A stretch of DNA of 27,165 bases, from positions 1-27,165 of the IMG/VR virus record IMGVR_UViG_3300032212_000122. The stretch is one strand, 5' to 3'. Numbering within the stretch: the stretch's first letter is position 1; every line of letters begins with the position of its first letter. The notes beneath the pieces are model-generated. The model searched no databases. It was given only the letters and a program-made list of their open reading frames with translations, and was not told the DNA's origin. Positions 1 to 27,165 of this stretch are shown here, piece by piece. The position numbers were made by a program, and so were the translations under genes. This DNA is from a virus. Lineage: Duplodnaviria; Caudoviricetes.

Positions 1-1096
1 ACAAACTATCATCACTACTCACTAGTTGCGCCATAGACATTAAGTCGCCGTTACTACCAGTGCCTGCTACAAGAGCAGAGATTTGCCCTAGAGCGGGATT
101 ACGAGCTTTATTAATCTCGTCTACAATAGTGTTCATATTAGCCAGTCGCTGGCTCATCATGACATTATCACCAAACTCTTGTCCCTTCTCTAAAAACCCC
201 ATGTAGAATTTCTGATTATCTAGGACACGTTGTTTAGCTTGTTTGACAATCTCAGGATTAATTGGAAGATTTTGTTTTCTATTCTCTAACACAGCCTCAT
301 CAATACTACGTAACAGAGCTTGTGTAGAAGAATTAATCCCCGTACGGTAGGCATCTACATCTAAATCATTTAATGCTCCCTTCTCATTTAATGTGTTACG
401 AAGAGCCCGTACATGGTCATCTGCTATGTTCATGAAGGTAATAGACTCCTTCCCACGGAAAGTGGAGAAATCATTAGCAGCATCTGCCTTCATCTGTGTT
501 AAGTATATCTGCCTACCTCTCTCTCTTCCTGCATCAACACCGCTCCAGTTCCCACTACCATATTTAGCGTCCATTTGGGCATTGAATTGAGCTTGTGCTG
601 AAGGCACAGCAGATCTTACATTACTACGTCCTTGCGTAAACAAGGAATTGATCTGCGGCTGTATGGCTAAATTGCTCACATCAGCTAACGCTGACTTCTG
701 TAAAGCATTTAGACGCGTCTGGAAATTAATGGGATTGAGAATACCAGAACGTTTAGCTCTTGTGAGCTTGGCTCTTTGCTTGTCTAAAGAGTTTAAAACA
801 TCCTGCTCCTCCTCTGTAATTCCATCCTGTGTAATCTGCTGTACTTGTGTAGCAAGCTGCTGGTCTTCTAGAAGAAGAGCGTTACGCTCATCCTCTAGAT
901 TTAGAACATCTGTCTGTATACCAGCTAGAGATTGTTGTTGTTCTTGTACATCCCGCTGGCGTTTAATACCAGCAAACAATTGTAACCCCTGTCCCGCCAC
1001 AGCAGCCAAGTCCTGTGTTGTACTTCCAGAAGAAGTGTGAACAGGGGCAGCCTTAGCTGGAGTAGCCTCTGATAAGGTTGTAGTGAATTGTGCCAT
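1..1096 (-). CDS. Internal virion (ejection/core) protein, truncated by the window edge
   Basis: Not in the ORF track. The ATG (cat, 1094-1096) overlaps the TAA of the upstream 1580-aa gene. The frame MAQFTTTLSEATPAKAAPVHTSSGSTTQDLAAVAGQGLQLFAG... stays open to base 1. It is helical and Q/A/L-rich, and lies downstream of the other core proteins. Confidence 0.7.
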   Translation of the reverse strand, partial: MAQFTTTLSEATPAKAAPVHTSSGSTTQDLAAVAGQGLQLFAGIKRQRDVQEQQQSLAGIQTDVLNLEDERNALLLEDQQLATQVQQITQDGITEEEQDVLNSLDKQRAKLTRAKRSGILNPINFQTRLNALQKSALADVSNLAIQPQINSLFTQGRSNVRSAVPSAQAQFNAQMDAKYGSGNWSGVDAGRERGRQIYLTQMKADAANDFSTFRGKESITFMNIADDHVRALRNTLNEKGALNDLDVDAYRTGINSSTQALLRSIDEAVLENRKQNLPINPEIVKQAKQRVLDNQKFYMGFLEKGQEFGDNVMMSQRLANMNTIVDEINKARNPALGQISALVAGTGSNGDLMSMAQLVSSDDSL

Positions 1097-4000
1097 TAGT
1101 TCTGTTCCTCTTCTAGTAGTAAGCTTTGTGCCACATTAGGCTTCACTCTGCCACCACTTTCTATAATTAAACGTTGAGCTGCTTTGACACCTCTGTCTAG
1201 CTTAGTAGCCGGAGCTAAGGCATCTTTGTTAACAGACTTTAATAAATCCATTTTTTCTGTAGCCGAGAAGGGAGCTAATATCACAGCCTTCTTAGCGTTA
1301 TACAATTCTTGATTTCCTGTATTAGCAAAGTCAATGAGAGATCCTTTAAGTTCCTTAAGAGCCTCCTTCTTAAATTGCATAGCACTCTTAACAGAGTCTT
1401 GGTTTTTATAATGCTGTAGTTCTACGTCTGTAGGGAAGCCCATAGCAATGCCTAGCTGGGTCTGCAAGGATATAGGACCAAGCTGCTCCTTTGTAGCAAT
1501 TAAAGTTCCACGAGAAGACATAAGCCTCCCAGTAGAATTCAATGTATACAATTTCCTCGCGTTAGTCCACGTAGACGTTAGGGCGGCTATATCATCTAGA
1601 TTAGACAACACAGACTGGTACATAACATCTCCTGTGGGCACTTCGTATATGCTCTTCATACTAAGCACAACACCTGCCCCCACATCTCCTACGCGTCTAA
1701 TGATGTTAGCTGAAGGGCCTGTAAACATCTCAATAGCCCCTTCTTCACTATACCCACCATTAAACACTTCTATAGCCCCTTCTGCAATAGAAGCCACTAC
1801 ATTGTCATCCAAGCCTGCTAGCAAACTGAAGCTCTCGGTAGGAGCCAAGTCTCCTGCTCCTAACAAGCTGCCAAGCATTCCAACAAATCCTTCATTAATA
1901 GCGTCTGTAAAATCAGGATTTTCAGCTATGAATTCTTGTGTAGACTGCCCTCTAAGCTCTGCTACATAGGCAGCAGCCTCTTCTGCTACAGGAACACCAA
2001 CAGTTCCATACAAGAATAGCTGGCCTGCTAGGGCCTGTGCTTTCTCTTTAGGTGTCCATTGCGTAGATCCTCCAATTACACGAGGCATAACATTCTCTAG
2101 GAATTTAGCCTGCACCTGTAAAAACTGTGTAGCTACATTAATTCCTGGAGCCTTCTGCCACCAAGCAGCATTCTCACTCTGTAAGTTCATCTGCAATCTA
2201 AGCGCTTCTTGGCTTGTCTCTTGTATGTCCTTATCTGCCATTTTCTTGCCTGGATTAGCAGCTTTCCACTTCCTGCGTGCGATGTTCCAGCTTAGCATTC
2301 TAGAGAAGTTTTCTCCTTCATTAAAGAACACTCTCCCTGCTTTAGATAGCTTCCTAGCAGCATCAATAGACCCATGACTAATACCAACAGAGTTCATATC
2401 AAAGTCAGCCTGTCGTACAATACTGTCTCTCAAACCACTCTTATTATATTCTCGTAGGCTATCAACTACATCATCACCAAGCTTCATGTGCTTAGCAGCT
2501 TGTGCTGCTTTAGCCTCTGGCAACATGGCAATAGAACGCAGTGCTAGCGTATCCCCCATAGAAGGGAGGGCCAGTGTTGGATTCATTGATATAGACAAAG
2601 AAGCATTCTGCATCTGTACAAATAATTGACGTAGATTAAAGAAGCCCATATGTAAATTAAAGCTATGTCCCTTTATCCAATCACTGACACTACCTTGAGA
2701 ATGATCTAGGAGCCACTGTCTAGGCTTAGCAGCAAAAGGCTTACCATATAACATATTAGCAGCACCAAGGGCTATACGCTCTGTAACACGCTCTTCGCGG
2801 CTAGGCATCTTCATATTGTCTTGGATGTATTGACGAGCTTGCTCCATAACATCTTTAGTGTCTTTCTCTAGATTTAATGTGCCATCAAAGCGCTGCTCTC
2901 TGCCCAATCCGCTACGTCCTTGGCTCTCTGCTAAAGTGTTTACAGTGTTCTTCCATCTCTCTGTAGCTGTAGCTCTATATTCATTGAGAGGCATAATAGA
3001 AGAAATGTTCTGAACATACCGCTCTGTGCTATTACCTACAGACATGCGTTCTGGTCTAAACTCCTTATCTCCATCCTTCACCATTAGAGGGCGTGTCTTA
3101 CGACTTCCTGTATATAAGCCACCAAAAGCATTGGAGTCTTCTACAAGCTGTTGTACAGCATTGAATTCTCTATCAGCAAATACAGCACTGTCGGGAGTAC
3201 TGTCACTAAAGGCCTTAGCCTTATCTCTTGTAGGAAAAGCATACAACACTTCCTTATTAGGAGAAGCCATGTCTCTTACGTAGAAATACCCTTTAGGGTA
3301 GATACGAGGGACATATCCCGCTTGGTAGTTGAGTACATCATCAGGAAGCCTGCTCCAACCACTCTCCTTTTTGACTAGCGCTATTGTAGCTTCTTTCCCT
3401 TGACGCACACGAACGGGCTGTAACAGCTCTACCACTTCATATCCATCATCAATGTAAGATTGCTTCTTAAGAGCAACACTACTTCCTTTGTGGAAAGTAT
3501 TCACTTCTCCAGGGAAGAATACAAAGTCTTCTGTCCCAACATCTGAGATGTTGAATTGCTTGCGCCTCCGGCCCATAAGATTAGAAGCACCTCTATCCTT
3601 ATCTACGTATTTAAGGTTTTCATATCCCTCTATCTCTAGCTGACGTTTTGTGGCAACAGAACGAATGTTGTGCATTTCGTCAAAGAATGTACGTTTCTGA
3701 TAGTAGCTTTCTATCTGTCTATCCGTCATCTTAATGACGCCATTTTGTGTCTCTACGAGCCCATCACGAAGTTCAGCAATACTATATATCTTGCTCTCCT
3801 CATCACCAGCCATCAAGATAGAGTCTACCTCGAAACGCTCTTTCTTGCCCAAGCCTGCCTCAGATTGTTTCCATAAATTGGCTAAGCCGTTACGAAGCTT
3901 TGCAGATTGTTGCCCTGTAAATGTAGCGTCCTTAACTAAATCCGGGAACACATCTTGTAACAAAACATCAGGACTAAATACCCTGCCAAAGAGATTTTGC

Positions 4001-5838
4001 CACTTCTGTTTAAATGTGCGAGCATCGTTTTCACTAATAACACTACCCACGTCGTCTCGCGTGAATAAAAGTGAACGCTCTGCCTCTCCACTCGTAGTTG
4101 AATACTTTAGTGTAAACCCTTCTTTAGAACGTTCAATAACGTTCATGCTATTAATAGACTGGCCAGCATCTGTTAGTTCAGCAGACAAGCGTTCTTGTGC
4201 TCTTGTAATAGCTAATGCCTGTTCTTCTGGTGTGAAGGCAGTTGGGGTTATTACATCTTCTAGTAGGGAGGCAATCCCTGTCTTAACCTCTTGCACAACC
4301 CCTAGGTTTTGTACAGCTTCTTTGTTAAGTTCATTCTCAGACTTATCCTCTGTTTTAGGAGCTTCCTTCTTAGCCTCTTCTCTTGCTTGTCTTGAAGCAT
4401 TCTGCTCTCGCATAGAGGCCTTAGCCTCTTCAACAGCTTTAGCATACTGGGCTTGGTATCTATCAGGAATAATCCCTTGTTGTAGTCTAGACAGATCAGC
4501 CTCTGCTTGTACAGGGGCCTTATTGGCATCAATACGTCTTTGTACAATAGCTAGCTTCTCTTGTATAATAGCCATATCATTATTAATATCGGCTGTCTGT
4601 CTTTTACGGGCCTGTCCTACTTTGGCACCTCCTTTAGAGGAAGTGGACACAGCTTGCTTTTCAATCTTTAGTTGAGCTAGCGTCTTTTGGTAGGCGGTCT
4701 TCTCTCGCATGAGAGCTTTAAACGTGCCCCTATCCAGTTTATTACCTGAAATAGGAAGAAGTTCTTCTGTGAAGGCTTTAATCTGCCGTTGCTTAACAAT
4801 GTCAATTTCACCCGCAATGTCATCAATAGACGCCCCTTCATCTACAGCCCTCGTAGGCATGGGATTGGCCGAATGTGCCGCATCGGCTTTCTTAACACCA
4901 ATAGCATCTTCTATACCTGCATCATCTACACCAGCCACAGCCTGCCTACTGGCGGCTGCTTCTATTCCCTCTGCATCGACAGCGCGAGAGGCTAAGCTGC
5001 GCGAGGACATAATACCCCTAGAGGCCTTAGTGGCTAGATGTAAAGCTTCTGCTCCTACAGCAATATCAAAACCTACACCCAGAATAATATCACTACCACT
5101 ACCAGCCTTATCAAATAAGGTACTAATCAAGCTTCCCACTTTAACGTGGTTGTGGTCATAGGCCTCCCACATAGCAGGAACAATCTCTTCAATTAGCACG
5201 GCCTGTTCCGCAGGAGTGCGAGTCTGGAAGTCTTTAATAGCTGTATGTAATTGTTCTGGAGATTCAAAGATGCTTCCATCAACTAAATCACTAGCATCTT
5301 TCAAATAGTCATGTTGTAGAATAGAAGTAGCCCAGTTCACGGCGGTCTCTAGTGTTCCGAGCTCCTCTGCCCTTTCTTCTAGTATCTGATAGGCTCTGCC
5401 TTTTACAGCAGCTTCTTCTGCTCGAAAACTCTCTAATGTATCTGGAGCATTATAATCCGTAACAGCTTGATAGTAGCCATCTACATCACTAAAGCGTTCG
5501 CCTATGACATTGATGTTTTCTAGAATAGCCTGGCTTCTAGCCACACTAGTTTCATCTAAAACATCTACTTGCTGTGCGGCTTCTAGGGCAGCTTGTTCTT
5601 GTTTAGCGGCATATCCCAGAAGCTCTTGTTGCATATATTCGTCAGACAATCCTTGATCTACATCAGCCTTTGTTCCATGATATAGGATGTTAACATCTTG
5701 TTCAGGATTATTAATTAAACGAATATCCATCAAAGCTCTAACACTGCTCTGCTTTTTTCTAGCACTCTCTAACACCACTTCAGGCTGAATCAAAGGATTA
5801 GCCTGTAGGCCTGATATTGGATCTATAATTTCTGACAT
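1096..5838 (-). CDS. Large internal virion (ejection) protein, 1580 aa
   Basis: Very long, helical, A/E/K-rich ORF with a GGAG RBS, located after the nozzle and gp13/gp14-like genes as in podoviruses. No catalytic motif recognised. Confidence 0.75.
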   Translation of the reverse strand: MSEIIDPISGLQANPLIQPEVVLESARKKQSSVRALMDIRLINNPEQDVNILYHGTKADVDQGLSDEYMQQELLGYAAKQEQAALEAAQQVDVLDETSVARSQAILENINVIGERFSDVDGYYQAVTDYNAPDTLESFRAEEAAVKGRAYQILEERAEELGTLETAVNWATSILQHDYLKDASDLVDGSIFESPEQLHTAIKDFQTRTPAEQAVLIEEIVPAMWEAYDHNHVKVGSLISTLFDKAGSGSDIILGVGFDIAVGAEALHLATKASRGIMSSRSLASRAVDAEGIEAAASRQAVAGVDDAGIEDAIGVKKADAAHSANPMPTRAVDEGASIDDIAGEIDIVKQRQIKAFTEELLPISGNKLDRGTFKALMREKTAYQKTLAQLKIEKQAVSTSSKGGAKVGQARKRQTADINNDMAIIQEKLAIVQRRIDANKAPVQAEADLSRLQQGIIPDRYQAQYAKAVEEAKASMREQNASRQAREEAKKEAPKTEDKSENELNKEAVQNLGVVQEVKTGIASLLEDVITPTAFTPEEQALAITRAQERLSAELTDAGQSINSMNVIERSKEGFTLKYSTTSGEAERSLLFTRDDVGSVISENDARTFKQKWQNLFGRVFSPDVLLQDVFPDLVKDATFTGQQSAKLRNGLANLWKQSEAGLGKKERFEVDSILMAGDEESKIYSIAELRDGLVETQNGVIKMTDRQIESYYQKRTFFDEMHNIRSVATKRQLEIEGYENLKYVDKDRGASNLMGRRRKQFNISDVGTEDFVFFPGEVNTFHKGSSVALKKQSYIDDGYEVVELLQPVRVRQGKEATIALVKKESGWSRLPDDVLNYQAGYVPRIYPKGYFYVRDMASPNKEVLYAFPTRDKAKAFSDSTPDSAVFADREFNAVQQLVEDSNAFGGLYTGSRKTRPLMVKDGDKEFRPERMSVGNSTERYVQNISSIMPLNEYRATATERWKNTVNTLAESQGRSGLGREQRFDGTLNLEKDTKDVMEQARQYIQDNMKMPSREERVTERIALGAANMLYGKPFAAKPRQWLLDHSQGSVSDWIKGHSFNLHMGFFNLRQLFVQMQNASLSISMNPTLALPSMGDTLALRSIAMLPEAKAAQAAKHMKLGDDVVDSLREYNKSGLRDSIVRQADFDMNSVGISHGSIDAARKLSKAGRVFFNEGENFSRMLSWNIARRKWKAANPGKKMADKDIQETSQEALRLQMNLQSENAAWWQKAPGINVATQFLQVQAKFLENVMPRVIGGSTQWTPKEKAQALAGQLFLYGTVGVPVAEEAAAYVAELRGQSTQEFIAENPDFTDAINEGFVGMLGSLLGAGDLAPTESFSLLAGLDDNVVASIAEGAIEVFNGGYSEEGAIEMFTGPSANIIRRVGDVGAGVVLSMKSIYEVPTGDVMYQSVLSNLDDIAALTSTWTNARKLYTLNSTGRLMSSRGTLIATKEQLGPISLQTQLGIAMGFPTDVELQHYKNQDSVKSAMQFKKEALKELKGSLIDFANTGNQELYNAKKAVILAPFSATEKMDLLKSVNKDALAPATKLDRGVKAAQRLIIESGGRVKPNVAQSLLLEEEQN

Positions 5839-5841
5839 GTA

Positions 5842-6285
5842 TTAATCTTCTCCAAAACTAGCAAACAGGGAAGCACCTGTAGCTGCCAGTTTGCCTGTAG
5901 CAGCTAGATCGCCTGCCTTGCCAGCACTGCGAGCAGCCTCACTTCTAAATATATTTGATTGTGTTTGTAATGTATTCACTGTGTCTAAGAAACTTAGATT
6001 AGAGGCAAGCTGTGTTCCCACTTGCCCTGCTCCTGATATAGCTCCAGAGGTTCCCTGTGTCCCAGTAGATTGTGCGCTGGCTTCTACATTAGCTCGTTGT
6101 ATACGAGCCTCTCTAACAGCTCTCCTGCGCTCCCTAGAAGCTTTGATGTTCTGTATACGCTGCTCTGTTAGGGTGGCCCTCTCAGAAGCTTTCCTACCCT
6201 GTCTAGCCTCTACAGCACCAGCAGCGCCTAGAGCAACAGCACTTGTACCTAAGCTTATAAGGGCTATCTCCGCGCCAGTTCCCAT
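5842..6285 (-). CDS. Small internal virion protein (T7 gp14-like position)
   Basis: 147 aa with a hydrophobic G/A-rich N-terminus, then a basic coiled coil and a G/S/T linker, typical of podovirus small ejection proteins. Translationally coupled to the upstream gene. Confidence 0.7.
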   Translation of the reverse strand: MGTGAEIALISLGTSAVALGAAGAVEARQGRKASERATLTEQRIQNIKASRERRRAVREARIQRANVEASAQSTGTQGTSGAISGAGQVGTQLASNLSFLDTVNTLQTQSNIFRSEAARSAGKAGDLAATGKLAATGASLFASFGED

Positions 6286-6575
6286 TATAGTGCTCTCCTA
6301 TATATAATATTGTCATCAGTCTCCAATAGAGGAGACATACCAAACATTGTCTGCCATTTCATTATTTTCTCCTCCTTTGGAATACAACTAAAGACATATT
6401 CTAAGCCCTTCTCTTTGAGGGCTTCCATCACTTCTATCCAAATCTCTAACAATTGTTTATATACAGACTTTGAGAAGTTGTCCGGTTTGTATTCAGAATG
6501 TATAAACACCTTCCCTTCAAACATCTCTCCATCTATTAATATACAACTATCTTCATAAATAGGAAATCTAGACAT
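6285..6575 (-). CDS. GNAT-fold, T7 gp13-like assembly protein
   Basis: 96 aa between the nozzle and ejection genes. The segment LKEKGLEYVFSCIP...KWQTMFGM resembles the C-terminal GNAT pattern. Confidence 0.55.
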   Translation of the reverse strand: MSRFPIYEDSCILIDGEMFEGKVFIHSEYKPDNFSKSVYKQLLEIWIEVMEALKEKGLEYVFSCIPKEEKIMKWQTMFGMSPLLETDDNIIYRRAL

Positions 6576-8763
6576 TCTCGTTCCCCTCTGCTAACATAGC
6601 CCAGCCATACACATGTAAATCATGTAGAGCTTCTGTGTCAAACCGCAACGACAAGGCCTTTCCTGAGCCTCTCAGGCGATTCTTTGTAGTAATCATTACA
6701 TGGCCATAGTCGAACAGATCTCCTACGCCAGAAGGCATGTAAGGACGTGTCAGCCTATAAGCCTGAAAGGGTGTTCCCCATTTCCCGCTATTAGCACTAT
6801 CAGCAAAGTCCCATTGTGCCTGCAAGGTGCAGCTACTAGGATTGATGGGCTCTAAACTCCCATCTCCTTCTACGTCTGTAAAGCCAATCTCTGTTCTCTT
6901 GAAATGCGTTGTTAGATAAGGTACATACTTACGTCTCATACTATCTGCAAACACCTCATAGCCTGTCACCAAATAGGCAGGAGCATCTACACCTATGTTA
7001 TCCGCTGCTTCCCAATCAAGAAACGTCTGATTACCATAAACTCCTAGCGTGAGCGTGTACGTAGTATCTGGCGTAAGTACTAAGTATTTAGTAGTAGAAT
7101 CTCCACTACTTCTCACATCACTAGTCACTACCACTTGTTCGCCATTCACTACAACATTAACTCCGCCACTAACCACGTTGTCTTGTTTCTGTAGTGTTAT
7201 GAAATCTGTCACAGGCATGTAGCCTGCCACACAAGGGCTGTCTGTATCTAATGCTCCTATCTCGTAGGGATAGAAAGCTTGCAACACTGTGTCAAAGATA
7301 AGCTCTTTATTGTAGCAACTAGTTTGTGCTGTACCGTCATAAGCCTCTGTGTCATTATACAACCAACTAATCTTTCTATTAGCTGTGTCGTAATTACCTT
7401 TAGCATATAGCCTTCCAATAGAAGGTATGGCAGTGTAAAAATCTTGTATACTACTCTCGGACAAGTTCTGTGCCACCATCCTACCACTAGCCTTATCAGG
7501 AGAGAGGACATATATACCACCATCACTCCAATACACAATGCTCCCCTCTGCATTAACAACACTGTCAGGGCCCATAGCGCCTACATTAGTGATTTGTGTA
7601 ATAGAGAAATCATCAGCTCTGAACACGCCATCGGGGCCTGTTATCTGCCAAACACCGTTCTCTGCAATAACCACCAACGTAGCACCATTAGTGATTAGTT
7701 TATATATGTTAGATGCTTCTGGGATTGTAATACTTCCCCCATCTGTAGCTATTAAGTCAGATACATGTTCTGACGTAGGATCTGCTTCTTGATAACAAAC
7801 ACCCAAGTCTGTTGTGTTGCGCACAATGCGAGAGAATAGGATTGTTCCAGTATAGGAAGGGCTCTCTGCATCAGGATCTACTATACTACTGCTAATTCCA
7901 GAATAGAACACACGTCCTGCAAAAGAAGCTACTGAGGTAGCAGCTCCTTGCTCTTCATCTAAGGGCAGGGTTGTGACACCACTAACTGTCTGTCTGCTGG
8001 CTCCTCTATTGTAGGCATTAATAATATAACGCCCCTTAGGGGCAGGGGTGTTACCAAAGAAGTTGGTAGACAGAGTACCAAAGTTAAAGACGCCTAGGTT
8101 ATTCTTACCTAATGCCTGTAAGTCCGCATTAGATGCATATAAGCCACCAAAGTTGTAATTGGGAGACACCCATCCCTGATTTAATAAGTTATAATGATGC
8201 TCTGCTGATAGAGTGGTAGGTCTAGTGTCTGTAGGGAGCCCATCATCCACTCCCCAGATATCTCTCACTTCCACCTCGTAGGCACCTAAGATAAAAGTAC
8301 CGGCTAAGTCTCTTTCTAGATATTGAGGGCCAGCACTATCAGCACTACTGGCTAACACCAATAAGCCTTTAACCACAGCATATTGTAAAGGCACATTATT
8401 GTATTTAGTGGCCAGTGTTACAGTCTGTAAGACATTGCTGCTGGGAGCAGTTGTGGACAAATCTAACAAGTGTAATAAATTACCCACCTGCACAACACCA
8501 ACTGTCACTGTGGCATCATCTCCAACGTTGTCCCATTTAAAGCTAGTAATTGCTATACTAGCAAAGTCAGAAGAATTCTTTGTTGTGTCGATTAAACTGT
8601 AGCTGGCCTCATAGTCCATGCCTAGCCTGCGTTGTCTACTACCATCTCTATTGAGCATGAAATTACGTTCATCAATAGACGCATTCTCAGGAAAGGTGAG
8701 AGGCGTGGCCTCTGTTATAAGACCACGAACAAAGCTATTTCTTTCTACTGTTGTTTTTGGCAT
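6568..8763 (-). CDS. Tail nozzle / tail tubular protein B
   Basis: 731-aa beta-rich protein. The N-terminus NSFVRGLITEATPLTFPENAS..E.NF.L..DGSR.RRLG and the internal VASFAGRVFYSG and CYQEADPTSE..SDL..TDGG motifs are typical of Zobellviridae-like nozzles. Confidence 0.85.
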   Translation of the reverse strand: MPKTTVERNSFVRGLITEATPLTFPENASIDERNFMLNRDGSRQRRLGMDYEASYSLIDTTKNSSDFASIAITSFKWDNVGDDATVTVGVVQVGNLLHLLDLSTTAPSSNVLQTVTLATKYNNVPLQYAVVKGLLVLASSADSAGPQYLERDLAGTFILGAYEVEVRDIWGVDDGLPTDTRPTTLSAEHHYNLLNQGWVSPNYNFGGLYASNADLQALGKNNLGVFNFGTLSTNFFGNTPAPKGRYIINAYNRGASRQTVSGVTTLPLDEEQGAATSVASFAGRVFYSGISSSIVDPDAESPSYTGTILFSRIVRNTTDLGVCYQEADPTSEHVSDLIATDGGSITIPEASNIYKLITNGATLVVIAENGVWQITGPDGVFRADDFSITQITNVGAMGPDSVVNAEGSIVYWSDGGIYVLSPDKASGRMVAQNLSESSIQDFYTAIPSIGRLYAKGNYDTANRKISWLYNDTEAYDGTAQTSCYNKELIFDTVLQAFYPYEIGALDTDSPCVAGYMPVTDFITLQKQDNVVSGGVNVVVNGEQVVVTSDVRSSGDSTTKYLVLTPDTTYTLTLGVYGNQTFLDWEAADNIGVDAPAYLVTGYEVFADSMRRKYVPYLTTHFKRTEIGFTDVEGDGSLEPINPSSCTLQAQWDFADSANSGKWGTPFQAYRLTRPYMPSGVGDLFDYGHVMITTKNRLRGSGKALSLRFDTEALHDLHVYGWAMLAEGNENV

Positions 8764-8920
8764 TAGCTCTCTTCTCTAAATAAGCATTAGCTACATTCTT
8801 GGCTTCATGCAAGGAAGTGTACAATCCTTGTAGCGCGGCAGGCATCTCACCGCCGCCTTCCCATTTAATACGAATTAATCTGCCTTCTGATTGAAATCTA
8901 AACTCTTTTTGTGTGCTCAT
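8735..8920 (-). CDS. Small conserved hypothetical protein between adaptor and nozzle
   Basis: 61 aa, coupled to both neighbours (ATGA overlap at 8917-8920). Contains a GGEMPAALQGLYTS motif. Confidence 0.65.
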   Translation of the reverse strand: MSTQKEFRFQSEGRLIRIKWEGGGEMPAALQGLYTSLHEAKNVANAYLEKRANAKNNSRKK

Positions 8921-9672
8921 TTCTTACCCACTCTACCATACGAGGGAAACTGCCATCCCCCATTAACTTGAAACGCTTTCTGGCTAGCCCAGCTAAGCCC
9001 CTTTCTACTCTGTTGTTCACTCTTCCCGTCAGGAGTTTGTTTAATTCGAGCAAAACAAACACTCTTAGCCTCAGCTAATAGAACACTGAACATCTCCGCA
9101 GGAAGATCTGGAACGTGTGTGTCGGATAGAGTAAATGTAGGCATCACGTAAGCAATAAGTTGTGTCTTACTACTCTGTAATGTGCTGTCCACCGCATTGT
9201 CATAACTATCAAAAATGATATACTCATCATCAAACGATGTATAATACTTAGGAGCTTTGTCTGTCTTAATTAACAGCTTCACCCCTGTGACATCTTCTAT
9301 CTCTGTGGTGTTAGCATTGTCTGTATTTCTATTATTAGTATGAATTAAGAAATCGTCTGGTGCCATCCATTCTACAGGCTGCCATCTAGGAGAAGTTTGA
9401 TTGATGTTCTGCTTATTATAATTCAAAGCAACAACTTCTTTAATATTCTCCTCCACTTTCATATGTGTAGGACGAGACGTAGTGAGAGATGCGTCTAGCT
9501 GTGTGAGCTTCTTAAGATGCTCCCAGTTCTTCCTACTCATTAAATCTTCATATGTAGACTTAATGATTTGAGCAACCTGCATACTCTCTACAGTGTCTGT
9601 TATTGAGGACACCTCATCGGAGTTCATGTCCGATAAAATATCCTGTGTCATGTCTAATACAGATTGTTTCAT
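8917..9672 (-). CDS. Tail adaptor / tail tubular protein A
   Basis: 251 aa. The N-terminus LDMTQDILSDMNSDEVSSITDTVESMQVAQII and the P.YYTSFDD..IIFDSYD..VD.TLQ motif fit this family, as does the synteny. Confidence 0.85.
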   Translation of the reverse strand: MKQSVLDMTQDILSDMNSDEVSSITDTVESMQVAQIIKSTYEDLMSRKNWEHLKKLTQLDASLTTSRPTHMKVEENIKEVVALNYNKQNINQTSPRWQPVEWMAPDDFLIHTNNRNTDNANTTEIEDVTGVKLLIKTDKAPKYYTSFDDEYIIFDSYDNAVDSTLQSSKTQLIAYVMPTFTLSDTHVPDLPAEMFSVLLAEAKSVCFARIKQTPDGKSEQQSRKGLSWASQKAFQVNGGWQFPSYGRVGKK

Positions 9673-9980
9673 TTCTTGTTCTTACTCCCCTTAGGGCGAC
9701 CTCCGCCGCTTGAACGTTTGCCTCCTTTCCTGCCACCATTACTTCTGTTGGTCTTCTGACTCTGTACCCGTGTATTCTTCTTACTGTTATTCTTGGGATT
9801 GCCGTCCTTATGATCTATGTCTTTTCCATCACCCTTGGACACCTTCCCTTCTTTTGTTGCTTGTCGTCTAGCTTTATTGCGTGCTGCCCTCTTCTTCTTT
9901 TGTTCAGGAGAGGAATTATATTTCCTCTGCCTCTTTGAGTCTGCTGTCGCATTAGCTTTCTTCTTCCCATCCCCTGCCAT
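9669..9980 (-). CDS. Small basic HNH-motif protein (putative endonuclease)
   Basis: Motif KGDGKDIDHKDGNPKNNSKKNTRVQSQKTNR (H-N-N variant) flanked by K/R-rich tails. Confidence 0.7.
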   Translation of the reverse strand: MAGDGKKKANATADSKRQRKYNSSPEQKKKRAARNKARRQATKEGKVSKGDGKDIDHKDGNPKNNSKKNTRVQSQKTNRSNGGRKGGKRSSGGGRPKGSKNKK

Positions 9981-9989
9981 ATTAATTCC

Positions 9990-11264
9990 TTAGTTGATTA
10001 AGAATTTAGCATCTTCTACTAAGATGTTGATAGTGCCGTCTTCATTAGCCACAAAGAGTTCAAAGTAGTCTCCTTCCGCTATATCATCCTGCCACATGAT
10101 ACTGGTATTACCTGTCGCTGCTGCCTTAACTGTATTGCCTTGCTGGCTAGCTGCTATCTGTACACCATTCTTATAAAGAGAGAAAGTTACATCCGTATCA
10201 CTACCAGAAACCATTCTACAACTGAGGCTGGCTAGTATAGGAGCCTTAAGGTTACGTTCTCCGTTATACGTAATACGCCCGGCGGCTGTTGTTGTAAACT
10301 GAGAAGATTGTTCCTCTGTCCATGTACCAGCAATTAGTACAGGCGTACCAGTAACTGCAATAGTAGTGGCCGTGGCGTTTCCTGTCATTGTTATGAAAGA
10401 GTCTGGCATCGTGTCAGGAACTGCGTCGTTATCAAAGAAGCTCCAACGAATATCATCTGTAGTGAGACCGCTTAGTGCAATACCAACAGCAGGTGTGTTC
10501 ATGTTACTAATACGACCAATACTGCCTACAGGAACGTTAGCACTAGAAGCTGCGCCCTTAAAAGCAATAGCTGCTGGATCAGTCATAGTGAATAGGGAAG
10601 TCTGGAATAAAATACCAGCACATTCCGATAGGCCTAGATCTACCCCGACAAATGTGGCACTAGTTGATATCATACCAATATCTTGAAATCTCCACACTCG
10701 CCAGCCTGTGCCTGCCAAGGTGATACCATCTGTGGCATTAAAGCAAGAAGTATCAGTAATAACTAGAGATATTAAAGAATCAAATGTTCCAAACTTAGCA
10801 GCATTATTGATCAACACATCTTTAATAAAACCTATGTTTGTGTTAGGCGTGGCCACATCTGAGAAGTTAAACACTTCTCCATTAGGACAATTAAGTCTAA
10901 TATCTTGAATCAATACCGTGTTATCAATAGCTGTAAACATGGCACCAGTGCCCGTATACTCAAATACAGGAGATATAGTGCTAAATGACGTTATTTGTGT
11001 ATTACTGCCCAAGACAAACCTATCAGATGTAGTCACCCCTGCTGCCAGTACGTACCTAGTATCGTCATCTAGAGTGCGCACACCTGCGGCTGCCGCAGGG
11101 AAGTCGGCCATAGAATTAACTATAATTTCATTACCCGCAGCCTCTACTATCCAACTACCACTACCCAATCCATCCGCTTCATACACACTGCCCACGGCTG
11201 CTGAGCTAATACCTTTAGGCTCGTGTATCTCACCAGCACCTATGTCTACGTGCTCAATTGTCAT
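9990..11264 (-). CDS. Tail fibre / tailspike
   Basis: The N-terminal H....EIHEPKGI..A..G.VY.ADG.GSGSW anchor is seen in tail fibres of this phage group. The central region looks like a beta-helix and the C-terminus like a C1q/TNF-type beta-sandwich. Confidence 0.75.
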   Translation of the reverse strand: MTIEHVDIGAGEIHEPKGISSAAVGSVYEADGLGSGSWIVEAAGNEIIVNSMADFPAAAAGVRTLDDDTRYVLAAGVTTSDRFVLGSNTQITSFSTISPVFEYTGTGAMFTAIDNTVLIQDIRLNCPNGEVFNFSDVATPNTNIGFIKDVLINNAAKFGTFDSLISLVITDTSCFNATDGITLAGTGWRVWRFQDIGMISTSATFVGVDLGLSECAGILFQTSLFTMTDPAAIAFKGAASSANVPVGSIGRISNMNTPAVGIALSGLTTDDIRWSFFDNDAVPDTMPDSFITMTGNATATTIAVTGTPVLIAGTWTEEQSSQFTTTAAGRITYNGERNLKAPILASLSCRMVSGSDTDVTFSLYKNGVQIAASQQGNTVKAAATGNTSIMWQDDIAEGDYFELFVANEDGTINILVEDAKFLIN

Positions 11265-11267
11265 TCT

Positions 11268-11465
11268 CTATATCTCCTGTTCTAGACACAAGCCTAGGTA
11301 TACAATATTGTTTTCATCTATCTTTTGTTGCACTATTTCTGGTGTCCTATCGTCCGTTGGGATGGGATTGTATATCACACAGAAATCACCTGAAAATGTC
11401 CCGCAGCTTGTCACGAACATGCTCAGAGCGGAGACGCCTACGAAGCTCTTTAGTCTTTTTAACAT
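11268..11465 (-). CDS. o-spanin (Rz1-like outer-membrane lipoprotein)
   Basis: Start reassigned to the ATG at 11465 (GAGG upstream). MLKRLKSFVGVSALSMFVTS-C is a signal peptide with a lipobox Cys, followed by further Cys and Pro residues. Overlaps the 3' end of the i-spanin in another frame. Confidence 0.75.
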   Translation of the reverse strand: MLKRLKSFVGVSALSMFVTSCGTFSGDFCVIYNPIPTDDRTPEIVQQKIDENNIVYLGLCLEQEI

Positions 11466-11574
11466 CTTCCAACACCTCTCTTTGTAATTCATTCTCTACT
11501 GTCTTTTTTCCTTGACGGTAGGCTAGGAGAATTACGAGGACCGTTAGGCCCCCGATAACTAGAAGAGGTTCCAC
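11386..11574 (-). CDS. i-spanin (Rz-like)
   Basis: 62 aa with a single N-terminal TM helix and a charged coiled coil. The GTG start overlaps the holin stop. Confidence 0.7.
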   Translation of the reverse strand: MEPLLVIGGLTVLVILLAYRQGKKTVENELQREVLEDVKKTKELRRRLRSEHVRDKLRDIFR

Positions 11575-11735
11575 TATTTCTTCTCAGAAAGAGCTACAGC
11601 CACCAAACTAAAGATTGTAGCTAAGGCTGTTGTGTATGCCACATACTCTTCATTACTTACACCCAGCGTCAATGCTAGACCAGCAAAGCCTGCATACGTG
11701 GAAGGTTCTTTTAATAGTTCTACTACTTTATTCAT
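11574..11735 (-). CDS. Putative holin, 53 aa
   Basis: Not in the ORF track. MNKVVELLKEPSTYAGFAGLALTLGVSNEEYVAYTTALATIFSLVAVALSEKK has two hydrophobic segments, an LKEPST motif and a basic C-terminus. AAGG RBS; directly upstream of the spanins. Confidence 0.7.
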   Translation of the reverse strand: MNKVVELLKEPSTYAGFAGLALTLGVSNEEYVAYTTALATIFSLVAVALSEKK

Positions 11736-11746
11736 AATAATTACCT

Positions 11747-13462
11747 TTAAATAAATCCATTAGATTCCCACTCTTTAAATCGTTCTGAGTGGCTATTTCT
11801 ACTACTCTTAGTTTTGAGGAATTCATAGAAAGCATCCGTAACACCTCCCGTAAATCCTAAATTAGCTAGATAATCGATGAGGCCGTGTGTTCTCGTAGGC
11901 CCTTCCAGGCTATCTAAGAAATCTTTAAAGCTATCGCTAGGCTGTCCCCCCAGCCATGTGAAGTCATCTAGAACAACATTCATACTTCCAGCAATAGGCA
12001 CTGTGCCCGTAGCTGTTAATGTAAAATCATCTAATGTTGTATTAATACTGCCACTAGCGAGCACCTTACCGCTGCCTGTCCACACCATATCATCTAGTGT
12101 CTCATTGAGAGAGCCAGAATTAATCACAGAGCTGGAAGCTGTTAATGTAAAATCATCTAATGTTGTATTAATACTACCTATAATATTACTAACAATAGTG
12201 GAGCTTGCTGTTATTGTAGAAGTGGGGCCTTGTATAGCTACGTTAGCTGCTACATCTACAATAGATAGAGTGCCTGCTCCTACCCCTGTTGTCTCTTGTG
12301 TGAAGGTATCACTATAGACAAGAGGGCCTCCTGCACCATTAGTTATAGCTGTATAGCTAACATCAGACATGTGATTACCCGTAGTAGCTGTTGTATTACC
12401 AGCTCCTCGGATGTACATCTGACCTTCTTTGTTCACAGCAGTCACATGAGTAAATCTAGACACACCACCAACAAATACTTCTATCTGCCCCGACCTGACT
12501 TCCGCATGTGTTACTGGGATGGGATTACCATCTGCTACACCATGGGAATAAGCTGCTCTAAATGTAGGAGTTCCTGATACAAACTCCCATAAACCTATAC
12601 GTCCCGGAGTAGTTGCTTGTAAATAGAAGCCTGTCTGAAGAGTAGCATCTGAACCAAAGATGACACCGATACTTCCTGTGTCTGTATGCCTGTAGAAGTT
12701 CATGTCAATGTCGTACTCGACATCGCATATAGCACCTTCAACAGCAGTCTCTACTATAGTAGCATCTTCTGTGAAGAGTCTATTCGTATCTAATCGTAGC
12801 CCCTTGTTAGGTGCGTATGTATGGCTGCTATCAGAAGTATGGTACTGAAGATAGCCATGGTCTGTGCCATCTACGTCAACAGTGTAATCCTCAACGGGGT
12901 AGGGCGGTGTATCTGCATAAACAGCCAAACTATCTAAGTGATAACCCGTAGTAGAAGATGCCACAACATTAGAGCGTATAAACATCTTACCCGCAGCAGT
13001 GTTGGGGCTAACTAAAGGATCTAACCTTAGAACATCATCAAGGTAGATATCAACATTGCCAGGAGACGCATCTATTGTTACTTTAAAGTCTTGTCCGTCT
13101 GCTATTGTAAAGTTATATGTGCCTTTATCTGTGAGCGGGCCCAACGACCACAAGCGCAACTGCTGCCCTGCGTTTACCCGTAGGAGATAACCGTCTGCAA
13201 AGCCTGAACCAGAATCCCCGAACGTGATGCCCATATTACCAGCATCAGTTACTTTCCTAAAATTAAGATCAGCCTTAAAGGTAGTATCTGTAGTATAGGA
13301 CTGGACTTCAACAAGGTTGTTTGTTATGTCATCACAGTATAGGCGATTGTCTTGTACCTTAAAGCCTGTGTTTGTGCTATACGATTGTCCACTATCAGCA
13401 GTGTGGTTGTGTATCTGCGTGCCGTTAGTGTCTGTAAAAAAATCAAAATATGGAGTTGCCAT
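11747..13462 (-). CDS. Virion accessory protein: two tandem ConA/LamG-like beta-sandwich repeats, a repeat stalk and a helical C-terminal domain
   Basis: Internal duplication (HTADSGQSY...NRLY...NFRKVTDAGNMGITFG...STTGYHLD versus HTSDSSHTY...NRLF...NFYRHTDTGSIGVIFG...ATTGNHMS). Four GS(I/L/M)N.TLDD repeats. The fold call is an inference. Confidence 0.55.
   Translation of the reverse strand: MATPYFDFFTDTNGTQIHNHTADSGQSYSTNTGFKVQDNRLYCDDITNNLVEVQSYTTDTTFKADLNFRKVTDAGNMGITFGDSGSGFADGYLLRVNAGQQLRLWSLGPLTDKGTYNFTIADGQDFKVTIDASPGNVDIYLDDVLRLDPLVSPNTAAGKMFIRSNVVASSTTGYHLDSLAVYADTPPYPVEDYTVDVDGTDHGYLQYHTSDSSHTYAPNKGLRLDTNRLFTEDATIVETAVEGAICDVEYDIDMNFYRHTDTGSIGVIFGSDATLQTGFYLQATTPGRIGLWEFVSGTPTFRAAYSHGVADGNPIPVTHAEVRSGQIEVFVGGVSRFTHVTAVNKEGQMYIRGAGNTTATTGNHMSDVSYTAITNGAGGPLVYSDTFTQETTGVGAGTLSIVDVAANVAIQGPTSTITASSTIVSNIIGSINTTLDDFTLTASSSVINSGSLNETLDDMVWTGSGKVLASGSINTTLDDFTLTATGTVPIAGSMNVVLDDFTWLGGQPSDSFKDFLDSLEGPTRTHGLIDYLANLGFTGGVTDAFYEFLKTKSSRNSHSERFKEWESNGFI
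12011..12175. repeat. Perfect 39-bp direct repeat (12011-12049 and 12137-12175)
   Basis: agctgttaatgtaaaatcatctaatgttgtattaatact occurs twice, 126 bp apart and in frame (SINTTLDDFTLTA). Confidence 0.95.
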
Positions 13463-13465
13463 TAA

Positions 13466-14704
13466 TTACACCACCGGAAATAAACGCATATATATACTAG
13501 TTTCAGAGGTAGCCCCATCGTCATCGTAGAAAGAGACTAAAGCTGTGTCTGGAGAACCTTCTATTGGATGAACTACAGAGTACCCCCAGTCAAGAACATT
13601 AGTTGCTGTTGCTGAATACAAGCCGTCTTGTCTAAAGATATTCTGATCAGACCAAAGCATGTAAGGTCTATCCCAAAAGTCTTCAGCACTTAGTCTGCAT
13701 GAATGCAGTTCCCAGTCAGGGTTACGTCCTGTTATTGTTGCCATCACCTGCCCTCTATGGAGGATAGGATTGACAGGAGCGGAAGCCGTCATTGCTGCCG
13801 ATGTCCAAGGGTATGGGTCACTTATAGCGTCCCATGTAGATCCCCCATCACTGCTCTTGGTATACCTGTAGGAAGCAAGATTAACGTTATCTCTGACGAT
13901 AGCGACTATCCGATTATCATCAATAGCTACTGGAGAAGGTTCACCTTGCCCGTTAACTGGAGAAGCTCCAGTCCAGACAGTAACTAGGCCAGTCCAACCA
14001 CTACCGTTGTTGAACAAACACCATGCATCCTCATGGTAATAAAACATCATCATCAAACCGTTAGATGTCTTAACTACCTTACCAAAGGGTACTACGTTTT
14101 TGTCAACCTGCTCTGGCGCAGGAAATTCAGATATAAGAGAAGTGAAAGTGCCCCACGTAACTCCATTGTCCGTACTACTGATAACACCTATATCCTCTCT
14201 ACTGACGCCAACAGCATCATAGATAGATATGAATATAAATATCTCTCCAGTATCTGGATCTACACCACCCGCTTGGTTGCGCGTGTCATAGCCTGTAGGG
14301 CTGTCATAAACTAGCGTCTCGGCTGCCCATGTAACACCTTCATCAGAAGATGTTGAGAAGAATATACGCCCATCGTTTGTAGCATGATCTCCCCCCTTAC
14401 GAAAGAAGCAGCACATATCTCCATTGGCTAGTCTGTCTATCCAACAGATATCTAGATAAGTATTCTCAGTCGGAGTTCCGCCAGATGTAACAAACGGCTT
14501 GTAAGTTGCACGAACTAGGGGCTCTGTGGCAACTGCCCATTGTCCACCAATGGCTTTAGTAGTGAATACATCATCAGGACCACCAGTAACAGCGTTAACT
14601 CTTACAGTAGCTTCTACATCACACAGTTCTTGATTACTAACGCCTGTTAGTACAGGCATGACATTAGATGTCTTAAGATCATCATAGTCCACTGTAATAG
14701 CCAT
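13466..14704 (-). CDS. Sialidase-like BNR/Asp-box beta-propeller with a short N-terminal Ig-like segment
   Basis: Three Asp boxes (SSDEGVTW, STDNGVTW, SSDGGSTW). GEPSPV...AIVR and DWGYS match the Glu, Arg and Tyr positions of sialidase folds. Confidence 0.75.
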   Translation of the reverse strand: MAITVDYDDLKTSNVMPVLTGVSNQELCDVEATVRVNAVTGGPDDVFTTKAIGGQWAVATEPLVRATYKPFVTSGGTPTENTYLDICWIDRLANGDMCCFFRKGGDHATNDGRIFFSTSSDEGVTWAAETLVYDSPTGYDTRNQAGGVDPDTGEIFIFISIYDAVGVSREDIGVISSTDNGVTWGTFTSLISEFPAPEQVDKNVVPFGKVVKTSNGLMMMFYYHEDAWCLFNNGSGWTGLVTVWTGASPVNGQGEPSPVAIDDNRIVAIVRDNVNLASYRYTKSSDGGSTWDAISDPYPWTSAAMTASAPVNPILHRGQVMATITGRNPDWELHSCRLSAEDFWDRPYMLWSDQNIFRQDGLYSATATNVLDWGYSVVHPIEGSPDTALVSFYDDDGATSETSIYMRLFPVV

Positions 14705-14707
14705 GCG

Positions 14708-15100
14708 CTACCCCGCTACATAAGTAAAGCTGGAAACACCAACAATAGCTGCTGCTGCAACAGTCAAACTGACAACATCAGGATCTAATTCTAAATCTTC
14801 TCCACTGCCATCTAGCCCTACTGTACCCCTGAATACTTCAGCATCATCACGATCAACTACTTTGAATAAAGCAACTACACCGCCAGTAGCATTACTGTCA
14901 TTAGTAATGGCATTTGCTGTGGCAATACCAGAAGCTGCTGCGCCAAAGGCAGGGTTGCTCATACGCATTGTAGCCACTTCCACATCACCAGAGGTCATAT
15001 ATACTATAGCACCTTCTGTGTTTGTAGTACCTACGTCCACAGCATCAGCTACAGCGTCTGCATCAGAGTTTCTAACTCCAGTACTTCTTGTTATAGCCAT
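14708..15100 (-). CDS. Small structural (probable head decoration) protein, paralog B
   Basis: 130 aa, A/T/G/V-rich. Shares RNS..D, MS.P.F.AA.SG..TAN.IT.D.NA.G and F++VD with 15112..15507. Confidence 0.6.
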   Translation of the reverse strand: MAITRSTGVRNSDADAVADAVDVGTTNTEGAIVYMTSGDVEVATMRMSNPAFGAAASGIATANAITNDSNATGGVVALFKVVDRDDAEVFRGTVGLDGSGEDLELDPDVVSLTVAAAAIVGVSSFTYVAG

Positions 15101-15111
15101 ACTGATGCTCC

Positions 15112-15507
15112 TTAGGCATTACCCGCTGTAATGATTGCGGACGTAACAGCTACCTCTAAACCAATTGTAATATTATTCGTATTTAAATTTAAGTCTGCAA
15201 TATCGCCATCAATAACAGCAACACCATTACTATCTACAATCCTAAACCACGTAGCTGTGCCTGTAGCGTTAGCCGCAGGATCTGAGGTGATTGTATTAGC
15301 AGTCATACTGCCACTAGAAGCTGCTGGAAAAGAGGGATCTGACATTGTAAGCTCTGCTAACAACACTTGGGATGTAATGGCCGCGCCTGTGGCAGGCTTA
15401 GTGCCATCATAGATACGCAGCAAACCTGCACCTGCTCCAGCATCAATCAACGCAGTAGCTTCATCAAGCATTGAATTACGTAAAGAGGCTATAAAATCAA
15501 TTGCCAT
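15112..15507 (-). CDS. Small structural (probable head decoration) protein, paralog A
   Basis: 131 aa. LRNSMLD...LRIYDGTKPA...LLAELT...TGTATWFRI is the pattern of a widespread small virion protein family. AAGG RBS. Confidence 0.65.
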   Translation of the reverse strand: MAIDFIASLRNSMLDEATALIDAGAGAGLLRIYDGTKPATGAAITSQVLLAELTMSDPSFPAASSGSMTANTITSDPAANATGTATWFRIVDSNGVAVIDGDIADLNLNTNNITIGLEVAVTSAIITAGNA

Positions 15508-15542
15508 ATGTATAATATTCCTTATTGTATAAGAGAAGAGAG

Positions 15543-15566
15543 AAAAAAGAAGGGGCCGAAGCCCCT
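15543..15566 (-). terminator. Rho-independent terminator after the capsid genes
   Basis: The minus strand reads AGGGGC-TTCG-GCCCCT followed by TCTTTTTT, just after the stop of 15572..16060. The loop is a C(UUCG)G tetraloop. Confidence 0.9.
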
Positions 15567-15571
15567 ATAAG

Positions 15572-16060
15572 TTAGATCTTCGTATAACGAATCACTACTT
15601 TAGCTTTACCACTACCCGCAGTAACGCCCGCTGTAGTACCAGAGACCGCCACGCCAACAGCAGTGTCGGCTGCTAGAGCTGCTGTGGGAACCCAAGTACC
15701 ACCACCAGTGCTATCTACAGTGGTTCCAGCAACATCCGGATTAGCAATCTCTACACCGTTAGTGGCCTCACTACCGTTAGTACCAATACTAAAGACGTTA
15801 TCAGCATTACCAAGAGTGAAAGCTTCACCAACTTCAAAGACTGCGTCACGGAACACAGCACCTGCTGGCAGAGTTAGCCGTGTATCAAATGACGTAGTGC
15901 CGCCAAAGTCATCACCTGTAATGTAAACAACTGCTTCTTGTACAATACCATCTTTATGGATAGAGCCGCCAGAAACGACACCATCCTCCGTACCTCGCTT
16001 ACCGTAGTGATTGTAAGCACTACCAGACGCAAGATTCATTGTGTTATTTTCATATCCCAT
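15572..16060 (-). CDS. Minor capsid / head protein
   Basis: 162 aa, G/T/A/V-rich, with N-terminal MGYE...NHYG.R and C-terminal GKAKVVIRY. Sits between the major capsid gene and the terminator; AGGAG RBS. Confidence 0.7.
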   Translation of the reverse strand: MGYENNTMNLASGSAYNHYGKRGTEDGVVSGGSIHKDGIVQEAVVYITGDDFGGTTSFDTRLTLPAGAVFRDAVFEVGEAFTLGNADNVFSIGTNGSEATNGVEIANPDVAGTTVDSTGGGTWVPTAALAADTAVGVAVSGTTAGVTAGSGKAKVVIRYTKI

Positions 16061-16075
16061 TATATATTTCTCCTA

Positions 16076-17071
16076 TTATGCTGTTGCAGTGAGTGAGGTA
16101 ACAACTACGCCCAAAGTGTCTAGGCGCTGAACACCCACACCCCAACGAGCAGTGGTATCAAACTCATCACGCTTCTTAGAGCGATTACGCCCTGTCTCTA
16201 CTTTAGGTTCTTGTCTCCAAGCAACCATACCTGGTTTAACCTGATCATCACCAACAGCCATAAAGACGTTAGCACTACCGCCTTCGGCAGGAGCGTTGTC
16301 TGTACCATCAACACTTGCACCACCAGCTAGGGTAGGCAAACGGTTTGATGTCCAAATACTCCAACCATAAATCTCTGTAACAAACTGGTGTTCCTTGTGG
16401 AAACCATCCTTAACTAGAGTTTGTGTTAGAGGAGAAGCTGCATCTAGGTTAGACGTCAATAGAGCACGCTTACTGAATGCTGCTGCTGATACAGGATCAA
16501 CAATAGCAATACGACCGCCTACAGGCGCGTTAGCCTTATCAAAAGCAAGACGCATGTCTACCAAGTCATTCTCAGACAATGTAGCATTAGTACCCGTTGC
16601 CAAGAAACGATGGCTGAAGCCATTGATGTTATTAGGATCAGAATCAGTCTGTGCAGCATTAAGAGTGGCTAGGAAACGAGTTTCGAAGTTCTCTTGGATA
16701 GCACGAGTAGACTCAGACGCATGTTGAGAGTGCAACACCTCTACCTGAGAGCCGTCTTGTCGTAGGATATCTGTAATATACCACGCAGCACCAACATAAT
16801 CAGAGATTTGTAGCTGTACTGTACCAGAATCAATTGGATTGTACGTCAAATCCTCGTTTTCTGTAATCTCTTGTAGAGTTACAGTACCAACTGTTTTAAT
16901 ATTCAACACTGTGCCAGATTCAAAATCTGAGACATTGCGATATAGGGAAGTTGGTAGCATCCCATCATGTAGATTTGTTAAGATGAAATCAGAATATTGT
17001 TGGGCCTCGATAAAAGCATCTGAGTTGCCTACCGCAGCACCGCCACCAGGAGTACCTGCAATTTGTGACAT
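16076..17071 (-). CDS. Major capsid protein
   Basis: 331 aa. AFIEAQQYS.FIL.NLHDG.LP...YRNVSDF.SG..LNIKTVG.VT.Q and the terminal ARWG.GVQR.DTLGV match VpV262/SIO1-type capsid proteins. Follows the scaffold. Confidence 0.9.
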   Translation of the reverse strand: MSQIAGTPGGGAAVGNSDAFIEAQQYSDFILTNLHDGMLPTSLYRNVSDFESGTVLNIKTVGTVTLQEITENEDLTYNPIDSGTVQLQISDYVGAAWYITDILRQDGSQVEVLHSQHASESTRAIQENFETRFLATLNAAQTDSDPNNINGFSHRFLATGTNATLSENDLVDMRLAFDKANAPVGGRIAIVDPVSAAAFSKRALLTSNLDAASPLTQTLVKDGFHKEHQFVTEIYGWSIWTSNRLPTLAGGASVDGTDNAPAEGGSANVFMAVGDDQVKPGMVAWRQEPKVETGRNRSKKRDEFDTTARWGVGVQRLDTLGVVVTSLTATA

Positions 17072-17092
17072 AATTTATTTCCTTTATTAGTT

Positions 17093-17839
17093 TTAGTTAG
17101 ACGCAGCTTGTCGCCACTTATCAATTAATGTATTACGTTGGCCAAACAATTTAGCCTTAGCTTCTGCTACAGCATCTGGCGTAGCCGGAGGCGTTAGAGC
17201 GTTGACATTATTACTAGGAACTGTAGGCTGTGTAACCTGCGGTGTTCCAGAAGTAAAATAAGCTAATGCTGCTTTAGGACTCTTCTGCACAACGCCCTGT
17301 AAAAACCCCACAGAGATGCCAAGTTCGTTGGCTTTATTTGCCACTACCTCTTGTGCCTTATCTCCATATTGTTCTTTCAGAGTGTTGCTGAATGCAATTT
17401 CGTTATCTAAAGCTTGTTGGGCTTGTTCCCTTTGAGAGGAGAATTGATTAAACAATTCACCAATTTGAGCGGCATCTAAACCTTCTACAGACGGTTGTTC
17501 TGTACTTGTTTCATTCTGCTGCTGAATACGCTCTAACACTTGCTCCATGCCTTGACGCTTGTTTAGCTCCTCTTGCAACTGAGCTACTTGGCCTTCCAAG
17601 TTTGATATGTGCCCTTGTGCATGAGGAATACTTCCTAGCGCTGCGCTAACATCTGCGTATTTCTGACGACCCTCTGCATCCTTAATACTTGAAAGCTGGT
17701 CTGCAAACAAGTCTGGGGCTGCTGGGGTCTGGCTCACATTAGGCTCCTGAGCTTGGGGAGTCTGCTGGTTCTGGGTAGGCTCAGCATTATTTGAATTCTG
17801 TTGAGAGCCTTCTTGTGGTTCAAAAAGGGTAGTTGACAT
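17093..17839 (-). CDS. Capsid scaffolding protein
   Basis: Q/E/P-rich disordered N-terminus, then G.QKYA....AL..I.HAQ.HI..LE and a coiled coil. Lies between portal and capsid. Confidence 0.8.
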   Translation of the reverse strand: MSTTLFEPQEGSQQNSNNAEPTQNQQTPQAQEPNVSQTPAAPDLFADQLSSIKDAEGRQKYADVSAALGSIPHAQGHISNLEGQVAQLQEELNKRQGMEQVLERIQQQNETSTEQPSVEGLDAAQIGELFNQFSSQREQAQQALDNEIAFSNTLKEQYGDKAQEVVANKANELGISVGFLQGVVQKSPKAALAYFTSGTPQVTQPTVPSNNVNALTPPATPDAVAEAKAKLFGQRNTLIDKWRQAASN

Positions 17840-17848
17840 ATTATATTC

Positions 17849-18091
17849 CTATTTAATTAAATTAATAACTTCTTGTAGTGTACGCTGTCGAGCAAACTCT
17901 TCAGCATAATACTCTGTCAGATGTTGGACACTGCCGTTCTTAACAACATCCCTCATCTCACTCAAGCTCTTATCTATGTCTTCTTCCAACATAGCCATAA
18001 GGCGCTCTCTTACAGAAACAGAAGATAGCCATTCCTTTTTCATAATGGCTGTCTCTGCATCATTTAGGTTTCTAGACCAACGGGGCTTCAT
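17849..18091 (-). CDS. Small conserved protein after the portal
   Basis: The likely start is the ATG at 18091 (MKPRWS; GGAGAAGAGG upstream). Helical, ends RTLQEVINLIK and overlaps the portal 3' end. Confidence 0.65.
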   Translation of the reverse strand: MKPRWSRNLNDAETAIMKKEWLSSVSVRERLMAMLEEDIDKSLSEMRDVVKNGSVQHLTEYYAEEFARQRTLQEVINLIK

Positions 18092-19841
18092 CCTCTTCTC
18101 CTTCAATAGGAGTGGCTTGCTCCACTTCTAGATTCTCTTGTGCTGTCTGGGCCAGACGCTGTGTCTCTATCTGTTCCATCAAAGCTATATTATCTCCATA
18201 CAGCTCAAACCTTCGTAGGTTTAAGAGGTCTTCTGTTAGCTTAGCTAAGCCTTTGCTGCTCAAGTGCTGGCTAACTTGTGGCCACAATTGTGTATTAGAC
18301 AGAGAAACAATGTTCTGCATAAGCTGTGCTTGTTGCGCAAAATGTCTAGCGCCTATAGGGCGTAGCTTGCCTGCTGCTGTAATATCTTCCTTAGTTATTT
18401 CTAAGAAATCAGCAACACCTAAATCATCATCCATCACACGGACAACATCAGCACCTTGCATATTACGTACAGAAGTTTCTAGCATATTGTTTAAGAGAGG
18501 CTCTAACAATTCTATTTCAAATTGTGTTGTCTTCTCTTGGAATATCCTACCAGCAGCATTCTCTAGACTACTAACCTCGAAGGCTGTCTTCTCTCCCGGG
18601 GTACGTATCCCCATAGCCTGCTTAGGAGCACCAGCCATCTCTTCCATCATATTCATCAGGAAAGCAATCTCTGCTTCCATGGCTTGTATGTTAGCTCCTG
18701 TGAACAGAGGACGTATGTCCCCATCTTCATCTAACTGGAAGCGGGCAAAGGGGCCCCAATCAGCAGCCTCTTGTAGCTCTCCCTTCACTAGAAGGGGAGG
18801 CATAATTGTCAAGTCACGAGCATCCGCTGTGGCATTCTGTAGATGATCTAGCCTATATTGCATCCCTACTAGATTATCTAGAGGGCCCATGCCATATAGA
18901 TTGTCTGGCCGCTTACGCCAGCTAGTCATCACTTTATAGCCATTACGTTTCCATGCTGGAATAGGCTCTTTACGAAGCAATGTAGTTCTATCAATAATAG
19001 TTATAATATAATCGTTTAACAACTCACCACTATCAGGATCATGCATTGTACCTTCAAACTCTAAGATCTCTACATAACCACTACCTAGATAAGTGTAATA
19101 ATCACCAAAGCCATCAACAGAGAAAGCCCCAGCTTTGTCGAAGTCATCACGAGTAATGCTCTTAAGATGGGAGCGTGTCTCCTTAGCTCTGTCAAGAGCC
19201 TTCTTAATATACTCATCACCTGTATTCCCATACTCAAGCTCTAGGGTTCCTAGATGTTTGATTGTACGTGTAATCTTCCAACTGTCCTCAAAGGACAGAG
19301 CTGTGGGATCAAAAACTACATCTAGAGGGCTGAGCCTGACAGCTCTAGGGCCTATGTAGCCAGGCACTATCTCACCTGTCTCTACATCCTCTTTACTCTC
19401 ATTAACCCAGATGACATCTCCTTGGGCCACACCATAATCGATGTAGTCGTAGACAAGCTTACTAATGACGCTACGCATGTCATCTTCTCGTACTTTGTTA
19501 GACATGTACGCCTGTATGGCATCCTGCTTTTCCTTTGTCTCATCCTCTAGTGTATACCCTTCCCACTTCATCCAATCATCATTAGGAAAAAGCGCACTAA
19601 TATAATTAGCGTGTAGATTGTCACGTATTTGACAAATCTTAGGAAGCGTTGTCGAGTTCCTCCAGGGGAGGGTGTTTCCGTTTGTTTTGGATGTGTCTGT
19701 TGCGAAGATGTAGTTTCGCAATTCTCGCTTCTCGGCTTCCCATGCTGCTCGTTGTCCTTTCTTCTCATCCCACTGCTCGACGATGAAGGAGGCTAGAGTA
19801 TCTTGTTGTAAAGCTCTTTCAACTACCTCTAATACACTCAT
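18072..19841 (-). CDS. Portal protein
   Basis: 589 aa with ELRNYIFATDT..T....LPW.N.TT.PK.CQIRDNLHANY, WR.RPDNLYGMGPLDNLVGMQYR.DHL and MEE.AGAP..AMGIRTPGEKTAFEV motifs. Confidence 0.92.
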   Translation of the reverse strand: MSVLEVVERALQQDTLASFIVEQWDEKKGQRAAWEAEKRELRNYIFATDTSKTNGNTLPWRNSTTLPKICQIRDNLHANYISALFPNDDWMKWEGYTLEDETKEKQDAIQAYMSNKVREDDMRSVISKLVYDYIDYGVAQGDVIWVNESKEDVETGEIVPGYIGPRAVRLSPLDVVFDPTALSFEDSWKITRTIKHLGTLELEYGNTGDEYIKKALDRAKETRSHLKSITRDDFDKAGAFSVDGFGDYYTYLGSGYVEILEFEGTMHDPDSGELLNDYIITIIDRTTLLRKEPIPAWKRNGYKVMTSWRKRPDNLYGMGPLDNLVGMQYRLDHLQNATADARDLTIMPPLLVKGELQEAADWGPFARFQLDEDGDIRPLFTGANIQAMEAEIAFLMNMMEEMAGAPKQAMGIRTPGEKTAFEVSSLENAAGRIFQEKTTQFEIELLEPLLNNMLETSVRNMQGADVVRVMDDDLGVADFLEITKEDITAAGKLRPIGARHFAQQAQLMQNIVSLSNTQLWPQVSQHLSSKGLAKLTEDLLNLRRFELYGDNIALMEQIETQRLAQTAQENLEVEQATPIEGEEDEAPLV

Positions 19842-21373
19842 TTGTAGACAATACCTCCGAAGCGACTGTGTGTGAGTTGTGTGTTCATAGCAACATTATC
19901 TCTTTCTATTTTCTGTTTAGGTGCCTTAGCTATCTCCACTACGGAGGCTAAGCAATCTTTAATGTCATCATGTCTAGGGCGAGCTTGTATAAGCTCCTCT
20001 TCTAATGCAGGAATATACCCACCCTTGTAATGCCACACTTGTAAATTATCGTATCGAGGTTCCAATGCTGCGGCAACACGCTCCTCCTTACTACCCTGAT
20101 GTCTGTTAGGACGATGTTCATCTATCTTCAGAATGCTTCCGTTCTGTTTAAATCTGTCCTTTAAATCCCTAACAATAACAGCCTGTGCCACCGTCACTTC
20201 AGCACGTAACAGCCTGAAGTCCCACTTCTGATGCACATCTTGAATGTGCGTGTAATAATCATTTATCTTATCTGTCCTAAATCTATCTATATCTAATACA
20301 TAAATATCGTTAGCAGCGCTAACACCTACCACTACAATAGCTGAATAATCAGCTTTGACATTCAAAGAGAATGCAAAATCTATTGCAGCATATACGTTTA
20401 GCTTGTCGTCTTTAAAATACCACTTACCTGCTCTTTGCTGTAAATGCTTCTTATCATAGTATTGAAAGCGGCTATTATCGAGTCTAGCACTTTCAGGATC
20501 GTTTGGATCATTATAGTATTGTGCATAGAACTGTGTCCTATCCGAATACATTGCTGAAATGCGAGCAAGCTCTTTCCGATTAAAACCAAAAAGCTTTCCG
20601 TCAGCTCTTGCCGTACGCGGCCAAAGAAATCTACCATCTACTTCCACCACCTCTTCCATAATATCCCATATAGGCTCTTCTCCTATAGGAACATCTGTCT
20701 CTTCATCATATATAGGAACTACTTGTTCCTTCCAAATACTGTATTGATCTGCTGGATGGTAGCGAGTACCACAAGCCTTTACAACACCACCAGTGTTTAG
20801 GATGGAGGCCATCTGTGACATAGCAGCAGCACACTTACGTCTGCCCTCTTCTGTGTACGCATTGTCAGGCACAACAACATCATCACTAACAACAACCTCT
20901 GCATGTAGCCCTGTAGTGTTTGTACTAAGGCCTGCGGCAAACACAGTGAAGTCTCGTATGCCTTCTTCTTTACGTCTGGGATGGTCTACAGAGATAGCAC
21001 CTGTGCTCCACTTCTCTCTCTTCCCCTCATCCTCATTCACCATCTCTGGCCAATAACGTCTATATATAGGAGACGTTAATGTATTCTTAATTGCATAAAG
21101 CTGTGCTTCCGCCAGCGTTGTTGTAGCTGATACATATAGAATAGAGGTTTCAGGATGCTTAGTCACCCACCAAGCCGCCCAAACTTCTATACAATGACTC
21201 TTCATGTGTGCTCGTGGGAGCAACAATAATTGATTGGGCGTATTCCCTTCTTGGAGCCATTTAAAGACATTCTCGTGTAACTCCCCATACTCCCTCTCGG
21301 GATGTACAAGACGAGCGAACGTCAGTAAGTCAGCCTCAGCTAGCTCTCTTATTTCTTCTATTTGGCTATTCAT
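19838..21373 (-). CDS. terL: Terminase large subunit
   Basis: Walker A-like LLLPRAHMKS, Walker B VVVSDDVV, coupling motif GTRYH, and nuclease acidic residues in AAIDFAFS, ADYSAI and HDDIKD. Confidence 0.95.
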   Translation of the reverse strand: MNSQIEEIRELAEADLLTFARLVHPEREYGELHENVFKWLQEGNTPNQLLLLPRAHMKSHCIEVWAAWWVTKHPETSILYVSATTTLAEAQLYAIKNTLTSPIYRRYWPEMVNEDEGKREKWSTGAISVDHPRRKEEGIRDFTVFAAGLSTNTTGLHAEVVVSDDVVVPDNAYTEEGRRKCAAAMSQMASILNTGGVVKACGTRYHPADQYSIWKEQVVPIYDEETDVPIGEEPIWDIMEEVVEVDGRFLWPRTARADGKLFGFNRKELARISAMYSDRTQFYAQYYNDPNDPESARLDNSRFQYYDKKHLQQRAGKWYFKDDKLNVYAAIDFAFSLNVKADYSAIVVVGVSAANDIYVLDIDRFRTDKINDYYTHIQDVHQKWDFRLLRAEVTVAQAVIVRDLKDRFKQNGSILKIDEHRPNRHQGSKEERVAAALEPRYDNLQVWHYKGGYIPALEEELIQARPRHDDIKDCLASVVEIAKAPKQKIERDNVAMNTQLTHSRFGGIVYK

Positions 21374-21376
21374 ATA

Positions 21377-21874
21377 TTATCGTTTAATTCTAGCTAGATC
21401 GCTATTCACAACACTAAGCTTAGCCTTGTCTTCTTGTTTCTTCTTCTTAGGCCTGCCTACATTAGCTTTACTTATATAATCATTATCTGCTAAATACTTG
21501 AGTGTTGCCTGTGAAGCTGTGCCCTCTTCAAGCTGTGCAAGCATGTTCTTAATACTCTTTCCACGAAGCTTAGCATTAAGCTCTTTCACCATAGCTGCAT
21601 AATACTCTTGGAAGAAAGGCTTGCTCTTAACGAGCAGCCAATGCTCGTAGTTAGCAAAATACATATTGGCGAATTCCCATTCGCTTACATCTTCAAGCTC
21701 TACATATAGTTTATGCAAGGAAGGGACGTAACGTCCATGATATCGTTTATCAGACGTAGACGTTGTGTACAACACAGCATCTCTGTCATTACAATGCTCT
21801 AAGAACAATCCTTCTGTCAAGAATTTGTTACCAAATCCTCTCCACTTATCTCTTTCTTTTTTTATCTCTTCCAT
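21377..21874 (-). CDS. terS: Terminase small subunit (putative)
   Basis: 165 aa immediately upstream of terL. Contains LF.E, SL.KLY.E..D..E.EFA, and a C-terminal VGRP.K and D..RI pattern. AAGGA RBS. Confidence 0.75.
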   Translation of the reverse strand: MEEIKKERDKWRGFGNKFLTEGLFLEHCNDRDAVLYTTSTSDKRYHGRYVPSLHKLYVELEDVSEWEFANMYFANYEHWLLVKSKPFFQEYYAAMVKELNAKLRGKSIKNMLAQLEEGTASQATLKYLADNDYISKANVGRPKKKKQEDKAKLSVVNSDLARIKR

Positions 21875-21899
21875 ACGTCACTATGTTCCTTTATGCAAA

Positions 21900-22209
21900 T
21901 GTTATGCATAACAGCAAAGCTGTCTATGCGTGTATATGTGTCTTGTTCACAAGACGTATGTCTTTTTTGTACGGTGTATGTGTATGGGCTTGTATAGCCC
22001 ATTGTATACAAATGCATGGATGCATTTGTTATTAATATATAAGCAATGCAGGGAAAGCATTGCTTTAGTGTTTAATAAGCAAGCCTTGCTTTAAGGCAAG
22101 CTTGCTATATTGTATTATCTGTCTGTCTTAAGGACAGACTGATTAAATTAATAGAGGTGTTTAAGACACCTCTTATATTATGTATACATCGAATGTCTTA
22201 AGGACATTC
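21900..22209. repeat. Chain of about ten short inverted repeats, the last four with a TTAAG loop
   Basis: Inverted repeats at 21900-21913, 21911-21923, 21940-21955, 21984-22002, 22008-22029, 22041-22065, 22078-22106, 22121-22139, 22153-22173 and 22191-22209. Confidence 0.9.
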
Positions 22210-22264
22210 TCTGTATTGCCTCCCCCCTCTTTATCTCCCCCCTCCAAGGGGAGCCGATAGGTAT

Positions 22265-22270
22265 ATTATA
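22265..22270 (-). promoter_or_regulatory. Candidate -10 element of the late (leftward) promoter
   Basis: Perfect TATAAT on the minus strand about 390 bp upstream of terS, with no good -35. Confidence 0.35.
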
Positions 22271-22627
22271 CACTGAAACCCTAAAAAAAGAAAGCTATGG
22301 TTACAATTCTTTACAAAAATAATACATACTTGTTACATTACCCAAGATAAGGAGCTAACATCGTCATAACGATGGGAGGGAAAAGAGCTAACAACTATCC
22401 AATCTATCCATCTCCCCTTAGGGAGAGCTGTCTAATATGTTAGCTCTGTGGTGGGAATATACATACATATATACACTATCCCCGTATAAAACACCAGCAG
22501 CCAGAGCTGCTGTTTATATTCTTTCCAACTCCCAGAATTTTCCGGAGATATTTTTAAGCTTCAATGCATAAGAAAACCTCTACCCCCTTCCCCCCTTCTA
22601 CCCCTTCATTATATTAGCTACAGCTTA

Positions 22628-22721
22628 AATAATAATCATTCTTATTTGTAAACTACTCTCCCCCACTAATATTAATCTAAATGATAATGATTCTCATGTA
22701 GTAATGATAATAATATTTATT
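22628..22721. promoter_or_regulatory. Three Fur-box-like sites
   Basis: 22628-22646 AATAATAATCATTCTTATT, 22680-22698 AATGATAATGATTCTCATG and 22703-22721 AATGATAATAATATTTATT match AATGATAATnATTATCATT at 15, 16 and 15 of 18 positions. Confidence 0.6.
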
Positions 22722-22751
22722 TGTAATACAATTACTAACACTCCCCCACTA
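22658..22751. repeat. Direct repeat CTCCCCCACTA (22658-22668, 22741-22751)
   Basis: Identical 11-mer, each copy shortly after TTATTTGTAA at the end of a Fur-like box. Confidence 0.85.
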
Positions 22752-22861
22752 TAACTATTATAGATATCAAGGACATAACATATTCATGTTGTGAATACAT
22801 ACATTAACATTGTGTAATGTATTTAGCTGTATATATAACCAGTTGCTGTTAGAGCTAATAT

Positions 22862-22882
22862 AAGCCCTTCTCAGGGGCTTTT
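22862..22882 (+). terminator. Possible terminator-like hairpin
   Basis: AAGCCCTT-CTC-AGGGGCTT followed by a short T run, upstream of the early promoters. Confidence 0.35.
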
Positions 22883-23072
22883 GTATTAAAGCCTAGCCTT
22901 AGTATTCCTCACTAGCGTTCGTTGAATGGCATGGCTATTGCATGGCAATATAATTAAATTAATTGTTTACATTGTTATTATTATATGTTAGATGCGCGCA
23001 CGCGTTCCTTTCTATGCAATTGTGTTTAATGTGTGTGTTATAAGCATTGTGTTTAATATAACTAAATGTTCT

Positions 23073-23100
23073 TTGCATTTATTCTTGTATGTTGTATTAT
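23073..23100 (+). promoter_or_regulatory. Sigma70-type early promoter P1
   Basis: TTGCAT-16 bp-TATTAT with an AT-rich upstream region. Followed by CACATC, as the second promoter is. Confidence 0.55.
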
Positions 23101-23146
23101 TTACACATCGACAAGGCATGAGGCCTTGCAAGATTTGGAGAGTGTT

Positions 23147-23266
23147 ATGAGTAAAGTAGTTGGTGTTGCTTTGTTTGCTTTGGGGGCTGTTATATTGCCT
23201 TTAGCATTTGAGGCATATATACAAGCTATCATCAACGTAGCTGCTTACACTGGTAAGCTACCATAA
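23147..23266 (+). CDS. First early gene, 39-aa hydrophobic peptide
   Basis: GGAG RBS at 23137-23140 and ATG at 23147 give MSKVVGVALFALGAVILPLAFEAYIQAIINVAAYTGKLP. The longer track start overlaps the promoter. Confidence 0.65.
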   Translation: MSKVVGVALFALGAVILPLAFEAYIQAIINVAAYTGKLP

Positions 23267-23282
23267 ATAATTTAAATAGAGC

Positions 23283-23310
23283 TTGACTCTTAAATAGATG
23301 TGATTATAAT
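23283..23310 (+). promoter_or_regulatory. Strong sigma70-type early promoter P2
   Basis: TTGACT-16 bp-TATAAT with an AT-rich UP-like element. The -10 is flanked by the inverted repeat AGATGTGA/TCACATCT. Confidence 0.8.
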
Positions 23311-23316
23311 TAGTCA

Positions 23317-23620
23317 CATCTGTTAAGGGAAAGTGTTTCTCTTTTGTGTTTGCTTGTGTGGCTATTGTCATGCAAGGGAGCCAAGCGCTAAGCAACCAGC
23401 GCGGGAGGTGAAGGTGTTAACGTGTCGCATACGTGACATATTAAAGGCTTTCTATTGAATCCCAGTGAGTGCATGCGGGCCAAGGCTAACCGCTTATGAA
23501 ATTGCCGATCGTTTGTTCTAGCGTCCCTAGTTATTTAGGGGAAATAGGAACGCGCCCCCAGTGAGGCGCATAACCAGCCGTGTAGGCCATCATAAATGAT
23601 GTCGGTGAATATCACTGCTT
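23317..23620 (+). ncRNA. Candidate structured non-coding RNA or long structured leader
   Basis: No credible ORF. GC-richer than its flanks, with at least seven stems, several relying on G-U pairs that work only on the + strand. Directly downstream of P2. Confidence 0.55.
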
Positions 23621-23651
23621 TAATAATATTCTTTTCTTAAGGTGTATTATT

Positions 23652-23786
23652 ATGACTCGAAGTAATAGAAGGCTAGCAAGGATAAACAAATCTTGTAAGC
23701 TCAAAGCAAAGCAAAAACCTGAAGTAGCTCACGTAATTACCGTGAGTAAGACAGTAAGAACACTTAAACCATTGACAGCTAATTAA
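23652..23786 (+). CDS. 44-aa basic hypothetical protein
   Basis: Not in the track. AAGGTG RBS; MTRSNRRLARINKSCKLKAKQKPEVAHVITVSKTVRTLKPLTAN. Its stop abuts the next RBS. Confidence 0.5.
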   Translation: MTRSNRRLARINKSCKLKAKQKPEVAHVITVSKTVRTLKPLTAN

Positions 23787-23797
23787 AGGTGAATGAT

Positions 23798-24271
23798 ATG
23801 AACGTATTAACATTAAAGAAATGTAAAGAAACAACAACACTAATTTCTAAAGCTGGTGTTAAGCTAGATCAACGTATACATGACGTTGCTGTGTCTGGTA
23901 TTGCACATTGGCTACAATGTGGAGATAACACCATTCTTACAGAGCTTGTTAAAGCTATGCCTAAATCGGGCAGAGGTAATGCATTGAAATTCTTTATTAG
24001 CAAACATACGAAAGGTATGTTGAAATGGGATAGTAAGGCTAACAACGGCACTGGTGGGTATAAAGGTAAGAAGCTAGATGTTAATAGCTGGGAGAAAATA
24101 GCAATTGTAATGGATGCTAACAAAGCTCCCTTCTATATGAAAGAAGATAAAGAGCCTAGTGTATGGAATGAGAAGGCGGCTGTTCTATCGCTTGTAGCTA
24201 AGCTAAAGAAACATGCTAAAGAGCATGAGCTATGCGAAGAGAGCAAGAGATTGTTGAGTGCGTTTGCATGA
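23798..24271 (+). CDS. Conserved phage early hypothetical protein
   Basis: AAGGTG RBS then ATG at 23798. The G.KLD..IH..AVS...H....GD......LV.AMPK..R.NAL pattern recurs in early regions of podoviruses. Confidence 0.8.
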   Translation: MNVLTLKKCKETTTLISKAGVKLDQRIHDVAVSGIAHWLQCGDNTILTELVKAMPKSGRGNALKFFISKHTKGMLKWDSKANNGTGGYKGKKLDVNSWEKIAIVMDANKAPFYMKEDKEPSVWNEKAAVLSLVAKLKKHAKEHELCEESKRLLSAFA

Positions 24272-24516
24272 AATACAAACATCTCTACCGCCGCGTGGAC
24301 TACCCCGAAGAGCGGGGCTATAGGATGGAAGCACAACCTCTGCCTGCTTGGATATATTTAACCATTAGAAAGAAAGGAGATAGTAAGAACTTAGTAGTGC
24401 ATTCTCGTATACACTTGAATAAGGAAGTGGTGTTAAATCCTGCTTATAGTGCTACTTTTTCTGACATTGATATAATCAAAGACCTTAGTGGTGAAGTAAG
24501 CCATAGGTTTTTATGA
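24268..24516 (+). CDS. Hypothetical early protein, 82 aa
   Basis: ATGA overlap with the previous stop; MKYKHLYRR...DIDIIKDLSGEVSHRFL. Confidence 0.7.
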   Translation: MKYKHLYRRVDYPEERGYRMEAQPLPAWIYLTIRKKGDSKNLVVHSRIHLNKEVVLNPAYSATFSDIDIIKDLSGEVSHRFL

Positions 24517-24668
24517 GGAAAGAACAAGCTATTTGTTCGCAAGAACAAGCTATCATTCCGAAAGGGATACCACTCATTATAGGCTTGGTGTTGTTGCTGT
24601 TTAGTGATTATGCAATGACTCCAGCCTATACATCTATGAAACAAATAACAGCCAGTGTATTTGGCTAG
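24513..24668 (+). CDS. 51-aa single-TM hypothetical protein
   Basis: Not in the track. ATGA overlap; MRKEQAICSQEQAIIPKGIPLIIGLVLLLFSDYAMTPAYTSMKQITASVFG. Confidence 0.6.
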   Translation: MRKEQAICSQEQAIIPKGIPLIIGLVLLLFSDYAMTPAYTSMKQITASVFG

Positions 24669-24677
24669 GAGAATGTA

Positions 24678-24827
24678 ATGACTATAATCAGAAGCCCAGC
24701 TAAGACATTCTGGCATGTTGTACATAACAACGTAATGATTGGATGCTTCTACACAAAGAAAGAAGCACAATCTTTTATTAATGACATGGGAGAATTGCCT
24801 GCCATGTTACGAGAACAAGCATTTTAA
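24678..24827 (+). CDS. 49-aa hypothetical protein
   Basis: Not in the track. AGGAG RBS; MTIIRSPAKTFWHVVHNNVMIGCFYTKKEAQSFINDMGELPAMLREQAF. Confidence 0.65.
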   Translation: MTIIRSPAKTFWHVVHNNVMIGCFYTKKEAQSFINDMGELPAMLREQAF

Positions 24828-24841
24828 CCTAGGAGAACAAC

Positions 24842-25285
24842 ATGGAAAATTTCTTTTTATTAATAACAAAGGCCCTAGCTGCTGGCACTATGGATGCATG
24901 GCTTCCTGTTGGCCTCTTTGTGGCTGGAGGACTCCTAGCCTTATGGGCTATGTGTGTTGTTGTTGCTCTATCGTTTGATTATGTAACAGACGATGAGGAC
25001 TATAACAAGACATCGAAGCTGTTTATACACTTTGATTTTAGTTGGGAGGTTGAGCGGGGTTTTATTATTTTTCTTTCTTCGATGATGATGCTAGCAGCCC
25101 TTGTTGTGTCTAGTGTTATGGTGTTACCTACCCTATTCTTTTTATTAGCAGAAGCTATATGGCTACCTGTATTAATAGCTAGTACATATACCACGCTACG
25201 TCTCGTCCGAGCTGTTGTGAGGCTAAAGAACAAGCTATCATTGCACATGGCAGACCTTTCCGCTCACACCAGTAAGGGAGAATAA
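24842..25285 (+). CDS. Early membrane protein, paralog 1
   Basis: AGGAG RBS and several hydrophobic helices. C-terminus VRAVVRLKNKLSLHMADLSAH. Confidence 0.8.
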   Translation: MENFFLLITKALAAGTMDAWLPVGLFVAGGLLALWAMCVVVALSFDYVTDDEDYNKTSKLFIHFDFSWEVERGFIIFLSSMMMLAALVVSSVMVLPTLFFLLAEAIWLPVLIASTYTTLRLVRAVVRLKNKLSLHMADLSAHTSKGE

Positions 25286-25289
25286 CATT

Positions 25290-25844
25290 GTGGAAACTAT
25301 TTTTAATTGGATTGCTGAAGGCTTTGCCCATTCTAACACTGTTGGTATGCTTACTACTTGTGTGGCATTATGTCTCGCTAGCCTTATCGGCTATGTGTCT
25401 TATCTTATTGGGGGCTCTCTTTGGGCGTTTATCGAAGACCTCTCTCTCAAAGAAGCTCTCTGCAAAGAAGAGAAGAAAGTAGATTATTACAAGTCTTATA
25501 CTCAGAGTATGTTGCATTCCTGCGATGACAAGGAACTCTGGGAAAAACACACAACGCCCCACGGCACTCACTACTACCGTAAATCTCGTATTAAATATGT
25601 AACATATTATGTCTCTAAATATAAGGGGCCCTTATTAGTAGGTAATTTGATGGCTATAGCAGCTCTAGTGGGTCTTGGAATAGTGTTGGATGTATTCTTA
25701 TGGGCTCCTGTAGTTACGAGTGTTGTAGGAGGCAGTGTTGGTCTTATGTTCCTAGCTCGTGGTGTTAGGCGTCTACAGAAGAAATTGAATGCGCATTTAG
25801 CAGACAAAGATGCACACAAAGAAAAGGAGAAAGAGGATGTTTGA
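25290..25844 (+). CDS. Early membrane protein, paralog 2
   Basis: GGAG RBS, GTG start and about three TM segments. C-terminus ARGVRRLQKKLNAHLADKDAH. Confidence 0.8.
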   Translation: METIFNWIAEGFAHSNTVGMLTTCVALCLASLIGYVSYLIGGSLWAFIEDLSLKEALCKEEKKVDYYKSYTQSMLHSCDDKELWEKHTTPHGTHYYRKSRIKYVTYYVSKYKGPLLVGNLMAIAALVGLGIVLDVFLWAPVVTSVVGGSVGLMFLARGVRRLQKKLNAHLADKDAHKEKEKEDV

Positions 25845-26370
25845 ATATACAACCCCTACAGAAGTGAAAGTAAGGGCAGACTTTGGTAAGTATCACATCA
25901 GTAATTGCAGCGCTAAGCTTATAAATACAATGGGAGATTGTTCTACTATTAGTGTGGGCCACTACTATTGTACAGACATCAAAGCTGCTCATGTGTTTAT
26001 GCACTATCTACTTAGACAACGTTCAGCAGAACGAAAGCCAGAAGGCTATCGCTGGAAATTTGTATTAACAGATAGCGCACACAACTTTGAGAGCGGCAGT
26101 GCTAAGCATTTACGTGCAGTGTTAGACGAGATTTGTGCGGACAGCCATGTTGTAGAAGTTAATGGCTGGGAAGGAGACAAGTTTGAAATACGTGTCTGGG
26201 AAATAGAGAAGGGATGGAAATGGATGACAGCTCCTGAGCTTCCTGCTAAATACGAGGCATATGTAGCCTCTACCTACAGAGATGGGCACACACACAAGGA
26301 GACGGTGAAAGTGCTAGACGACGCAGATGTTTATGGCAACGACCATCCTACTGCTGACGAAGACTGGTGA
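25837..26370 (+). CDS. Hypothetical protein, 177 aa
   Basis: The likely start is the ATG at 25837 (AGGAG upstream, overlapping the previous stop). Alpha/beta pattern with no motif recognised. Confidence 0.7.
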   Translation: MFEYTTPTEVKVRADFGKYHISNCSAKLINTMGDCSTISVGHYYCTDIKAAHVFMHYLLRQRSAERKPEGYRWKFVLTDSAHNFESGSAKHLRAVLDEICADSHVVEVNGWEGDKFEIRVWEIEKGWKWMTAPELPAKYEAYVASTYRDGHTHKETVKVLDDADVYGNDHPTADEDW

Positions 26371-26381
26371 GGACACGACAA

Positions 26382-27165
26382 ATGAGTGTATTTAAAAAAA
26401 TGGGTACAGATTGTGAATTCTTTGTGTCACACAGAGGGGAGATTGGTAGTGCTATTGGTCTGATTGGGGGCAGTAAGAATGCCCCGCTCTTAGTAGAGAA
26501 TGGTAATTTGCAAGAGGATAATGTTCTTGCAGAGATGGCAACAGATCCATGCGCTACGTTGGATGAGTGGCTGACAAAGATTAGTAGTGTTCGTGTTCAA
26601 TTGGGAGAGAAGCTAGAAGGCTATGAGCTTGTGTGTAAAAGCTCCCATCATTACACTAAGCAACAACTGCTCTCCTATCCTGCTGACGCTATGAAGCTGG
26701 GCTGTACAGCAGATTACAACATCTATTCAAACAAGAATAACCCCACACCCAACGCTAAGACAGTGCTACGAACAGCGGCGGGACACATACATTATTCCTA
26801 CGATAATCCCTCGGTGTCTACGACAATTAACATTGCGAAGTGCTTGGATGCTACGTTAGGGCTGTGGTCTGTTATTACAGATAACGATAGACATCGCCGC
26901 TTGTTATACGGCAAGGCGGGTTGTATTCGCTTCAAAGAGTATGGAGGGGAGTATAGAACACTAGGTAATTTCTGGTTAGCTAACACAGCTCGTCAGACAT
27001 ACGTCTGGAAAATAACAAAGATGTGTGTAGAACAGCATCACACATTGCTTCCTATGCTACGAGCTATTGTATCTGAAGAGGCAATACAAGCTATCATCAA
27101 CGACAGCGACAGAGAACGAGCTTTACTATTAACACCAGCTATTACCCGTGTAGTTAGTAGAATGC
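26382..27165 (+). CDS. phiEco32-like COOH-NH2 ligase type 2, truncated by the window edge
   Basis: Not in the track (no stop). MSVFKKMGTDCEFFV...IGLIGGSK..P...QEDNVLAE...GCTADYN...LRTAAGHIH...RRLLYGKAGCIRFKEYGGEYRTLGNFW are the hallmark motifs of this family. GAGG RBS. Confidence 0.88.
   Translation, partial: MSVFKKMGTDCEFFVSHRGEIGSAIGLIGGSKNAPLLVENGNLQEDNVLAEMATDPCATLDEWLTKISSVRVQLGEKLEGYELVCKSSHHYTKQQLLSYPADAMKLGCTADYNIYSNKNNPTPNAKTVLRTAAGHIHYSYDNPSVSTTINIAKCLDATLGLWSVITDNDRHRRLLYGKAGCIRFKEYGGEYRTLGNFWLANTARQTYVWKITKMCVEQHHTLLPMLRAIVSEEAIQAIINDSDRERALLLTPAITRVVSRM

What the first reader, a model, noticed from the sequence alone, without database searches (positions are those of the whole stretch)
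23219..27102. Strand-biased 12-mer ACAAGCTATCAT repeated through the early arm in different reading frames
Seen: exact copies at 23221-23232, 24545-24556, 25230-25241 and 27086-27097, plus a partial ACAAGCTAT at 24524-24532 and a one-mismatch ACAAACTATCAT at 1-12. All are on the + strand; I saw no reverse copy. Pairs extend further: ATACAAGCTATCATCAACG (23219, 27084) and AAGAACAAGCTATCATT (24541, 25226). The copies sit in four unrelated genes and read QAII in three but NKLSL at 25230, which points to a nucleic-acid-level signal. Known: T5 and the LUZ24-like phage tf carry programmed single-strand nicks at short motifs on one strand. Inference: nick sites, DNA-entry or protection signals (Chi-like), protein-binding sites, or recombination points that shuffle early genes. 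Caveat: AGCT is common in this genome, and IQAIIN may be protein-constrained in the ligase.
Basis: partly seen in the sequence, partly recalled or inferred. Interest (0 to 1): 0.75.

Follow-up and report, generated by a model that had tools for sequence, protein, structure and literature searches.

The report
New one-strand phage DNA nick signal
This marine-type phage repeats one 12-letter DNA word on a single strand at the start of its genome, as do many relatives; the word likely marks programmed single-strand breaks in the packaged DNA, possibly cut by a small nuclease-like gene in the same genome, which would extend an unexplained phage trait to a new family and make it testable.

Summary
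The repeat is real. There are four exact ACAAGCTATCAT copies, all on the early-coding strand, in two reading frames and far above a codon-aware null. The window is a partial Zobellviridae-like genome. Relatives carry genome-specific versions (core WGSYATCAT) on the same strand, crowded at the early end, with sites gained and lost in orthologous genes. The variants grade into the proven nick motif of tf/LUZ24 (TACT/RTGMC) through TACTATCAT in record G062. In the cultured relative Klyazma, the published '711-bp terminal repeat' begins inside the motif, where the authors saw a Sanger signal drop; nicks are known to cause both. A Logan contig starts at ACAAACT^ATCAT (window position 8). A small late HNH-type gene (9669-9980, PHROG 4590), also present in tf and LUZ24, goes with the motif family in 11 of 18 genomes; none of 22 genomes lacking it has the motif. 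No nick was shown directly. The four exact sites are bridged in the Logan assembly, two relatives carry the word on the opposite strand, and nickase activity is untested. Verdict: a new variant of tf-type nick sites with a candidate nickase.

The parts
23221..23232 (+). Exact motif copy 1 (predicted nick site), in a short early ORF, reads QAII
24524..24532 (+). Partial copy ACAAGCTAT, 21 nt before copy 2; lacks the final CAT, so probably not a full site
24545..24556 (+). Exact motif copy 2, codon 11 of a 51-aa ORF, reads QAII
25230..25241 (+). Exact motif copy 3, near the end of a 147-aa ORF, reads NKLS
27086..27097 (+). Exact motif copy 4, in the COOH.NH2 ligase gene; the homologous site in G003 carries that genome's own variant, and G001 has lost it and has one at codon 72
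1..12 (+). Variant ACAAACTATCAT (WACTATCAT type) at the contig start, antisense to a late gene; a Logan contig begins at position 8, between AACT and ATCAT
9669..9980 (-). 103-aa basic HNH-type protein (PHROG 4590; H57, N69, N78 invariant; predicted beta-beta-alpha core) in the late arm; candidate nickase
26367..27164 (+). phiEco32-like COOH.NH2 ligase gene, cut by the contig end; marks kinship with LUZ24/tf gene content
16076..21874 (-). Major capsid, scaffold-region, portal-type, large terminase and probable small terminase genes; they place the phage with Zobellviridae and put the early end near 22.3 kb

Best explanation
The 12-mer is this phage's version of a one-strand signal shared across many Zobellviridae, and it likely marks sites where the packaged DNA is nicked on the early-coding strand, predicted to be cut by the small late HNH-type protein encoded at 9669-9980. 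Shown: the enrichment, the strand bias, the crowding at the early end, independence from reading frame, site turnover among orthologous genes, genome-specific variants, and co-occurrence with the HNH-type gene. Inferred: that the sites are nicks (cut near GC^T^ATCAT, within one base of the tf register), that the HNH protein cuts them late in infection, alone or with the terminase, and that word and enzyme drift together. What the nicks are for remains open, as in tf and T5; a role in packaging or ejection of the early end is my guess.
For: (1) Same layout as tf. In 10 relatives, 64 sites are on the top strand in the early arm and 0 on the bottom strand there; 58 of 67 top-strand sites lie in the first third. 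A blind k-mer scan that recovers TACTGTGAC in tf and TACTATGAC in LUZ24 finds the GCTATCAT/GGTATCAT family in the window, G016, G022/G033, G080, Pecta, CVT22, three near-identical Klebsiella phages and T4S1. (2) Graded series TACTGTGAC, TACTATGAC, TACTATCAT (G062, 12 top / 0 bottom), TGCTATCAT, AGCTATCAT. (3) In Klyazma the annotated right terminal repeat starts at 49588, inside the motif at 49582-49590; chance is about 0.1%. The paper reports a Sanger signal drop there, using a primer that copies the motif strand (PMC9960094). Nicks are documented to give read pile-ups and false PhageTerm termini (PMC3634792; PMC7291057). (4) A Logan contig starts at window position 8, AACT^ATCAT. (5) The HNH-type gene is present in tf and LUZ24. 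The motif family is enriched in 11 of 18 gene-positive and 0 of 22 gene-negative genomes, with joint absence on several separate branches.
Against: No break was observed in this phage. One Logan contig (depth about 10) bridges all four exact sites, and other Logan breaks fall at non-motif places. In Klyazma a second identical site at 49131-49139 lies between the primer and the boundary with no drop mentioned; the boundary is one base off the tf register; the authors read it as N4-like packaging. G004 and G006 carry the exact 12-mer on the opposite strand. In the late arm the strand rule is unresolved: 3 top against 4 bottom. Seven of 18 gene-positive genomes miss the strict threshold; G025, G051 and MEP401 show nothing. 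G001 has Gly at the usual Asp before the His. The HNH matches are weak: Pfam below cut-off, Foldseek E 1.4. The Fisher test ignores kinship and the patterns were partly chosen after seeing these genomes. The tf consensus itself is absent from the window.
Confidence: 0.62

Rival explanations
1. The motif is a double-strand terminase cut site that ends packaging after the genome unit length, so copies near the early end are alternative stops (N4-like variable end).
For: The Klyazma repeat boundary lies in the first copy from the end, and the authors proposed N4-like packaging. Sites crowd at one end.
Against: Copies extend 10-20 kb and further into the genome, beyond plausible headful slack (inference). 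The signal drop seen from the right-end primer needs an interrupted template strand. In tf the like-placed sites are ligase-repairable nicks (PMC3517423).
Confidence: 0.1
2. The motif is a promoter element (an extended -10, TATCAT) for host polymerase or a phage sigma factor, or an RNA-level signal in early transcripts.
For: TATCAT resembles a -10 box, and the ATG-type variants read TGnTATCAT. Almost all sites are on the coding strand. Klyazma has an annotated putative sigma factor.
Against: No -35 information in a 72-site profile. Distance to the next gene start is like random (median 278 vs 293 nt, n=62, P=0.65). None of the four window sites is called by the sigma-70 scan. The Klyazma sigma-like gene hit only 5 genomes by tblastn, not G001 or G003. 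It does not explain the Klyazma terminus call.
Confidence: 0.12
3. The motif is a binding or protection site (Chi-like, or for a phage or host DNA-binding protein) on the first-entering DNA, without a break.
For: One strand, early end, any frame. The HNH-type protein is very basic and lacks the usual Asp in G001, so it could bind without cutting. Gene-negative G087 and VPMCC5 share a different early top-strand word.
Against: The same core occurs in phages of Erwinia, Citrobacter, Klebsiella and Salinivibrio but not in related Vibrio and Pseudomonas phages, and follows a phage gene rather than the host. Klyazma points to a physical break. Host genomes were not scanned.
Confidence: 0.12
4. Chance or codon bias (Ala-Ile-Ile read as GCT ATC AT in an AGCT-rich genome).
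For: Three of the four copies read QAII, and AGCT is common (234 copies).
Against: Codon-aware null 4 vs 0.09 in the window, 5 vs 0.13 in G001 and 4 vs 0.02 in G003. Late genes do not produce it on their own strand in the window. Non-coding copies exist in G001 and G003.
Confidence: 0.02

Closest known systems
Localized single-strand interruptions of Pseudomonas phage tf (TACT/RTGMC; PMC3517423) and of LUZ24-like phages P1-14Or01 (PMC3634792) and Rembedalsseter (WACTRTGAC; PMC11780129)
   Same: Short word on the top strand only, denser in the early half, inside genes at any position; convergent gene arms; COOH.NH2 ligase gene; the same small HNH-type gene family; 6 of 9 letters shared with TACTATGAC in register.
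   Different: Different consensus (WGSYATCAT with an ACWA/AA 5' extension; tf motif 0/0 in the window); a different family (Zobellviridae-like); the HNH gene lies in the late arm here but in the replication region of tf; nicks are proven in tf but only inferred here.
T5/BF23 nicks with sciA/sciB, and phiKMV-like nicks (as described in PMC3517423)
   Same: One-strand sites, denser in one half of the genome; T5's nicking genes map to the late region, as does the candidate here.
   Different: Unrelated consensus (R/GCGCRGG; CGACxxxxxCCTA/CTCCGG). Homology of the candidate to SciA/SciB was not tested.
HNH homing endonuclease I-HmuI (PDB 1u3e)
   Same: Only PDB match by sequence profile (E 0.16) and top Foldseek row (E 1.4); DH...N...N aligned. 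That I-HmuI nicks one strand is recalled, not from a call.
   Different: Both matches are statistically weak. The candidate is 103 aa against 174, has no separate C-terminal DNA-binding domain, and is conserved rather than sporadic.

Membership tests
tf/LUZ24-type nick sites | Short motif over-represented on one strand only | tested here: met
   4/0 exact in the window; 64 top vs 0 bottom in early arms of 10 relatives; exceptions G004 and G006
tf/LUZ24-type nick sites | Denser in the early half, inside genes regardless of frame | tested here: met
   58 of 67 in the first third; two sense frames plus non-coding sites
tf/LUZ24-type nick sites | Consensus WACTRTGMC | tested here: not met
   0/0 in the window; related series through TACTATCAT in G062
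tf/LUZ24-type nick sites | Same strand kept in the late arm (antisense to late genes) | tested here: inconclusive
   3 top vs 4 bottom in late arms of 10 relatives; tf 2 vs 0
tf/LUZ24-type nick sites | Read ends or polymerase stops at the motif | tested here: inconclusive
   Klyazma terminus call and Sanger drop in a site; Logan contig starts in the variant at 1-12 but bridges the four exact sites; no raw reads available
tf/LUZ24-type nick sites | Ligase-repairable single-strand break in virion DNA | not testable with these tools
   needs virion DNA
Zobellviridae | Capsid, portal and terminase homology; oppositely oriented gene arms | tested here: met
   MCP 63% to PQ867844 and 50-54% to ICP2, CW02, Pecta; tree
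Zobellviridae | No phage RNA polymerase | not testable with these tools
   the contig holds only about 27 kb; the replication region is missing
HNH (beta-beta-alpha-metal) nucleases | His-Asn-Asn/His triad on a beta-beta-alpha core | tested here: met
   H57, N69, N78 invariant in 84 of 84 aligned homologs; model E53-57, E70-74, H75-86, mean pLDDT 79.6; Pfam HNH_3 E 2.8e-4, below cut-off
HNH (beta-beta-alpha-metal) nucleases | Site-specific nicking activity | not testable with these tools
   needs purified protein or a mutant phage
Sigma-70 promoters | -35 box at 16-18 nt and position upstream of genes | tested here: not met
Chi sites | Over-represented in the host genome and acting on RecBCD/AddAB | not tested
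   host unknown; no host scan run

The most novel reading that the evidence does not exclude
One small HNH protein family (PHROG 4590) is the long-sought nickase of tf, LUZ24-like, phiEco32-like and Zobellviridae phages. Its target word has drifted from TACTRTGAC through TACTATCAT to (A/T)GCTATCAT, the genomes rewrite their coding sequences to follow it, and lineages that lost the gene lost the sites. Klyazma's 711-bp 'terminal repeat' is the first nick misread as a genome end. Cultured gene-positive and gene-negative relatives then give a direct test of what programmed phage nicks do, and a family of roughly 100-aa nickases with 9-12 bp specificity.
Probability: 0.4. Interest if true: 0.8.

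Novelty: new variant of a known kind. Interest (0 to 1): 0.62.

Why it matters
Programmed nicks in phage DNA have been known for about 50 years and their function is still unexplained (PMC11780129). The papers read here name no nicking enzyme for tf or LUZ24-like phages. This finding adds a family and a new target word, names cultured phages where nicks can be mapped quickly (Klyazma, Pecta, CVT22), and offers natural pairs with and without both gene and sites. It also suggests that a published terminus call is an artefact, which matters for annotating Citrovirus phages studied for therapy.

Tried and rejected
DNA-level blastn of the early arm against phage records found only short matches. 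No RNA holder was listed, and the one DNA run may be the source sample. The idea that the right window end is a break at copy 4 was rejected, because a Logan contig runs about 7.9 kb past 27165. Contig ends near a motif in two IMG/VR fragments (G015, G079) stop 13-15 nt past the predicted cut and were not counted as support. The loose pattern WRSYRTSAY was too degenerate to separate genomes. The Monte-Carlo codon shuffle gave no answer and was replaced by an exact calculation. The single-sequence fold was poor. The wide structural search was not obtained. Literature searches found no report of this motif or of nicks in Zobellviridae: GCTATCAT+phage, Zobellviridae+nick (62), Citrovirus/CVT22/Pecta/Zobellviridae (69), nicked+phage genome+nanopore+nicking motif (70, no hits), phiEco32/nicks/LUZ24/HNH (108), nickase/LUZ24/virion DNA/nicks (123), PhageTerm/nick/single-strand/Bruynoghevirus (135). 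These cover only the open-licence library and were judged mostly from listings. PhageTerm for Asterion gave only 'redundant, multiple' with no positions (PMC12697139), so it is uninformative.
Full report
Observation. ACAAGCTATCAT is the only 12-mer with four copies in the window and the top word of a Markov-3 scan after correction for all 12-mers (log10 E -2.4). With amino acids fixed and synonymous codons resampled by arm-specific usage, 0.09 copies are expected against 4 seen (the word was chosen after the fact). There is no excess of two-mismatch copies (5 vs 4.05).

Setting. The window is the whole contig G000. Structural genes run leftward on the minus strand, and early genes start near 23 kb on the plus strand and end in a COOH.NH2 ligase gene. 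The capsid protein is 63% identical to a Zobellviridae record and 50-54% to ICP2, CW02 and Pecta; the ligase is about 40% identical to those of LUZ24 and tf. The closest relatives are uncultured IMG/VR contigs with 71-83% capsid identity. The single run holding this DNA is a microbial mat metagenome and may be the source.

Relatives. G001 has six sites of the form AYWAGSTATCAT and G003 six of ACWAGCCATCAT, all on the early-coding strand. In the ligase gene, G003 keeps the window's site but with the synonymous change that matches its own variant; G001 has lost that site and has one at codon 72 in the other frame. A search of 50 and 41 records with WWGSYATCAT and of 16 named phages with WGSYATCAT showed one-strand clusters in G016, G022, G033, G080, G086, Pecta, KpnP_VR7901, CVT22, T4S1 and, weakly, CW02; most other records were at background. 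A blind scan recovers the published motifs of tf and LUZ24 and finds the GCTATCAT/GGTATCAT family as a top word in most of these. It did not surface it in G001, G086 or CW02, where targeted counts were needed. Pooled over 10 relatives: 64 sites top/early, 0 bottom/early, 3 top/late, 4 bottom/late; 58 of 67 top-strand sites lie in the first third. Two close fragments break the rule: G004 (one exact copy) and G006 (one exact, two variants) carry the word on the opposite strand. I cannot explain this.

Link to known nicks. tf has 14 ligase-repairable nicks at TACT/RTGMC on the top strand, 11 in the left half (PMC3517423; passages and Discussion read). Rembedalsseter has 13 at WACTRTGAC, mostly inside genes (PMC11780129; passages and section 3.9 read). 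The window's core AGCTATCAT and the Citrovirus core TGCTATCAT align in register with TACTATGAC (6 of 9 letters for the latter). G062 carries the intermediate TACTATCAT 12 times on the top strand and never on the bottom. G074 carries the tf word itself, 6 top and 1 bottom. The tf consensus is absent from the window, so this is not membership by sequence.

Physical hints. Klebsiella phage Klyazma (PMC9960094; passages, file list and the second half of the supplement read) has six top-strand copies. Its annotated 711-bp right repeat starts at 49588, inside the copy at 49582-49590, reading AAATGC^TATCAT on the motif strand. The other boundary matches the deposited end of Pecta, so it is probably the true end (inference). 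The authors found the repeats unusually long and saw a large Sanger drop at the transition, mostly from the right end; that primer ends near 49014 and copies the motif strand. Nicks are documented to give one-ended read peaks (PMC3634792, passages) and extra PhageTerm peaks that risk false termini (PMC7291057, passages). The chance that one called end falls within a site is about 0.1%. Against this: an identical site at 49131-49139 lies between primer and boundary with no drop mentioned, the cut is one base off the tf register, the authors favour N4-like packaging, and I saw no chromatograms or reads. For the window, a Logan contig begins at position 8, ACAAACT^ATCAT, in the tf register. But one contig bridges all four exact sites, other breaks lie at non-motif places, and the run may not be independent.

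Candidate enzyme. Comparing protein clusters between 11 motif-positive and 9 motif-negative genomes singled out, among genes of the window, the 103-aa late ORF at 9669-9980 (8 vs 1). A profile search raised this to all motif-positive genomes in which the region is assembled; G022 has a frameshift and G003's contig lacks the flanking tail genes. It also hit tf, in a frame overlapping the annotated tf_29, and LUZ24. The tf protein is 84% identical in LUZ24-like phages and about 60% in phiEco32-like ones (264 records). The family is PHROG 4590, of unknown function. His57, Asn69 and Asn78 are invariant in 84 aligned homologs, the model has a beta-beta-alpha core, and the nearest structure is I-HmuI, weakly. 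Of 46 genomes scored, six were dropped: four near-duplicates, G003 for the gap, and the window. In the remaining 40, one of eight family patterns was enriched at corrected P<0.01 in 11 of 18 gene-positive and 0 of 22 gene-negative genomes, or 13 of 18 and 1 of 22 at P<0.05. This ignores kinship, the patterns were partly post hoc, and some gene-negative records are 91-99% complete. On a capsid-plus-portal tree, gene and motif are jointly absent in the sister clade of the window's group, in G002, in G034 and in the PA11/VPMCC5 clade; ICP2, G051, G025 and MEP401 have the gene with a weak or no motif. Earlier AI notes of this scan proposed the same family for LUZ24-like and phiEco32-like phages. 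I reached it before reading them (note), but they are not independent support.

Rivals. A promoter reading fails the tests run: no -35 signal in 72 sites, no pull toward gene starts, no sigma-70 call at the four sites, and Klyazma's putative sigma factor hits only five genomes. Because late-arm copies show no strand preference, an RNA-level signal is not excluded. A double-strand terminase stop fits Klyazma's boundary but not sites 10-20 kb inward. A binding or Chi-like site without a break remains possible; hosts were not scanned. Codon bias is rejected.

Verdict. The signal is real, selected and shared across a family. It works like the tf/LUZ24 nick sites but has a different consensus, so it is a new variant rather than a member by sequence. 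I put the nick reading at about 0.7 and the HNH protein as the enzyme at about 0.5; both are inferred. Seven literature searches found no report of this word or of nicks in Zobellviridae, within an open-licence library. The papers describing Pecta and CVT22 did not appear in the listings, and the supplementary figures of PMC3634792 and PMC7291057 were not seen.

Noticed in passing
window 22668-22714: Fur-box-like text (AATGATAATGATTCTCAT; 5 mismatches to a recalled 19-bp consensus) in the non-coding leader. The same stretch gave short blastn hits to non-coding or terminal regions of phi92-like phages and Lau218, and G009 has six TAATGAGAATG.
   Followed up: partly
window 24842-25285 and 25290-25844: Adjacent hydrophobic early ORFs share a C-terminal segment (blastp E 5e-6) and are probably paralogs; the motif is present in the first only.
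   Followed up: partly
window 12011-12166: Direct repeat about 126 nt apart inside a 571-aa late gene; the Logan contigs branch there.
   Followed up: no
L243:16129-16413 (phage tf): The HNH-type ORF overlaps the annotated tf_29 in another frame, so the conserved gene appears mis-annotated in that record.
   Followed up: partly
G087 and VPMCC5 (OL676770), early arms: These HNH-negative genomes share another top-strand word, TTATGTGATGCG (4 and 2 copies), with the same early-end crowding.
   Followed up: no
L057 (PQ867844) 41778-45583 and G062 early arm: Palindromes built on GTCTAGAC repeat 4 and 11 times in the early arm; possibly operator sites.
   Followed up: no
L067:7442-7453 (G004) and L069:18270-19824 (G006): Exact 12-mer and variants on the strand opposite to all other relatives; two copies in G006 lie 15 nt apart in a primase-like gene.
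   Followed up: partly
window 27165: A Logan contig of 21,589 nt continues about 7.9 kb beyond the window end and differs at two letters.
   Followed up: no

Follow-up and report, generated by a model that had tools for sequence, protein, structure and literature searches.

HK022 put and Bacillus EAR are RNA-only processive antiterminators, of which put consists of two hairpins and belongs to lambdoid temperate phages, while EAR contains a pseudoknot. Phage-encoded RNA decoys (pseudo-ToxI) exist as well, and twister-, pistol- and HDV-class ribozymes typically share a size such as that of the motif described here, pseudoknots, junctions with invariant nucleotides and an intergenic location in phages. 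The early leader studied here carries a predicted double-pseudoknot motif that touches on all of these systems. Like put and EAR, it is a short structured RNA that follows an early promoter and precedes a long operon transcribed by host polymerase; in contrast to them, it has a predicted two-pseudoknot fold and occurs in lytic podophages, and Rfam searches of the window and 16 loci revealed no sequence or structure likeness to either. Like type III antitoxin RNAs and phage pseudo-ToxI, it features an H-type pseudoknot with an A-rich loop, but it is a single 90-nt copy with extra domains and has no adjacent toxin family match. In size, pseudoknots and phage intergenic location it resembles pistol, twister and HDV-like ribozymes (including an AAUAG-like loop after helix P1, presumably as in pistol), whereas their catalytic-core topology is absent by eye. 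At the gathering threshold, Rfam 15 yielded no match in the window or in the 16 loci (seven of them motif carriers), save for three tRNAs in locus L001. Whether decoy or antiterminator, the motif does not belong to put, ToxI or any other Rfam family and, judged from its sequence, represents a new class of predicted structured RNA that is absent from Rfam, whatever its role.

The window, i.e., the whole 27,165-nt contig that was analyzed, covers ca. 56% of the genome of a Zobellviridae-like podophage, the capsid protein of which finds its best matches in Zobellviridae-type phages (e.g., GX1, ICP2 and CW02; 50–63% identity). Minus-strand structural genes extend to position 22017, and the leader heads the plus-strand early arm. 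A sigma70-type promoter on the plus strand (TTGACT-16-TATAAT, 23283–23310, 11 of 12 consensus matches) has a predicted start near 23317, and we infer that the RNA is made immediately on infection in the window's phage. The leader is followed on the same strand by a small basic ORF of 44 aa (23652–23786, with nine K/R in its first 30 residues), placed like the basic gp1 of other carriers of the motif, and by a phrog_1448 gene (23798–24271; phiKMV gp03-like, function unassigned), the marker that led to the RNA family. No family match was found for the 44-aa ORF, and BLASTP gave no alignment between its product and the counterpart in locus L005. Terminator-like sites are abundant in window 21900–24600 (15 vs. 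1.5 expected). Of the sequencing runs listed as containing the window, one was of DNA and none of RNA, and the DNA reads agreed with the leader at every position. Between an upstream promoter (23072–23100) and the leader promoter, a hydrophobic ORF of 39 codons (23147–23266) has a good Shine-Dalgarno sequence and no PHROG match.

The initial annotation had proposed that positions 23317–23620 encode a single structured RNA of ca. 300 nt. Its listed stems are present, with the exception of the CATCAT-AA-ATGATG hairpin, the 2-nt loop of which cannot close (23589–23602 folded alone yields −0.3 kcal/mol). The stretch is indeed GC-richer than its surroundings (0.484 vs. 0.345 upstream and 0.375 downstream), and CCCAGTGAG occurs at 23461 and 23557 and nowhere else, although this repeat was not seen in the family members shown and is probably incidental. 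A tRNA search and Rfam (with no Infernal match at E<10 inside 23317–23620) agreed with the view that the stretch is no tRNA, hammerhead or riboswitch. It is not strictly ORF-free as claimed, since a 41-codon GTG ORF spans 23333–23458, though ending before the conserved module. Folding of the whole stretch was modestly above chance (z-score of −1.98 on the plus strand and −0.09 on the minus strand), with five of the 21 sense-strand 304-nt control tiles of the same window reaching z ≤ −2.1. The proposal that G-U pairs betray plus-strand structure is weak as an argument by itself because the energy gap between the strands is mostly composition (shuffled mean folding energies of −90.8 on the plus strand vs. 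−74.0 on the minus strand). As one RNA, the 304-nt stretch is unremarkable, and it is not a single conserved RNA.

What stands of that proposal is a conserved sense-strand RNA in the early leader, as indicated by covariation among homologues and by the presence of its homologue in early transcripts of LUZ19; the conserved unit is ca. 90 nt long (23469–23558). The 300-nt RNA was overstated, yet it very probably includes a degenerate copy from a phage RNA family that is new and covaries strongly. On its 5′ side, the tile 23317–23445 folds well (z-score of −3.7 on the plus strand and −0.5 on the minus strand) and contains hairpins at 23353–23376, 23385–23402 and 23422–23439, which appear lineage-specific, overlap the 41-codon GTG ORF (of unassigned status), and had no homologue among the phage records and relatives' loci searched. 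On its 3′ side, 23552–23620 holds a hairpin at 23552–23569 and two weak ones (z-score of −1.9), for which no homologue was found in these searches either. Using the entire region, blastn against 50,697 phage records retrieved no homologue (nine matching Cellulophaga records, at E 0.5 and inside a gene, were set aside as chance), and blastn and nhmmer found nothing alignable in 80 terminase loci and 11 phrog_1448 loci.

Relatives of the window were gathered by terminase (best 80 of 294) and by phrog_1448, and at the corresponding position their leaders are poor in genes and not alignable to that of the window. The leader of L005, the terminase of which is 78% identical to that of the window, matched intergenic DNA of Vibrio phages VPp1/IME271 and of Erwinia and Salmonella Autographiviridae. 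With the Loshitsa2 copy as query 212 phage records matched, some of them weakly (the weakest being partial among the matches listed), while the phiNFS copy retrieved 94 records including LUZ19. The motif recurs at the same spot in ca. 300 records of unrelated lytic phages, and the family includes copies from KP34-like, phiKMV/LUZ19, Pectobacterium, Aeromonas, Vibrio and Vicosavirus phages. The setting is nearly always an early sigma70 promoter, the motif, and then a small K/R-rich gene and/or a phrog_1448 gene, with the promoter TTGAC located 78–440 nt upstream of helix P4 in family members and 242 nt upstream in the window. In IMG/VR, a P4-pattern scan produced 95 matches (46 at 34–95 bits, two at 19–20 bits and 47 without a model match), and two pattern sets for window-like variants produced 16 matches each, with no members in the first set and two in the second (L255, which is UFV-P2, and L262). 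A pattern scan of 185,579 GTDB genomes gave nine chance matches and no full member, which makes the motif a phage element. Locus scans with a single phrog_1448 protein, with ligase (one locus, the same as L083) and in GTDB added no new carrier.

Within the family, 46 distinct full sequences of what we call subtype A could be parsed, and these share the order P1, loop L1 (GCUGA), a 5-bp pseudoknot helix PK1, a variable A-rich joiner, a GA linker, P3, P4 and a tail. This tail usually pairs with the P3 loop (PK2; e.g., AACC/GGUU, AACG/CGUU, CGCC/GGCG or GGAUA/UAUCU), as read from examples and without a null. Covariation was scored over 30 distinct rows fitted to a model from which PK1 was omitted, and a MAFFT-only alignment gave the same picture. 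Paired cells amounted to 97.1%, compared to 34–44% in slid-register controls, and 14 of the 20 pairs had changed on both sides; none of 500 shuffles reached the covariation score of the alignment. The both-side changes fall in P1 (6/6), PK1 (5/5) and P3 (3/4), with P4 never varying and PK1 being 100% paired across the family. Covariation is strong, and the RNA family is almost certainly real. Invariant nucleotides concentrate at the junction (L1, the GA linker and the P3/P4 joint), and the change of L1 from subtype A to subtype B is accompanied by changes in two P4 pairs. This coupled switch and the junction invariance suggest a compact docked fold recognized by a conserved partner, and the switch may mark a tertiary contact or merely shared ancestry. 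By eye, Watson-Crick pairs between L1 and the P4 loop could be drawn for subtype A and in part for the window, but not for SnaP-R1, and this pairing was dropped, as was a closing stem from the GAA(A)TTGCCGAT common to L005 and the window, which maps to different motif parts. Since the distance to the next start codon varies from ca. 55 to more than 400 nt and there is no fixed terminator, a riboswitch was rejected as well.

In the window, the module spans 23469–23558 on the plus strand. Helix P1 (23475–23478/23490–23493) encloses L1 GCCAA (23479–23483) and the PK1 5′ strand (23484–23488); the "stem" originally described at 23475–23493 hence exists, but as one helix of a predicted pseudoknot that is invisible to a minimum free energy fold. 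The PK1 3′ strand (23502–23506; four of five pairs, one U-U) is followed by the invariant GA linker (23507–23508) and by P3 (23509–23524, with a U-U as first pair) stacked on P4 (23525–23540, in the subtype-B form CCCU/AGGG), the two together occupying 23509–23541. PK2 is predicted to join the P3 loop (ca. 23514–23519) with the post-P4 tail (ca. 23543–23551), as judged from covarying examples without a formal null, and could comprise 5–6 bp in the window vs. 3–4 bp in other subtype-B members. Three covariance models from which the window had been withheld (R1, R2 and R3) all ranked 23469–23558 as the best in-window match and over its full length, be it weakly (13.3, 11.8 and 14.7 bits, with E-values of 0.04, 0.06 and 0.016, respectively, for 54 kb searched), and a separate genome search returned no match at E ≤ 0.001. 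A pseudoknot-aware scorer for subtype A assigned 23.6 to the window copy vs. 22.7 to the best site elsewhere in the window and 49–62 to the family, and 39 of 20,000 leader shuffles reached the window's score. The invariant sequence of subtype A (L1 GCUGA and P4 CCAC/GUGG) is replaced by GCCAA and CCCU/AGGG; P1, PK1, GA, P3 and P4 occur in order and at family spacing, on the sense strand, after a sigma70 promoter and before the basic ORF and phrog_1448.

These two departures are bridged by other phages. Among eight phages picked by their phrog_1448 protein, phiNFS carries subtype A with an inserted hairpin and Sphaerotilus phage SnaP-R1 (which, of 261 records matching the phrog_1448 protein of the window, gave the best phage match) carries a copy with the same two departures as the window and a perfect PK1; the motif was not found in the other six, i.e., PSA11, 1.204.O, Fri1, Dev-CD, Pagan and Pori-2. 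SnaP-R1 in turn led to Vicosavirus UFV-P2, Rembedalsseter and NV1, and the pattern scan added L262 with CCCAA as L1. Four distinct sequences (SnaP-R1, UFV-P2/Rembedalsseter, NV1 and L262) therefore share the variant L1 and P4 of the window, while their P1 and PK1 differ and are fully paired. They have a TTGAC promoter before and a basic ORF after the motif, the latter followed by a phrog_1448-like gene in SnaP-R1, UFV-P2 and L262. The window displays the resulting subtype-B signature (L1 SYCAA and P4 CCCU/AGGG). The window is bridged to the family by four independent phage sequences with the same variant loop and helix, and since three other subtype-B members tested with the same model scored only 12.9–20.1 bits, low model scores characterize the subtype itself. 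A subtype-B descriptor applied to 2.3 Mb matched only these four sequences, the window and the window's own record (L086), and none of 200,000 shuffles, a figure that is optimistic since the tolerances were set after seeing the window. Positions 23469–23558 very probably belong to the RNA family as subtype B, and this copy helps to define the family's second subtype. It is the most damaged subtype-B member, with a U-U mismatch in two places and a reduced P4 loop, and could be decaying. SnaP-R1 (L241:680-715) and L262 (L262:590-615) further share an identical stretch of ca. 20 nt upstream of the subtype-B motif, possibly a module of its own.

In LUZ19 the motif is located at about 1405–1508 and is 100% identical to the phiNFS query. 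Long imperfect hairpins, which we take to resemble T7 RNase III sites, lie just before the ribosome-binding site of the first gene in LUZ19 (L239:1355-1395, i.e., LUZ19 ca. 1700) and in L107:875-945, L241:855-925 and L237:1980-2060. The LUZ19 transcript tables (PMC10914365) report sigma70 starts P002–P005 (950–1284) that yield gene-free units ending at 1704 as well as longer units into gp0.1–gp3. When compared with these coordinates (Table S5), the motif falls within the gene-free P002–P005-to-T003 units of 420–754 nt, whereas P006 starts after it. These early units, which contain a phiKMV-type copy of the motif, are listed in PMC10914365 as units without a gene and without a described structure. 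The next plus-strand starts in its TSS table are 1561 and then 21134, with none between, so that ca. 19.5 kb of LUZ19 relies on left-end promoters; its authors suggest long-range processivity for phiKMV-like phages. The same tables place 3′ ends downstream of the motif (T003 at 1704, T004 at 1768, T005 at 2852, T006 and T007) and none within 1405–1508, and the longest reads from P002–P005 stop at 1.8–3.6 kb. T003 lies inside the long hairpin before gene 1, and the ncRNA candidates given in that source (21134–21207 and 21331–21415) are away from the motif.

We tentatively favor a reading in which the motif is a cis-acting, put/EAR-like processivity or antitermination RNA acting on host RNA polymerase, which we regard as possible rather than probable. 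The early host-type promoter would fire and the motif would be transcribed just after; once folded, it would act in cis on the host RNA polymerase that had just made it, and the modified polymerase would be carried through the long early arm. This is our first choice because of the position after early promoters, the sense strand, the restriction to phages and the arm of LUZ19 with its 19.5 kb free of promoters. Against it stand the 3′ ends downstream of the motif and the short longest reads in the LUZ19 tables, as well as the P006 start beyond the motif. Moreover, since the motif was found neither in six of the eight phrog_1448 phages nor in the window's seven distinct closest phrog_1448 relatives (L081, L083, L084, L085, L087, L088 and L091), similar phages manage without it. 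Both of these observations would fit a stable RNA that is released (by termination or an RNase III-type cut at the pre-gene-1 hairpin) and acts in trans on a host protein (e.g., a defense component or RNA-binding regulator), serving as its decoy or inhibitor, and so would the gene-free 420–754-nt LUZ19 units holding the motif, with T003 in that hairpin. The patchy presence and two subtypes are in line with such an accessory host-facing module, as are leaders built as mosaics of separate modules. We nevertheless consider it somewhat unlikely, because the motif is present as a single copy without a ToxI-like repeat array (no 36–57-nt tandem repeat of a pseudoknot unit in window 21900–24600, and one model match in the leader) and has no Rfam antitoxin match, and because the same fold across phages of Entero-, Pseudo-, Vibrio- and Betaproteobacterial hosts would point to a core target that is conserved, and not to a sporadic defense system.

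The remaining explanations are less probable. A new small self-cleaving ribozyme maturing the 5′ end of the early transcript would suit the size, the two pseudoknots, the invariant junction nucleotides and the phage intergenic site, but is improbable given that no Rfam ribozyme matched, that neither pistol P2 nor the nested topology of HDV can be seen by eye, and that five "invariant" positions switch between subtypes; LUZ19 transcripts also traverse 1405–1508 with no mapped end in the tables, though the method could miss cyclic-phosphate ends. The basic ORF that follows in most carriers, window included, raises the prospect that the motif is the putative binding site of this adjacent small K/R-rich protein, as an N/nut-like pair or feedback loop. 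The basic proteins belong to different PHROG families or none, those of the window and L005 do not align, and phrog_1448 is itself the first ORF encountered in L110, L112, L190 and L208, so that the conserved RNA would have unrelated partners, making such a pair more improbable still. Compact pseudoknots block exonucleases in other viruses, and the motif sits at the 5′ end of all early transcripts, where it could stabilize early RNA as a nuclease-blocking structure; this is very unlikely, as the LUZ19 tables show no end at the motif boundary and invariant sequence is not obviously needed for it. Finally, the family could be real and the window's stretch a chance look-alike or dead relic in an ordinary spacer leader, as its low covariance-model scores, two U-U mismatches and closest relatives without the motif might imply. 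The shared position, strand and gene neighbors, the presence of both subtype-B signatures plus P1, PK1, P3 and P4, and the descriptor's lack of extra matches (with tolerances set after seeing the window) give this a low probability.

Returning to antitermination, it is possible, and again short of probable, that a horizontally exchanged, docked double pseudoknot takes hold of host RNA polymerase, or of some other core machine of the host, within seconds of the start of infection, enabling RNA-only transcription, and hence pull-in, of the 20-kb early arm in virulent podophages of the phiKMV, KP34, Vicosavirus and Zobellviridae types, with the subtypes marking coupled changes of the docking surface. 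This bears on the question of how host RNA polymerase covers ca. 20 kb from a few left-end promoters, and RNA-based phage counter-defense is likewise an active field. The motif occupies a region annotated as empty in model and therapy phages (phiKMV/LUZ19, KP34-like, and Pectobacterium and Vibrio podophages), and the family, as a small target delimited by covariation, lends itself to mutation followed by compensatory rescue in phage-host pairs kept in the laboratory. No description of it was found in the open full-text literature searched. Six 9-mers had no match in the text-readable supplements of Fremin 2023 (PMC10690425), and the motif may be among the candidates of that study; these phages go unmentioned in the main text of a 2026 language-model survey (10.64898/2026.10.21.760802).

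A number of other elements were noticed in these loci. A purine/pyrimidine-tract block of the window (22522–22609 and 22040–22210) is conserved in L001, L005, L081 and L083 and is probably near the genome end or packaging site, with several short palindromes between this block and the terminase genes. In L001, the closest terminase relative, three tRNA genes lie between the terminase genes and the genome-end block (1430–1671), where the window has none. Instead of the pseudoknot motif, the leaders of the relatives closest to the window by phrog_1448 carry a conserved block of their own, GGTACG.TTGGGCA ... AACAATACAA.CTCTATTC (L081:2780-2890 and L083:2760-2860). Slopek-/Corkvirinae leaders share a second element just upstream of the motif, i.e., a hairpin and then a GATGAC...ATCCTAGA-like sequence, which looks like a conserved RNA module (L107:660-740, L108:670-745, L109:675-730, L114:645-700, L115:700-755 and L116:700-755). 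A third module downstream of the motif consists of a long stem with compensatory-looking changes between PPWS1 and Klebsiella phages (L108:965-1050, L114:870-990 and L115:905-995). PPWS1 duplicates the 3′ tail of the motif as well, and the leaders look like mosaics.
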